From the NCBI GenBank assembly GCA_963810095.1, contig CAWEMM010000002.1, forward strand, positions 160,001-224,000: DNA of 64,000 bases. The letters run 5' to 3'. Within the stretch, counting starts at the first letter, position 1. Each line of letters starts with the position of its first letter. The notes under the pieces are model-generated. The model was not told the origin of the DNA, searched no databases, and saw nothing but the letters and a program-made list of their open reading frames with translations. The position numbers and the translations under genes were made by a program. The DNA comes from an uncultured Chloroflexia bacterium. Lineage in GTDB: Bacteria > Chloroflexota > Anaerolineae > CG2-30-64-16. Positions 1-64,000 of the stretch are shown here, in pieces.

Positions 1-305
1 CCCGGCGCTGCGGTCGCCACCGCGGCGGGTTGCGCAGGGGTCGCCGCTGCCGGGACCGGCGTCAGCCGGGCCGCACCCAGTGTGGGCGCTGCGGTCGGCG
101 GGGGCGCCATCGTCGCAGTCGCTTCCGCGGGCCGGGCAGTGGCAACGCGCGTCACGACCCGCGTGATGCTGACCTGGGGCCGCTGGTTTGAGCGGAACGG
201 ACCGAGCACGAGCGCGCCGACGCCGCCCACGACGGCGCAATAACAGCATATCAGCAGGGCTGCCACGATCAGGACGATCAGGAGCGTGCGGTTGGGTCTT
301 TCCAT
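1..305 (-). CDS. Membrane-anchored protein, N-terminal part (runs off window)
   Basis: ATG at 305 gives MERPNRTLLIVLIVAALLICCYCAVVGG followed by a Pro/Thr/Ala-rich linker; frame open to the window edge; not in ORF track. Confidence 0.75.
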   Translation of the reverse strand, partial: MERPNRTLLIVLIVAALLICCYCAVVGGVGALVLGPFRSNQRPQVSITRVVTRVATARPAEATATMAPPPTAAPTLGAARLTPVPAAATPAQPAAVATAAP

Positions 306-366
306 TATAACCAATCACCTTTCGGGCACTGTGAGGCTTCGACGACAGTCTATCATACAAGCAGGG

Positions 367-1095
367 TCAGGGCCAGCAGGATGCGCCGTTGGGCAGCGCA
401 CCGCCCGCGTTGCTATGGACGCCCTCGGGGGTCATGTCGAGGTACAGGTAGCCCGCGGGCATATAAAAGAACGTGTAGGCGCGCAGGCAGACCCGCATCC
501 CCGGTTCGCCGTCGGCCCGCGGCCGCACGTCCTCCAGGCCCACACGCAGGATGGGCGCGGCGGCCTGCTGGTTGTACATATACACCTCGCGCTGCGCGTT
601 GATCGCCATGCGCAGCGGGTCCCCGCGTGCCTGGGCCTGGGGGGCCGGCAAGAACAGGGGCGAGAGCGCGAGCGGCGCTGCCGCGAGCACGATGACGACG
701 ACCATCTGCATCAGGAAGGCATGCCGGCTGATCTCACCTACCCGCACCACCACCGTCCGGATCACCGCGCTCCAGGCCAGCACCACGACCAGGTAGAGCA
801 GCGTGTTGACCGCAAAGCCGGCGGGGAGGAACGTCTCGCCGTCCCCGTCGATCTGCGCGGTCGCAATCGGCGCGCCGGCACGGCCAATGCAGAGGGCATC
901 ACAGCCGGCCCGGTACGGCTCGACGCGGAACACGGCACTCGACCAGTAGCTCAGCAGGGGCGCGATCAACAGGCACAGCACGACGACGAGCGCCCAGCGG
1001 TACGTCTGTTGCCGCCACCAGATCGCCAGGAGCACTGCGAAAACGACGAGGAGGGCCGCGATGATGATTGCGGCCCAGGGAGGAAGGATCATCAT
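367..1095 (-). CDS. Hypothetical multi-pass membrane protein
   Basis: About 4 hydrophobic segments; ATG overlaps the upstream gene's TGA (ATGA coupling at 1092-1095). Confidence 0.75.
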   Translation of the reverse strand: MMILPPWAAIIIAALLVVFAVLLAIWWRQQTYRWALVVVLCLLIAPLLSYWSSAVFRVEPYRAGCDALCIGRAGAPIATAQIDGDGETFLPAGFAVNTLLYLVVVLAWSAVIRTVVVRVGEISRHAFLMQMVVVIVLAAAPLALSPLFLPAPQAQARGDPLRMAINAQREVYMYNQQAAAPILRVGLEDVRPRADGEPGMRVCLRAYTFFYMPAGYLYLDMTPEGVHSNAGGALPNGASCWP

Positions 1096-4057
1096 GGCAG
1101 ACAGCCCTGAATGGGTTCGTCCTTGGCGGGGAAGTAGGTGCGCGCGTCCGCACCGTGGGCCCAGATTGTCGGATAGCTCTTCACATTTTCGGCCACGGCC
1201 CACAAATACAGCCTGCTCGACGGGTCCCGCGCACGATCTACCGGGACGTCATTAAACTCCCAGACCGGATAATTGATAACCCCGGCCTGGCGGGTGCCGA
1301 CCGCCGGCTGAGTGCCGAGCGGCCGGGCGACTTCGGAGTCCCACGCGCCGTAAAGCGTGACCGGCCCGCTCCAGTCTGCAGGCACGGAAAGCCGCGTCCC
1401 GTGCTTGAAGAGCGTGACTGCGACGTTGGCCAGGGTCGCGTTTTCGACGCTCGCCTCGGCCCCCGACGCGTCGTGCGGCCAAACGATCTGGATGCGCGCG
1501 TCCACCGCGTCCACCTGGCCGGTGGCAATGCCGCTGGGCACTTGTTGTTCGGGGAAGTACGTCCGGGCATCGGCCGCGTGCGCCCATACGCTGGTCGCCG
1601 TGGCGACCCCGTCCACTGCCGTCAAGAAGTAGATCTTGCGACTTCCGTCTCGTGCGGCCGAAACGTCGATATCGTTCGCTTCCCAGTAGGGGAAGGCCTG
1701 GCCGTCCACGCTGCGCTGCTCGGCAAGTTCCACCAGTTCGGCCGGCTCGTTGTCTATCGCCTGCCAGAGCTGTACCTTGGGCTGCCAGCCGCACGCCGGC
1801 GTCTGCAGGCTGCCGGGTGCGAACAGCCGAATGCCGATATTTGCCTGCTCGGCCTGGTCGATGGGTGCAAAGTCATGCGGCCACAGCACCTCGATACGAG
1901 CATCCACGCCGGCCTTCCCGCTTCGTGTCACGGGCGCGCTCGTCGGCGACCCTGCCGGCGTCGAGGTAGCCATCGGCGAAGGTCCGTTCGAGCCCAGCAC
2001 CCAGGCACCCGCTGTCGCCGTGCCCAGGAGTACGCTCCCGGGGGTTTGGTAGTCGATTGCCAGCGCCAGCCCCAGGTTCTCGCCGAGGCCCGCGCCCGCG
2101 TTTGTCCACGTGTCGCCACCGTCAGTGCTGCGGTACACGCCGCCCCCGTCACGCGCCGCCCAGAGCAGGCCGGGCGTGCGAGGATCGGCCGCAAAGGCGA
2201 GAATCGTGCTTGCAGGGGGCAAGCCCGTCTGAGCAGCCTCCCAGTCCCGCATCGTCGGGTTCCAACGCATCAGGCCGCCGTCTTGAACGCCCCCAAAGAG
2301 CTGGAGTTCACCGCCCTGGCCGTCCTTCACCGGCGCTGCCAGCCAGTCAGCAGTGAACGCCGATGTGCCCGAGCGCTGCATCGTCAGGCCGCCGTCCTTG
2401 CTTTCGCGCACGCCGTCCTGGAGGCCAAACCAGACATGATCCGCGTTCGCGGGATCGACGGCAACCCCGCGTGCCATCTCCACGCCGCCGCCCAGCGAGT
2501 GGATGGGCAGTTCGCGCCAGGTTTCGCCCCCGTCCTCGCTCACCAGCCGGGGTGCCCCATCGACGTATACTCGTTTGCTGTCGGATGGCGCGACGGCAAT
2601 GGCGGTGCGCTTGAAATCGCTCGCGGAGTGCACCTTCCACGAAAGGCCGCCGTCCTTGCTGGCAGCAACGTAGTTGTCGCCCGCGACGTACAGGTTGTCC
2701 GCGTTGTTCGGATCGATCGCCCAGGCCGTGGCGTCGCTCCACGCGCGGCCGCCGTCGGCTGGCAACCACGAACGGCCCGCGTCGCGCGTGACAAGCAACT
2801 CGGGTGGATCGGCGTCGCCGGCCGCGACGAGCGACGCGACGATCGTGGCCGGACGATCCTTGTGCGTCAGAAGCGCCCCGACCGCGCTGTTGACGGGCAG
2901 CCCTACGCCGTACGCCCGCCAGATCGCACCCCCGTCGCTGCTGCCAAATAAGCCGTTGTCTGTCGCGGCCAGCACGCCCGTCCGTCGCTCGCCAGCGCTG
3001 CAAATCCGCGGACCGAACCGCTGTTGAGCGAGCCCTCGAGAGGCTGCCAGCGGCGGCCGCCGTCCGCGCTGCGGTAGGTGCCCGTTTCGGTGTTGAGCAG
3101 AAGCACGTCGGGCGACAAAGCCAACATCGAGCGCAGTTCGGCTGCCCCGCCCTCGAGACCGCTCGCGGCCACATCCGACCAGGTAGCGCCCGCGTCCGTG
3201 CTGCGCCGGACACGAATTGCAGCATTCTGAGATTGGACCAGGAGCGCCGTGTCTGGGCGACCGGGCAGGAACGCCAGCTGTGCCGAACCAGCCGCAGACG
3301 CCGGGACTTCGGAGACGGCGGTCCACGTCGCGCCCCCGTCCGTGGATCGCAGCAAGTCGCCGTTGGTCGTCAGCACGAAGAGGACGCCCGCCTGGGTAGG
3401 ATGCGCCATCAGCCGCGCCAGCCGCGCATTCGGGCCGGCCCCGTCCGCCGACACCGGCTGGCCGGTCCAGCTTGCGCCACCGTCGGCAGACCGGTAGACC
3501 TCGCCTTGTTCCGCGCCCGCCGCATCCACGACCGCAACGAGTAGATCGCGGCCGGCATTTTCCGTGATCGTCCGGATGACCCCATCCGGGCGCGGCAGCG
3601 AGATTTCGCGCCAGGTCGCGCCCCGGTCTTGACTCCGCAAGAGCCTGCTTGCGCGTCCCGGAACATCTTCGCGACCGCGAATGCCCGTCCAAACCTGGCC
3701 GGCGCGGTCTACGTAAAGCGCTGTGATCTCGCCCGGCGGCAGGTCGTTTGTGGCCGGCTGCCAACTCACGCCCCGATCGTGGCTCGCGTAAAGCGCATCG
3801 GCGCGGGCGGGCGTGCCGCCGTCTCGCGACTGTGTCTGGTCGGGCTGCCTGTTGACGCTCACGACGCTGACCGCGTACAGGTCTTTAGCGTCCGGCCCGG
3901 CTGCCAGTTGGGTGACCCGGCCGCCCGGGCCGCCGAGCGGCTGCCACTGGGTTGGACCGTCCTGCGCATGGGCCGGCGCAGCGCGGGTCAGCGGCAGGGC
4001 CAGGATCAGAAAGAGCAGGATTCGCGGGAGGGGTGACACGCGCAATCGGTGGGCCAT
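1092..4057 (-). CDS. Secreted BNR/Asp-box (VPS10-like) beta-propeller protein with duplicated C-terminal domain; frameshift near 2975
   Basis: Signal peptide (AHA-QD); many S-x-D-G-G-x-T-W Asp-boxes in both ORFs 2903-4057 and 1092-3764; two ~125-aa C-terminal repeats. Confidence 0.8.
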
Positions 4058-4136
4058 GGTTTCTCCGGCGGTGGCGCCAGCGAGCGAAGCGGCGCGAGCG
4101 TGGTAAGCGGAAAGGGAATCTGGCCCATTCTAGCAA

Positions 4137-4184
4137 AGAAACCAGGTTTCTGCTACTCGTAATCGGGAGCGAAACCTGGTTTCT
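4137..4184. repeat. REP-like inverted repeat, family B (AGAAACCnGGTTTCT)
   Basis: AGAAACCAGGTTTCT...GAAACCTGGTTTCT; related copies at 24653 and 62344. Confidence 0.65.
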
Positions 4185-4205
4185 TGAAGCGTGAGGGACG
4201 CCGGC

Positions 4206-4991
4206 TTACTTGATGCCGTACACGACCTGGATCTGGGTGGTGTACGTGACCTCGCCCGGCTCGGACGGGGTGCCTCCGCCGCCGAGGCCTTCAGCCTTCG
4301 CCGTCGAGTACATCGGGAGCGGCTGGCTGCCGATAACCTCGCTGACCGAGATCACGTCGCCTACCTGCACGTTGGTCAGGCCGGCCAGCGAGTCGGCGCG
4401 TGCACGGGCATCCTTTACGGCGTCCTGGCGGGCCTGGGCTTCCAGTTGGTCCGTGTTTTCGAGGTTGAACGAGATGCCCCAGACATTGTTCGCGCCCGCC
4501 TTCACCGCGGTGTCGATGACATCGCCAACCTTGTCCATGTCGCGAATCGTAACCTGCACCATGTTGCTGACACGGTAGAAGCCGGCCGGCGGCTCGAACT
4601 TGCCAGGAGTCGCCTGGGCGGTCACGGGCTTCTGGTCCATTTGGCGCTCGAAGTTAATCGAGAAGTTGCTGGTCTGGATATCCTTGTCGGCGATACCCAT
4701 TTGCTTAAGCGCAGCCAGGACGCTGTTCATGCGCGCCTCGGCGTCGGCCATCGCCGCATCGACCGTCGCGCCGAGCGCCTCGACGCCCACCGTCGTGTTT
4801 GCCACGTCGGGCTTAACCTTCACCTCGCCGCGGCCGACCACCGTGATCGTGCGCGGCATCGTGGGCGCGGGGGTCGTCGCCTGCTTGGCGGGCGCAGCCG
4901 CGGCCGGAAGCACGCCGCTGCTCAACACGAGCGCCGCGGCGAGCGTCAACACACCCAATACAACTACCAAACTCGTCTTTCGGACAGACAT
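4206..4991 (-). CDS. SIMPL/DUF541 family secreted protein
   Basis: TITVVGRGEVKVKPD, DIQTSNFSI, ARQDAVKDARARA motifs; GAGGAGG RBS; signal peptide. Confidence 0.9.
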   Translation of the reverse strand: MSVRKTSLVVVLGVLTLAAALVLSSGVLPAAAAPAKQATTPAPTMPRTITVVGRGEVKVKPDVANTTVGVEALGATVDAAMADAEARMNSVLAALKQMGIADKDIQTSNFSINFERQMDQKPVTAQATPGKFEPPAGFYRVSNMVQVTIRDMDKVGDVIDTAVKAGANNVWGISFNLENTDQLEAQARQDAVKDARARADSLAGLTNVQVGDVISVSEVIGSQPLPMYSTAKAEGLGGGGTPSEPGEVTYTTQIQVVYGIK

Positions 4992-5101
4992 GGGAACCCT
5001 CCTCAACTTATCCGGACCACCGGTGTGCTTGCCGTTGTCAGGTCAAGCGCCCTTGTGACGGCAGGTTCTCGAGGTTGGTTCCAAACAGCCAAACGCTTAT
5101 G

Positions 5102-5189
5102 AACAACAAGACGCAAAGAACCGAAGATTCACGAAGCTCTATTGGATCCTGCCAAAGCTTCGCGAGCCATCGGTTCTTTGTGCCTTCTT
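5102..5189. repeat. Intergenic palindromic repeat, family A
   Basis: Arms CGCAAAGAACCGA / TCGGTTCTTTGTG with CGAAG/CAAAG short units. Confidence 0.55.
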
Positions 5190-5219
5190 ATTCCGGATAG
5201 AGGTACGGAACGATGCCGT

Positions 5220-5744
5220 TTAGTTGAACTGGGGTACCCGGGTGTTGAACTCGTCGGGCCCGCGCTGCACCTCCCACGGGTAGACGACGAACCGGTCCGT
5301 GACAGCCGCGTAGTAATCGGGACCTGCCTCACGGAAGAGGTTGCTGCCGGGCTTGTAGTGGAGCACGGCAGCTTCGGCCCGCCCCCCGGCGGCCAGCACG
5401 CGCCCCTTAACGGTCGTGATCGTGCGTCCGTTGGCCCAGATATCGTCGATGATGAGGATATGCTTGTCGCGTAGGAGCCGTTCCTCGGGGAACTGGAGAA
5501 ACATCGGCCACGCCAGTCGGGCTTGACCGGCCTCGGGAAACTGGACGGCAGCCGTCAGCACGTACTGGATCTCGAGCGCCTCGGCGATCAGGCCCCCCGG
5601 CACGATCCCACCCCGCGTGACCATCAGCAAGGAATCGTACGGGCCGCGCAACTGCGGCAGGAGGTAATCGATCAGTTTTTCGACCTCTTGCCAGCTCAGG
5701 AAAGCGGGCGCGCTTGGCATGGTGGGGTTGCTGGGGCTCGTCAT
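5220..5744 (-). CDS. Type I phosphoribosyltransferase (purine PRTase-like)
   Basis: VTRGG and ILIIDDIWANGRTI PRPP-binding motif; C-terminal VVYPWE. Confidence 0.9.
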   Translation of the reverse strand: MTSPSNPTMPSAPAFLSWQEVEKLIDYLLPQLRGPYDSLLMVTRGGIVPGGLIAEALEIQYVLTAAVQFPEAGQARLAWPMFLQFPEERLLRDKHILIIDDIWANGRTITTVKGRVLAAGGRAEAAVLHYKPGSNLFREAGPDYYAAVTDRFVVYPWEVQRGPDEFNTRVPQFN

Positions 5745-6634
5745 GACAACTCCTTGAGGGCCTCGCGCAGTTCTGCGCGTTGGGCGGGGCTCAACTCAAC
5801 CTGAGGCGGACGGACCGCGGTTTCGGGCAGGCCGGCAACTTCGACCAGGGCTGCCTTCGTCGCCGGCTGGAGCGGGAACATATCGAGAACCGTCCGCGCG
5901 GCCGAGAGTTTTGCCTGGGCGGCCTGGGCATCCGCGCCGCTCCAAACCGCGGCCTGGGTGGCAGCTGCCAGGTCGGGAAACACGTTTGCGCCGGCTGTGA
6001 TGGAGCCGTTTCCGCCGCACCCGCACGACTCGGCCACCCGGTGATCGTTGCCGGCAAAATAGGCGAGTTCCGGATATGCCGACCGGAAGTGCGCGAGCTG
6101 GGCGGGGTCCCCGGTCGAGTCCTTTAAGCCAAACAGCACCTCGATGTGGCTCGCATAGAGCAGGTCAAGGATGCCGTCGGTAATGGGCACCGCGGTGGCT
6201 TGCGGAATGTGGTACAGGAGGACGCGGCCGCCTGCGGGCACTGCCGCATCGAAAAGACGCCGGTACCACGCTGCGATGCCTGCATCTGCCGGCTTCTTGA
6301 AATAAAAGGGCGGCATGACGAGCACCGCATCTGCCCCGTGGGCAAAAGCATGGCGCGTCAGGGCGATCGAATCGGTGAGCGCGGGCGAGCCGGTACCGAC
6401 GATGACAGGCATTCCAAGCGCGTGCCCTGCCTCGAGCGCCGTTTCGGCCACGGCCATCCGCTCCGCAACGCTCAGCGACGCGGCCTCGCCGTTCGTGCCG
6501 CAAGGGATGATCCCCGTGCAGCCGCGATCGTGCAGGTAGGCGATGTGCCGGGGAATCCAGAGCAGGTCGATCTCGCCGTCCGCAGGCCGGAACGGCGTCA
6601 CAATGGGGGCGAACACGCCGCGCAGTTCAATCAC
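5741..6634 (-). CDS. Dihydrodipicolinate synthase family aldolase
   Basis: APIVTPF, CGTNGE, LYHIP, GLKDSTG (Schiff-base Lys); GTG start chosen. Confidence 0.9.
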   Translation of the reverse strand: MIELRGVFAPIVTPFRPADGEIDLLWIPRHIAYLHDRGCTGIIPCGTNGEAASLSVAERMAVAETALEAGHALGMPVIVGTGSPALTDSIALTRHAFAHGADAVLVMPPFYFKKPADAGIAAWYRRLFDAAVPAGGRVLLYHIPQATAVPITDGILDLLYASHIEVLFGLKDSTGDPAQLAHFRSAYPELAYFAGNDHRVAESCGCGGNGSITAGANVFPDLAAATQAAVWSGADAQAAQAKLSAARTVLDMFPLQPATKAALVEVAGLPETAVRPPQVELSPAQRAELREALKELS

Positions 6635-6650
6635 GTCGCTTGCTCCTGAG

Positions 6651-7304
6651 CTAACTTTTGGTTTCCAGTACGGCACGCACCGGCGCACCGTCGCCACCTT
6701 CGACGTACAGCGGGAGGCAGATCAGCCGGTAGGCGCCGGGTTCGACATCCTGCAGGATCAGGTTTTCGACGACGACCATGCCTGCGGGCAGGACCAGGCG
6801 GTGCACGGGGTAATCCGGCGTGGCGTACTCGTCAATCGAAGGGCCGTCGAGGCCGACCAGGCGAATGCGGCGATCCAACAGCCACTGCCCCGCCGTCTTG
6901 TCAAGCGCAACGAAAGCTTCGTCAAAAGGAATGGGCGCCGGTCGAGACGCCAGGCGCCGGCTCATTCGGGCCGAGTTCTCCGTCTTGAGCAGCAGGCGCT
7001 CGACCCCCGCGGGAATGCCGGAACGCTCGAGTTGTTCGCCTGTAATGATGGGCGTGTTGCCCAAATCTGCCAGCCAGGCCGGACCGATCAGGACATCCAG
7101 CGCAAGCCCGTCGACGGCCGCGCCACCCTCCACGAAGTGCAGGGGAGCATCCAGGTGCGTGCCGGCGTGGCTGCTCAGACGCAGCTCGGAGACCATCGAA
7201 TTCCCCCGCTCCTGCCGGATTTGGACCGGCACATCGCCCGGCCACGCCGGCAGGCGCTCGGAGAAGGGCAGGGTAATGTCGATCAGGCGGCCGGATCCAA
7301 TCAT
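6651..7304 (-). CDS. Cyclase family metal-dependent hydrolase (kynurenine formamidase-like)
   Basis: HAGTHLDAPLHF, GLDGPSID, VENL, DGAPVRAV motifs. Confidence 0.9.
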   Translation of the reverse strand: MIGSGRLIDITLPFSERLPAWPGDVPVQIRQERGNSMVSELRLSSHAGTHLDAPLHFVEGGAAVDGLALDVLIGPAWLADLGNTPIITGEQLERSGIPAGVERLLLKTENSARMSRRLASRPAPIPFDEAFVALDKTAGQWLLDRRIRLVGLDGPSIDEYATPDYPVHRLVLPAGMVVVENLILQDVEPGAYRLICLPLYVEGGDGAPVRAVLETKS

Positions 7305-7470
7305 GCCCGATATTGTACCACTCTGCCGCCAAATTGCGTGAACGAGCCTGTCTCGCGGAGCCCAACGGAGGGCGCGCCGGCGCGCGCAGTTTCCCCTTGC
7401 TCGCCGCTGGCGCTATAATCATGCCGCGCCGCGCCACGCCACGTAACGACTGCGCGGCCCAGGAGATCGT

Positions 7471-8814
7471 GTGGGGTATCACCGGCGTTTGCTCACTGCG
7501 GGAATGATCCTTGTACTGCTTCTGGCCGGGTGTGCACCCGCGTCGCTGCGCGTCACCCCAACGCCCCCTCCCACCGCGGCGATAAGTCCCCTTCCCGCGC
7601 CGCTCGGCACGCCCGCCGGACCCATCACGCTGACCTACTGGGAGGAAGACAACGACGCCGCGGACGTCCTGCTCGACGAGCTCGCGGCTGCATTCATGCA
7701 GGCCAACCCCGGCATCACGATTCAGCGCGTCCACTTCGGCTACGACGACCTTCGGAATCAGTTTCGGGCGGCCGCGCTCTTCACCGGCGAGCCGCCGGAT
7801 ATCGTGCGCGCCCCGGGCGAATTTACGGGGCCGTTTGCCGAGCTGCATATCGTCAAGCCCGCGCAAGAGTTGGTGGCGTCCGGCGCTCTGGACGCATTCC
7901 TGCCCGGCGCGTTGGCCGGCGCCACGCTCAACGACCAGGTGTGGGGGGTTCCCGATAACTTCGGCGGGCACCTGATGCTGCTGTACAACAAGGCGTTGGT
8001 CGGCCAGGCGCCTGCCAACTCGGACGCCTGGGTCAGTCAACTCAAGACGCTGACCGACCCCGCAAAGGGGCAGTACGGGCTTGTCTTCGACACCTCTGAA
8101 TCGTATTGGCTGATCCCCTGGCTGTCGGGGTTTGGGGGTTGGCCCCTCGATGCACAGGATAGGCCCGCGCTCGACACTGCGGAAATGGTGGAAGCCTTGT
8201 GGTTTCTGCATGATCTGAAGTTCGAAGACCGGGTCATGCCCGAAAAGACGGATTACCAGTCCGCGTTTGACTTGTTCAGCCAGGGAAAGGCCGCGTACAC
8301 GGTCGACGGCATGTGGAATCTGGCCAAGTACGCCGGGCTCGGGGTGGACCTGGGGATTGCGCTGCTGCCGCGTATCGACAAAACGAAGCAGTTGCCCGCA
8401 CCCATGGGCACCGGTCGCTACTGGTTCGTGGAGAAGGACGTCGCGGGTGACAAGCTGTCCGCGGCTGCGAAGTTCGTCGAGTACATGACTTCCGCGCCTG
8501 TACAGCAGCAGTGGGTGACCAAGATGCGCCGGCTGCCTAGCAGCAAGCAGGCGTTGACCAGCACCGCGATCACCTCCGATCCAACCTTGTCTGCTGCGGT
8601 GGAGCAGATGCGCGTTGCCCGAGGCGTGCCGCCCGTGCTCGAGATGACTTGTGCGTGGCGCGGAATGGACGCGTACTTCGGGAAGGTCATGAACAACGAA
8701 ATGAGCCCGGACGACGTGCCCGCTAAGATGCAGGCCGAAGCCGATAGCTGCGTGAGCGACATGACCCCTGACCCGCAGGTCACGCCGGCCGCCGCTGCCA
8801 GTCCGACACCGTGA
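7471..8814 (+). CDS. Sugar ABC transporter substrate-binding lipoprotein
   Basis: Lipobox LLAGC; PPDIV, LLYNKAL, DGMWN motifs of family-1 SBPs. Confidence 0.9.
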   Translation: MGYHRRLLTAGMILVLLLAGCAPASLRVTPTPPPTAAISPLPAPLGTPAGPITLTYWEEDNDAADVLLDELAAAFMQANPGITIQRVHFGYDDLRNQFRAAALFTGEPPDIVRAPGEFTGPFAELHIVKPAQELVASGALDAFLPGALAGATLNDQVWGVPDNFGGHLMLLYNKALVGQAPANSDAWVSQLKTLTDPAKGQYGLVFDTSESYWLIPWLSGFGGWPLDAQDRPALDTAEMVEALWFLHDLKFEDRVMPEKTDYQSAFDLFSQGKAAYTVDGMWNLAKYAGLGVDLGIALLPRIDKTKQLPAPMGTGRYWFVEKDVAGDKLSAAAKFVEYMTSAPVQQQWVTKMRRLPSSKQALTSTAITSDPTLSAAVEQMRVARGVPPVLEMTCAWRGMDAYFGKVMNNEMSPDDVPAKMQAEADSCVSDMTPDPQVTPAAAASPTP

Positions 8815-8828
8815 GCGCGCACGAAACT

Positions 8829-8899
8829 TTGAATCGATTTAATGATCTACTAAATTAATAATCGCACTTTTTGACACGCAGTGCCTGGCGTGCTACCAT
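8829..8899 (+). promoter_or_regulatory. Sigma70-type promoter with an upstream LacI-like palindrome
   Basis: TTGACA(8871)-17nt-TACCAT(8894) with extended TG; TTGAATCGATTTAA palindrome at 8829-8842 in an AT-rich stretch. Confidence 0.6.
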
Positions 8900-9136
8900 T
8901 AAGTACTTCCTCAGGCACTGGTTACGCATGGCCGAACACCGTACCTCGGTTGTGTCGCGGTGATCTCTGAAGGGTTTGTGGCGCGTTTGTTCATCGAGTT
9001 GACTCTCACCTTAAGCTGCATTACGTATTTTCTTGACGGAGTGACGTAGCCTGATTGCGCTCCAGTAATGGCAGTCGTAAGCCAAGCTGCGTATCATACT
9101 TCCCGATGTGCATCCAAGAGGAAAAGGAGAAGAAAC

Positions 9137-10525
9137 ATGTCTCGGCGATTCAGCATTCTGTTCGTGCTGCTGGTTCTGTCCAGCCTCGTCCTCGCCGCCT
9201 GTGGCGGCGGTGGCGCTCAAACCGCTCCGACGGCTGCCCCGGTTGCGACCGCGGCCCCGGTTGCCACTGAGGCTCCGAAGGCCACTGAGGCTCCTGCGGC
9301 GACCGCTGCCCCGGCCGCCACTGAGGCTCCGAAGGCCACCGAAGCTCCTGCAGCGACGGAAGCCCCGGCCGCCACGACCGCCCCGGCCAGCGGCGAGGCC
9401 AAGACCATCACCATCTGGCACCAGTGGGATGGCAAGTACCTCGACGCGATCACGGCTGCGTTCAAGGACTACGAAGCCGCGCATCCTGGCATCAAGATCG
9501 ACCTCTCCAAGCCTGACGATGTCGCGAACGCGCTCCAGGTCGCCATTCCGGCCGGCCAGGGCCCCGACATCATCGGCTGGGCGAATGACAAGATCGGCAC
9601 CCTCGCGCTGAACGGCAACATCGCCGAACTCGGCACGCTCGGCGTCGACCAGGCGTTCCTCGACAGCACCTTTGAGCCGGCCGCGGTCAAGGGCGTCGTG
9701 TGGCAGGACAAGATCTGGGCCCTGCCCGAGAGCCAGGAAGGCATCGCGCTGGTCTACAACAAGGACCTCGTGACCGACAAGTACCTGCCCACCGACCTGA
9801 AGGACCTGCTGGCCAAGGCCGAGCAGTTCCAGAAGGACAACCCCGGCAAGGTGCTCGTCTGCAACCAGGGCTTCGGCGCCTCGGATGCGTACCACGTGGC
9901 CCCGGTCTACTTCGGCTCGGGCATGCCCACGTACGTCGACGACCAGGGCAAGGTCTTCATGGACACCCCGGAAGGCATCGCCGGCGCCACCTGGCTCAAG
10001 GACATGAGCAAGTTCTCCCTCAAGGAGAACAGCTATGACATCTGCAACGCCGCGCTGAAAGAAGGCAAGGTGGGTGCATGGTGGACCGGCCCGTGGGCCA
10101 TCGCCGGCGTCGAAGAGAACAAGGTCAACTACGGCATCCTGTCGGTTGGCAAGCCTTTCGTCGGCATCAAGACCCTCATGATCAGCAAGAATGCGGTTGA
10201 CCGCGGCACCGCCGAGACGGCTCTCGACATCATGAAGTACTTCACCAGCACGGACGTGGAGACGAAGCTCGCCCTGGCGAACAAGACCATCCCGTCGAAC
10301 ACCGCTGCGCTGAAGGATCCTGAGGTCCAGAAGCTGAACACCATCGCCGGCTTCGGCCAGGCGCTGAGCGTGGGCGTGCCCATGGCGAACACCCCGTACG
10401 CCGATGCCCAGTGGCAGCCGGTGGGCGATGCGAGCGCCGCCGTTTGGAACGGCGCCCAGACCCCTGAAGAGGCCATGAAGGCCGCACAGCAGGCAATCGA
10501 GGCCAAGGTTAAGGAAATGCAGTAA
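9137..10525 (+). CDS. Maltose/maltodextrin-type ABC substrate-binding lipoprotein
   Basis: AAGGAG RBS; lipobox LAAC; ATEAPK/ATEAPA repeat linker; GQGPDII, LVYNKDL, TGPWA, KPFVG motifs. Confidence 0.9.
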   Translation: MSRRFSILFVLLVLSSLVLAACGGGGAQTAPTAAPVATAAPVATEAPKATEAPAATAAPAATEAPKATEAPAATEAPAATTAPASGEAKTITIWHQWDGKYLDAITAAFKDYEAAHPGIKIDLSKPDDVANALQVAIPAGQGPDIIGWANDKIGTLALNGNIAELGTLGVDQAFLDSTFEPAAVKGVVWQDKIWALPESQEGIALVYNKDLVTDKYLPTDLKDLLAKAEQFQKDNPGKVLVCNQGFGASDAYHVAPVYFGSGMPTYVDDQGKVFMDTPEGIAGATWLKDMSKFSLKENSYDICNAALKEGKVGAWWTGPWAIAGVEENKVNYGILSVGKPFVGIKTLMISKNAVDRGTAETALDIMKYFTSTDVETKLALANKTIPSNTAALKDPEVQKLNTIAGFGQALSVGVPMANTPYADAQWQPVGDASAAVWNGAQTPEEAMKAAQQAIEAKVKEMQ

Positions 10526-10539
10526 CCCTAGGCTGATGT

Positions 10540-10577
10540 AAGGGCGGCAAAGTCATCGACTTTGCCGCCCTTCTTCT
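10540..10577 (+). terminator. Strong stem-loop after the SBP gene (terminator/stabiliser)
   Basis: AAGGGCGGCAAAGTC-atc-GACTTTGCCGCCCTT followed by CTTCT. Confidence 0.75.
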
Positions 10578-10628
10578 ACATCTGACTGCCTCACGCCTCG
10601 CGCCACCTCGCACGGAAGGGAGTCAACC

Positions 10629-11840
10629 ATGATCAACTGGTCCGCGCGCCGTAAAGCGGCGACGATCCTCCTCTTCACCGGACCGATGCTCCTCGGTCTG
10701 CTCATCTTCAATGTCTACCCCATCGCCTTCAGCTTCTTTATCTCGCTCACGAACCGCAACCGGTTCCGCCCGTTCCCCAACTGCGACATGACGATCAACA
10801 GGATCCTGGAGCCGACCTGTTGGGGGATCAGCAAGCCGCAAACCGGCCTGGGCCAAAAATACAGCATTGCAAATCCCATCTTTGCCAACTACGCGGATTT
10901 ACTCGGCCAGTTCTTCGCCCCCACGTCCCTGATTAACCTGGTCAAAATCCTCGCCGTCTTCATTCCGCTGATCATTGCCTGGCAAGTCAACAAGCGGATG
11001 GGTAAGGGGCTTACGCGGTCGATCCCTGCCTGGGCCATCTGGTTAGCCGGGTTGCTGGGGTTGCTGGCAGTGGCGGCCCTCGTCAACCTGCCGGTGGCTT
11101 ATCGGACGCTCATCAACTCGGGCGACTTCGTTTCTGTGATCGTGCAAACCGTCCTCTACGTGGCGATTCGCGTGCCGCTGACCCTGGTCCTGGCCATGCT
11201 GCTGGCATTGGTGCTCAACACGAACGTGCCGGGCCGCACCTTCTTCAGGGTGCTCCTGTTTGTTCCGTGGGCGGCCTCCTCGTTGTCGATCCTGATCGCG
11301 CTGATTTGGCAGTTCTTCTTCCGCCAGCAGGGCACCATCAATCAGCTCTTGCACGCGGTCTTCGGTATCAACGGTCCCGCTTATCTCAACATGGACTGGT
11401 GGGCGTTCACGGCGATCGTCATCGCGGATATATGGTTCTCGTATCCCTTCTTGATGATCATCATCCTGGGCGCGTTGCAGTCGATCCCGCTCGACCAGTA
11501 CGAGGCGGCCGAAATCGACGGCGCTTCCTGGAGCGCGCAGTTCAGGAACATTACGCTGCCGCTGCTGCGCCCGGCGATCCTGCCCGCGATCGTGTTGACC
11601 TCGATCACGGCGTTCCAGATGTTCGGCACCGCGTATGCCATGACGGCCGGCGGCCCCACCAAGGGTGCGGGCAAGCCCGGGTTCACCGAGTTCGTCATGG
11701 TGTACGCGTACAAGCAGGTCTTCCAGACGCAGAACTACGGCAAGATGGGCGCTTTCGCGGTGATCATCTTCATCTTGCTCTTCGCCGCCACGCTCTACAG
11801 CCTCCGCATCACCCGCATCACGAAAGGAGCCTACGAATGA
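10629..11840 (+). CDS. Carbohydrate ABC transporter permease (MalF-like)
   Basis: EAA loop YEAAEIDGAS...FRNITLPLL; multiple TM helices. Confidence 0.92.
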   Translation: MINWSARRKAATILLFTGPMLLGLLIFNVYPIAFSFFISLTNRNRFRPFPNCDMTINRILEPTCWGISKPQTGLGQKYSIANPIFANYADLLGQFFAPTSLINLVKILAVFIPLIIAWQVNKRMGKGLTRSIPAWAIWLAGLLGLLAVAALVNLPVAYRTLINSGDFVSVIVQTVLYVAIRVPLTLVLAMLLALVLNTNVPGRTFFRVLLFVPWAASSLSILIALIWQFFFRQQGTINQLLHAVFGINGPAYLNMDWWAFTAIVIADIWFSYPFLMIIILGALQSIPLDQYEAAEIDGASWSAQFRNITLPLLRPAILPAIVLTSITAFQMFGTAYAMTAGGPTKGAGKPGFTEFVMVYAYKQVFQTQNYGKMGAFAVIIFILLFAATLYSLRITRITKGAYE

Positions 11841-12682
11841 AACGACGCACCAGTCCCGGCGTACGGATCCTTCAATACGTGGTGTTGGCCCTGGCAGCCC
11901 TGTTTGCCTTCTACCCGGTTTGGTTCGCAATCCTCGCGTCCGGCCGCCTGGGCAGCCGGCTCTATACGCTTAACCTGCCCGGTATGTTCTTTCCGACTGA
12001 ATGGACGTTCGAAAACTACCGCGCCATGCTGTTCGACAAGCCGTTCCTCACCTGGCTGAAGAACAGCCTCATGGTCGCGGCCATCACCATGGGGACGTCC
12101 ATGTTGGTGGCGACCTCGGCGGGCTTTGCGTTCTCACGCTTCCGCTTCCGGGGCCGGGAGATCGGCCTGATCTTCTTCCTCGCGCTCCAGGCGTTCCCCG
12201 GCGTCCTGGCGCTGATCCCGGTGGCGCAACTGCTGGCGGCGCTTGGTCTGTACGGCTCGAAGCTCGGCCTGGTGTTTGCCTACACGACCGGCACCCTGAT
12301 CTTCTGCACTTGGAACCTCAAGGGGTATTTTGACACCATTCCCATAGATCTCGAGGAGGCAGGCATGATCGACGGCGCGGGCCCGGTCCAGTCCTTCCTC
12401 CTCATCGCGCTGCCGTTGGCCCGGCCCGCGCTGGCCGTGACTGCGCTCTTTGCGTTCCTGGCCGGCTGGAGCGACTTCGTGTTCGCGTCGGTGCTCGTGC
12501 CCGCGCCCGATACGGCCAAGATGCTCGTCCCCGGCATGTACAGCCTGGCGAACAGCCAGAGCGTACCCTGGGGTTACTTCGCGGCGGGCGCCGTCATGAT
12601 CATCATCCCGGTGGCCGCGCTGTTCCTGTACCTGCAGCGCTTCTTCGAGTCTGGCCTCACGCTCGGCGGCGTGAAGGGTTAG
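11837..12682 (+). CDS. Carbohydrate ABC transporter permease (MalG-like)
   Basis: ATGA overlap, AAGGAG RBS; LKGYFDTIPIDLEEAGMIDGA; ends GLTLGGVKG. Confidence 0.92.
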   Translation: MKRRTSPGVRILQYVVLALAALFAFYPVWFAILASGRLGSRLYTLNLPGMFFPTEWTFENYRAMLFDKPFLTWLKNSLMVAAITMGTSMLVATSAGFAFSRFRFRGREIGLIFFLALQAFPGVLALIPVAQLLAALGLYGSKLGLVFAYTTGTLIFCTWNLKGYFDTIPIDLEEAGMIDGAGPVQSFLLIALPLARPALAVTALFAFLAGWSDFVFASVLVPAPDTAKMLVPGMYSLANSQSVPWGYFAAGAVMIIIPVAALFLYLQRFFESGLTLGGVKG

Positions 12683-12687
12683 CTCTC

Positions 12688-12750
12688 ACCACAGAGACAC
12701 AAAGGCACGAAGGAACACGAGCGAAGTTGGGCCTTTGTGTCTTTGTGTTT
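12688..12750. repeat. Intergenic palindromic repeat, family A
   Basis: CACAGAGACACAAAGGC ... GCCTTTGTGTCTTTGTG. Confidence 0.7.
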
Positions 12751-12774
12751 AAGGGACCGGTAGTATACTCACCC

Positions 12775-14884
12775 GTGATGAGACTGCTGCATTCGACGCG
12801 CTTCTGGATTGTTCTCGCCATCGTCTCCCTGACGGCGGTGCTGCACCTGTATGCCGTGACGCGGCTGCCGCTTGACTTTGACGAGCCCGACTACGTCCAG
12901 GCGGGCTACGGCTATGCGGCCGCGCTCAAGGCAGGCGACGTCGGCCGCGTCATCGACTACTCGTTCAACCCCGAACATCCCCCACTGGTTAAGCTGACCT
13001 ACGGCCTGGGGATCCTGGCGCTGGGTGAGAAAGCGAACCTCGCCGGCGCACTTTACGCCGCGCGGCTCATCTCCGCGATCTTCGGGGTGCTGGCCGTGTT
13101 GATCCTGGCACTGGTCGACCCGCTGGCGGGCGGGCTGTTCGCGGTGCATACGCTCTTTATCAAGTACACCAGCCAGGCCTATCTCGAAGCGCTCCCGCTC
13201 TTTGCCGGGTTGGCGGCCGTGCTCGCCCTGACCCGGTGGCGCGGCGGCCGTGACAAGTGGTTGTGGCTCTCTGCCATCGCACTCGGCATGACCGCGGCCG
13301 GCAAGTTCACCTACTTCCCCGTCATCTTCCCGATCGTCTACCTGCTGTTTCGCCGGCGGCCTCGCTGGAGAGACGTGCTGATCTATCTCGGAGCCGGCGT
13401 CGCCACTTTCCTCGCACTCAATCCCCGGCTCTGGCATGATCCGCTTGGGCGGTTCGCCGACATGCTCCTGTTTCACGTCCGCTATTCGCAAGGGTACAAC
13501 GTCCAGCGCTCCGGCTATCCCTGGTACCAGCCCTTCCTTTGGCTGTCGCGGCCCGTGCCGTGGCACCCCCAGGTCTTCTTCTACGGTGGACTTGACGCGG
13601 TCGTATTCTGGCTGGCGGCGGCCGGCGCATACCTCGAACGCCGCGCGCGGCCTTGGGTCACCGTTTGGCTGATCGGCGGCATCGTCGTGCTGCTGCTCTG
13701 GCCCACAAAGTGGCCCCAGTACACCCTGGTGCTGGTCCCGCCGCTCTGTCTCGCGGCGGCGACGGCGCTCCGGGCGCTGTGGCGCCTGGTGCTGAACTGG
13801 GAGGACCGCTGGAGCTGGGTGCGCTCGATCTTCCCTGCGCCGGGCCGGTCCTTCTGGATCGTGGCCGGGTTGATCGTCGCGGCATTCCTCGTCGGGATGA
13901 CGCTCAACTCCATTCGCACCGCGGTCATGGGCCTGCCCTGGTCGCACCTGACCGCCGAAACCACACCGCTCCCTGGCAACACCGTGCACCGCATTCTGAG
14001 GCTGCAGGACGGCCGGATGGCGGTAGCCACGGATCATGGGCTGGCGCTGTGGACGCCGGAAGCCGCCACCGACGTGCCCGACCGGTGGGACGTGTTTACG
14101 ACGGGAGCGGGGCAACTGCCGGGCGACGTCGTCCTGGCGCTGGCCGAGGACAAGGACGCGGGCCTGTGGGCGGGGACGGTGGGCGGGCTGGCTCATTTCG
14201 ACGGCACTCGGTGGCAATCTTTCGCCCCGGCCAGCCTGGGCCTTAAGGGCAACCGGGTTAACGCGCTCGGCCTGGATAGTGCCGGCCGGCTGTGGGCCGG
14301 CACCGAAGGGGGCGCCGCGGTCTTTGACGGTGCGACCTGGCAAACGTACACGGCGGCAACCTCGGGCCTGGCATCGGACTACATCCTTTCACTCGCCGTC
14401 GAGCCGCGACCTACCGGCGACGTGGTCTGGTTCGGGCTCATGGACCGCATCAGCCGGCTGGACACGACGACGGGCGAGTGGACCACGATTTCGGCCCCAG
14501 AGGCGCAGCTTGGGGCCCGGCGGGATCGGCTGGCTGTACCTCGATCGTGCCGGCCGGTTATGGGCGTGTTCCCTCGGGGGCGGCATGAGCCGCTGGGATG
14601 GGAGCTCGTGGACCGGCTTCCGCACGAGCAACTCGGGCATTCCAAACGAGACCGTACAGACCGTTTTCGAGAGCCCCTCTGGCGTCATGTGGGTTGGCAC
14701 GGCGCCGCCTTTCATCGCCGGGGGCACCCTGTCGGCCTTCGACGGCGAGAAGTGGCAGCATTACACGAGCGAAAACTCAGGGTATTCAGGCGCCGAACCC
14801 CTGACCATCGCCGAGGACGCCGAAGGGAAGCTGTGGATCGGCACGCAAACTGCCGGTATTGACATCTTGCGGCCGGAACGTTAG
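12775..14884 (+). CDS. ArnT/PMT-like membrane glycosyltransferase fused to a beta-propeller (two-component-regulator propeller repeats); frameshift near 14514
   Basis: DFDEPDY and NPEHPPLVK in a multi-TM N-terminus; repeated D-xx-G-x-L-W-x-G-T blades continuing in ORF 14036-14884; extra G in the run 14512-14515. Confidence 0.78.
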
Positions 14885-14970
14885 TCCCAGTCGGCGAGAA
14901 CCGGATCGCGCGTGGACGCTGCCCGAGCGCCGGGGTGGTGGAGCACACTTTTTGATTGGAGTTGGGGTAG

Positions 14971-16588
14971 ATGGAAGAGTTCACGTTTGGGACGGTTGCG
15001 ACGGACGAACTGAAATTGCTGCACCACCGGGCCGCCCGTCACGGGATACAGCACGACCACATGCTGTCGCCATACGACCCGGCACCCGGCGCCGCGGTGA
15101 CCGTGGCAGTCCGCCTCGGGCCAGACTTGAATGCTGACCGCGTGGCCTGCTACTACACTACAGACGGCACGGATCCGGTGGGCAGGTACGGCGTGGCAGC
15201 CAATGGCAGCGCCGTCGCGCTGACGCGGGCCGACACCACGTGGGACACGCTAACGTGGGGATATCTTGTTCGCTGGCAGGGCGAGATTCCGGGCCAGCCG
15301 TCTGGCGTGCAGGTGCGCTATCGCATCGGTGCATGGTCGGAAGGAGGACCGGAAATCTTCGCCGACGCGCCCACGGTGCTGGACGTCCTGGAGAAAGCCT
15401 CCACCGCGTTCTTTCAGGGCAAGCCTCTCCCTGCGATGATGGAAGCGCGGCCGGGCCGGGGCAGCGTCTTCAGCTACTTCAGCGACCCCATCGGCCCGCC
15501 CGACTGGGCGCGGCAGGCCATCATCTACCAGATCTTCGTGGACCGCTTCTCGCCCGGCGTGGGCCGCGACTGGCTCCAGACGACAAACCTGCGCACGGCC
15601 ATGGGCGGCACGCTGTGGGGCGTGCGTGACCATCTCGACCACATTTCCGAGTTGGGCGCTAACTGCCTGTGGCTCACCCCCATCTTCACCAGCAACACGC
15701 ACCATGGCTACGATGCGCTCGACCTGATGCGGGTGGAGCCGCGCTTCGGCGGAGAAGAGGCGCTCCGCGCCGTGATCGACGGCGCACACGAGCGCGGTAT
15801 CCGCGTGATTCTCGACATCGCGCTCAACCATATCTCGCACCAGCACCCCATCTTTCTCTCCGCTGCCGGCGGCCCGGAGAGTGCGTATCGCGATTGGTTC
15901 ACGTTCGACGATTCCCCGATTGGCTACCGCACCTTCGCCGAAGTCCGCTCGATGCCGCAAGTAAACGTGGCAAATGCAGACGCCCGGCGCTGGCTGATCG
16001 ACATCGGGAGATTCTGGCTGGAAGAGTTCGGCGTGGACGGCTACCGCCTGGACTACGCCAACGGGCCGGGCCCAGACTTCTGGGGCGAGTTCACGAGGGC
16101 GGTGAAAGCCGTGCGGCCTGACTGCTTCTGCTTCGGCGAGATCATCGAGACGCCGGACCACATGCGGCAGTACGTGGGCCGGCTGGATGGCTGCCTGGAC
16201 TTTCACGTGTGCGAGATGCTCCGGCGGACGTTCGCGTTGGGCACCCGCTCGGAAGATGACCTGGCGCGTTTCCTCGAGCGGCACGCCGCTTATTTCCCAT
16301 CCAACTTCGTGATGCCCACCTTCGTCGACAATCACGACATGGACCGTTTTCTCTTCGTGGCGAAGGGCGACAAGGAAGCGCTGCGCCGGGCGGTGAGCGT
16401 CCAGATGCGGCTGCCCGGTCCGCCCGTCATTTACTACGGCACGGAGGTCGGGCTCGAGCAGACGGTGTCGAAGACCCCTGCGCTGGGCCTGGACGTTTGC
16501 CGTGTGCCGATGGAATGGGGCGGTGGACAAGACCGCGGATCTGTTCGCGTTTTACCGGGAGCAGATCAGGGAGCGACAGGCGCGGTAG
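14971..16588 (+). CDS. GH13 alpha-amylase family hydrolase (neopullulanase/cyclomaltodextrinase-like); frameshift near 16533
   Basis: YQIFVDRF, HHGYD, DIALNH, DGYRLD, FGE, DNHD, YYGTE; corrected C-terminus DADLFAFYREQIRERQAR*. Confidence 0.9.
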
Positions 16589-16590
16589 GA

Positions 16591-16763
16591 TCTGGAACGC
16601 GAGGGCGCGAAGGTGGGCAAGGGCGCGAAGCGCGAAGGTTGGAACGACAAGGGCGCGAAGCGCGAAGGCGCCAGCAAGGCTGGCGTGGGCGAAGAACGCA
16701 CGCCGGCTCGGTAGCCTTCGTGCTTCGCGTTTTCGCTGCGCTTCGTGGCTTCGTGTTCCAACC
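16591..16763. repeat. Intergenic palindromic repeat, family A (long copy)
   Basis: GGAACGCGA/GGCGCGAAG units followed by inverted CTTCGTG/CTTCGCG...GTTCCAACC. Confidence 0.7.
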
Positions 16764-16842
16764 GTCTTGCGCGAAATCCTACTTCACGCTCGCTCACCGT
16801 CGAGGCTTTGCGCTACGCTTGTGGGGGTGCTAGAATTCCGCC

Positions 16843-17370
16843 ATGCACATCTATCGCGCCGACTTACGCGACCTGGCCGGCTGCCTCCAACTCGACGGCT
16901 CATACGAGACGGAGTTTGTCTGGCAGATTACCCAGCAGCAGGAAGCCGGACAGGTCGTGACGCGCTTCGCGCAGGCACGGCTGCCGCGGCCAATGCAGGT
17001 GCAGTATCCGGGCTGGAGCGAGGCGCTGCTTGCGCACCAACAGCGGGGAGACCTGATCCTGGTGGCCGCCGCCGCAATGCAAGTGCATGGCTATATCGAC
17101 CAGGAAACCCAGCCCGACCAGGGCGTCGCTTGGGTTCATCACCTTGTCATCGCGCCCGAACACCGGCGCCAGGGAGTAGGCTCGGCACTGCTCGCCCGCG
17201 GCCTCCAGCATGCCCGGCAGCAAGGGCTGGCGCAGCTCATGACGGCCGTGCAGAGCAAAAACTATCCGGCGATCCAATTCCTGCAGAAGCACGCTTTCAA
17301 GTTCTGTGGGTACAACGAGCGGTATTACCGTAGCAGAGATATCGCACTGTATTTCGCACGCATGTCGTAG
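16843..17370 (+). CDS. GNAT acetyltransferase
   Basis: HRRQGVGSALL acetyl-CoA motif A; NYPAIQF motif B. Confidence 0.9.
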   Translation: MHIYRADLRDLAGCLQLDGSYETEFVWQITQQQEAGQVVTRFAQARLPRPMQVQYPGWSEALLAHQQRGDLILVAAAAMQVHGYIDQETQPDQGVAWVHHLVIAPEHRRQGVGSALLARGLQHARQQGLAQLMTAVQSKNYPAIQFLQKHAFKFCGYNERYYRSRDIALYFARMS

Positions 17371-17376
17371 GGTGAA

Positions 17377-19356
17377 ATGATTGAGTCCTCGGGCCTCACT
17401 TGGCCCGTGATCCTGGCGTTCGCCAACCTCCTTTTGTCCTCGGCCATCGTCATCACTGCCTTTTCGCTTCTCGGGTTCATGCTGACCCGGAACCTGCGGA
17501 GTGCGGTGGCCCAGACGTTTAGCATACTTCTGACTTGCGTCCTGATTGTTTTTGCCATCGATATCATCGTGCCCCGGGTCGAGAGCGCGCACGCCGCGAG
17601 CGTCTGGATGCGCTTGCAGTGGATTGGGATTGGCTTGGTGCCGGCAGGCTACCTGCACTTCTCGGATGCGGTGCTGCGGACGACCGGGCATTGGTCGCTC
17701 CGTCGCCGGGCGGTGGTGATCGCGAGCTACCTCTTCAGCGGCACGCTCGTGTTGATGGCGCTGTTCACGAACCTGGTGGTGCGCGCCGCGCCGCTGACCG
17801 CACCCGTCACATCCCTTGAGCCCGGGCCCCTCTTCCCACTGTTCGTGGCCTACTTCGTCGCCACGGCCGTCTACGGTGGCTACAACGTCTATCGCGCCCG
17901 GCGCCGCTGCCTTACGCCCACTTCCCGCCGGCGCATGACCTATCTGACCGTGTCCTTCGCAGCGCCCGGCCTGGGCGTCTTCCCTTACTTGCTGACGCTC
18001 GGCGCAGCGGATACGCCCCCGCTCCCACTGGTGCTGCTGATCTCGCTCGTGGCGAACTTCGCCGTCGGGACGATGCTGGTGGTGATGGCCTACGCGGTGA
18101 CCTATCTCGGTGTACTGTCGCCCGAACGTGTCATCAAGCATGACCTGGCGCACTATCTGCTGCGCGGGCCGGTGGTCGGCACGGTGGTGATCGTGGTGAT
18201 GCTGGTCATCCCCCGGGTCGAGCTCATTCTCGGCCTGCCGCGTGAGACCGCGCTCATCTTTGCCGTAGTCGGCGTCATGGTGCTGGGTCAGCTTGCCGTT
18301 AACCTCGCGAAGCCCTGGATCGACCGCTTGCTCTATCCGGAGGACCGGGAGGAAATCGCGTGGATTCAAACGCTCGACCAGCGGCTGCTGACCTCGGGCG
18401 AGGTGCGCCAGTTTCTGACCAACATCCTGATCAGCCTGTGCGATATGATGCGCGTGCCCAATGGTTTCGTGATGGTGCAGACCGACGACGGGCTGCGGGT
18501 AGAGGCGGTGGCCGGCGACGCGCATATGCCCGCGGCTTATGTCGGCAGCCCGGCCGCGGCCGAGATCTGGCAGAGCTTTGCCCGGAACGGCGCGGGCAAT
18601 GGCGCGGATGAGGAAGCCGGCGATAATACGGGGCAGGCGACCTTCTACCCGGACACAGGGTTTTGGTTTTGTCCCTTGCGCAGCCAGGACGGCGCCCGGC
18701 TGCTGGGCCTGCTCGCCGTGGTGGCCCGCACGCCGGACGTGCAGATGGACGAGGACGAGCGGGCCGAGGCAGAGGCCCTGCTGATGCAGGCGGGCGCCGC
18801 GGTGGCAGACCGGTATGTGCAAGAAGGGGTGTTCGCCACGCTGCAGACCATCCTCCCCGACCTCGAGCGGATCCAGGAGTGGCGGAGCGTGGTGCGCTAC
18901 GCGTCGCCCCTGCCGCCAGCCGAGTATGTGACGTCGGAGGCCCCCGAGGATACGCAGCAGCTCCTGGCGCAGACCACGTGGCAGCAATGGGTCAAGGACG
19001 CGCTCAGCCATTATTGGGGCGGACCGAAGCTGACCGAGAGCCCGCTCATGGACCTGCGGCTCGTGCGGCGCAGGCTGAAGGCGGTCGACGGCAATCTGAC
19101 GGCGGCCTTGCGAGCGGTGCTCCAGGAAGCCATCGAACGGCAACGGCCGCCCGGCGATCGCAAGCTTAACGCATCCGAGTGGTTGGTGTACAATATCCTC
19201 GATCTGCGGTTTGTTCAGGGTCAGCGCGTCTTGGATATCTCGCGGCGGTTATCTATGAGTGAATCAGATCTTTATCGCAAGCAGCGCGTGGCAGTCGCGG
19301 CGGTGGCACGGACCCTCGCCGAGATGGAAGCCAGCCTCGACGGTGACGCTGACTGA
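17377..19356 (+). CDS. Membrane sensor with HisKA-7TM-like N-terminus, GAF-like middle and C-terminal HTH-like domain
   Basis: About 9 TM segments; C-terminal ILDLRFVQGQRVLDISRRLSMSESDLYRKQRVAV resembles a sigma-region-4 HTH. Confidence 0.72.
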   Translation: MIESSGLTWPVILAFANLLLSSAIVITAFSLLGFMLTRNLRSAVAQTFSILLTCVLIVFAIDIIVPRVESAHAASVWMRLQWIGIGLVPAGYLHFSDAVLRTTGHWSLRRRAVVIASYLFSGTLVLMALFTNLVVRAAPLTAPVTSLEPGPLFPLFVAYFVATAVYGGYNVYRARRRCLTPTSRRRMTYLTVSFAAPGLGVFPYLLTLGAADTPPLPLVLLISLVANFAVGTMLVVMAYAVTYLGVLSPERVIKHDLAHYLLRGPVVGTVVIVVMLVIPRVELILGLPRETALIFAVVGVMVLGQLAVNLAKPWIDRLLYPEDREEIAWIQTLDQRLLTSGEVRQFLTNILISLCDMMRVPNGFVMVQTDDGLRVEAVAGDAHMPAAYVGSPAAAEIWQSFARNGAGNGADEEAGDNTGQATFYPDTGFWFCPLRSQDGARLLGLLAVVARTPDVQMDEDERAEAEALLMQAGAAVADRYVQEGVFATLQTILPDLERIQEWRSVVRYASPLPPAEYVTSEAPEDTQQLLAQTTWQQWVKDALSHYWGGPKLTESPLMDLRLVRRRLKAVDGNLTAALRAVLQEAIERQRPPGDRKLNASEWLVYNILDLRFVQGQRVLDISRRLSMSESDLYRKQRVAVAAVARTLAEMEASLDGDAD

Positions 19357-19434
19357 AGAGGGCGTTGGAACGACGGACCGGCTGGAGCAGTTTGTCCGGT
19401 GAAGGCGAAATAACAGCTTATAGGAGCAATCGAG

Positions 19435-20418
19435 ATGGACGACGGATACTGGGCAGCGCTTCTGCGGGACGTGGAAGAAGAGCCGGACGCCGCCCGCACG
19501 GCTGAGGGTGAAGAAGCTGGTGGAGCAGGCGGCGCCGGCGCTCGGCGTTGGGCCGTTTCGGCCGGGGCGGACAGCGAAGAAGACTGGCAGCGCGCCGAGA
19601 CCCTGCTCGCGGACGGCGAGGTGGCTGACGTTCGAATTTCCGGTTTCAACCGAGGCGGCCTGCTGGCCGATTTCGGCGCACTGCAAGGGTTTATCCCCGC
19701 ATCGCACCTCACGGCGCCATTGCCGGGCCAGTCGCAGGAGCAGCGAGCCGCGGGCCTAGCCGCGCGGATCAACGAGACGCTCGCCGTGCGCGTCGTAGAA
19801 ATCGATCGGAGCCGCTGCCGCCTGATCCTCTCCGAACGGCTTGCGCGCGATAACAGCAAGGAAGCCGCGCTTCTCGCCAGCCTGCAGCCAGGGCAGATTC
19901 ATGCGGGAGTGGTCACAAGCCTGTGTCCCTTCGGCGCATTCGTCGATTTGGGCGGCTTCGAGGGTCTGATCCACATCTCTGAGCTTTCCTGGGGCCGGGT
20001 CAGTGCGCCGTCCGACGTCGTCAACCCCGGCGATCGCGTGCGGGTGCTCGTGCTGGAGACCAATCCCGACGAGCAGAAGGTTGCATTGAGCCTCAAGCGG
20101 CTGCAGCCCGACCCGTGGCAGGGAGTCGAAGACAGGTACCATCCGGGCCAGGTCATCGAGGCCGTTGTCACCAACGTAGTCAATTTCGGCGCGTTTGCAC
20201 GGGTTGAAGAGGGACTCGAGGGCCTGATTCACGTTTCCGAGCTGGCAGAAGGCAGCTTCATGCATCCCCGTAACGTGATTCGTGAAGGCGACAAAGTGCG
20301 GGCGCGTGTCATCGCCGTGGACGGAGCGAAACGCCGGATCGCCTTGACGCTGCGACCGGTCGATCCGGGGCGGAACAGCTACGAGCCGCCGCTGCCGCCT
20401 TCGTCCTGGGAGCTCTAG
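19435..20418 (+). CDS. S1 RNA-binding domain protein (3 S1 domains, ribosomal S1-like)
   Basis: [56 protein letters not shown]. Confidence 0.9.
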
Positions 20419-20440
20419 CGCGGGGCTCGCGTTGCGGAGG

Positions 20441-20485
20441 GGGCTCGACCATCGAGGGCTCGACGATCGAGGCCTCGACGGACGA
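20441..20485. repeat. 15-bp tandem repeat x3 upstream of ftsK
   Basis: GGGCTCGACCATCGA GGGCTCGACGATCGA GGCCTCGACGGACGA. Confidence 0.7.
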
Positions 20486-20515
20486 GGCACACGTGCGTCG
20501 CGAGAGGCGATTAAC

Positions 20516-22664
20516 TTGAAACCGAGCGCACAGGAAACGGCCGGTTGGGCCATTGTGGGGCTGGCCTTCGTGGCCCTGGCGTTGCTCGCATTCGACCTGG
20601 GATTAGGTGCGCCGCCCCTGCGCATCCTCTTCGGTTGGGGCGCCCTTCTGCTCGTCCCCGCGCTGGTTGCCGGCGGCTTAGCGCTCATCCTCGCAAGCCG
20701 CAGGGGTTGGCGTGTCCGCTGGGTTCCGATCGTCTGCGCCGAAGTCATCTTCCTCGCGTTACTGGGGCTCAGCCACATCTCATCGACCGCCGGGCTTGCC
20801 GACGCGCTGCTCGGAGTACGCGGCGGATTGATGGGCTGGGGCATCAGCGGATTCCTGCTCGAGTTGCTTTCCCCCGTCCTCGTCTGGCTCGTCCTGCTGC
20901 TAATCACGCTCGGTGCGCTCGCGGTCCTGCTCTACAGCCTGCCGCGGGAGTGGATTGCCGCGTCGGCCGTCGCTCGATGACCTGCTTCGCCGCGGAACGG
21001 GCCGGCCTGCCGTGCTGCTTGCCCGGCTGCGGGGCCAGCCAGCTGGCCCGCCTCCGCCGGCCGTGGCCGTCCCCAGCGGGCCCCAGCCGCTCCAGCCGAT
21101 CCCCGTCGATCTTGGCGGCGCCGCGCCCGCGAAGAAGGACCTGTCGCGCCGCCGGCGTTCCAACACCGCACAGCCGGTCGCGCGGCCCGACTGGCTGCCA
21201 CCCATGGACTACCTCAAGCCCGATCCGGCGGCGGGGGCTCCGGCCGCAGCAGGAGCCTACTCGGCCAACTCGCGCCAGAAGGCGCAGCTCATCAAGCAGA
21301 CCCTGGCCGACTTCGGCGTTCCCGTGGAGATCGTCAGCATCAAGGAGGGCCCCACGGTGACTCAGTTCGGGATTCAGCCCGGCGAGGTGGTGCTCGAGCG
21401 CGACGGCCAGACGATCCGCCGGCGTGTCTCGGTACAGCGCATCCTCAAGCTGCGTGATGACCTCGCGCTGGAGCTCGCGGCCGCCTCGCTCCGCATCGAG
21501 GCGCCTGTGCCGGGCCGGCCCTACGTTGGCATCGAGGTGGCCAACACGTCAAAGACGCTCGTCAACCTGCGCGGGGTGCTGGAGTCGGAGAGTTTCTGGG
21601 GCTCGCATGCGCCGCTGGCCGTGGGGCTCGGTCGCGACGTCTCCGGCGACCCGGTCGTCGTGGACCTGGCGCGCATGCCCCACCTCCTTATCGCGGGCGC
21701 GACGGGCTCGGGCAAGTCTGTCTGCGTGAACGCGATCATCTGCAGCCTGCTGATGAGCAACGGGCCGGAAACCGTGCGCTTCGTGATGGTCGATCCGAAA
21801 ATGGTCGAGCTGCCGGGCTACAACGGCGCGCCCCACCTGCTCGGCCCCGTCATCACCGATCCCGCGCAAGCCACGGCCGCACTCTCGTGGCTGATGCTCC
21901 AGATGGACGAGCGCTACCGGCTGTTTTCGGACGCAGGTGTGCGCAACGTCGACGACTACAACCGGAAGGCCAGGCGCTCGCGCGACAAGCGACCCCTGCC
22001 CTCCATCGTTTTGATCATCGACGAGCTGGCCGACCTGATGATGACCTCCGCGGTCGACGTCGAGCGCCAGCTCTGCCGCCTCGGGCAGATGGCGCGCGCC
22101 ACCGGCATTCACCTGGTCCTCGCCACGCAGCGGCCCTCGGTCGACGTCATCACGGGTCTCATCAAGGCCAACTTCCCGGCACGCATTGCGTTCGCCGTGA
22201 CGACCCAGATCGACAGCCGCGTGATCCTCGACACGCCGGGCGCTGAGAAGCTGCTGGGCCGCGGCGACATGCTCTTCATGGCGCCCGACTCGGCCAAGCT
22301 TGCCCGCATTCAAGGCTGTTACGTATCGGACCGTGAGATCGAGCGGGTCGTGGAGTTCTGGACGACTCGTCCGGCCAGCGACGTTACGCCGATGCCCGAG
22401 ACGCCGCCGTGGGCGGGCATGGGCGGCGGCGACCAGGACGACAAGCTCTTGCAGCAGGCGCTCCGGCTGCTGGAGGGCAAGACGCGGGTTTCCACCAGCC
22501 TGCTGCAGCGCCAGCTCCGCGTCGGCTTCCCGCGGGCCGCCCGCTTGATGGACCAGCTGGAGGACATGGGCGCCGTGGCTTCAGACGAGGGCGGCGGCCG
22601 CTCGCGCGAAGTGCTTTACCGCCCCGAGTCCGGCGGGTCTACGGCCGAAGATGCCTTTCTTTGA
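20516..22664 (+). CDS. ftsK: DNA translocase FtsK/SpoIIIE; frameshift near 20975
   Basis: N-terminal TM ORF plus motor ORF with PHLLIAGATGSGKS, IIDELADLM, LATQRPSVDVITG and gamma domain STSLLQRQLRVGFPRAARL; TTG start approximate. Confidence 0.92.
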
Positions 22665-22688
22665 GCCCTGCCGGCCGTGGGATATAAT
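22661..22688 (+). promoter_or_regulatory. Promoter of tRNA-Val
   Basis: TTGAGC-16nt-TATAAT. Confidence 0.6.
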
Positions 22689-22713
22689 GCGGTCGTCCCA
22701 AGCAAAAACGCCC

Positions 22714-22787
<74 letters not shown>

Positions 22788-22794
22788 TCGATTG

Positions 22795-22835
22795 ACCTGG
22801 TCCTGTCCCGCCCCCGTCGACAAGGCCAGGTTTTG
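22795..22835 (+). terminator. Hairpin with U-tract after the tRNA
   Basis: ACCTGGTCCTGTC...GACAAGGCCAGGT-TTTT. Confidence 0.6.
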
Positions 22836-22853
22836 TTATTTGCCGGAGGTTTG

Positions 22854-24238
22854 ATGTCGCAAATGGTTTCGCCCGACCCGCGGCGCAGTCTGCCCAGCGT
22901 CGACCGCCTGATCGCGCAGCCCGAGCTGGTGTCCGCGGCCGAGATGCACGGACGGCAGGCAGTGCTCGCCGCGGCGCACCAGGTGCTGGGTGAAACGCGA
23001 TCAAGCATCGGGCCAGGGCGGCCTGCGCCCGACCTGGCAAGGCTCGTCGCGATGGTGGGCGAACGGCTCGACCAGGACGTGGCGCCGACCCTGCGATACG
23101 TCATCAACGCCACCGGCATCATTATCCACACGAACCTGGGCCGCGCGCTGCTCTCCTCGGAGGCTCGGGCGGCCATGGTCGCGGCGGCAGCCGGCTACTC
23201 CAACCTCGAGTACGACCTGGAGACGGGCAGCCGCGGCTCGCGGTATGTCCATGCCGAGGCCCTCCTGTGCAAGCTGACGGGCGCAGAGGCTGCGCTCGTC
23301 GTGAATAACAATGCCGGTGCGGTTCTGCTCGCACTCACTGCCTTGGCCCGCGGTCGCAGCGTCGTGATCTCCCGCGGCCAACTGGTCGAGATCGGCGGCG
23401 GATTTCGCATCCCCGACGTGATGCGCCAGAGCGGCGCCCGGCTTGTCGAGGTGGGCACGACCAACCGGACGCACGGCCGCGATTTCGAGAACGCCGTAGA
23501 CGCAGACACCGCGCTCCTGCTCCGCGTGCACTCTTCCAACTTCAGGCAGGTCGGCTTTACCGCGGAGGTCGCGCTGTCCGAGATGGCTGCTATCGCGCAT
23601 ACCCGCGGGATCCTGCTCGTGGACGATCTCGGCAGTGGCACGCTGCTCGACACCTCGCCATACGGGCTCGCCGCGAGCCCTTGGTGACGGAAAGCATCTC
23701 CGCCGGCGCGGACCTGGTGACGTTCAGCGGCGACAAGCTCCTCGGCGGTCCGCAGGCGGGCTTGATCGTGGGGCGGGCCGATCTCGTGGAGAAGCTGCGG
23801 AGGCACCCGCTGACACGGGCGCTGCGCGTGGACAAGGTGACGCTGGCGGGGCTGCAGGCCACGCTGTTGCACTATTACCGCGGGACCGCACTGGCCGAGA
23901 TACCGGTGTGGCAGATGATCGGCGCGCCCGCCGCGAACCTTCAACGACGCGCAGCTGCGCTGATCGCCGAGCTAGACGCCGCGGGGGTGCAGGCCCGGGG
24001 GCTTGCGCTGCAGAGCGCGGTGGGCGGCGGCTCGCTGCCCGGAGAAACCTTGCCGAGCTTCGGCTTGGCCATCGCGGGCCCGTCGCCCGATCGCCTGGGT
24101 GCGGCGCTTCGTAAGGGCAGCCCACCCGTGGCAGCGCGGATTGCCGAAGGGGAGCTCCTGGTCGACCTTCGTACCGTTCAGCCGGCCGAGGACAGTGCGC
24201 TGGCTAAGGCGCTGGTCACGGCATATTTGAGCTTGTGA
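22854..24238 (+). CDS. selA: L-seryl-tRNA(Sec) selenium transferase (selenocysteine synthase); frameshift near 23673
   Basis: VINATGIIIHTNLGRA, VVNNNAGA, SRGQLVEIGGGFRIPDVM, EVGTTNRT, DDLGSG, FSGDKLLGGPQAG (PLP Lys), RALRVDK, VGGGSLP; GGAGG RBS. Confidence 0.95.
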
Positions 24239-24247
24239 GACAGGACA

Positions 24248-24650
24248 ATGAGTGAGACGCTGACGTTCCAGGCGCGCACGATCAAGGCGGGCCGCGCGGA
24301 GGGCCCGGCCCTGGTGTCCTCGGCGCCGATCGGTTTTCTGGGCGGGGTCGACCCGGACACTGGAATCGTGCTCGAGCCCGGGCACCCGCTGCAGGGCCGC
24401 ATCGATCAAAGGTTCGGTCCTCGTGTTTCCCACGGGCAAGGGCAGCACGGTCGGGTCGTATACGATCCTGCGCCTCGCCAAGAGCGGCGCAGGGCCGGTT
24501 GCGATGATTAATGAGAGCAGCGAGGCGATCGTCGCCGTCGGCGCGATCATCGCCGACGTGCCTATGGTCGACCAGGTGGACATCGGACAGATTCGCGACG
24601 GCGACTGGGTGCTGGTCGACGGCGGCACGGTGACCGTTACTCGCACGTAA
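24248..24650 (+). CDS. Aconitase X swivel domain (DUF126; phosphomevalonate dehydratase small subunit-like); frameshift near 24401
   Basis: GFLGGVDPDTG, GHPL, FPTGKGSTVGSY, IVAVGAIIADVPMVD. Confidence 0.88.
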
Positions 24651-24652
24651 AC

Positions 24653-24681
24653 AAACCGGGTTTCTGCCAGAAACCCGGTTT
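24653..24681. repeat. REP-like inverted repeat, family B
   Basis: AAACCGGGTTTCT-gcc-AGAAACCCGGTTT perfect hairpin. Confidence 0.7.
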
Positions 24682-24694
24682 ATCGAGGATTTCA

Positions 24695-25510
24695 GTGCCA
24701 GAACTCGTGTTCCTCAAGCTCGGCGGCTCGCTACTGACCGACAAAACCCGATCCCAGGCCCTGCGGCCCGACGTCCTGGCGCGACTCGCGCTCGAGCTGG
24801 CAGACGCTCTTTCCGTCCGGCCCGACCTGCGCCTGCTGCTCGGGCACGGCAGCGGCTCCTTCGGCCACGTCGCCGCACGGGAGCACGGCACGCGGGCCGG
24901 CGTGCGCACACCTGCTCAGTGGCGCGGGTACGCCGAGGTCAGCCACGTCGCGTCCGAACTGAACCGGCTGGTGGTCGACGCGCTGTGGGCGTCGGGCGTT
25001 CCTGCACTGCGTATCCAACCCTCCGCCTCTGCTGCGTGCCACGATGGGGAACTGCGATTTCTGGCAGAGCGTCCCATAGTTGCCGCCCTGGAGAACGGGC
25101 TGGCACCCGTCGTGCACGGCGACGTAAGCATGGATGAGGTGCGGGGCGGCACGATCGTCTCGACTGAAGAGATATTCGCCTATCTCGCGCCGCGGTTGCG
25201 CCCGGCGCGTGTGGTGCTCGTGGGTGAGGTCGCGGGCGTGCTGACCGCAGACCCCGCATCTGGCGTGCGCGGAGACGTTGTCGATACTATCTCGCCGGCG
25301 TCCGCGCCCGGGCTCCTGCAGGCGCTGGGCGGCTCGCGGGGAGTTGACGTAACGGGCGGTATGGCGGCTAAGGTGAGCGAGATGCTGGCCCTCGTCCGGT
25401 CGGTTGACAGCCTGGCAGCCGTCCATATTGTGTCCGGCCTGATCCCCGGCCTGGTGCGAGATGTTCTTGTCGATCCAGACGTCGCCAGCGGCACCCGCAT
25501 CGTCAGGTAA
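24695..25510 (+). CDS. Isopentenyl phosphate kinase (amino-acid kinase family)
   Basis: LKLGGSLLTDK, HGSGSFGH, PVVHGDV, DVTGGMAAKV signature motifs. Confidence 0.88.
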   Translation: MPELVFLKLGGSLLTDKTRSQALRPDVLARLALELADALSVRPDLRLLLGHGSGSFGHVAAREHGTRAGVRTPAQWRGYAEVSHVASELNRLVVDALWASGVPALRIQPSASAACHDGELRFLAERPIVAALENGLAPVVHGDVSMDEVRGGTIVSTEEIFAYLAPRLRPARVVLVGEVAGVLTADPASGVRGDVVDTISPASAPGLLQALGGSRGVDVTGGMAAKVSEMLALVRSVDSLAAVHIVSGLIPGLVRDVLVDPDVASGTRIVR

Positions 25511-25661
25511 GCCGGCGATCGACCGATGGCCCTCCGGAAGCCTGCCTGCTGACGGCGAGGCTTTTGTAACATATCATCGGAATGGATATAATGAATGTCC
25601 GCGCGATCTACGGTGGAGCCGGTGGCTCGCTGCAGGCGCGTGGAGCAAATGTGAGGACTAG

Positions 25662-26753
25662 ATGTTACTGACCGTCATCTCGTTCATCCTCGTGATGGGC
25701 ATCGTTGTTTTTGTGCACGAACTCGGCCACCTGCTGGCAGCAAAGCGCAACGGCATCGTCGTAGAAGAATTTGGGCTGGGATATCCTCCGCGGGTACTCA
25801 AGCTCTTCGAGCGCGGGGGCACCGTCTACACGCTGAACGCCATCCCGTTTGGTGGGTTCGCCCGTATGCGTGGCGAGGACGACCCGACGGAGCCGGGCAG
25901 TTTTGCGGCCGCGTCCCGGATGGCGCGCTTCAAGGCGCTCGCTGCCGGACCGCTGATGAATTTCTTGCTGGCAATTATCCTGTTCAGTATCCTGGGCCTC
26001 GTCCAGGGGATGCCCGACGAGAGCAAGCCCGGCGCCGTCGTCAAGGGTCTCATCGCCGGCGCGCCTGCTGCAGCGGCGGGACTGCGCGTCGAGGACCGGA
26101 TCGTCGCGGCCGATGGCCAACCGATCGCGGCCATGACCGACCTGCAGACGTACACGATGGCCCACCTGGGCCAGCCGGTGCGCTACACCGTCGTCCGCCC
26201 AGGCCAGGGCGGCGACGAGACTCTCGTCGTCACAGTCACACCCCGGGCAAATCCGCCGAAGAATGAGGGCGCACTTGGCATCCAGATCGGCACGGCCATG
26301 CGCCCGACGAAGGTTTGGGAAGCCGGGTGGTCGGGCGTGAAATCGGTCGCGAACATCATCTACATGACCTTCTCGATTCCGGCGACCTTGCTGCGCGAGG
26401 GCAAGCCGATCAGCGATGCGGGGTTCATGGGCCCTGTGGGTATCGCTGCGACGACCGGGCAGTTCGTGCGCTTGGGGATTTCCAGTGCATCGATCCAGCC
26501 AATCCTGTACTTTATCGCGGTCATCAGCGCAGCCCTGGGACTGACGAACCTGCTGCCCATACCGGCGCTTGACGGCGGCCGCCTGCTCTTCCTGTTCATC
26601 GAGATGATTCGCGGCCGGCGCATCGAGCCGGCGCGCGAAGGCATGGTGCACCTGATCGGTTTCGGTTTGCTCTTGCTGCTGGTGGGCGTACTCACCGTGC
26701 GCGAGATTGGCTCGCTCATTAACGGCACGTTCCCCACGATCGGCTTGCCGTAA
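25662..26753 (+). CDS. rseP: Site-2 protease RseP (M50, PDZ)
   Basis: HELGH, IPFGGFARM, AGPLMN, PDZ segment, NLLPIPALDGG. Confidence 0.93.
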   Translation: MLLTVISFILVMGIVVFVHELGHLLAAKRNGIVVEEFGLGYPPRVLKLFERGGTVYTLNAIPFGGFARMRGEDDPTEPGSFAAASRMARFKALAAGPLMNFLLAIILFSILGLVQGMPDESKPGAVVKGLIAGAPAAAAGLRVEDRIVAADGQPIAAMTDLQTYTMAHLGQPVRYTVVRPGQGGDETLVVTVTPRANPPKNEGALGIQIGTAMRPTKVWEAGWSGVKSVANIIYMTFSIPATLLREGKPISDAGFMGPVGIAATTGQFVRLGISSASIQPILYFIAVISAALGLTNLLPIPALDGGRLLFLFIEMIRGRRIEPAREGMVHLIGFGLLLLLVGVLTVREIGSLINGTFPTIGLP

Positions 26754-26831
26754 GGCTCCTGACAAGTTGACGCTCGGGCCCGGATCGGCTCAACCCGGGC
26801 GTCAACCACCCCCTCCACCGAGGATTGTCGC

Positions 26832-28223
26832 ATGTATTGTAGACGCTGCGGGGCGACCCTCCACCAGGGTGTCGTCGTCTGCCCCGAATGCGGGGCCCGC
26901 CAGCGCCGCGGCATCAGTTCCGTCCGCTGTGCGCGTTGTGGTCACCGTGTATCGCTGGGCTTGACCGTGTGCCCCCACTGCGGTCGAGACGTGCACCCCG
27001 CCGGGCCGCGCTGGGGCTTGTGGCTGGCCGGTTTCGCCGTGATCGCCGTGGCGGCCCTTTGGGGTCTCGGCGAGCTACCTGTCGACCGGATCAAGACCGA
27101 GGTTGCCTCGATGCGGACGCAGGTCTCGCGGGTCGTCCAGTTCCTGGGACCTGTCGCCTCCCCGACAACCGTGCCCACCCGCAGGCCGACGGCCCAGGCA
27201 GTCGCCGCGCTGCCCGACACCCCCACGCCGACGCCGACGAAGGTCGTGCCGCCTGTGAGTGAGGTCGAGCCAACGCCGCAGCCGACGCCAGACACCCCGA
27301 CACCGGACGCGACGGCTGCCTTCAATCTGCCGGCGCTGACCCCGACGTCGAGTCCCACGCTGGAACCAACGTCGACGGAGACCCCGGCGCCGACGAGCAC
27401 TGCCACGACCGAGCCGACCGCGACGCCAACCACCACCCCGCCACCCCCGCCCAGCGGCCGGGTGACCTACAAGGTGAAGTCGGGCGATACACTCTCGAGC
27501 ATTGCGGCGAAGTACGGCGTTACGTGGCAGGCACTGGCCGATGCGAACAAGCTAACCAGCCGCTCGACGCTGCGTATCGGGCAGGAGTTGGTGATTCCTG
27601 TGGCCGGCAGCGCGGCCCAGCCCGCACCGACAGCCGCGCCCAGCGGTGCCGGCACCAAATACAAGGTGAAGTCGGGCGATTCGCTGTCGAGTATCGCGAC
27701 GCAGTTCGGCATCACCTGGCAGGTACTGGCGGCCGCGAACGGCCTGACCGCGCAGTCGCGGCTGAGCGTTGGACAGGAGCTAACAATTCCGGGCAAGGAG
27801 GGCGCGCCGCAGGCTGCCTCCACAGCTCCGCCCCCGCCAACCGCCACCCGCCCGCCGGCGCCGACAGCGGTCGCTTTGCTGGCCGCGCCGCGCATCGTCG
27901 ACCCGGCCGACCAGGCATCGTACGGCGGCGGGCGCACCGAAATCTATCTGAGTTGGAAGCAAGTGGATGAGGTGCCGTCGGGGGCCGGGTACCGTGTCTC
28001 GATCCAGTGGACCGAGCAGGGCGTGCCGATGGAGTACCTTGTGCCGGTAACGAATGCGACCAGCATCCGCATGCCTTCGTGGCTGTTCGAACGGGCCGAC
28101 CAACCCACCCGCAAGTACTTGTGGTCGGTCAGGGTGGTGCAGCCGACGACCGACGGGCAGGGCAGGGAGAAGGATCTCCTGTTGAGCCCGGCGAGTGAAA
28201 CGCGCGTCTTGTATTGGTATTGA
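26832..28223 (+). CDS. Double zinc-ribbon / TM / Pro-Thr linker / 2x LysM protein
   Basis: Four CxxC pairs at the N-terminus; TM helix; YKVKSGDTLSSIA and YKVKSGDSLSSIA LysM repeats. Confidence 0.88.
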   Translation: MYCRRCGATLHQGVVVCPECGARQRRGISSVRCARCGHRVSLGLTVCPHCGRDVHPAGPRWGLWLAGFAVIAVAALWGLGELPVDRIKTEVASMRTQVSRVVQFLGPVASPTTVPTRRPTAQAVAALPDTPTPTPTKVVPPVSEVEPTPQPTPDTPTPDATAAFNLPALTPTSSPTLEPTSTETPAPTSTATTEPTATPTTTPPPPPSGRVTYKVKSGDTLSSIAAKYGVTWQALADANKLTSRSTLRIGQELVIPVAGSAAQPAPTAAPSGAGTKYKVKSGDSLSSIATQFGITWQVLAAANGLTAQSRLSVGQELTIPGKEGAPQAASTAPPPPTATRPPAPTAVALLAAPRIVDPADQASYGGGRTEIYLSWKQVDEVPSGAGYRVSIQWTEQGVPMEYLVPVTNATSIRMPSWLFERADQPTRKYLWSVRVVQPTTDGQGREKDLLLSPASETRVLYWY

Positions 28224-28252
28224 TGATTCAACCAGAGTGGATTCTGTGAGAT

Positions 28253-29479
28253 ATGAGCCAGGAATTTGAATCGGTACTGACCCAGTTGGCCGACGCGAGC
28301 CGGCCCGTTCGTTCGATCGATCTCTTCCCGTTGTCCGACATCGGGCGAGAGCGGTTGCCTCACTTCGCGGGCACGTGGAGCGGTCTGGACGGGCCGCGGC
28401 GCCTTGAGTTAGTGCAGGTGTTGGTCGAGCAGGCCGAGGCGAACATTCACCTCAATTTCCATGCGATCCTGCGTTCGCTGCTGACAGACGCCGACGCAGA
28501 GGTGCGCCGTCTCGCCATCGAGGGGCTGTGGGAGGACGAGAAGCCGAGCCTTATCGCACCCCTGATTGCCCTCTTGCGAGAGGACCCGTCGGCCGAGGTG
28601 CGCGCCTCGGCCGCCAGCTCGCTCGGCCGCTATGTGTTGTTGGGCGTGCTGGAGGAGATCGGGATTGAGGCTGCCTCGTCGGCCGAGTCGGCGCTGCACG
28701 AAACCTGGTTCCGCGAGGGCGAGGTCAATGCGGTGCGCCGGCGCGCACTCGAAGGGTTGGCGTTCGGCTCGCTTCCCGACTTGAACGAGCTGATCCTTAA
28801 CGCCTACTATGATGACGACGAGTCCATGCGGCAGAGCGCGCTTTTTGCCATGGGCCGCACAGCCGACGGCCGGTGGTCGAAGGTGGTGCTGAGCGAGCTC
28901 GACAGCCATGAGCCGGCGATGCGGTTCGATGCGGCGCAGGCAGCGGGCGAAATGGGCCTGCGCCGCGCGGTGCAGCCGTTGATCCGCCACCTTGACGATC
29001 CGGACGAATCGGTGCGCGAGGCCGCGGTGGCGGCGCTCGGCAAGATCGGCGGCCCGGTCGCCAAGAGGGCGCTGCAGGTGGTGCTGAAGCTGGACGACGA
29101 AGCGCTGGCCCAGGCAGCAGACGATGCGCTGGCCGAGCTGGCGTTCAACGCCGAAGCGGAAGAAGCGGCGCTGGAGGCAGGCGGCAACGGCAGGCCGCGC
29201 GCCGGTCACGAGCGCGACGACGAGGATTTCGACTACGAAGGCGATGAGGACGATCCGGACGACCTTGAGGAAGACGAAGACTCTGACTGGAACGACGAGT
29301 TCGAGGACGACGGGGGCGATCTGGAGTGGGCCGGCGAGGACGAAGACGACCTGGCCTGGGAGGATGACGACGACGAGGCCGAGGACGGCGTGATCCTCGA
29401 CGAAGACTCCGATGACCTCGACTTCGACGAAGACGATGAAGCGGAAGACGGCGCCTCACGCCAACACCGGCAAAGATGA
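28253..29479 (+). CDS. HEAT/PBS-lyase repeat protein with acidic tail
   Basis: Repeated D-x-x-x-x-V-R-x-x-A-x-x-x-L-G; about 90-aa Asp/Glu-rich C-terminus. Confidence 0.85.
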   Translation: MSQEFESVLTQLADASRPVRSIDLFPLSDIGRERLPHFAGTWSGLDGPRRLELVQVLVEQAEANIHLNFHAILRSLLTDADAEVRRLAIEGLWEDEKPSLIAPLIALLREDPSAEVRASAASSLGRYVLLGVLEEIGIEAASSAESALHETWFREGEVNAVRRRALEGLAFGSLPDLNELILNAYYDDDESMRQSALFAMGRTADGRWSKVVLSELDSHEPAMRFDAAQAAGEMGLRRAVQPLIRHLDDPDESVREAAVAALGKIGGPVAKRALQVVLKLDDEALAQAADDALAELAFNAEAEEAALEAGGNGRPRAGHERDDEDFDYEGDEDDPDDLEEDEDSDWNDEFEDDGGDLEWAGEDEDDLAWEDDDDEAEDGVILDEDSDDLDFDEDDEAEDGASRQHRQR

Positions 29480-29493
29480 CATCTGGGGCCTGA

Positions 29494-30399
29494 ATGCTAG
29501 CCGACATCTTCGGCACGGTGCTGCTGCCCATCGTGCTGATCGTGAGTGTGGGCTTCGCTTTGGGCAGGGTGACGCGTGTCGACAGCCGGCCGTTGGCGCT
29601 GGCGGTCTTCTATCTCTTCAACCCGTGCCTGGTGTTCGTGTCGATGGCGGCCACACCGGTTGCCGCAGCTTTGCTGGGCAAGCTCGCGTTGCTGAAGATC
29701 CTGGTCATCGTCTCGCTGATCGTCCTGGCGAACGTTGCGGCCGCCGCCCTCAAGCTCTCGCCCGTGCTTCGCAGCGCGTTTATCCTGGCGGTTGCCTTTT
29801 CAAACAGCGGCAATTTCGGCCTTTCGGTCACCGAGTTCGCGTTTGGACAGGCGGGGCTGACGTTGGCGCTGGTTTGCTTCATGATAGACAACCTGGCGGT
29901 CAACTCGGTGGGCGTCTACTATGCCGCCCGCGGCCGGGCGAGCCCACGCCGTGCCCTGCTCCAGGTGGCCGGAAACCCGGCACTGTATGCGCTGGCGCTG
30001 GGACTCCTCGTGCACGAGACCGGGTGGCAGGTGCCGCTTGCCATCAGCCGCGCCGCCGAAACCCTGGGCCGGGCGGCCGTCCCGACGATGCAGACCGTGC
30101 TGGGCATTCAGTTAGCGACCTTGACCTTTACGCGGCAGCACAGCAAGGCTATCGGCTGGGCGAGCTTTCTGAGCGTGATTGTGGCGCCGTTGCTTGCTGC
30201 GCTGTGGGTCATTCCCTTGGGAATCACCGGGCTCGCACGGCAAGTCGGCATCCTGGAATCCGCCGTCCCGACCGCGGTCAGTGCGTCGATCGTGGCGACG
30301 CGGTACGACAGCGAGCCCGCCCTTGTTTCCGGCACCGTGCTGGTGACATCTCTGCTCAGCCTGGTTACGATCACGCTGGCTCTCTATTGGATGCGATAA
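29494..30399 (+). CDS. AEC (auxin efflux carrier) family transporter
   Basis: FNPCLVF, FSNSGNFGL, NPALYA, ILESAVPTAV; about 10 TM. Confidence 0.9.
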   Translation: MLADIFGTVLLPIVLIVSVGFALGRVTRVDSRPLALAVFYLFNPCLVFVSMAATPVAAALLGKLALLKILVIVSLIVLANVAAAALKLSPVLRSAFILAVAFSNSGNFGLSVTEFAFGQAGLTLALVCFMIDNLAVNSVGVYYAARGRASPRRALLQVAGNPALYALALGLLVHETGWQVPLAISRAAETLGRAAVPTMQTVLGIQLATLTFTRQHSKAIGWASFLSVIVAPLLAALWVIPLGITGLARQVGILESAVPTAVSASIVATRYDSEPALVSGTVLVTSLLSLVTITLALYWMR

Positions 30400-30956
30400 T
30401 GAGCGCCTCAAAGAAATCAAAACCTTCCGCGGCGGACGATGCGCAGCGGGCCGAGCGCGTCCAGCGGTTGCTGGCCGAAGGTGCGCAGCTGCTGTCTCAG
30501 CACCGCCCCGGCGAAGCGATCCCGCCGCTCACGAAGGTGCTCGAGCTCGACCCGGAGAACGCCGCGGCGGCCATCAACCTGGGGGGCGCGTACATTCTCC
30601 AGGGGAAGCACAAACAAGCCGTGCCCGTCCTCGAGCGGGCCGCTCGGCTGGAGCCCGACAACGCGATGGTCTGGATGAACCTTGCGGCTGCCTACCTGGG
30701 CAAGCTGCCGTTCGCCACCCCCCAGATGCAGGACCGCGCCATCGACGCATTCAGACATGCGTTGGCGCTTGACCCGCGCGCGCCGCACGTGAACTACAAC
30801 CTGGGCTTGATTTACATCGAACGGAATGACGTCGAGCAGGCCGCGCTGCACTTCTACGCTGCGCTCGAGACGGATCCGAACGACCGGGATGCGGAGACCT
30901 GGCTCGACCGGATCCGGCGCGGGGAGCTCAAAAAAGATGAGCCCCCGGAGAACTGA
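30399..30956 (+). CDS. Tetratricopeptide repeat protein
   Basis: TAATG overlap; TPR motifs (AAINLGGAY, VWMNLAAAY, VNYNLGLIY). Confidence 0.88.
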   Translation: MSASKKSKPSAADDAQRAERVQRLLAEGAQLLSQHRPGEAIPPLTKVLELDPENAAAAINLGGAYILQGKHKQAVPVLERAARLEPDNAMVWMNLAAAYLGKLPFATPQMQDRAIDAFRHALALDPRAPHVNYNLGLIYIERNDVEQAALHFYAALETDPNDRDAETWLDRIRRGELKKDEPPEN

Positions 30957-30974
30957 AGGAGACCGCAGGATTCC

Positions 30975-32201
30975 ATGATCAATTGGCGTCAGAACCCGGC
31001 GCGCGTCGCCTGGCTCGTGCTCCTGACAAGCTTCTTTGCGTGCGTTTTCCTTGCCGTGGCAGTTCCCGTCGGCGTACGAGCCGTGCTGCTGCACTCGAGC
31101 CGGACCCGTCACGCCTTCCTGGAAGCTTCGCAGGGCACCGCGCAGTTGTGGGCGCCGAACAGCAGCGACCCTTCGGCCGTTACCGAGCAGCGCCCCGTTG
31201 TCGAGGGCAGCCGGGTTGCAACTGACGGCGTGACGAAGGCGGTCATGACGCTCTCCACCGACGAGCAGGGCCAGGAGAGCCTGGCGACCATCCAGCTCTC
31301 TGCCAATACGCGACTTAAGCTGGACGAAGCACGCAGCCCCCGCTTCGATATGAGTCCTGACCCCCACTTCGCGCAGCTCGACTTCAGCGACGGCCGGTTG
31401 TTCCTGACCATCCAGCAGGCGGATGCACGGGATGTGCGGATTCAGGTCAACACGCCGACGGGGTCCATCGATCTTGGCCCGGGCGGTTACGACATGACCG
31501 CGAACGACCGGGAGACGCGGGTACGTGTCCGCTCGGGTGCGGCCCGGGTGACCGGCGAGGGCAAGACGGTCGAAGCAAACGCGGGCCAGCGCGTGAACCT
31601 TTTGGCGGGCCGGCCCCCCGAATTCCCCGTTTCAGAGACGGTCAACCTCATCGTGAACGGCAGCTTCGAGAAGCAGCTGGCGCCGCTATGGCAAGAGTCC
31701 GCCGAAGTAAAACCGGGGTATACGCCCGGCGAGGTAGAACTGGTGCAAGATGACCGCCGGAGTGCCGTTCGCTTTAGCCGGCGGGCCGAGGAGGACGTGC
31801 CGAACCGGGTGCTGATCACCCAGGCGGTCAACCGTGACGTGGAGGGGTACGACAACCTCGCCCTGCGGCTCGATCTGAAGACGCTGTACCAGAGCGTGCC
31901 TGGCGGCGGCGAGAAGGACAGCGAGTATCCTGTGATGGTCGACCTGAACTACACCGACATCTACGGGAAGGACCTTCATTGGTACGCCGGCTTCTACAAC
32001 CTCGAGCTACCCCCGGGCAGCCCATACCCGCAGCCCAGTGGCGAGCGGGTGCCCCTTGGCGTCTGGTACACTTATGAGTCGCCCAACCTCTTCGAGCTAC
32101 TTGGCCAGACGCGGCCCGCCCGGATCAACAGCCTCACTATCTACGCCAACGGGCACGATTACGAGAGCCTCGTTTCTGACGTTGGGCTGACGGTCCAATA
32201 A
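30975..32201 (+). CDS. FecR-like domain membrane-anchored protein with C-terminal CBM-like domain
   Basis: N-terminal TM; IQLSANTRL, VNTPTGSI, VRVRSGAARV; NLIVNGSFE. Confidence 0.7.
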   Translation: MINWRQNPARVAWLVLLTSFFACVFLAVAVPVGVRAVLLHSSRTRHAFLEASQGTAQLWAPNSSDPSAVTEQRPVVEGSRVATDGVTKAVMTLSTDEQGQESLATIQLSANTRLKLDEARSPRFDMSPDPHFAQLDFSDGRLFLTIQQADARDVRIQVNTPTGSIDLGPGGYDMTANDRETRVRVRSGAARVTGEGKTVEANAGQRVNLLAGRPPEFPVSETVNLIVNGSFEKQLAPLWQESAEVKPGYTPGEVELVQDDRRSAVRFSRRAEEDVPNRVLITQAVNRDVEGYDNLALRLDLKTLYQSVPGGGEKDSEYPVMVDLNYTDIYGKDLHWYAGFYNLELPPGSPYPQPSGERVPLGVWYTYESPNLFELLGQTRPARINSLTIYANGHDYESLVSDVGLTVQ

Positions 32202-32214
32202 GGGGGGCTGGAGT

Positions 32215-33970
32215 TTGGCACCCGCCTCTGCATCGCACGCCGGACGGCAGGGCCGCGATGAGCGGCTGACCGCGGCGCCCGACGTCGCGTTGCGGCCTGT
32301 CTCACGCGGCGCCCGGTTCGCGCCCGCGTTACGCGTGCTGCCCCTCGTCGTGGCACTCGCCCTGTTTCTGCTGGCCGGCGCGTACCAGTTGACGCTGCCC
32401 GGCCTGCACTATGACGAGGCGAAGGAAGCCGGCGTCAACGCGATGCAGATTCTCACCGGCCAGCCCGTGACGGCCTTCCGCGACGCGACGGTGGGCCTTG
32501 GACCGTGGCGTGTCCCGCTCATGGTGCAGGACTACATCGGCAACCTCAACGTCCTGCTGGCGGTCCCCTTCCTCGCCGTGGGCGGAATCAACACGGCTGC
32601 CTTGCGGGCCCTGCCGCTGCTGATTGCAGCCTTCACGCTCGTGTTCACCTGGATGATCGCGAACCGCCTTGGGGGCCCGCTGGTCGCAGCCGCAGCCGCC
32701 CTGCTCCTTGCCGTCAACCCGTCGTTCGTCTTCTGGAGCCGCCAGGGGATCTTCGTCACGAACAGCACCGCGCTGTTCTTCATGGCGAGCCTGTGGTTTG
32801 GGCTGCTGTGGTGGCAAGGCCGGCGCCCGCTTCACCTGGTCCTGGCCGCGCTCTTCTGCGGGCTCGGCATCTATGCAAAGCTGCTGTTCGTCTGGGCTGC
32901 GATCGCGCTGGTGGTGGTGGCCGTCGCTGCGCTGGCCTGGGAGCGCCGGACGCTCGGGCGCTGGCGACTGCCCACGCTGCCCGCCCTCGCCGGCGCGGCC
33001 GTAGCATTCGTTCTCCCACTCGCGCCGCTGATCCTCTACAATGTGCGCACGAGCGGCACACTGCTATCGGTCTTTGGTCACCTCGGTCGCTCGTATTACG
33101 GCGTCGACAACAGCGCGTACGGTAGCAATCTGCTGGCCCGCCTGAATCAGTTGTTTGTGCTCTTGCGAGCCGACCACTTCTGGTACCTCGGCGGCGTGCA
33201 CGCCAACGAGTATGCGACCCTGGCTCCTGCTTGCGCTCGTCCTCCTTGCCGCAGCCGGCTGGTTTGGCGCGAGGCTCGCCGGTGCTGCCAGTAGTCAGCC
33301 GGAGCGCCGCTTCTTCACTCCTGCCCTTCCGCTGGCCCTGCTGATCCTGATCGTCCTGCAGAGCGCTTTCACCGTGAGCGACCTTTTCATCACGCACTTT
33401 GCGCTCCTGACGCCGCTGATCCCACTGATCGCCGCACTTAGCTTCGGCGAGATTCTTCTCTGGGCGAAGGGCCGCAGGCGGGGTCTGCGGCGGTTGGCCG
33501 TTGCCACCGCAGCGGTCTTAATCACCGCCTGGTTCGCGACCGATGCCTACACGGTCGTGCTCTACCACCGCAGCCTGGCCGTGTCGGGGGGCTACCTGGC
33601 ACATTCCGACGCGATCTACCCGTTGGCCGCGTACCTGGATCAGCAGGGTTATCAGAGGCCAGTCGCGCTCGATTGGGGCATCGACGCACCTATCCGTTTC
33701 CTCACCGCCGACCGGGTGCAACCCATCGACGTGTTCGGCTACGACCGCCTGGATGCGCCTGATCCCGGGTTCATGAAGCGCATCAACCCGTACCTGGATA
33801 ACTCGGACACCATTTGGATCGCTCCGCCCCCTGGCAGGGCGGTGTTCAAGGGCCGGGTGGAGATGATCGAGGCGCTGACGGCGCAGGGGTCGAAGTGGCT
33901 GGAGCAGATCCGCTTCAGCCAGCGCAGCGGCGAGCCCGCCTACTTCGTGCGTCGCTTTTTCAGAAGGTAG
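32215..33970 (+). CDS. ArnT/GT39-like membrane glycosyltransferase; frameshift near 33217
   Basis: GLHYDEA, LLLAVNPSFVFWSR, GLGIYAK; continues in ORF 33155-33970; start uncertain. Confidence 0.78.
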
Positions 33971-35147
33971 CTTTTTGGTGCTCGCGCATCGAGCACGATG
34001 ACCAGGGTCGCCAGCAGCGCGATCCCGGCCGAAACGAGCGTCACGCCCGCCAGATCGTGGGCGCCCCACAGCCGCGGGCCGCTCAGCGAGCCTATCACCC
34101 TGCCCAGCGACGCCGCAGTCACATTGAGCGCCAGCACAGTCCCACGTGCACCCGGCGCCACTTCGGAAATCAGGGGAATCGACGCCACGATGCTGAACTC
34201 GAAGGTGAGGAACATGAGGCCAACGCCGGCCAGCCCTCCCGCCAACCCGCCGCCGGCGAGGCGTGGGAGCAGGAGATAGGCCCCCACGCTTAGGACCATG
34301 CCGGCGAGCACCGAGCGCCGCTTGCCAAGGCGGTCCACAATGCCGGCGGACGTTAGCTCGCCTGTCAGTTCTGCGACGCTGATAACGAGCGAGGCGACAC
34401 CCACGGCTGCGACGGTCAGGCCGAACTGCGTCTCGAGCCAATCGCCATACACGACAAAGATATTCTCGTTGGCCAGGCAGACGAGCAGGGTGAAGCAGAG
34501 CAGCGGGACCGCCTGCCGCCAGGGCACCCGGCGGAAGCCGTCGAGCAGCCCCGCATCGCCGGTCCAGGCTGGGCTTGCGCCGCAATTAGGGCAGAGCTTG
34601 CCCAGGGCGACGATCGCCAGCGCACCCGCGAGTGAGATGAGCACAAACGGCGCGCGCCAGGTAAAGCCGGCGATGATGAAGCCGGCAAGCGGGACGCCGA
34701 TGAACCAGGATGCCGACCACGAGAGCTCGAGCAGGCTCATCACCCGGCCGCGCCGCTCATACGGCACCGCGTCGCCGATGTAGGCCAGCATCGCGGGATC
34801 AAACGCCGCTTTCGAGAAGCCCAGCAGCCCGAACGCGATCATTGCGATACCCATTCCCGGTGCGACCGCGGCCATTGCCGCCCCTGCCGCCAGCGCAGCG
34901 AGCCCGGCGAGCATGATGGGGCGCCTGCCGTACCGGTCTGCCGCCAGCCCGTAGACGGGACTGAACGCGCCCGCGAGCGAGCGGATGGTCAGCAGCAAGC
35001 TGGCTGTCGCCAGGGGCACATCCAGGCCACGGCTGATGGCCGGGAGGAACGGGTAGACGATGCGATACTGCAGGTTAAGGGTCGTCCGCGCGAAGAGCAG
35101 CACGATCAGGTTCGCGGCGAGTCGGCGGCGGGTGGTTGGGAGGCCAT
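33940..35147 (-). CDS. MFS transporter (start region possibly frameshifted)
   Basis: Motif A GLAADRYGRRP and repeat GIVDRLGKRR; about 12 TM; ATG at 35147 is out of frame with the ORF from 35103. Confidence 0.88.
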
Positions 35148-35304
35148 AGGCGGAGATTATATCACGGCCGCGGCAGTCCTTTGCGGTTCTTCAAACCCGG
35201 GAGAGCTACGCGGTGCGGGCAACTTATCGCCGTCGCCCGACGTCGTGTATAATGAATACCCCAGTCTGTGAGCGGCATCACAGCCGCATCCTCAGGAGGA
35301 ATGA

Positions 35305-36634
35305 GTGACCAGCCATCTTAGAACACCCTTGATGTTCGTTCTTGTCGTCCTGGTGGCCTTTTCCGGCCTTGCCAGCGGCTGTTCGGCCGCGGCGCAGGCG
35401 GCAACCGCAACCCCGACCAAAACTCCGCGCGTAGAAGCTGCGCAGGCGACGGTGGCCCCGGCGACCGCAGCGCCGACGGAAGCCCTTCCGACAGTCGTAC
35501 CGGCCCCGGCCACCGAGGCCCCCACCGTCGAGGTCGCAGCCCCGACCGAAGCACCGGCTGCCGAATACTACCCCGGCGGCGTCAGCCGAGTCGGCCGCAT
35601 CCACGGCCAATACAGGCTCGACCGCCGCGCCCACGTCCGACCAGCAGGCAGCGGGACAGGGAACCGGCGCGCCCGTTCAGCTCGAGCCCGGCGTTTCGTT
35701 TCTGACCGGCCTGCGCCCGTCCGACCCCACTGTGTTGAACCGCCGGCCATTGGCGATCAAGGTCGATAACGAGCCCGAGGTTGTGCCGCAGTCGGGGCTG
35801 AATAAGGCCGACATCGTGGTGGAGCATCCCAAAGAGCGGTGCATGACGCGCTTCACCGCAATTTACCAAAGCCAGGATGCGCCGCGGGTCGGCTCGATCC
35901 GCAGCGCACGCATTGTCGACGTCGAACTGCCCGTGATCTTCGACGCGATCCTGGCGTTCTCGGGCAGCGTGGAGCCCGTGCGCCAGATGATCTACAAGTC
36001 GGACATCGGCAAGCAGGTTCTCGAGCAGGCCCGTGTCTCCGGCACGTTTGTCCGCGATCCAAATATTCGCATCCCGTTCAACCTCTTCGCCAACACCGGG
36101 ACCCTGTGGAAGGCGGCTACGCAGCGCGGCATCAATACGGCGCCCAAGCCGTCGGCCGCGTGGACGTTCTCCGAAGCGGCCCCGGCAGGCGGCAAGGCCG
36201 CGAGCAAGCTCGACATCCCGTATCCGCAGCTTTACAAGGCCCTCACGGTGGGCTGGCGGTGGGACGCAGCCAGCGGCCGGTGGGTGCGCACGCTGGCAGG
36301 TAAGCCGGCCATCGACAAGGCCGACGGCAAGCAGATCAGCGCCGCAAACGTGATTGTGCTCTCGACCAACACGGTCGAGACGCTGATCCCGGAACAGGGA
36401 ACGAAGCTCGTCCGCGGGGGCTGTCAATCTAACGCTTCGGTCGAGGTCCAGTTGTGGGGCCAGGGGCCGGTCAAGATCCTGCGTGACGGAAAAGTCTATG
36501 AGGGCAAGTGGGTTCGGGCCAACCGGCACGCACCCTTCAGGTTCGTCGATGCGCAGGGCAAGGACATCCCGCTTAAGCCGGGGAACAGCTGGTGGCAGAT
36601 CGTGCCGTCGAGCATGACGGCGACCGTTCAGTAG
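35305..36634 (+). CDS. DUF3048 family lipoprotein; frameshift near 35566
   Basis: Lipobox LASGC, Pro/Thr/Ala linker; RRPLAIKVDN, PQSGLNKADIV, GSIRSAR, LKPGNSWWQIVP. Confidence 0.85.
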
Positions 36635-36654
36635 GACCATTCCAGGCAGGACGA

Positions 36655-36694
36655 CAGACCTCCGGGCATGCAAAGCCGCGGAGGTCTGCTTTTT
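36655..36694 (+). terminator. Intrinsic terminator of the DUF3048 gene
   Basis: CAGACCTCCG...CGGAGGTCTG-CTTTTT. Confidence 0.8.
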
Positions 36695-36752
36695 CTGATC
36701 CAAAACTAAACCCGTCCTCACCTGGTATTAATCTTCAGGTGCGATACTACAG

Positions 36753-36864
36753 ACACTTCGGGTGCGGGTTCGGGACAGCCCAAGCCCAAAGAAAACGGTT
36801 CCTCCTCCATAACTACAAATAGGCGTGCGAACCCCGGGCGGGTGGGCCTGGGGTTCGCGCTTTT
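36753..36864 (+). ncRNA. Putative sRNA copy 1 (anti-SD CCUCCUCC)
   Basis: Extended -10 TGcGATACT at 36740-36748; hairpin GGGUUcGGG-acag-CCCaAGCCC; CCTCCTCC at 36801; terminator GCGAACCCCGGG/CCTGGGGTTCGC-TTTT; 5' end approximate. Confidence 0.65.
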
Positions 36865-36978
36865 AAGGGCCAGTGAGGAGGGCACGGAGAGGTTTCGAAA
36901 CCGGCGGGATGCTGCTCGCTCTGAGCGAAAACTAAACCCGTTCTCACGTTCAGTTAATCTTGCGCTGCGATACTATAG

Positions 36979-37110
36979 ACACTTCGGGTGCGGGTTCGGG
37001 ACAGCCCAAGCCCAAGGAAAACGGTTCCTCCTCCATAACTACATAGGCGGTGTAGGGCATGGCCTTACACGACGCAAATCCCGGGTGGGTGGGCCCGGGA
37101 TTTGTGTTTT
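36979..37110 (+). ncRNA. Putative sRNA copy 2 (anti-SD CCUCCUCC)
   Basis: Paralog 226 bp downstream; same -10 and core; extra hairpin GTGTAGGGC/GCCTTACAC; terminator GCAAATCCCGGG/CCCGGGATTTGT-TTTT. Confidence 0.65.
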
Positions 37111-37149
37111 AAAGCGCCTGGGTTAAGGTGGAGCAGCCGCCCGAACGGT

Positions 37150-39648
37150 CTAGCGTGCGTAGAGGCGGCGATAGAACTCGTAATTTTGCCACACGGCCTG
37201 CACGTACACCCGGGTCTCATTAATGTTGATCAGGCCCGCGAACAGGTCGTCGTCCTTCGGTGCATCTTCCCACCACGCGCCTGCGTTCCCAGGTCCCCCA
37301 TTGTACGCGGCAAGCGCCGCGAAATGGCTGCCGTCGAAGTGCGTGAGCCATTGGCGCACGTAGTATGCCCCGAACGCAACGTTCACGTAGGGCCAGTAGG
37401 CTTGGTGATCCTCATACCCCGGCCATGCCATCTGGCGGGCGATCCCTGCGGCCGTACCCGGCATGACCTGCATCAGCCCCTGGGCGCCCGCCGACGAAGC
37501 GACGCCGGGCTCGAAGCGGCTCTCCTGCCGGATGATCGCAGCGAGCAGACGAGGGTCGAGTTTCTGGCGGGCCGCCTCCTGCCGGATCAGCTTCTCGTAA
37601 GGGAAGGGATAGATCAGCTTCTGGAGGGCGACCGGCGCCTCTCGCAGCGGCCGGCCGCGCAGGCCCTGCACGCCATCCGCGCTGAGCAGCGACAGACGGT
37701 TTGCGCCCAGGTCGCGGAAGGCAATGGAGAGCGCAGCGAGGGTCCACGGCTCTTTCTCGTGCGCCTTGCGGACCCGCTCCAGGTTCTGCAGGGCCTCGGT
37801 GCGCCGGCCGATCGACATGAGCGCGAGCCCGCGCTTCCAATCAGGGCTCGAAGTGACCGCAGCCGGCAGGGTCAGCGAGCCGGTCCCCGCCCATTCCTGC
37901 AGCCACCCGGCGATCTCGGTTTTCTCGTCTCCGGACTTCAGCGGCGCCGTCTCGGTCTTAGGTGCATCTTCGCGCACCCACGCCTCGGGCTTGCCGTCGA
38001 GCCACGCGGCCGAACGCAGGCCGTAATAGCTCTCGCCCAGCGCCTTCGCCGCTTCCCAGGCCCGGCTTGCGCCGTCCGCATCCCCCGCCGCGTGAAGAGC
38101 GCGCCCCTGCCAATAATATCCGACCGGCTTCGCAAATGCGGCCAAGGCGGGCGCAGCCGCCATCTCACCCCAGACCTCCGCCGCCCGGCGCCATTCGGCC
38201 CGCTGGAAGAATGCCATGCCCGCGGCGTAGTACGCACGCCAGCCTTCGTCCGCCGCTGGATAGCGGCGTGCGGCGTCCAGGTAGGCATCGGCTGCCTGGT
38301 CGGACAGAGCGTTGTCGAGGAGCAGAGCCGCCTGCCACAGGGCCTTCGGGGCCAGTGCGACGTCGGGCTTGCGCTGCGCCAGCTCGCGGTAGGCAGCAAC
38401 CGCGTCGCTCGTGCGTCCGGCCCGCGCCAGCGCGCGCGCCCGGGCCATGGCTGCGTCGGCCCACTGGGGGCTGGCGGGCCACCGGCTCATGAATGCATCC
38501 AACTCCTGGATCCCCCGGTCGTACTGGCCGAGCCCGATATAGCTGAGGCCGGCGTAATACCAGGCGAGTCCCTGCCGGCCGTCCGGCTCCGCCGCCCGCA
38601 GGCGGTCAAATGCGGCGATGGCCAGGTCGTAGACCTCGTTGGAGTAGTTCGCGACGCCCCGCTGGAAGTCGTCGACCGGCGCGCCCGCGTCGAGCAGTGC
38701 CACGATGGACGAGTGGGCGTACTTGGAGGTGGGGTCCGCGTCGACAGCCGCCTGCCAGCGCTTGAGGGCGTCGGGCGGGTAGGTGGGCGTAATGATGCCG
38801 GTCGATTTAATGGCGTTAGCCACCTGCGCGAGTGAATTGCCGGCCAGGTACTGCATCTCGGCGGCAAACGCGCCCTTGGTCGTGTTTCCACGCAGCGCGT
38901 CGTACTGGGCCGCGGCCTCCTTGCCGTTCCCTGCCTGGAGCGCGAGGTCGGCCAGGGCGCGCCGGATCGCCGTCGTGTTCGTCCAGTCGGGCGCCTTTGC
39001 CAGCGCCTGGCGGTAGGCCTCGGCCGCGCCGGTCGCGTTGCCTTGCGCCTGGCGCTGCGCGGCGATGCGCTGCCACGTCAGGTATTGCAGCTCGGGAGAC
39101 AGCGGTAGATACGCCTGGTAGGCGGCTTCGGCTTGCTTGTAGGCGCCCAGAGACGAAAGGGTCTCGCCGAGCAGGAATTGCGCGGGCGGGCGGTGCGGGT
39201 CGTTTGCCGGCGCAGTAGCAAGCAGGTCCTTAAGGGTAGCAAAAGCCTCCGAAGGGGCGTCGTCATGCAGGTAGCACTGGGCCATCCGGAAGTTCGCTTC
39301 GGCTGCAACCGGCCCTTGCGAGCCGCTGGCAAGGATGCCGGCGAAGATACGCCGCGCCTGGTCGCAGTTGCCGATCAACTGTTGAAACGCGCCTTCAGGC
39401 AGCCTAGCCGCAGCCTCTTTGCTCGGCTCGCGCGGTGCGACAGTGGCCGTCGCAGCAGGGGCGCGGGTGGCAGCCGGCGCGCGCGTCGCAGCCGGGGTCG
39501 GGCTGGGTGCGGCCGTCGAAGGGGCGCCCGTGCGGGTGGCCGCGCGCGGCGGCGTCGCCGTCTGTGCGGCTGCGGGCACGGCAGGCAGCGCAGAAGCAGC
39601 CATGCTGAGCAGCAGAGTAATGCCGATGAATATGGGTTTGGGATGCAA
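37150..39648 (-). CDS. Soluble lytic transglycosylase with TPR repeats
   Basis: IRQESRF, GAQGLMQVMP, AAYNGGPG, ETRVYV; signal peptide and TPR region. Confidence 0.92.
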   Translation of the reverse strand: MHPKPIFIGITLLLSMAASALPAVPAAAQTATPPRAATRTGAPSTAAPSPTPAATRAPAATRAPAATATVAPREPSKEAAARLPEGAFQQLIGNCDQARRIFAGILASGSQGPVAAEANFRMAQCYLHDDAPSEAFATLKDLLATAPANDPHRPPAQFLLGETLSSLGAYKQAEAAYQAYLPLSPELQYLTWQRIAAQRQAQGNATGAAEAYRQALAKAPDWTNTTAIRRALADLALQAGNGKEAAAQYDALRGNTTKGAFAAEMQYLAGNSLAQVANAIKSTGIITPTYPPDALKRWQAAVDADPTSKYAHSSIVALLDAGAPVDDFQRGVANYSNEVYDLAIAAFDRLRAAEPDGRQGLAWYYAGLSYIGLGQYDRGIQELDAFMSRWPASPQWADAAMARARALARAGRTSDAVAAYRELAQRKPDVALAPKALWQAALLLDNALSDQAADAYLDAARRYPAADEGWRAYYAAGMAFFQRAEWRRAAEVWGEMAAAPALAAFAKPVGYYWQGRALHAAGDADGASRAWEAAKALGESYYGLRSAAWLDGKPEAWVREDAPKTETAPLKSGDEKTEIAGWLQEWAGTGSLTLPAAVTSSPDWKRGLALMSIGRRTEALQNLERVRKAHEKEPWTLAALSIAFRDLGANRLSLLSADGVQGLRGRPLREAPVALQKLIYPFPYEKLIRQEAARQKLDPRLLAAIIRQESRFEPGVASSAGAQGLMQVMPGTAAGIARQMAWPGYEDHQAYWPYVNVAFGAYYVRQWLTHFDGSHFAALAAYNGGPGNAGAWWEDAPKDDDLFAGLININETRVYVQAVWQNYEFYRRLYAR

Positions 39649-39802
39649 AATGGGCCTCCGGGTGCGGGCGGGGCACGTTGCAGTGCCGCCGGCGCTCGCG
39701 GGTGAACGGAACCTGCGCAGAAGACGCAGAGACTCTATCTTCTAAACGCACGAGAGGTCGAGGAGGTTCCGAGGTCCGGGTTTTCCGGCGGAGACGGCGT
39801 CC

Positions 39803-40642
39803 TTATAAGTCCCGGGTCGCGAAGAGCCACATCGCAACCAGGAGCCCGACCACCACGTACACGACTGCGTATCCGACCATCAACGGGCTGGGCGTGCTGG
39901 CCGCGCCGAACGGTGTGGCATCAAAGCCCAGGTTGCTGAGCATGGGCGGCTGCAGCAGGAAGGCCGCGCGTTTCCACATGGCCTCGCTGGGGATCAACAG
40001 GCTGACGACGATGCCCGTATTGACGGCGGCCTCGTTGCGCAGCATCGCGCCGAACTGTTCGATCCAACCCGCGATGAAGGCAAGGCCGTAAAGCATGAAG
40101 ATCACGACGCCGTTCGCCAGCGCCGGCAGCCGGGTGCCGCCCAGGATCGACAGCGTCAGCACGACAAGGCCCTCGAGCACGATCAGCAGCACTGCGGGCA
40201 CAGGGTTGCGGGGCAGGTAGCCGGAGATGCCCGAAACGATGGCTACCAGCGCCGCGCACATCACCACGGTGAACAGGGCCAGCATAACTGCCAGGCCCAG
40301 CCACTTGCCGGCCACCACCTCCCAGCGCCGCAACGGCTTCGTCACGAGGGTCTGGATCGTGCCCGAGGCGATTTCGCCCGCGATCGTGTCCACGGAGATC
40401 AGTAGGGCGAGCGCCACCCCAAGAAACGCGATCCCGTAGAAGCCTGCCATGAGGAAGAAGTTGACCGGTTCGAGCGAACGGATGCTTGCGATGTCGTTGA
40501 AACGCCCCACCTCGCGCCACATGAAATAGAAGCCCGTGGAGAAAACCAGCAGAAACGCCAGACCCAGCAGGATCACGGCCCAGGCGATCTTGCGCCAGCG
40601 CGCCTCGGCGAAGGTGATGGCGGCGATCTTCAGCACGTTCAT
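39803..40642 (-). CDS. ABC-2 type transporter permease
   Basis: GEIASGTIQTLVTKPLRRWEVVAGKW; 6 TM; ends FATRDL. Confidence 0.9.
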   Translation of the reverse strand: MNVLKIAAITFAEARWRKIAWAVILLGLAFLLVFSTGFYFMWREVGRFNDIASIRSLEPVNFFLMAGFYGIAFLGVALALLISVDTIAGEIASGTIQTLVTKPLRRWEVVAGKWLGLAVMLALFTVVMCAALVAIVSGISGYLPRNPVPAVLLIVLEGLVVLTLSILGGTRLPALANGVVIFMLYGLAFIAGWIEQFGAMLRNEAAVNTGIVVSLLIPSEAMWKRAAFLLQPPMLSNLGFDATPFGAASTPSPLMVGYAVVYVVVGLLVAMWLFATRDL

Positions 40643-41556
40643 ACCGTCTCCTCGGCCATCACCCGCATGAACAGCTCTTCGAGCGAAGGCCGCAGCGACG
40701 CAAGCTGGTATAGTTGGGCGCCGTTGCCCACGAGGTAGGCGGCAATCTGGGGCAGCACACCTTCATCCTCGGTTTGGAGGTGCAGGTGGCGTATGCCGTC
40801 CTGGCCGCCGTCGGGCTCTGTGACCTCGCCCCACTTCGCCAGCCCGGCGACCAACGCTTCGCTCAAACCCGCCGCACGGATCTCAACGGCACTGGCGCCT
40901 CGCGTCAACTCGTTCAGCGTCCCCACGCGCATAAGCCGCCCGCCCTTGACGATGGCGACCCGGTCGCATGTCACCTCGACCTCGCTGAGGTAATGGGAAT
41001 TAAGGAAGACGGTCACGCCCTGGTCTCGCAGCTCACGGATGATCTCGCGCACTTCATAACGGCCCACGGGGTCGAGCCCCGAAGTCGGCTCGTCCAAAAA
41101 CACCAACGTGGGCCGGTTGAGCAGGGCTTGCGCGAGGCCTACCCGCTGCTGCATCCCCTTCGAGTACTCGCCGAGCTTGGAGCGCCCTCGGCCGCCTAGC
41201 CCGACGCGGTCAAGCAAGGACGGGATGCGCTCGCGGCGCTCGGCCGCGCTCATGCCATACAACTGCCCGTGCATGTCGAGGAAGTTCTGCGCCGTGAGCC
41301 AGGCGGGAAAGCGGAAATGCTCGGGAAGAAATCCGACGTGCCGCATGGCGTCTGGCTCGCCCGGCGGGCGGCCGAGCACGCGCGCCTCGCCCGCGGTCGG
41401 TCGCACGAGCCCGAGCAGCATCTTGACCGTGGTCGTTTTTCCTGCGCCGTTCGGACCTAAAAAGCCGAAGACCTCGCCCTCACTCACATGAAGATCGAGG
41501 TCGTCGACTGCGGTCAGCCGGCCGTATTCCTTGCGGAGCGCGGTGGTGTGAATCAC
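40639..41556 (-). CDS. ABC transporter ATP-binding protein
   Basis: GPNGAGKTT, YSKGMQQR, LDEPTSGLD. Confidence 0.95.
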   Translation of the reverse strand: MIHTTALRKEYGRLTAVDDLDLHVSEGEVFGFLGPNGAGKTTTVKMLLGLVRPTAGEARVLGRPPGEPDAMRHVGFLPEHFRFPAWLTAQNFLDMHGQLYGMSAAERRERIPSLLDRVGLGGRGRSKLGEYSKGMQQRVGLAQALLNRPTLVFLDEPTSGLDPVGRYEVREIIRELRDQGVTVFLNSHYLSEVEVTCDRVAIVKGGRLMRVGTLNELTRGASAVEIRAAGLSEALVAGLAKWGEVTEPDGGQDGIRHLHLQTEDEGVLPQIAAYLVGNGAQLYQLASLRPSLEELFMRVMAEETV

Positions 41557-41581
41557 GATGCTATTTTACGGCGGAGAGAGA

Positions 41582-41717
41582 CTGGAACGCGAAAGCGCGA
41601 GCATGACTGAAGGCGCGAAGCACGAAGACCACTCACACGTAGCCTTCGCGCTTCGTGTTTTCGTCCACCTTCGCGTCTTCGCGTTCCACGCACCTTCGTG
41701 TCTTCGCGTGCCAAACC
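41582..41717. repeat. Intergenic palindromic repeat, family A (long copy)
   Basis: TGGAACGCGAAAGCGCGA..GGCGCGAAGCACGAAG / GCCTTCGCGCTTCGTGTTTTCG..CTTCGCGTTCCA; closely resembles 16591-16763. Confidence 0.72.
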
Positions 41718-41722
41718 GGCTC

Positions 41723-42880
41723 CTACTGCAGCGAATCCGCCGCGTCCATCAGGACTCGCGAGTCGACCCGGCCCGTCAGCGCGTACAGCATGCCGTCTTT
41801 CTGCCAGATCAGGCTGCTTTCGCCCCGGCTTCGTCCGTTTACACCCTCCATGAGCAGACCCGTCACCCCATCGATCGTGACCTCGCGTGCTTGTACGGCA
41901 TCGGCCGGCAGCGGGATGACCAGGGTGGTCGTCCAGTCGATGCTGGCGGCCAAGCGCTTCGCATCCTCGGTCGGCATGCCCAGCAGCATGAAGGCGGATT
42001 CTGCGAGCGGCGTCGGGTTTAGTCCCTCGGGCAGATTGACGTGCGGGCTGGGCACCTGGACGAACTGCATCTTGGTCGCGCCCATCCCATACTCCTGCAT
42101 CGTGAAGTTCGCCACGTCGACATCCGCTGCGATCTTCTCAGTATCCGGCAGACCTTCTGTCGAAGCACCCGTGGCCTGCATCAGCGCAGCCAGGGTCGCG
42201 CGGTCCACCTCCATGTGCAAGGCCGGGCCGCTCTTTACGCTGAACTTCTGGAGGACTGCGCCTTGAGGCAGCCGCGACGGCGTACGCACGGCATAGCCGG
42301 CGAGCGAGGAGGCCTGGGCGGCGTCGCCGGCGGATTGCTCCGGGCCTTCTTCCCGCACGATCTGCGGCTTGCCCAAGGTCCCTTCGGCCTGGTTTGCCAG
42401 GTCGACCAGGCGGTTCATCTGCTGCTCGTTTAGCGGGATGACCGCGAACTTCTGAACGCGGAACAGGCTGAGGAAATCGGCCGCGGCCGTGCGTACAGGC
42501 GCAATGCTGAGTAACAGCGCCACCAACACGACCGCACCCAGTGCCGCCAGCGCGGGCCGCCAGCGCGGATCGCGTGCATTTCGCTTCGTCATGTCAAAAC
42601 TCCTCGTTACGTTCTTCCACCACCCCGCCGGGGTTGCGGCGGCAAGGCCGGCCGCCTCTGCCCGCCGGAAGCGCACGAGCGCGGCCTGGGGTGCGGGCGC
42701 GGCCGTCAGGCTTTCCAGCGCACCCAGGCCGGCCGATACGCTTGCCGCACGCCGCCCCAGCAGGTCGAGCCCGGCTGCGCACTCGGCGCACCGGTCTACG
42801 TGCGCCTTAACCCGCGCCATTTCCTCCGGTGCGAGTTCGCCGTCCAGAAAGGCCCGCAGATGAGCCGTTTCGTGTATCAT
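41723..42880 (-). CDS. Zinc-finger (zf-HC2) anti-sigma factor with extracytoplasmic domain
   Basis: AFLDGEL...HVDRCAEC (HxxxCxxC), TM helix, C-terminal LIWQKDGMLYALTG. Confidence 0.88.
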   Translation of the reverse strand: MIHETAHLRAFLDGELAPEEMARVKAHVDRCAECAAGLDLLGRRAASVSAGLGALESLTAAPAPQAALVRFRRAEAAGLAAATPAGWWKNVTRSFDMTKRNARDPRWRPALAALGAVVLVALLLSIAPVRTAAADFLSLFRVQKFAVIPLNEQQMNRLVDLANQAEGTLGKPQIVREEGPEQSAGDAAQASSLAGYAVRTPSRLPQGAVLQKFSVKSGPALHMEVDRATLAALMQATGASTEGLPDTEKIAADVDVANFTMQEYGMGATKMQFVQVPSPHVNLPEGLNPTPLAESAFMLLGMPTEDAKRLAASIDWTTTLVIPLPADAVQAREVTIDGVTGLLMEGVNGRSRGESSLIWQKDGMLYALTGRVDSRVLMDAADSLQ

Positions 42881-43443
42881 CGTTCCTCCTCCGCGTAAGC
42901 CTTCTCAAATGCCGCCTCTGCCCGGGCCAGCAGCGTACCGATTGATCCCGGTGCCAACGCCAGTGCCTCGGCCAGTTCCTTGTACGAAAGGCCGGCATGA
43001 CGCAACAGGAGCAGCTGCGCCTGTCGCTGCGGCAGCTTTAGCAGCGTTCGTCGCACCGCGAGCCGGCGTTCGACGACTTCCGCCACCTCGGCCGGATCGA
43101 CCTCGCTGCTGGGCACCCCGAACGCGCCGTCCTCGCGCCGCTGCCGCCGCCCCTGCCCCCTCGCACTGTTGTACGCGAGCCGCGTCACCACCTGGTACAG
43201 CCACGCACGCAGGCTTGCTTCAGCGGCGGTTTGCCAGACATTCGGCGACCGGTGCAGCCGCAGAAACGTCTCCTGCGCCAAGTCTTCAGCTTCTTCCCGC
43301 GTGCCGGCGATCCGGTACGCTAACCGGAACACGGCCTGGAAGTGGGCCAGGAACAGGGCGTCGAAGTCATTCGACAACGGTTGCTCTTCGGCTCGGGTCC
43401 GGCCACGCTGTTGCCCGGCCGGCTGAACGCTGACTGTGACCAT
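42877..43443 (-). CDS. ECF RNA polymerase sigma factor
   Basis: EAEDLAQETFLRL, AWLY, LLLRHAGLSYKELAEAL...GTLLARA; ATGA coupling to the anti-sigma gene. Confidence 0.93.
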   Translation of the reverse strand: MVTVSVQPAGQQRGRTRAEEQPLSNDFDALFLAHFQAVFRLAYRIAGTREEAEDLAQETFLRLHRSPNVWQTAAEASLRAWLYQVVTRLAYNSARGQGRRQRREDGAFGVPSSEVDPAEVAEVVERRLAVRRTLLKLPQRQAQLLLLRHAGLSYKELAEALALAPGSIGTLLARAEAAFEKAYAEEER

Positions 43444-43520
43444 CCGGCGGCTTTCCTTGCAAGGTGGTTCCTACTCTATTAAACACCGCTGCAAGGCACG
43501 ATGTGACAACGAGGACGCGA

Positions 43521-43754
43521 TCAGCCTTGCCAGCCCGTGAAGGGCTGGTCGGCAACGACGCCGTCGGGCCCTTGCACGAGTTGGCGCACCCGCAGTTCGG
43601 CCCGATCGAGCAGCGCGTTGCACTGCTCGGCCAGTTGGATGCTGCGCTCAAAGAGTGCGAGCGATTCGGCCAGGGACAAATCCCCCGCTTCCAGCTTGCG
43701 GACCGTTTCGTCCAACTCGCCACAGAGTTCTTCGAATGTTCGTTCTTCGATCAT
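43521..43754 (-). CDS. xseB: Exodeoxyribonuclease VII small subunit
   Basis: TFEE...LEAGDLSLAESLALFERSIQLAEQCNALLDRAELRV. Confidence 0.92.
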   Translation of the reverse strand: MIEERTFEELCGELDETVRKLEAGDLSLAESLALFERSIQLAEQCNALLDRAELRVRQLVQGPDGVVADQPFTGWQG

Positions 43755-43786
43755 AAAGGTCTCCGAGCCGTGTGCCCCCGGGTAGG

Positions 43787-44993
43787 TTATCCCGCGTTGA
43801 CTGTCGCGTCGAATGTGCCGTCGGCCACCCGAACCGTCACCAAATCGCCTCCGGCCACGTCGGCGATCGATCCGACAACCGCGCCCTCGCGCAGCACGAT
43901 GGCATAGCCCCGGTCGAGCACCCGAGCCGGGTCGAGGCGCGCCGAGCTGCAGCCGCACCCCGTCGAGCTGCATTCTGCGTTCCCGCAGGAGGTTCACGAT
44001 CGCAAGCTGCGAGCGCCGTGTCGTGTCGTCGACCCGCTGGCGGTTTTCGGCCAGGCGCCGGGCTGGGGATGCGCGCTGCGTGCGTCCGGCCAGGCGTGCC
44101 AGTTCATCCCGCTCGCCCGCGAGCCGCGCTTCGATTGCGCCGAGCGCTGCCTCGGCTGCCTCGACCACGCCGGGACGCAGCTCCCGCACGTCGGGCGTGC
44201 AGGCCGCCGCGGCTGCGGTGGGCGTCGGTGCCCGCAGGTCGGCGGTGAAGTCGGCGATGGTGAAGTCGGTTTCGTGTCCCACGCCGGTGACGATGGGCAC
44301 GGCCGACGCGACGATCGCCCGTGCGACCCGCTCGTCGTTGAAGGCCCACAACTCCTCGATCGAGCCGCCGCCCCGGGCGAGGATGATCACGTCCAGCCGG
44401 TCCCGCTCGGTCGACCAGCGATTGAGCAACTGGATCGCCGCGCAGATTGCTGGCGGGGCGTCCGCGCCCTGGACCGTGCAAGGCGCCAGCACGACGTCGG
44501 CCAATGGGTAGCGGGCGGACAGGGTGCGCAGGATGTCGCGCAGGGCCGCTGCGCTGGCAGAGGTGGCGACGCCGATGCGCTGCGGCTGCCGGGGTATCCC
44601 GCGTTTCCGCGTCTCGTCGAACAGCCCTTCTTCGGTCAGCCGGGCGCGCAGGCGCTCGAACTCCTGCCACAACTGCCCCGCGCCCGCGGCCTGCAGGCGG
44701 TCGACGTAGAACTGGTACGCGCCCTGGCTCTCGTAGACGGAGATGTAGCCGTGCGCGAGCACGGCGTCGCCGTCGCGCGGCAGGCTCAGGCCTCGGGCGG
44801 CGGTCCGCCAGATGACGCTCTTGAGACAAGCGTCGCCGTCCTTGAGCGTGAAATAGCAGTGTCCCGACGTGGCCTGCTTGAAGTTCGAGACCTCGCCGCT
44901 CACCCACACGTCGGCCAGCAGCGAGTCCATTGCGAACAGCGACTTGATGTAGGCCGTCACCTGGGAAACTGATAGCGTTTCACGCGCACTCAT
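43787..44993 (-). CDS. xseA: Exodeoxyribonuclease VII large subunit; frameshift near 43935
   Basis: GEVSNF, SGHCYFTLKD, ARGGGSIEELWAFNDE, GVGHETDFT, APTPTAAA; corrected end LDPARVLDRGYAIV...DGTFDATVNAG*. Confidence 0.93.
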
Positions 44994-45123
44994 CGGCCGG
45001 CGCCCCCGCAGTGTTCCATCCGCTCGTGCTGTGTTTGATCCATCGGCTTCGACTCTGATACAGGTGATTCATAGTCACGGCGAGAAGCACTTGCTGGAGT
45101 GTCTGGGCCGCCGCGCTATTTTA

Positions 45124-45438
45124 TCAAAGTATCGGCTTCTGGACCATCGCTGCCCCGCGGCGCAGCAACTCGACTGCCTGCCAGGCCAGGACGATGCTGC
45201 AGGCCGCCCAGAGTGCGCGCTCCCAGGCGGGCGTCGCGCCCCATAGCATGCTGACCGTGACCAGGATCAACCCGGCCGAAGCAGGAAGGCGGAAGGCAGG
45301 TGCGCGGAGTTGCTGGGCCAGGCGCGTGCCGTCCAGAGCGGCGCGCCAGCTGGCATGGCTGGCCGCCGCCAGCACGATCCCCAGTCCCGCAATCCACATC
45401 GCGTTCCGGGCAAGGCCGGCCCAGCCGATTGCGCTCAC
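45124..45438 (-). CDS. Small 3-TM hypothetical membrane protein
   Basis: GTGA overlap with the upstream stop; NAMWIAGLGIVLAAAS and other hydrophobic segments. Confidence 0.65.
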   Translation of the reverse strand: MSAIGWAGLARNAMWIAGLGIVLAAASHASWRAALDGTRLAQQLRAPAFRLPASAGLILVTVSMLWGATPAWERALWAACSIVLAWQAVELLRRGAAMVQKPIL

Positions 45439-46748
45439 GCTACTGGTCCCGGCCGCCGCGCGGATGGATCGTCTCGCGGTGTTTTGCGTAGGTTGTATGC
45501 GGCTGCGCACAGCCCCCAGAGTGCCCAAACGACCAGCGCCGAGTGCGCGCCCCAGACGGCCGCGTCGAGCAGGCCGTGGACCATCATCGCCACCTGACTG
45601 GCGAGAAGCCCGGCGCCGAGGCCGGCCGCCCACCGGTTACCCTCCCGCCGGCCTGACCGGTAAATCTGCCATGCGCTGAACGTCACGATGAACAGCAGGC
45701 CGAGCCATGCGATCAGGCCCGGGATGCCCAGGTCCAACGCTACCTGCAAGAAAAGGTTGTGTGCGTGGGGAATATCCGCGTCGGGACCCAACAGGAAAAA
45801 CGGAAAGAGCTTGTTGGTGACGTCGTGAAAGGCGCCCATCCCGATTCCCGTAAACGGAAAGGCACGCACCAGGTACAGGCCGCGGGTCCAAATCTCAAGC
45901 CGGCCCGGACCCCCGACAATCGCGCCGGTCGCGCTTAGCTTGTCGATCAATTGGCCGAGCCCGACCCGCCACAGCGCAAACCCGGCCAGTAGCGCGCTGA
46001 ACACGATGACGAGCCAGCCGCGGCGCCAGCGGAGCAGGCAAAGCAGGAGTACAGCGGCCGCACCCGCCAGCAGCGCGCCGCGGGACTTCGTCAGGACGAG
46101 GATCACGCCCATACTGGCGACCGCGCCGGCCATCGCGAAGCGTTCCCACTGCTGCATGCGGGACCCATCGAACAGGAGCAGGGCGAGCGGAATGGGCAGT
46201 GCCAGCACCAGCGCACCGGCCAGCACGTTCGGGTGAATGGGGTTCTCGGCAAGCAATGGGAGCCGGTCGTAGACTGTCTCGGGGATGACCGTCAACTTGA
46301 TGCTGGTGACCCACGTGACGGCGACCGGGGCGATCAGCGCGGCAGACAGGCCCGCCCCCACCAGGCATAGGACGATCGTGCGTTCCCGGCTGGCGCTAAC
46401 CATCCAGTTGGCGAAGGTGTAGTACACCACGATGCCCGACGCGAGCCAGAGCACCTGTTGCCGCGTGACATCGGGAAGCGGCGTGACCCACAGCGTGACC
46501 GGCAGCATGAGGACAAGGATGGCAACCGGCAGGTCGGCAGCGGTGCGCACAGTAAGGCGTCCCCATGCCACCCACCGGACAAGCCAGAAGAGCGCCGCAA
46601 TGGCCAGCGCCGGCGCCAACACGGCCGGCGCCATGAGGCCTGCGACGAGCAGCGGGCCCACCAGCCATAACTCGGCATCCGACAGCGCCCTGGCGAAGCC
46701 CCGGCTGCGCTCGAGTGCGCGGCCGATCGCAAGCTCAGTCGCTGCCAT
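45435..46748 (-). CDS. O-antigen ligase / Wzy_C family membrane protein
   Basis: HPNVLAG, LTKSRGA, GRLEIW, PFTGIGMGAF, HAHNLFLQ. Confidence 0.9.
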   Translation of the reverse strand: MAATELAIGRALERSRGFARALSDAELWLVGPLLVAGLMAPAVLAPALAIAALFWLVRWVAWGRLTVRTAADLPVAILVLMLPVTLWVTPLPDVTRQQVLWLASGIVVYYTFANWMVSASRERTIVLCLVGAGLSAALIAPVAVTWVTSIKLTVIPETVYDRLPLLAENPIHPNVLAGALVLALPIPLALLLFDGSRMQQWERFAMAGAVASMGVILVLTKSRGALLAGAAAVLLLCLLRWRRGWLVIVFSALLAGFALWRVGLGQLIDKLSATGAIVGGPGRLEIWTRGLYLVRAFPFTGIGMGAFHDVTNKLFPFFLLGPDADIPHAHNLFLQVALDLGIPGLIAWLGLLFIVTFSAWQIYRSGRREGNRWAAGLGAGLLASQVAMMVHGLLDAAVWGAHSALVVWALWGLCAAAYNLRKTPRDDPSARRPGPVA

Positions 46749-46769
46749 CAGGGTATGCCTCCGGGGTCA

Positions 46770-47588
46770 TCATCTGAAGACCACCGTGCCTTGCCGGGGC
46801 GGATTCGTCCTGCTTGCGACCAAAGCGCGGCCCAACATTTCGTACGCCAGGTACTGCGGTCCGGCGCCGGTGTCCACGCTCGGGGGATACCGTGCGGCCG
46901 AGGCCCATGCCGCCTGCGCACAGTCCATTTTGTCCTCGTAATAGCACAGCAGGCCGCGATACAGCTCGCGCTGCGCCGACGGCGTCGGGTCGACCGCGAG
47001 CGCCCGCCGTATCATCTGGGCAGCCTTGTCCTGCTCGCCCAGTCGCCGCCAGTAGACAAACGCGGACGCGTAGTACGCTTTGGGGGCAGCCGGGTTGATC
47101 GTCGCGGAAAGCGAGTAATAGTAGAGGGCCTTCTGAGCGTCACCCGCGCTGTCGGCACGGTTGCCGAGCCTGTAGAAGTGGGCGGCCGCGTCCCGCGGCA
47201 GCGTCTCGAATTCGCGCGAGGCGTCCGCCTCCCGCCCCATGTCGTCGTACAGCTTGCCAATCAGAAAACGCCGCAAATCGGCGTGTTCGTCGCCGCTTCT
47301 GAAAGCCGTGACGGCTGCAGCAGTCTGGCCGAGTCCCGAGTACACCTGGCCGAGCCCGTAGGTTGCAGGTGCAGCTTGACAGCCAGCGACTAACGACTCG
47401 GAAAACCAGTGCTCCGCCGTCCTCAGCTGGGTGCGGGGAGGCGCCAGCGTCCCTTTTGCGAGATAAACATACCCCAGGTTCTCGTACAGACTGCATCTGT
47501 TCGGGGCAGCCGATACAAACCACACCAGCAGCGCGAGAACGGGGACCAGAAAAGCGCCCCCGAATATTATGCTGCGTTTACTACCCAT
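46770..47588 (-). CDS. Tetratricopeptide repeat protein, N-terminally anchored
   Basis: Hydrophobic N-terminus; YGLGQVY, FYRLG, ALAVDP TPR patterns. Confidence 0.72.
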   Translation of the reverse strand: MGSKRSIIFGGAFLVPVLALLVWFVSAAPNRCSLYENLGYVYLAKGTLAPPRTQLRTAEHWFSESLVAGCQAAPATYGLGQVYSGLGQTAAAVTAFRSGDEHADLRRFLIGKLYDDMGREADASREFETLPRDAAAHFYRLGNRADSAGDAQKALYYYSLSATINPAAPKAYYASAFVYWRRLGEQDKAAQMIRRALAVDPTPSAQRELYRGLLCYYEDKMDCAQAAWASAARYPPSVDTGAGPQYLAYEMLGRALVASRTNPPRQGTVVFR

Positions 47589-47830
47589 TGCTTCCTGCCC
47601 GCTATTCCATCTCGATACGTCGTGAATTTGCCAAGCCGCCCACTTAAGTTTCGGTGGCCGGCGTGGCTATCTCAGCAAAAACGATATCAGCAGGCGAATG
47701 GTTCCACCCCTACTATCGTACGCGGGGATCGCTTATAATGGCGGTCCGCGTGTGCCAGCACAATGAGGGGCGCGATTTGGTGCTGTCATGCCAGCGGGCG
47801 AGATCGACGAAGTGCGGAGGAATTGGGGAG

Positions 47831-48226
47831 ATGGATATCAAGCGAAGTGGCTCACAGCCCTCGGGCAAAGGATCGGCGGAGTGGTTCGACGGCAGCGTGC
47901 GTGTGGACCCGTTATTCGAGGCGCCCGAGCCGGCGCGCGTCCGGGGGGCCAGCGTGACTTTCGAGCCCGGTGCGCGCACGGCATGGCACACCCATCCACT
48001 CGGCCAGACGCTCATCGTAACGTCGGGCTGCGGGCGGGCCCAGCGCTGGGGTGGCCCGATCGAGGAGATCCGGCCGGGCGACGTGGTGTGGTTCGCGCCA
48101 GGCGAGAAGCACTGGCATGGCGCGGCGCCCAGCACCGGGATGTCGCACATCGCAATCCAGGAGGCGCTCGATGGCAGGGCGGTCGACTGGCTGGAACACG
48201 TCAGCGACGCGCAATACGGCGGCTGA
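47831..48226 (+). CDS. Cupin domain protein
   Basis: [28 protein letters not shown]; GGGGAG RBS. Confidence 0.92.
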
Positions 48227-48299
48227 TTGCTGGCAGAGCGGTTGGATAACCAAATGACGGTGGTTGGCAACCAATCTCAGACGGAGATGCTCGCGTTTG

Positions 48300-48343
48300 G
48301 GCCGGGGGCGCCGTTGGGCACGTGCCCAACGGCGCCCCCGGCC
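48300..48343. terminator. Perfect 44-bp palindrome between convergent genes
   Basis: GGCCGGGGGCGCCGTTGGGCAC|GTGCCCAACGGCGCCCCCGGCC. Confidence 0.7.
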
Positions 48344-48351
48344 GGCTTTTG

Positions 48352-49416
48352 TCAATGGAAGCTGGGCACCTGGAGGAAGAAGAACGCCAGCGCGAGGATG
48401 ACGTACAGCACCAGCAACTGGGCGCCTTCCAGCCAGTTGCTTTCGCCGTCCATAGCCACGAATGCGGCGATGATGCTGCCCGCAAACAGGGCCACGATCT
48501 CGAACTGGTTGAAGACGAGCGTCAACGGGTTGCCCAAAAGCAGGCTCACGAATACCAGCACCGGGGCCACGAACAGCGCGATCTGCAGGCTCGAGCCCAG
48601 CGACACGGCCATGCTCAGTTCCATCTTGTTTTTGAGCGCCGTCTGCACCGCGACCAGGTGCTCGGCCACGTTGCCAATCAGGGGCACGACGATAATGCCG
48701 ATGAAGAATTCGGACACGCCGAGCGCGGCGACCGTCGGCTCCACCGAAGCCACCAACAACTCGCTCAAGACCGCAATCAGCACGGTGGCGCCTAGCAAGT
48801 ACAGCACTGACTTCCGGATCGGCCAGGCGCCGTGATGTTCGGCCTGGGCTTCTTGTCCGAGTGCCGGCTCCGGATTGATGAAGCGGAAAGCAAACACCAG
48901 CCCCAGCACGTAGATGACCAGCATGGCAATGGCCGTGCCGATGCTGAGCGATTCGACCGGGCCATTTGTTTCCGTGTGGGCGAAGAAGAAGAGCGAGGGG
49001 ATCATCAGGGCCAACACGGCGAGGATCAATTGTACAGCGTTCGCGCCCGCTTGTGTCCGGTCGAAGCGCTGCACGCCGTTTTTCAGGCCGCCCGCCAGGA
49101 TGCTGAGGCCCATAACCAGGAGGATGTTGCCGAGGATCGAGCCGGTGATCGAGGCCTTCACCAGTTGCAGCAGGCCTGCACGGATGGCAAAGAGCGTGAT
49201 AATCAGTTCGGCGGCATTACCGAGCGTCGCGTTGAGCAGCCCGCCCACGCGCGGCCCGGTGTGGACGGCGAGTTCTTCTGTGGCCTGGCCGAGCAGCCCT
49301 GCGGTCGGGATCACGGCCAGCGACGAGGTGACGAAGATGATCGTCGGCGACCAGCCCAGGAATCGTCCCAGGATGGCGATCGGAGCGAAAATCAGCAGGA
49401 CGTTCAGATACTTCAC
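48352..49416 (-). CDS. Ca2+/H+ antiporter (CAX/ChaA family)
   Basis: LNATLGNAAE, GSILGN, GNVAEH, GSSLQIA, SNWLEG. Confidence 0.93.
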   Translation of the reverse strand: MKYLNVLLIFAPIAILGRFLGWSPTIIFVTSSLAVIPTAGLLGQATEELAVHTGPRVGGLLNATLGNAAELIITLFAIRAGLLQLVKASITGSILGNILLVMGLSILAGGLKNGVQRFDRTQAGANAVQLILAVLALMIPSLFFFAHTETNGPVESLSIGTAIAMLVIYVLGLVFAFRFINPEPALGQEAQAEHHGAWPIRKSVLYLLGATVLIAVLSELLVASVEPTVAALGVSEFFIGIIVVPLIGNVAEHLVAVQTALKNKMELSMAVSLGSSLQIALFVAPVLVFVSLLLGNPLTLVFNQFEIVALFAGSIIAAFVAMDGESNWLEGAQLLVLYVILALAFFFLQVPSFH

Positions 49417-49430
49417 CTGGCGGCTCCTCT

Positions 49431-50471
49431 CTAGTAATGTTCCGGCCGGATTGCGTTTTGCACGTCGCGGGCGACCCGCTGCATCCACTCGACGGCCGTT
49501 TCCTTGGCGTCGCCTCGGGCTAGGCTCTCGCTGAAGAGGGTTGCCGGGGCCTGGGTCGGCGTCAACAGACGCAGCGCACGGGGCAGGCACTCGATCACGA
49601 CCGGCGTCTCCCCGACGAAGTCGCCGTCGATTTGCACGGGCATGGGCTTGCTGGTGGTTATCTCCAGGCGGCGCGCGCGATAGATATCTACTGCAGGGTC
49701 GTCTATGTGACGGTTGGCGAGCAGCCTGACGGCATGAAGCAAGGCGCGCCAGGGACTGTCGCCGCGGAACCCGTACAGATCGAAGCACCCGTCGTCGATT
49801 ACGGCATGCTGGGCCATGCGGAAGATGATCCCGTACAGCTGGATATTGTTGGCCACCAGCATGAGCATGCGGCGGCTGACGGGGTGCCCGTCCATGCGGA
49901 GGCGAAAGGGCGTGCCTCGGAAATCGCGCAGAATCAGGAAGCCGGACAGGGCGAACGCAAAGGGCCCCAGTTGCTTCTTGCGTACCGGATCATCCTTGAG
50001 CGTGCGGCTGATCTGGGCATCGAACCCCACGCCCGCCCATGCGAGGAAGTAGCGCTCAAGTCCGGGGCTCAGTGCCAGGCGGCCGACGTCTACGGCGCGC
50101 ACGTTGCCGCACAGGAGCATCCGGGCCGCCTCAATCAGGGGCTTGGGGTGCAGCGGTCCTGCAACCGGCAGCCCCAGTTGGCGGGCAAACACGTTGCCCG
50201 TGCCGCCCGGCAGAATTGCGAGGGCCGTGTCCGAATTCAGCAGACCCTCGGCGGCCACCCCGATGGTACCGTCGCCGCCCGACAGGAAGACCACGTCGCA
50301 TCCGAGGGCAACGGCTTCCTGCGCGAACACGGCCGCATCCCGTGGCCCGACAGCCGCCTTTGTCGCGACGACCTCGACGTTCTCCGTCTGGAGGAAGCGA
50401 ATCGTCTCGGCGATCTCTGCTTCTGAGTAATGGAGGCCCGCGGCGGGATTGTGAATGAAATAAGCCCTCAT
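49431..50471 (-). CDS. Diacylglycerol kinase family lipid kinase
   Basis: NPAAG, GGDGT, LPGGTGNVFA, GVGFDA, QIDGD. Confidence 0.92.
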   Translation of the reverse strand: MRAYFIHNPAAGLHYSEAEIAETIRFLQTENVEVVATKAAVGPRDAAVFAQEAVALGCDVVFLSGGDGTIGVAAEGLLNSDTALAILPGGTGNVFARQLGLPVAGPLHPKPLIEAARMLLCGNVRAVDVGRLALSPGLERYFLAWAGVGFDAQISRTLKDDPVRKKQLGPFAFALSGFLILRDFRGTPFRLRMDGHPVSRRMLMLVANNIQLYGIIFRMAQHAVIDDGCFDLYGFRGDSPWRALLHAVRLLANRHIDDPAVDIYRARRLEITTSKPMPVQIDGDFVGETPVVIECLPRALRLLTPTQAPATLFSESLARGDAKETAVEWMQRVARDVQNAIRPEHY

Positions 50472-50487
50472 CGTGCGCCCGTCCCGC

Positions 50488-51501
50488 CTATGAGCTGCAT
50501 GGATATGCTGCAAGGAGTTGATCGACCGCGGAGTAGGGGTCGCTTTCCCGCTGCGCCACGCCTGCCGCCAGGCGGGCGAGATAGCCGGGCGGCAAGCGCC
50601 CCACGAACTCGGCCAGGAGTGCGTCCCGCAGGATGTGGTCAAGCTCGGCGGCCGCGCGCGCCTCTTCACGCCGGCCAAGCTGGCCGGTCGCGGCCAAATA
50701 CTCGGCGTGTCGCTCGATCCAGTCGCACAACACGTCGATGCCTTCCCCGCGCATTGCCACGGTCTTAATGATGGGTGGCAGCCAACTGCCATCGCCCTGG
50801 GCGCCCGGCTGTTGGTGTCCGTGTCCTCCAGCGCCCCCGGCCTTGTGGTGCGCGGTAGGGGCCGGCGCGAGACCCTGCATCATCTGCAGCGCCATGGCCG
50901 TATGATCGGCGCCTTCCCGGTCCGCTTTGTTGACGGCGAACACATCCGCGATTTCGAGCACACCCGCCTTGATGGCCTGGACCTCATCCCCTAAGCCGGG
51001 CGCCTCGACGACGATCGTGGTGTGCGCCGCACTGGCGATGTCGATCTCGGCCTGGCCGACTCCGACCGTCTCGATCAAAATCCGGTCAAACCCCGCTGCA
51101 TCAAGGACCGTCAGCACGTCGGCCGTGGTGCGCGCCAGGCCCCCGAGGCTGCCGCGGGTTGCCATGCTGCGGATGAAGACCCCCGGATCGCCGGCGAGGT
51201 CGCGGATGCGCACCCGGTCGCCCAATAGTGCGCCGCCCGAGAATGGGCTGGTGGGGTCGACGGCAATAATGCCAACCGTCTTGCCGCCGGCCCGATACAC
51301 CCGCGCCAGCGCGTTGACGAGCGTCGACTTGCCCGTGCCAGGCGCGCCGGTGACGCCGACGATGTGGGCCCGGCCGGTGTGCGGGAAGAGCGCGGCCAGC
51401 AGCTCACGACTGCTCGGCGTCTGATCTTCGACCTCCGAGATCGTGCGCGCAAGGGCTCGGCGGCTGCCGGCCAGCAAGGGTTCGACGAGTTCTGTCCCCA
51501 T
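50488..51501 (-). CDS. meaB: Methylmalonyl-CoA mutase-associated GTPase MeaB
   Basis: GAPGTGKST, AVDPTSPFSGGALLGDR, ETVGVGQAE, NKAD. Confidence 0.94.
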   Translation of the reverse strand: MGTELVEPLLAGSRRALARTISEVEDQTPSSRELLAALFPHTGRAHIVGVTGAPGTGKSTLVNALARVYRAGGKTVGIIAVDPTSPFSGGALLGDRVRIRDLAGDPGVFIRSMATRGSLGGLARTTADVLTVLDAAGFDRILIETVGVGQAEIDIASAAHTTIVVEAPGLGDEVQAIKAGVLEIADVFAVNKADREGADHTAMALQMMQGLAPAPTAHHKAGGAGGHGHQQPGAQGDGSWLPPIIKTVAMRGEGIDVLCDWIERHAEYLAATGQLGRREEARAAAELDHILRDALLAEFVGRLPPGYLARLAAGVAQRESDPYSAVDQLLAAYPCSS

Positions 51502-51502
51502 G

Positions 51503-51913
51503 CTAAGCGCTCGCCGGCTGGCCCGCTTCCCGGCGAACGAAGTCGATAATATCCTGCGTGCTCGTGCCTGGCCCGAAGACGCCTTTGACGCCCATGGTTC
51601 TCAGGGGCTCGACATCCTCATCCGGGATAATCCCGCCGAGCAGCACGACCACGTCGTCGAGCCCGTTGGCCCGGAGCAACTCGATGATGCGCGGGCAGAG
51701 CGCCATGTGCGCGCCCGAAAGGATCGAGAGCCCCACGACGTCGACGTCCTCCTGCAGCGCGGCCTCGGCAATCATCTCGGGCGTCTGCCGGATGCCCGTG
51801 TAGATGACCTCCATCCCGGCGTCGCGCAGCGCGCGGGCGACCACCTTGGCCCCGCGATCATGCCCGTCTAGCCCTGGCTTGGCCACCAGGACCCGAATCT
51901 TGCGGTCGGTCAT
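51503..51913 (-). CDS. Acyl-CoA mutase small (cobalamin-binding) subunit
   Basis: [10 protein letters not shown] (DxHxxG), SILSGAH, GGIIP. Confidence 0.95.
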
Positions 51914-52065
51914 TACGATTCCTCGCTCCTCACTCTATGGTGGGCGGCACGGCGAACCGGCCTGCCAGACGTCAGAACCCAAGGTGAATGTGGCACCCCG
52001 GCTGGGCGCTGACTGCGGCGCCTCCACCAGCACCGTCGCATTTTATTACAACACTGCCGGCTTCG

Positions 52066-53745
<1,680 letters not shown>

Positions 53746-53864
53746 GCTCGCCCTCCCCCTCCATATTGCCGCAGTGACCCCAGGAACAGCAGAGGAGTCG
53801 GGGTGAATGCCCGGTCGCCCCGCTCCTCGACGTTCCCTCTAAGCCCCTAGGGTCAGCAAGACCT

Positions 53865-55133
53865 TCAGTTACGCCATTCGCCTGTAATCGCGGCGTCGAG
53901 GCACTGGTCCACGTCGCCGAACCGCATTTTCACGCCACTGTGCATGGGCGCATAGCAGGCCATCTTGCCCGCGTTCGTCGCCATCGTCTTCACGTCCAGC
54001 ATGCGCATGGGCGCCACGACCGCGCATGTGTCGGCCACCACTTCCCCGCCGGCCGCTTCGATCGCCTGCACGTAGCCCAGCTCGGCCGCCCGCTCACGGG
54101 TAATCGCGCCAGTTGTCACCCACAGCCGCGTTGCCAGCCGCTTGCCCGCGAGATACTCTGCCACCTGCTGGATCTCCGAAAGGCTGGCGTGCGGACACCC
54201 GATGGTGACCAGGTCGATCTTGCGCAGTTCGGGGTCCGCGTCCATCACCCGGTAAGCCGTTTCCAGGCTGTCGACCACCAGGCGCCGTGCGTCCGGACGG
54301 AGCAGCGTCTCGCCGCCGTCTTTCGCCTCGGGGGTGTACCCCGCGATGTGATAAACCGCCACGGCCCCGTAAGCGGCCAGCCCCGCACCGAGCGTCTTAA
54401 GCCGGTCGCCCGCCGGGCCGCCGAGCGTGAGGTCATGGGGCAGGGGCGGCAGCGAGCCGGCCAGGTCGGCAAACCAGGGCAGGCCGCTCCCCACTGCCTT
54501 CCCCACCGTGTAGCTCAGTGCGCCGAAGTCTGCCACCGACTTCAGCGGGGCCCGCACTTCGACAACCCAGTTCGCACGCCGGTTTTCGTCCAGGTGGTAG
54601 CCGTAGCGGGCGGTCCGGCCCACGATGGCGGCCGCGATGGCGCTCGGCCCACCTTCGCGGTTGCTGCGCGCGCCGATAACCGAGTTCGCAAATGCGACGG
54701 CGCTCGACTCGGCCCAGGCGAGCGCATCTCCTCGCTGCGGCTTGTAATCGGGGAACAGGTACGGCGTGCAACTCATGGTCGGGGTCACGCCCATTTCGGC
54801 AAACGCGTCGATCACACCGAGTTGGGGTGTCGCGAAGCTTGGCTGGATGCCCCAGCCCTCCCACTTGCCCCGCTCCATGCCCATCGGGTTGAGCGTGGTG
54901 GGCACCCGCACTCGTGCGCCCTCGGCGGCCCACTGTGCCAAGAACTCCAGCCCCGCGTTGCCCAGGTTCTTGTACGAGACGCCCGCGATTTGGACGTGCC
55001 TGACGGAGACAAGGTCGGCCGCGCCGTAAATGCGCGCGAGCGCAACGACGATTTCCATCGCGCGCCGTACGCCCGGCCCGGCTTCGCCACCCAGCATGGC
55101 TTGTTCATCAGCAGTGAGGATAAGTTCTTTCAT
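53865..55133 (-). CDS. Aconitase X catalytic subunit (DUF521; phosphomevalonate dehydratase large subunit-like)
   Basis: GVSYKNLG, PTTLNP, SCTPY, WAESSAV..ANSVIGARSNREG, IGCPHAS, DTCAVV, TNAGK. Confidence 0.9.
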   Translation of the reverse strand: MKELILTADEQAMLGGEAGPGVRRAMEIVVALARIYGAADLVSVRHVQIAGVSYKNLGNAGLEFLAQWAAEGARVRVPTTLNPMGMERGKWEGWGIQPSFATPQLGVIDAFAEMGVTPTMSCTPYLFPDYKPQRGDALAWAESSAVAFANSVIGARSNREGGPSAIAAAIVGRTARYGYHLDENRRANWVVEVRAPLKSVADFGALSYTVGKAVGSGLPWFADLAGSLPPLPHDLTLGGPAGDRLKTLGAGLAAYGAVAVYHIAGYTPEAKDGGETLLRPDARRLVVDSLETAYRVMDADPELRKIDLVTIGCPHASLSEIQQVAEYLAGKRLATRLWVTTGAITRERAAELGYVQAIEAAGGEVVADTCAVVAPMRMLDVKTMATNAGKMACYAPMHSGVKMRFGDVDQCLDAAITGEWRN

Positions 55134-55304
55134 GCCGCCCATTCTAGCATGACATGGACTGATGTAAAGGAAGCCAGCTATCAGCAGTGCAGAATTGGAA
55201 GCAGAAACACTATACAAACCATATACATATGCTATATTTCAAATCAAGTTTGTCAAATGTTAGTTGAAGCGGCAAACAGACTTCAGAGAAGGAGCTACTG
55301 AACG

Positions 55305-56120
55305 ATGAATCGGAAGAAGTTCTACTCGATCATGGTCCTTGCGACGGCCGTGGCACTGCTTGCTACGACTGCGGTCACCTTTGCAGCTGATAACGCCCGT
55401 GTGCGGGTGGTGCATGCTTCCCCTGATGCGCCCGCGGTTGACGTGCTGGTGAACGAACAACCCGCCTTCACTAATCTTGCTTTCAAGGCTGTGGCGCCCT
55501 ATGCGGCACTGCCCGCAGGTTCGTATGGCGTCGCGGTGGTTCCGACTGGGAAGACCGAGCCGAAGGTCATCACCGCTACCCTGCCGCTTGATGCCGGCAA
55601 GGACTACACCGTCATTGCGCTGAATACCCTGGCTAACATCGAGCCACTCGTGCTGACCGACAACAACTCGGCGCCTGCCGACGGCAAAGCGCACGTCCGC
55701 TTCGTGCATGCCTCACCGGATGCGCCGGCCGTGGATGTGGCCGTGAAGGGCGGGCCCGTGATCTTCTCGAACGTAGCGTTCAAGGGCGTCGGTGACTACA
55801 CGCCGGTTGACGCCGGCACGTACGATCTTGAAGTCCGCCTGGCGGGGACGAACACCGTCGCCCTGGAAGTACCCAACGTGACCCTCAGCAACGGCTCCGT
55901 CTACACGGTCTTTGCGATGGGGTTGGCGGCCGGCCAGCCGGCGCTGACTGCAGTCCTCAGCGAGGACGCCAAGGCGCAGGCGGCTACGAGTGCCGCTTCT
56001 CCCGCAAGCCTGCCTGCCACGGGCGGCAACAACTGGCTGCTGGTTATGCTGGCGACGGGCGCAGCACTCCTGATCGTCGGCGGAGTCCAGCGACTGTCGA
56101 CTGCAACCCAGAAGCGCTAA
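55305..56120 (+). CDS. DUF4397-like secreted protein with C-terminal LPxTG sorting signal
   Basis: Two VRxVHASPDAPAVDV repeats; LPATG + TM + basic tail; AAGGAG RBS. Confidence 0.88.
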   Translation: MNRKKFYSIMVLATAVALLATTAVTFAADNARVRVVHASPDAPAVDVLVNEQPAFTNLAFKAVAPYAALPAGSYGVAVVPTGKTEPKVITATLPLDAGKDYTVIALNTLANIEPLVLTDNNSAPADGKAHVRFVHASPDAPAVDVAVKGGPVIFSNVAFKGVGDYTPVDAGTYDLEVRLAGTNTVALEVPNVTLSNGSVYTVFAMGLAAGQPALTAVLSEDAKAQAATSAASPASLPATGGNNWLLVMLATGAALLIVGGVQRLSTATQKR

Positions 56121-56173
56121 CTGCGTACTACCTGGTGACGACGAGATAGTTTTCTCCTCCTTGTGGTGTGGGT

Positions 56174-56210
56174 GAGAGGGTCGGAAGGGGCGCCGGCCCT
56201 CTCATCGTTT
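56174..56210 (+). terminator. Hairpin after the DUF4397 gene
   Basis: GAGAGGGTCGG...CCGGCCCTCTC. Confidence 0.5.
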
Positions 56211-56355
56211 AAAGCATGGTCGGCCTTCCTTATCGGACGTCAAGCGGGCGATCGCTGCGCTTCGCGCGACACGGTGGGACGGTGCGCAGAGTGCCACGGC
56301 CACGCGGTCGAACGATGGTCCCGACCCACTCGTCAATACATAAATCGAGCGTTGT

Positions 56356-56385
56356 TTGACAGCGAATGGCACGAACGACTATACT
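56356..56385 (+). promoter_or_regulatory. Near-consensus sigma70-type promoter
   Basis: TTGACA-18nt-TATACT. Confidence 0.7.
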
Positions 56386-56419
56386 TGTACAAGTTTTTAC
56401 GCTCGAAGGAACTGATTCG

Positions 56420-56539
56420 ATGGCCCGAAAGAAGACCCCGCGCCGCGACTGGCGGATGACCCTGTTCTTGGCGATTTCCCTGATCATCATCGTCTCGATG
56501 GTTTTGGGTTCGTTCATAATGGCCGCCAACATAAAGTAA
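56420..56539 (+). CDS. Small 39-aa single-TM protein
   Basis: GAAGGA RBS; MARKKTPRRDWRMTLFLAISLIIIVSMVLGSFIMAANIK*; 3 nt before the next gene; below the ORF-track cutoff. Confidence 0.75.
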   Translation: MARKKTPRRDWRMTLFLAISLIIIVSMVLGSFIMAANIK

Positions 56540-56542
56540 GGG

Positions 56543-57427
56543 ATGGCGCAACCGGTAGAAGGTTCTGAACCGGCCGCGGGTGCTCGCAGCGGGGTTTTGC
56601 TGGCGCTCGCGGCCGTCGTCATGTTCAGCACCAGCCCGGTATTCGTGCTGTTGGCGCGGCCGCTCAGCCCGTACGAGATCACGTTTGGGCGGCTGGCCAT
56701 CGCAGCCTTGCTTGTGATCGCGCTCGGCCGGCGCAGCGGACAGGCACTGTTGCCTGCCCGGATGCACCTGCCGATCTTTGTCGTATTTGGCCTCATCACC
56801 GCCGTCCACTTTCTCAGCTACATCGCATCGCTTAACTATACGACGATCGCGCACTCGCTGGCCCTCGTCTACACTGCGCCGATCTTCGTGACGCTCTTCT
56901 CGGCGTGGTTCCTGAGAGAACGCATCACCCGGCGCAAGTGGTTGGGCGTGCTGGTGGTAGTTGTGGGGATCGCGGTGCTGGCGGGGTTCGAGCCGCGCTG
57001 GAGCGACCAGATGTTGCTCGGCGACCTGCTGGCCCTCGTCTCGGCGATTACGTTCGGCCTGTACTCGGTCGCCGGGCGCTCGCAGCGTGAGCGTTACGGC
57101 CTGTTTACCTACACCGGCACCGTGTACGGCTTCGGGGCGTTGTGGGCGCTGCCCGCGGCGCTGTTGTTCCTGTCGCCCGCGGGTTACAATCCTAAGTCGC
57201 TGCTGGCGCTGCTGCTGGCGGGGTTGATTCCCCTGGGGCTGGGGCACACGTTTTACAATGCGGCGCTGCGGCGGACGCATGCGACGACAGTTAATCTCAT
57301 CGCCACTCAGGAAGTCGTGGGCGGCATTCTGCTGGGCGCGCTGTTCTTGAACCAGATGCCCCAGCCGAACGAAATCGCCGGCGCGCTGATTGCGCTGGCC
57401 GGCATTGCATTAGTATTGAAGTCGTAG
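56543..57427 (+). CDS. DMT/EamA family transporter
   Basis: 10 TM in two repeats; YTAPIFVTL..LRERIT, GDLLAL, LGHTFYN. Confidence 0.92.
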   Translation: MAQPVEGSEPAAGARSGVLLALAAVVMFSTSPVFVLLARPLSPYEITFGRLAIAALLVIALGRRSGQALLPARMHLPIFVVFGLITAVHFLSYIASLNYTTIAHSLALVYTAPIFVTLFSAWFLRERITRRKWLGVLVVVVGIAVLAGFEPRWSDQMLLGDLLALVSAITFGLYSVAGRSQRERYGLFTYTGTVYGFGALWALPAALLFLSPAGYNPKSLLALLLAGLIPLGLGHTFYNAALRRTHATTVNLIATQEVVGGILLGALFLNQMPQPNEIAGALIALAGIALVLKS

Positions 57428-57465
57428 AGGCGAGGCCGGATGCCTCGCCCTTACCAGAAGGATTT

Positions 57466-57780
57466 GTGTCTGTGGCGAAACCAGTTGATTGCCCGTACTT
57501 TTTTGGAGACTATCATCGCGGCCGGGACATCGAGAAGTGCCGGTTGATCGAACGCAACCCGGAAAACACCCGGCCGTGGAAGCGGCCGCTTTGCGACACC
57601 TGCCCGGTGCCCGGCATCCTGCGCCGCACGACCTGCAAGGACCTGGCCCTGGAGGGGTCCGTCGTGAAGAAGATGCTGCTGCTGGAACGCGTCGAGGTGT
57701 ACGCGGTCTGCCTCGAGCATGTCGCGGAGCTAAAAGATCCCAACCACTGCCCGCAGTGCGAGGCTGAAAGCACCGGTTAA
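57466..57780 (+). CDS. Cys-rich small hypothetical protein (probable metal binding)
   Basis: CPYF, CDTC, C..H, CPQC; AGAAGGA RBS. Confidence 0.75.
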   Translation: MSVAKPVDCPYFFGDYHRGRDIEKCRLIERNPENTRPWKRPLCDTCPVPGILRRTTCKDLALEGSVVKKMLLLERVEVYAVCLEHVAELKDPNHCPQCEAESTG

Positions 57781-57844
57781 CCACAAAGACACGAAGGCAC
57801 AGAGGCCCACAAAGGTGACGCTGTGAACTTCGTGTCTCTGTAGT
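57778..57844. repeat. Intergenic palindromic repeat, family A
   Basis: CCACAAAGACACGAAG ... CTTCGTGTCTCTGTAG. Confidence 0.7.
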
Positions 57845-58944
57845 CAGAGCGCCTTTAGCGCCTCGACAAAGTTCCTTCGCCCCAACCCCACCCGAAAGTG
57901 TCCCGGCATATCGAACATCTCTCCCGGCGCGATCATCACCCCGCGCTCGCGCACGGCCGCGTCCGCAAATTCCAGGGACGACCCCGGCAGCCGTAGCCGC
58001 GGGAACGCGACCGGCCCAGCCAGCGGGGCAAGCCACTCAAACGCGTCCGGCCGGCTGGCAAACCAACGCTCGGCATGGTCGACGTTCGACCGCACAATTT
58101 GCCGGTTGCGCGCCACGATGCGGGCCATGGCCCGCAGGGCCACGATGCTGAGCACCTCGCTCGGCGCGCTGCTGCAGATCGTCGTGTAATCCTTCATCTC
58201 GCCGGCCCTGCGTAGAAGCTCGCTATCGCGCGTCGCCAGCCAGCCGGTGCGCAGGCCGGGCAGCCCGAAGGATTTGGACAGGCCCGACAGCGTCACTGCC
58301 TTCTCGTAAGTTTCACACGCTGACGGCAGCCGCTGCGCCTCGTCGTACTCCAGCCCGCGGTACATTTCGTCGGAGAAGAGCGTGATGCCGTGCTCTTCCG
58401 CAGTGCCAACGATGCTGTGCCAGGTCTCATGCTCGGGCAGGTAACCCGTGGGATTGTGCGGGAAGTTGACGGTGATCAACTTCGTGCGGCTCGTGATCAA
58501 TTCGTGCAACTCGTCCGGGTCAAGGCGCCATGCGCCGTTCTCGGCGTGCAGCTGCCACCGCTCAATCTGGCACCCGAGCGAACGGGCGATTTCTTCGAGC
58601 GATTGGTAACACGGCCACGTCAGCACGACCTCGTCGCCCGGCTCGAGCAGCGCGTGCATCAGGATGAAGATGGCTTCTTCGGGTGCGGCGACCAGCACGT
58701 CAGCGGCCTCCACCCCCGCATACAGCTCGGCGATCTGCTCGCGCAGCAGCGGGTGGCCTGCAGATTCCGTATAGCCCAGCCATAGCCGTTCCCACAGCCC
58801 CCGCGTTTCCTCGTCGGCCAGGGCCAGCAACTCGGGCAGCGTCATGCTCTCGCAGTCCGACGCGCTCAGCAGGTGCCGGGCAGTGAACTCGTGCTCGGCA
58901 AAATAGCGTTCCAGCTTGAAAGTTTTGAGCTGCATGTCACTCAC
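57844..58944 (-). CDS. Class I/II PLP-dependent aminotransferase
   Basis: NFPHNPTG, SDEMY, SGLSKSFGLPGLRTGW, FRVGLG. Confidence 0.92.
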   Translation of the reverse strand: MSDMQLKTFKLERYFAEHEFTARHLLSASDCESMTLPELLALADEETRGLWERLWLGYTESAGHPLLREQIAELYAGVEAADVLVAAPEEAIFILMHALLEPGDEVVLTWPCYQSLEEIARSLGCQIERWQLHAENGAWRLDPDELHELITSRTKLITVNFPHNPTGYLPEHETWHSIVGTAEEHGITLFSDEMYRGLEYDEAQRLPSACETYEKAVTLSGLSKSFGLPGLRTGWLATRDSELLRRAGEMKDYTTICSSAPSEVLSIVALRAMARIVARNRQIVRSNVDHAERWFASRPDAFEWLAPLAGPVAFPRLRLPGSSLEFADAAVRERGVMIAPGEMFDMPGHFRVGLGRRNFVEALKAL

Positions 58945-58947
58945 TTC

Positions 58948-59016
58948 TTAACACAAAGACACAAAGCCACAAGGATTAGCAGCGCCCTCGTGTCTTTGTG
59001 TCTTCGTGTTTTCGTT
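58948..59016. repeat. Intergenic palindromic repeat, family A
   Basis: AACACAAAGACACAAAGCCACAAGG ... CCTCGTGTCTTTGTGTCTTCGTGTT. Confidence 0.72.
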
Positions 59017-59019
59017 CGA

Positions 59020-61062
59020 TTACTGGCCTAGCAGACCATCCAGCGTCTGGCTGAACTGCTGGAAGGGCAGCGCGCCTGAGAGCGGCGTTGGGCTGCCCGT
59101 CTCCTTGCCGTCCTGCATCTTGTACAGGAAGAATGCCGGGGTGCCGCGCACGCCGAGGGCGGCCCCGTCCTTCATGTCCTTGTCGAGCTGCGCCTGGGTC
59201 TTCGGATCGGCGATACAGGCGTCATACTTCGCCCCGTCGGCGCCAAGTGCAACGGCCTGGGTGCGGAATTGCGCCGCGGCCTCATTCGTCCCCAGCCCTT
59301 GCCACGAGTTTTGATTCTCGAACAGCCAGTCGTGCATCTCCCAGAACAGTTTCGGGTCCTGGTCGCCCGTGCAGAGCCCGGCCTTCGCCGCGCCCGGCGC
59401 GTTCGGATGGATGTCGAGCGGGAAGTTCCGATAAACCTGTACTACTTTGCCCGTTTTCATGTACGCTTCATACAGAAGCGGTTCCGTCTGCTGCGCATGA
59501 CGGCCACAGAACGGTCACTGGAAGTCCGAGAAGTCGACGAGCTTCACCGGCGCATTCGGATCACCCCGGTAGAAGTTCCCGTCCGCATCCCGTCCCACCT
59601 GCAGGCTCGCCAACTCAGACTTTGAGATCGAAGGCGGCGGGGTGGGCGTGGGCGTCGGCGGGACCGAGATGTCCTTGACTGCCTGGATGAACTGGTCCAG
59701 CGTCACCGCACCTACCAGGGGCTTCGAGTTCTCGGGCTTGCCCTCTGCGTTCAGCTTCAGCAGCAGGTACGCGGGCGCCTGGGGCACCCCGATGTCCTTC
59801 TGGCTGAAGGCAGTGTAGTTGTCGATGGTCGCCTGGGTCTTCTCGTCCTTCAGGCACGCGGTGAAGGCCGCTTCGTCCAGGCCGAGGCTCTTGGCGTAGG
59901 CCTGCATGGCCGCGTCGTCGCCCTCTTGCCACTCCGCCTGCTTGGTCAGGAGCAGGTCTCGGAACTCGAAGTATTTGCCCTGTTGGCCGGCGCAGTAGGT
60001 TGCGATGGCCGCCTTGGGCGATGCCAACGCAAAGATCTGCGAGACGAAGCGCACCTGGCCCTTGTCGATGAAATCGGACTTCAGCTGCGGCTGCACGTTC
60101 TTGGCGAACTCGGCGGAATCGGGGCTCTTGAAATCCTCGAACGCCAGGATGACGACCGGCGCTTTCGCGTCGCCCAGGTAGAAGCTGCCGTCGAAGTTGC
60201 GGCCGGCCCGCTGCGGATCCGTCTGCCAGAACTCAACGCCCTGGGGCAGCGGCGTAGGCGAGGGCGGCGGCTTCTGGCCGGCTTTCGCCTTCGCGATGTA
60301 GCTATCGAACTCCTCCACAGGCAGCGCGCCCAGGACGAGCCAGTCGTTGATGTAGAACGATGGGGTGCTCTGGACGCCAAGCTGCTGCGCGGCCTGGGTC
60401 TCCTGCTGCACCTTCTGTGTGTACTTGCCCGAGTCCAGGCACTGGTCGAAATCGGCCGTCTTCAGGCCGAGGTCCTTGGCGAATCCCTTCAGCTTGTCCT
60501 TGGCAAATGCGCCTTGGTTCTCGCCGTTCTGGCTCTCGAACAGCTTGTCGTGATACTGCCAGAATTGTCCCTGGTCGCCCGCGCACTCGCTGGCTTCCGC
60601 GGCCCACTGGGACTCTTCGCCCAGGAAGGCCATGTGCATGTAACCGAACCGAACATCACCCGACTTGACGTACTTTTCCTCGATCTGGCGACCCGCGCCA
60701 GTGGCCCAGCGGCCGCAGAACGGTCACTGGAAGTCGCTGATCTCGATAATGGCGACCTTTGCGTTGGGGTCACCTTTCCAGTGCGTCGTATACTTCGCAG
60801 CGGGGTTGATGCCCGCCGAGGCACCGGCTTCCTGGCTCCCCGGCTCGGCGGTGCCTGCCGGTACGACCGGGCCGGTGGCCGTGGTTGCCTGGGGCCCGGG
60901 CTGCACGGTTGCGCCGGGGGTCGTTTGCGCAGCCGCCGTGGGGGCCGGCGCGCTGGGCGGCGCGGTGCAGGCTGCCACCAGCAGCGCGACCACCAGCAAG
61001 CCCGCGGCCAGGGTGCCCCGGCCGGCCTGCCTGAGCCTGGCACGAGACTGGGTTTTCCTCAT
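59020..61062 (-). CDS. Triple DsbA/thioredoxin-domain lipoprotein, predicted selenoprotein with two Sec (U113, U516), 680 aa
   Basis: ORFs 60724-61065, 59515-60639 and 59020-59460 are in one frame, separated only by TGA at 60724-60726 and 59515-59517, both in SDFQ-TGA-PFCG; lipobox LVAAC; AAGGAGG RBS. Confidence 0.9.
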
Positions 61063-61113
61063 CAAGTCCTCCTTTTGGACTGGGCGGGCGCCGAGCAGGG
61101 CAGAGCGCCGCCA

Positions 61114-62290
61114 TCAATACACAAACTCGCGGATATCATAGCGCGCCAACTGGGGCCCGCTTTCGCCGGCCCGCCCGAGCGCCGCTCGCAGCGCCGCTTC
61201 CTGCGCCAGCGTGTCCTGGGCCGAGAGCGCTTGCACGCCGGCCTGCTGCGCGAGCGCGCCGTATTCAGAACCGGGTTGCTCGAAGAACGGCGAGAAGTAG
61301 ACGATGTCGCCGGTTCCCAGCGGCATTGCGGCGAGCGCCTCCACCGTGTAACGCACATGGTTGGGCGCAAAGCGTCCACCGCCAATGCCGGTCATCACGA
61401 TCACGCTGACCGCGACGCCGGCCGCCTTCAGCGTGCCGACGGCGTCGACCACGTCGGCGGCCGACCCGGGCTTGCGCAGAAATTGCAGCAGCTCGTCGTC
61501 GCCGCTCTCCATGCCGATGTAGACCCGACGCAAACCCCGACCGGCCAGTTCCGCCCACTCTGCCGTAGACTTCCTGCCCACGTCAAACGCGTCGATAAAT
61601 GAGAAGACGCCCCCCGGCCGGCGCACGCCCGCGGCATCGATCACGTCCAACCACTCGCGAATGCGGGGCATGGGTGCGACCAGGGCGTTCGCGTCGGCCA
61701 GAAAAAGCGACTTGCGCAGGCCGGCGGCCGGGCCAAAAAACGCCTGCACATCGGCGACATGTCGCTTCAGCTCGTCCGCGCTTTTTATGCGGAACGGCCG
61801 CCCGCGATAGAAATCGCAGAACGTACACCTGTTATACGAACAGCCCTCTGTCGCCTGGATCACCAGCGCCAGGTATTGGTCGGGTGGCAGGATGCTGACG
61901 GGCCGGTAGATGCGGGTAAACTCGCGCGCGTCCTCGGTCAGCCGCTCGGGCGTCCACCCTGTCAGAACGTCGAGCCGGCGGTCATTCAGGGATAGGGCCG
62001 CCGCTTCGGCCAGCGCATACACTTCCCGCACAAACCGGCCCGCCTCGCCGGCCGCCAACCACCGGCGCTCGCGCCCCTGCGCGCCCGGCCACTTGCGCAG
62101 CACGCGGCCGTCTCAGCGCGCGGCGATAGTTGTAGCCGTCGACAAACGCGCCGACCAATCGCCCGGCGAGGTCGAAGGAGTAGCTCGGCTGCTCATCCCC
62201 GACAAGGACGTTAATCGCGACGGGCCGCAGCCGCACGGCCACCGGCCCGTAACCTGGTAAGGTGCAGTTAAATATCTCCGTGGGCATCAT
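61114..62290 (-). CDS. Radical SAM protein; frameshift near 62108
   Basis: QATEGCSYNRCTFC (CxxxCxxC), FLADANAL, YIGMESG; N-terminal part in ORF 61982-62290. Confidence 0.88.
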
Positions 62291-62343
62291 CCGACCCTGT
62301 GACAGACAGTCGGGCTATTATAAACGAAGCAGTCTAAATATCC

Positions 62344-62370
62344 AACCGGGTTTCTCAGACGAACCCGGTT
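62344..62370. repeat. REP-like inverted repeat, family B
   Basis: AACCGGGTTTCT...GAACCCGGTT. Confidence 0.6.
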
Positions 62371-62457
62371 CGTTAACGGTGGACGCGCGCATGTAGTCTG
62401 AAAATCGAATACATCCTGCATCTCATGGTATAATGGCCGCTTGGAGTATCAGGGATC

Positions 62458-64000
62458 ATGTCACTGCTAGTCGCAACGGGCCTCGCTAAGGCGTTTGGCG
62501 CGCATGATGTATTCACGAGTATCGACCTGCGCATCGAGGCGGGGGACCGGATTGGGTTTGTCGGCGCAAACGGAGCGGGTAAGACCACGGTGCTGCGGAT
62601 CCTGGCGGGGGTCGAGGCGCAGACCGCCGGCGAGGTCGCGCGCAAGCGCGGCCTGACGGTCGGGTATCTCCCTCAGGACCCGCCGCCTCCGCGCGACCTG
62701 ACCCTGCACGCGGCCATGCTGGAGGTGTTTGCACCCGTCCTCGAGCAAGCGGCAGCGCTGCGGGCGATGGAACACCGGCTGGCCGACGCGGCGGCCCGCG
62801 GCGCGGGCAACTACGAGGAACTCCTGGCAGACTACGGCCACGCGCAGACCGATTTCGAGGTCGCGGGCGGCTATGACTACGAAACGCGCATCCGCCAGGT
62901 CCTCGGAGGGCTGGGGTTCAACGAGGACGAGCACGACAAGCAGCTGGCGCATCTGAGCGGCGGCGAGCGCACCCGTGCGCTGTTGGCGCAGCTGCTGCTC
63001 CAGCGGCCCGACCTGCTGCTCCTCGACGAGCCGACGAACCACCTGGACCTGGAAGCGGTCGAATGGCTGGAAGACACGATGCTGCGCTGGCCCGGCGCGC
63101 TGGTCGTCGTTGCCCACGACCGCTACTTCTTGGACAAGGTTGCCAATCGCGTCTGGGACATGAACTTTGGACGGCTCGAAGCGTACCGCGGCAACTACTC
63201 CTCGTTCCATACGCAAAAGGAGATGCGGCTTGACCGGCAGCGCCAGGAGTGGGAGTCGCAGCAGGAGTTCATCGAGAAGACCGAGGAGTTCATTCGGCGC
63301 AACCTGGCCGGCCAGCGCACCAAAGAAGCCCAGGGTCGCCGTACCCGGCTCGAGCGCTTTTTGCGCGACGAGGCGCTCGACCGTCCGTTGGATCAGCAGC
63401 AGGTGCGCCTGGGGCTGACGACGCAAATCCGGTCAGGCGACCTGGTGCTGGCGACCAAGGACTTGGCGGTCGGCTACGACCGGCCGCTGTTCTACGCCGA
63501 GGACGGCGAGATCCGGCGCGGGGACCGAGTCGCCTTGATCGGGCCGAACGGAGCCGGCAAGACTACCTTGCTGAAGACCGTGCTCGGCCAAATTCCACCG
63601 CTGCAGGGCAAAGTGCGTTTCGGCGCCAGCGTCGAGGTGGGTTATTTGGCGCAGGCGCAGGCAGGGCTGGATCCGGACGAAACGGTCCTCGACTCGATCC
63701 TGGACGTGCGCAACCTGCCGCTGGCCCAAGCGCGGAACTTTCTGGGGCAGTTTTTGTTCCGGGGCGATGACGTCTTCCGGACCGTTGGGACGTTGAGCGG
63801 CGGGCAGCGGAGCCGGGTGGCGCTGGCGCGGCTGACCCTGCAAGGCGCCAACTTCCTGCTGCTGGACGAGCCGACAAACCATCTCGACCTGGATACGCAG
63901 GAGATTCTGGAGCAGGTGCTCAAGCAGTTTCCCGGTACGGCCCTGCTCGTCACCCATGACCGCTGGCTCGTGCAGTCGCTGGCCACCCAGGTGTGGCGGG
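62458..64000 (+). CDS. ABC-F family ATPase (3' end outside window)
   Basis: MSLLVATG start; two ABC cassettes GANGAGKTT/LSGGERTR/LLDEPTNHLD and GPNGAGKTT/LSGGQRSR/LLDEPTNHLD; no TM; TATAAT at 62429; absent from ORF track because no stop in window. Confidence 0.93.
   Translation, partial: MSLLVATGLAKAFGAHDVFTSIDLRIEAGDRIGFVGANGAGKTTVLRILAGVEAQTAGEVARKRGLTVGYLPQDPPPPRDLTLHAAMLEVFAPVLEQAAALRAMEHRLADAAARGAGNYEELLADYGHAQTDFEVAGGYDYETRIRQVLGGLGFNEDEHDKQLAHLSGGERTRALLAQLLLQRPDLLLLDEPTNHLDLEAVEWLEDTMLRWPGALVVVAHDRYFLDKVANRVWDMNFGRLEAYRGNYSSFHTQKEMRLDRQRQEWESQQEFIEKTEEFIRRNLAGQRTKEAQGRRTRLERFLRDEALDRPLDQQQVRLGLTTQIRSGDLVLATKDLAVGYDRPLFYAEDGEIRRGDRVALIGPNGAGKTTLLKTVLGQIPPLQGKVRFGASVEVGYLAQAQAGLDPDETVLDSILDVRNLPLAQARNFLGQFLFRGDDVFRTVGTLSGGQRSRVALARLTLQGANFLLLDEPTNHLDLDTQEILEQVLKQFPGTALLVTHDRWLVQSLATQVWR

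Follow-up and report, generated by a model that had tools for sequence, protein, structure and literature searches.

A gene on the minus strand of the 64-kb window (the whole stretch of DNA that was analysed, 64,000 nucleotides) almost certainly is, on the comparisons set out below, a real selenoprotein gene. With a probability of roughly 0.88, it is read here as one gene for a 680-residue, three-domain DsbA-class lipoprotein in which both in-frame UGA codons would be decoded as selenocysteine (Sec), each by way of its own hairpin. The original prediction of a 680-residue, two-Sec lipoprotein draws support from the reading frame, the interchange of Cys and TGA among relatives, and the genes of the Sec machinery. 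The family is already known and curated; the novelty lies in a form with three domains and two Sec, in its two SECIS hairpins of differing type, and in the 40 nt that separate one of these from its UGA.

Reading frame and domain architecture

Under translation table 11 the gene appears as three ORFs in the same frame (60724..61065, 59515..60639, and 59020..59460), and these were found, as predicted, to be interrupted by TGA alone. With TGA read as U, a single 680-residue frame runs from the ATG to the TAA with exactly two U and no further stop (Table 1). The contexts of the two TGA codons (ISDFQ-U-PFCGRW and FSDFQ-U-PFCGRH) are also those that had been claimed, and the sites lie 403 residues, or 1.2 kb, apart. 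Standard gene callers had been expected to split such a gene, and public gene calls do keep pieces of 374 and 146 residues as separate proteins, with the public annotation of the two-Sec gene consisting of fragments only. Middle pieces of 374 residues, 72–83% identical, occur in other metagenomes, where they are unnamed or labelled ‘protein-disulfide isomerase’. Fragments in the public collection, together with these middle pieces, suggest that a set of envelope selenoproteins in the Anaerolineae has been missed or truncated. Orthologs with matching length and architecture were found in relatives. The gene has a radical SAM gene upstream, which stops at a TGA at the end point of its orthologs, and a class I/II aminotransferase gene downstream. 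This arrangement is syntenic in relatives, and no functional tie was found between the DsbA-type gene and these two neighbours.

Table 1. Features of the two-UGA gene and of selA, in coordinates of the window.
Feature	Coordinates	Strand	Description
Whole gene	59020..61062	minus	680 codons with TGA = Sec, then TAA 59022-59020
Shine-Dalgarno-like AAAAGGAGGA	61067..61076	minus	5 nt before ATG 61062, by reading the sequence
Putative signal peptide with lipobox V29-A30-A31-C32	60967..61062	minus	Cys codon 60969-60967
Domain 1, Thioredoxin_4, residues 92-257	60292..60789	minus	U113-P-F-C116; putative cis-Pro loop S-T233-P234
UGA no. 1 = Sec113 (from M1)	60724..60726	minus	First Cys position of DsbA-type CxxC
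SECIS hairpin type B (UGA no. 1)	60685..60701	minus	6-bp stem CUGGCG/CGCCAG, loop CGGGU
Domain 2, Thioredoxin_4 by sequence, residues ~290-470	59653..60195 (limits approximate)	minus	S313-P-D-S316; putative cis-Pro loop Q-A429-P430
Domain 3, Thioredoxin_4, residues ~495-680	59023..59580	minus	U516-P-F-C519; putative cis-Pro loop G-T641-P642
UGA no. 2 = Sec516 (from M1)	59515..59517	minus	First Cys position of DsbA-type CxxC
Helix 1 after UGA no. 2, proposed spacer hairpin	59484..59503	minus	CCGUC...GACGG plus three inner pairs
Helix 2 after UGA no. 2, proposed SelB-binding hairpin (type A)	59464..59480	minus	6-bp CGCUUC/GAAGCG, loop UGUAU
selA	22833..24238	plus	365 bits; two frames, base missing near 23675

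The putative lipobox is preceded by what was judged from the sequence to be a charged n-region and a hydrophobic stretch, and is followed by a Pro/Ala/Thr/Gln-rich linker up to about residue 90. In 14 orthologs with the N-terminus in one frame, [AGSV][AGC]C follows the hydrophobic stretch, C32 is nearly invariant in an alignment of 35 proteins, and both lgt and lspA are encoded in the genome. In the best explanation, the protein would be anchored, as a lipoprotein, on the outside of the cell membrane.

Thioredoxin_4 (PF13462) matches in three stretches (5.7e-83, 277.5 bits compared to a cut-off of 23.2), and DSBA (PF01323) also matches. The predicted STP, QAP, and GTP loops are all present, with T233-P234, P430, and T641-P642 falling in columns of the 35-protein alignment that vary little or not at all. 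The combination of S-P-D-S and A-P in domain 2 indicates that this domain is not redox-active, and it is predicted to be redox-dead; more distant orthologs retain CPxC or CGYC at the same site.

Interchange of TGA and Cys and the downstream hairpins

Within the Anaerolineae family of this genome, 20 genomes contributed one locus each, and the 41 active-site motifs were divided between TGA (n = 27, from 19 genomes) and Cys (n = 14), such that U is aligned to Cys in relatives lacking Sec, as had been anticipated. TGA homologous to UGA no. 1 is present in four genomes (G001, G019, G015, and G030), while for UGA no. 2 the relatives supply 22 further type A sites with a homologous TGA. At the outer sites of the three-domain orthologs, U occupies both in nine genomes, C then U occurs in five, and C occupies both in one. 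A metagenome protein (P0003, 76% identical) carries Cys at site 2. All four site combinations (U/U, C/U, U/C, and C/C) occur in close relatives. Among named genome records, 78 of 80 loci are all-Cys at SDFQ-type motifs, the two with U being Anaerolineae metagenome-assembled genomes. Since the same two codon positions are TGA in many independent assemblies, the pattern as seen in these sequences is beyond chance. The TGA codons were also kept in the sequencing data, in short-read contigs of public runs covering both sites (Logan contigs of thin depth, 2–7, from four runs of a single study, possibly with the source sample among them): no difference occurred in one contig bridging UGA no. 1 or in three contigs at UGA no. 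2, and positions 60825–61200 of the gene region were without contig cover. The 20 public runs listed for the gene included no RNA run.

Each TGA has a downstream hairpin that all Sec forms retain, with compensatory changes, and that the Cys forms have lost. The type B hairpin has a UGA-to-loop distance of 28 nt and an MFE of -9.2 kcal/mol. None of its 6 pairs is missing in any of the five Sec forms, two of them being retained in G030 through compensatory changes, compared to 0–3 of 6 pairs in five Cys forms. The type A structure after UGA no. 2, in which the loop of helix 2 lies 40 nt from the UGA, could be followed over 23 Sec sites, where 92.8% of 345 cells are paired (helix 1, 87.9%; helix 2, 100%) compared to 33–41% when the partner is slid. 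At eight Cys sites, the proportion of paired cells is 48.3% (helix 2, 47.9%). Five pairs are altered on both sides among the Sec sites, and none of 500 shuffles reached the observed level. Three of the double changes in helix 2 occur in G007_D3 and G004_D3, and as these are two closely related sequences, the three probably represent one event. The conserved Thr is encoded by ACG in all 23 Sec forms but in two of eight Cys forms. Protein constraint accounts for part of the hairpin conservation, since these elements overlap coding sequence.

The published bacterial SECIS model (PMC13188914, Fig. 2 legend) describes a loop of 3–9 nt, a stem of 4–16 bp, a G in the first two loop positions, a distance of 16–37 nt from the UGA, and an MFE of at most -7.5 kcal/mol. 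The hairpin at site 1 agrees with every point of the model as given in that legend, while helix 2 at site 2 agrees with its stem and loop and, at 40 nt, exceeds its spacing limit of 37 nt (PMC13188914). Folding energy alone was unremarkable at both sites. The 62-nt stretch downstream of UGA no. 1 gave z = 0.06, a level matched by 102 of 200 shuffles, and that downstream of UGA no. 2 gave z = -1.80 (11 of 200 shuffles). The case for the SECIS elements is built on the comparison between genomes. A search of Rfam over 58900–61200 returned nothing relevant, the sole match being the P2 sRNA at chance level (E 7.9, 17.6 bits compared to 80).

Decoding machinery and alternative explanations

The selB, selC, and selD genes expected of the genome were all found, with selB at 302.5 bits, the tRNA-Sec (selC) at 72.6 bits with anticodon tca, and selD at 378.3 bits and carrying an in-frame TGA of its own. 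The prediction of selA at 22854 held as to its presence in the window, but the gene is frameshifted in this assembly (G000), a feature that had gone unnoticed. If real, the frameshift would mean that the strain cannot make Sec-tRNA, and the lineage would then use the DsbA-type gene as a selenoprotein while this strain has lost Sec decoding, makes only truncated products, and holds a gene heading to decay or to conversion to Cys. This explanation takes its support from the one base by which selA is shorter than in five relatives near 23675. Set against it, comparison with the syntenic region of G005 identified at least three further places where conserved genes of the window change frame (near 24385, 33300, and 62120), and selA is split at another place in the few-contig assembly G002 and whole in four many-contig assemblies. 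The assembly of a genus-mate (G001) contains many frame changes within the DsbA-type gene itself. This is a pattern of assembly indel errors, and the frameshift in selA is probably one of them. Further, apart from their TGA codons, neither the DsbA-type gene nor selD shows decay, and a loss of decoding in this strain is judged improbable.

It is less probable still that readthrough of the UGA codons does not involve Sec, with Trp or Cys inserted via a near-cognate tRNA or under a reassigned code, though the sequence by itself demands readthrough as such and nothing more. TGA closes 1400 of the 2783 open frames of ≥400 codons, making it the commonest terminator of long frames, on which ground a reassigned genetic code was rejected, and the ending of the upstream gene described above is a case of its use as a stop. 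Both the Sec apparatus and SECIS-like hairpins are present, and the position concerned is that of the catalytic Cys, a known place of Sec/Cys exchange (PMC1088965, Table 3). Three separate genes, or one gene inactivated by a pair of nonsense mutations or of sequencing errors, would be in keeping with the three ORFs of table 11 and with public calls in which pieces 2 and 3 stand as proteins, but this least credible explanation was rejected, given the recurrence of TGA at these two codon positions (27 sites, 19 genomes) without other stops, hairpins retained only where TGA is retained, TGA in contigs from other runs, and starts of pieces 2 and 3 that lie inside a domain, downstream of the active site, leaving them without it.

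Under the preferred reading of one two-Sec gene, SelB with Sec-tRNA(Sec) would decode both in-frame UGA codons as Sec during translation, each directed by a separate hairpin just downstream in the coding sequence. For the first UGA, this would be the 6-bp stem with its CGGGU loop 28 nt away, and for the second, the 6-bp stem with its UGUAU loop 40 nt away and a conserved spacer hairpin in between. The product would carry U-P-F-C sites in domains 1 and 3, separated by a redox-dead domain with S-P-D-S. The active domains may cycle between the selenolate/thiol and selenenylsulfide states in exchange with cysteines of exported proteins, and a membrane partner may recycle the lipoprotein. VKOR is the usual type of partner where DsbB is missing. 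Candidate partners in the genome are a VKOR with CxxC (94.6 bits) and a DsbD_TM protein (CcdA/DsbD-type, 114.9 bits); as both types are encoded, the direction could be that of an oxidase or that of a reductase/isomerase. DsbB was not found in this genome, which is 88.5% complete, so that its absence is not thereby shown.

Tentatively, and with considerably less confidence than the two-Sec gene itself, these features can be joined in a reading in which the envelope thiol-disulfide chemistry of the family is selenium-based. The protein would then be a PDI-like a-b-a' lipoprotein, with two selenol sites flanking a redox-dead, substrate-holding DsbA domain, and would need two independent recoding events per mRNA. 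For the second of these, the SECIS would be bipartite: at a distance of 40 nt, beyond that of the current bacterial SECIS model, a conserved spacer hairpin would place a SelB-binding pentaloop (N-G-[G/U]-N-N) within reach. Were this reading true, the four site combinations would allow the contribution of Sec to a DsbA-type active site to be studied in natural variants. SelB-dependent decoding is put to the test under repeated events by a bacterial ORF in which two UGA codons, 1.2 kb from each other, have hairpins of different types, and the published SECIS spacing rule is tested by a hairpin 40 nt from its UGA. Relatives that have Sec or Cys at one site or the other can serve as matched pairs, formed in nature, for the effect of selenium on DsbA-type redox potential and kinetics.

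Comparison with known systems

The closest curated family is NF041057, ‘Rcas_1661 family thioredoxin-like (seleno)lipoprotein’, which matches in three stretches (409.2 bits compared to a curated cut-off of 190). The NF041057-type selenoprotein is catalogued as ‘DsbG-like protein, UxxC, 1 Sec’ (PMC13188914, Table 1), and the DsbG-like selenoprotein is given as COG1651 with UXXC in PMC1088965. Residues 22–257 span positions 2–245 of the 247 in the profile, covering the lipoprotein signal, the linker, and one UxxC domain, and the motif and the exported lipoprotein design are the same. In contrast to that family, with 247 positions and one Sec in the catalogue, the protein described here has 680 residues in three domains with two UxxC and one SPDS, which makes it a variant form and not a plain member. 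Two separate SECIS hairpins that differ in sequence and a middle domain without CxxC also set it apart from the NF041057 type. An exported multidomain double-Sec oxidoreductase had been called unusual, which is the case for the three-domain, two-Sec form but not for export as such, as exported Sec lipoproteins are already curated (NF041057; PMC13188914, Table 1).

The DsbA-like selenoprotein form 1 (PF01323, UxxC, 1 Sec; PMC13188914, Table 1; COG2761 in PMC1088965) shares the DsbA-type thioredoxin fold, with Sec first in the motif, and PF01323 matches here as well. Only one domain and one Sec are present in that form. For the protein described here, Thioredoxin_4 (PF13462) is the best Pfam family and the match in NCBIfam is DsbG-like, not COG2761. 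All-Cys tandem Thioredoxin_4 proteins, with three or four SDFQCPFC domains, from the Chloroflexia, other Anaerolineae, and Myxococcota, resemble the two-Sec protein in their repeated domains and motif context (28–34% identity over the whole length). They have Cys everywhere and usually all domains redox-active, compared to two Sec and a lost middle site here. Domain 3 aligns over ~155 residues with solved DsbA-class structures (4pwp_A/4pwo_A ‘DsbA’, 7unn_A, 3f4r_A, and BdbD 3eu3_A; E 3.1e-16 to 3.2e-07), including FSDF-C-PFC and GTPAF; the solved proteins are single-domain Cys enzymes.

Eukaryotic protein disulfide isomerase has the order a-b-b'-a', with two active thioredoxin-fold domains flanking a redox-inactive part in one chain. 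The likeness to PDI is in architecture only, two active domains flanking a redox-inactive one; the domains here are of the DsbA-type subfamily with its helical insert, the protein is predicted to be lipid-anchored, and Sec takes the place of Cys. No description of a multi-domain, two-Sec form was found in the literature searched. Other multi-Sec proteins include the archaeal FrhD/VhuD (2 Sec) and the UxxU proteins (PMC13188914, Table 1). In several of the two-Sec entries of that table both Sec lie in one UxxU, whereas here they are placed in duplicated domains, each UGA having its own hairpin.

Two in-frame TGA codons in a three-domain lipoprotein gene

Reading TGA as selenocysteine (Sec, U) joined three open frames, broken only by TGA codons, into one continuous frame of 680 residues with exactly two U (Table), as had been proposed from the sequence. 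AAAAGGAGGA lies upstream of this DsbA gene, its end 5 nt from the ATG. The N-terminus begins with charged residues, which are followed by a hydrophobic stretch and a lipobox (V-A-A-C32), and then by a Pro/Ala/Thr/Gln-rich linker reaching approximately residue 90. Beyond the linker, Pfam searches identified three Thioredoxin_4 stretches (5.7e-83) and DSBA. The two U occupy the first Cys position of the active site (U-P-F-C) in domains 1 and 3, while the equivalent place in domain 2 is S-P-D-S; an X-Pro loop is kept in each domain, as is a further pair of conserved Cys (C160/C208, C357/C403, and C564/C616). If the pieces were separate genes, the second and third would begin within a domain, past its active site. 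The expected splitting by gene callers was evident in a public collection, where the 374- and 146-residue pieces are separate proteins and further 374-residue pieces occur from other metagenomes (72–83% identity). A radical SAM gene and an aminotransferase flank the gene, and likewise locus L023 of relative G003, with a radical SAM gene also upstream of locus L029; no functional tie between these neighbours and the DsbA gene was found.

Table. Features of the DsbA gene, its surroundings, and the Sec machinery in the window and its genome (G000; C6 and C13 are contigs)
Feature	Location	Strand	Remarks
ORF piece 1	60724..61065	minus	table 11
ORF piece 2	59515..60639	minus	table 11; same frame as pieces 1 and 3
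ORF piece 3	59020..59460	minus	table 11
Read-through DsbA gene	61062-59020	minus	ATG 61062; TAA 59022-59020
U113 (site 1)	60726-60724	minus	TGA; numbered from M1
U516 (site 2)	59517-59515	minus	TGA; numbered from M1
Radical SAM gene	61117-62311	minus	CxxxxCxxC; upstream of DsbA gene
Frame switch	~62112-62126		radical SAM gene directly upstream of DsbA gene
Aminotransferase	57847-58944	minus	class I/II; downstream of DsbA gene
tRNA-Val (tac)	22714-22787	plus	immediately upstream of selA
selA	22833-24238	plus	365 bits; two frames, break near 23675
Frame switch	~24375-24397		small gene after selA
Frame switch	~33270-33350		~590-residue gene
tRNA-Sec	C13		72.6 bits; anticodon tca (ARAGORN)
selB			302.5 bits; 674-residue open frame
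selD (L017)	G000:C6:1337268-1338194		378.3 bits; one in-frame TGA, SACAG-U-ASK

Selenocysteine and cysteine forms among relatives

The read-through protein was used to search 41 genomes (G000 and 40 relatives from its class), with matches in 39. The 20 best loci were all members of the same family as the window; of their 41 active-site motifs, 27 had TGA and 14 had the Cys expected of non-Sec relatives. Among loci belonging to named genome records, 78 of 80 had Cys at every SDFQ-type motif, and the two U-bearing loci came from Anaerolineae or Anaerolineales MAGs. Among three-domain orthologs, the outer sites were both U in nine (G000, G001, G002, G004, G007, G009, G014, G016, and G017), Cys then U in five (G005, G010, G020, G021, and G024), and both Cys in one (G022), with site 1 incomplete in two (G003 and G006); in G003 (L023), N (printed XXXX) stands for four codons of the first active site. 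A metagenome protein with 76% identity to the gene product begins right past site 1, and its site 2 is Cys, so that, with the ortholog states, all four U/Cys combinations exist. On a tree of 40 domain sequences (active-site residue masked), at least four Sec/Cys changes were needed, two of them forced by well-supported branches, and the third-domain clade had Sec in 16 of 16 rows, leaving aside a Cys row truncated at a contig end. Reassignment of TGA was rejected because TGA is the stop codon in 1400 of the 2783 open frames that are 400 codons or longer; the gene upstream of the DsbA gene also ends at TGA, in the same place as its orthologs.

In orthologs at a greater distance (G009, G017, G020, G022, G015, and G019), the middle domain still has CPxC or CGYC, so the inactivation of domain 2 is recent. 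Proteins that carry three or four SDFQCPFC DsbA domains in tandem, with Cys throughout, are common (L043-L048, L053-L093, and others) in Chloroflexia, Ardenticatenaceae, and many Myxococcota MAGs; a limited literature collection yielded no article describing DsbA domains in tandem.

Downstream hairpins, Sec machinery, and read support

In an alignment of UGA no. 2 with 22 homologous Sec sites (23 total), two downstream helices were conserved (type A), with 92.8% of 345 cells paired compared to 33–41% with the partner slid, and double-sided changes at five pairs; none of 500 shuffles reached the observed values. Helix 2 (CGCUUC, loop UGKAU, GAAGCG) was paired in 100% of cells; its sequence is CAUCUC/GAGAUG in G007 and G004, three pairs being altered on both sides, probably in one event since the two sequences are close kin. 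At eight homologous Cys sites the same columns were 48.3% paired, equal to shuffles or less. A clear synonymous-site signal was present in a conserved Thr codon (ACG in 23/23 Sec forms versus 2/8 Cys forms), and an Arg codon was CGU in 22/23 versus 3/8. The hairpin after UGA no. 1 (type B; CUGGCG, CGGGU, CGCCAG) is unlike type A and was fully paired in all five Sec forms, with two compensatory pairs plus a single G-U in G030, versus 0–3 of 6 pairs in five Cys forms. A third type (CCGGCU, CGUGA, AGCCGG) occurs 26 nt after the UGA in single-domain DsbA-like genes of other Anaerolineae (SDFQ-U-P[FY]C; L135, L136, L139, and L140), with shifted or compensated versions in L137 and L138. Each of the three types combines a 6-bp stem with an N-G-[G/U]-N-N pentaloop. 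The bacterial SECIS model in the Fig. 2 legend of PMC13188914 specifies a 4–16 bp stem and a 3–9 nt loop with G in its first two positions, 16–37 nt from the UGA, and MFE ≤ −7.5 kcal/mol; the site 1 hairpin agrees with that legend (28 nt, −9.2 kcal/mol), and helix 2 of site 2 agrees in stem and loop, its spacing (40 nt) being out of range. Helix 1 may act as a spacer, shortening the path from UGA no. 2 to helix 2. More distant relatives (L148, L149, and L150) have [GSA]DFQ-U-P[YA]C followed by still other downstream sequences, and Sec use in this DsbA-like domain type is widespread across the class.

Two builds occur in the genus: an NF041057-type first domain carrying the type B hairpin in G000 and G001, and, in G002-G007, a first domain that instead matches domain 3 of the query (56–59% identity). 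In G019 (L031) and G015 (L034/L147) the domains are divided between two adjacent genes, one with a type B Sec domain and a dead domain, the other with a CGYC domain and an A-type domain that has Cys in G019 and Sec in G015, an arrangement that points to domain shuffling within the family.

The genome encodes tRNA-Sec, selB, and selD, the remaining machinery sought by the original prediction. Past the selD UGA, a single-sequence fold predicted two tandem hairpins, with a G-U loop in the second ~33 nt downstream, a layout that would be similar to the type A element. The selA reported in the window is present, but split. One base near 23675 is missing compared to five relatives; selA is intact in four many-contig assemblies (G003, G005, G007, and G024) and split at a different place in the 10-contig G002. 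When compared with the syntenic 80 kb of G005, conserved genes of the window switch frame at three or more further points (near 24385, 33300, and 62120), which together with the selA break suggest an indel-prone assembly, and the genus-mate G001 has many frame changes within its DsbA gene. Based on these patterns, the selA break is very probably an assembly indel error.

Twenty sequencing runs contain part of the window (best share, 0.29; none recorded as RNA). In four runs from one study no alternative letter was listed at either TGA, and bridging contigs covered site 2 (n = 3) and site 1 (n = 1), two of them variant strains with 12 differences each. Read support for TGA is weak, because depth was 2–7 and the source sample may be among the runs.

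Function and place among known selenoproteins

Domain 3 aligned with solved DsbA-class proteins ('DsbA' 4pwp_A, 3.1e-16; BdbD 3eu3_A, 3.2e-07). Genes were found for a VKOR homolog bearing CxxC (94.6 bits), for DsbD_TM proteins (114.9 bits), and, in keeping with the proposed lipoprotein, for LspA and two copies of Lgt; no DsbB match was found in the assembly (88.5% complete). From this alignment and these genes, the product is predicted to be a lipid-anchored thiol-disulfide oxidoreductase that is extracytoplasmic and has two selenol sites. Selenenylsulfides have a lower potential than disulfides and exchange faster, which would favour isomerase/reductase work, or oxidation driven by low-potential quinones.

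The DsbA gene is real and its original interpretation correct. Residues 22-257 span nearly all of the 247-position NCBIfam profile NF041057 ('Rcas_1661 family thioredoxin-like (seleno)lipoprotein'; 409.2 bits, cut-off 190), which Table 1 of a 2026 review lists as 'DsbG-like protein, UxxC, 1 Sec' (PMC13188914), and UXXC selenoproteins, DsbG-like (COG1651) and DsbA-like (COG2761), have been known since 2005 (PMC1088965; PMC1794560); thus neither the family nor the concept of exporting a Sec lipoprotein is new. The three-domain, two-Sec form is new: it is absent from Table 1 of the review, whose text assigns one Sec to the vast majority of its 119 families and 2–3 to a small subset (PMC13188914), and no description was found in a limited literature collection. 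The gene offers an annotation correction for a group of Anaerolineae, a natural bacterial mRNA with two UGA and two probable SECIS, one with spacing outside the model, and matched Sec/Cys relatives as material for experiment. The active-dead-active layout may be likened to that of PDI, in architecture only, and compared to NF041057 as catalogued, with one Sec and a 247-position profile, the DsbA gene has three domains and two Sec.
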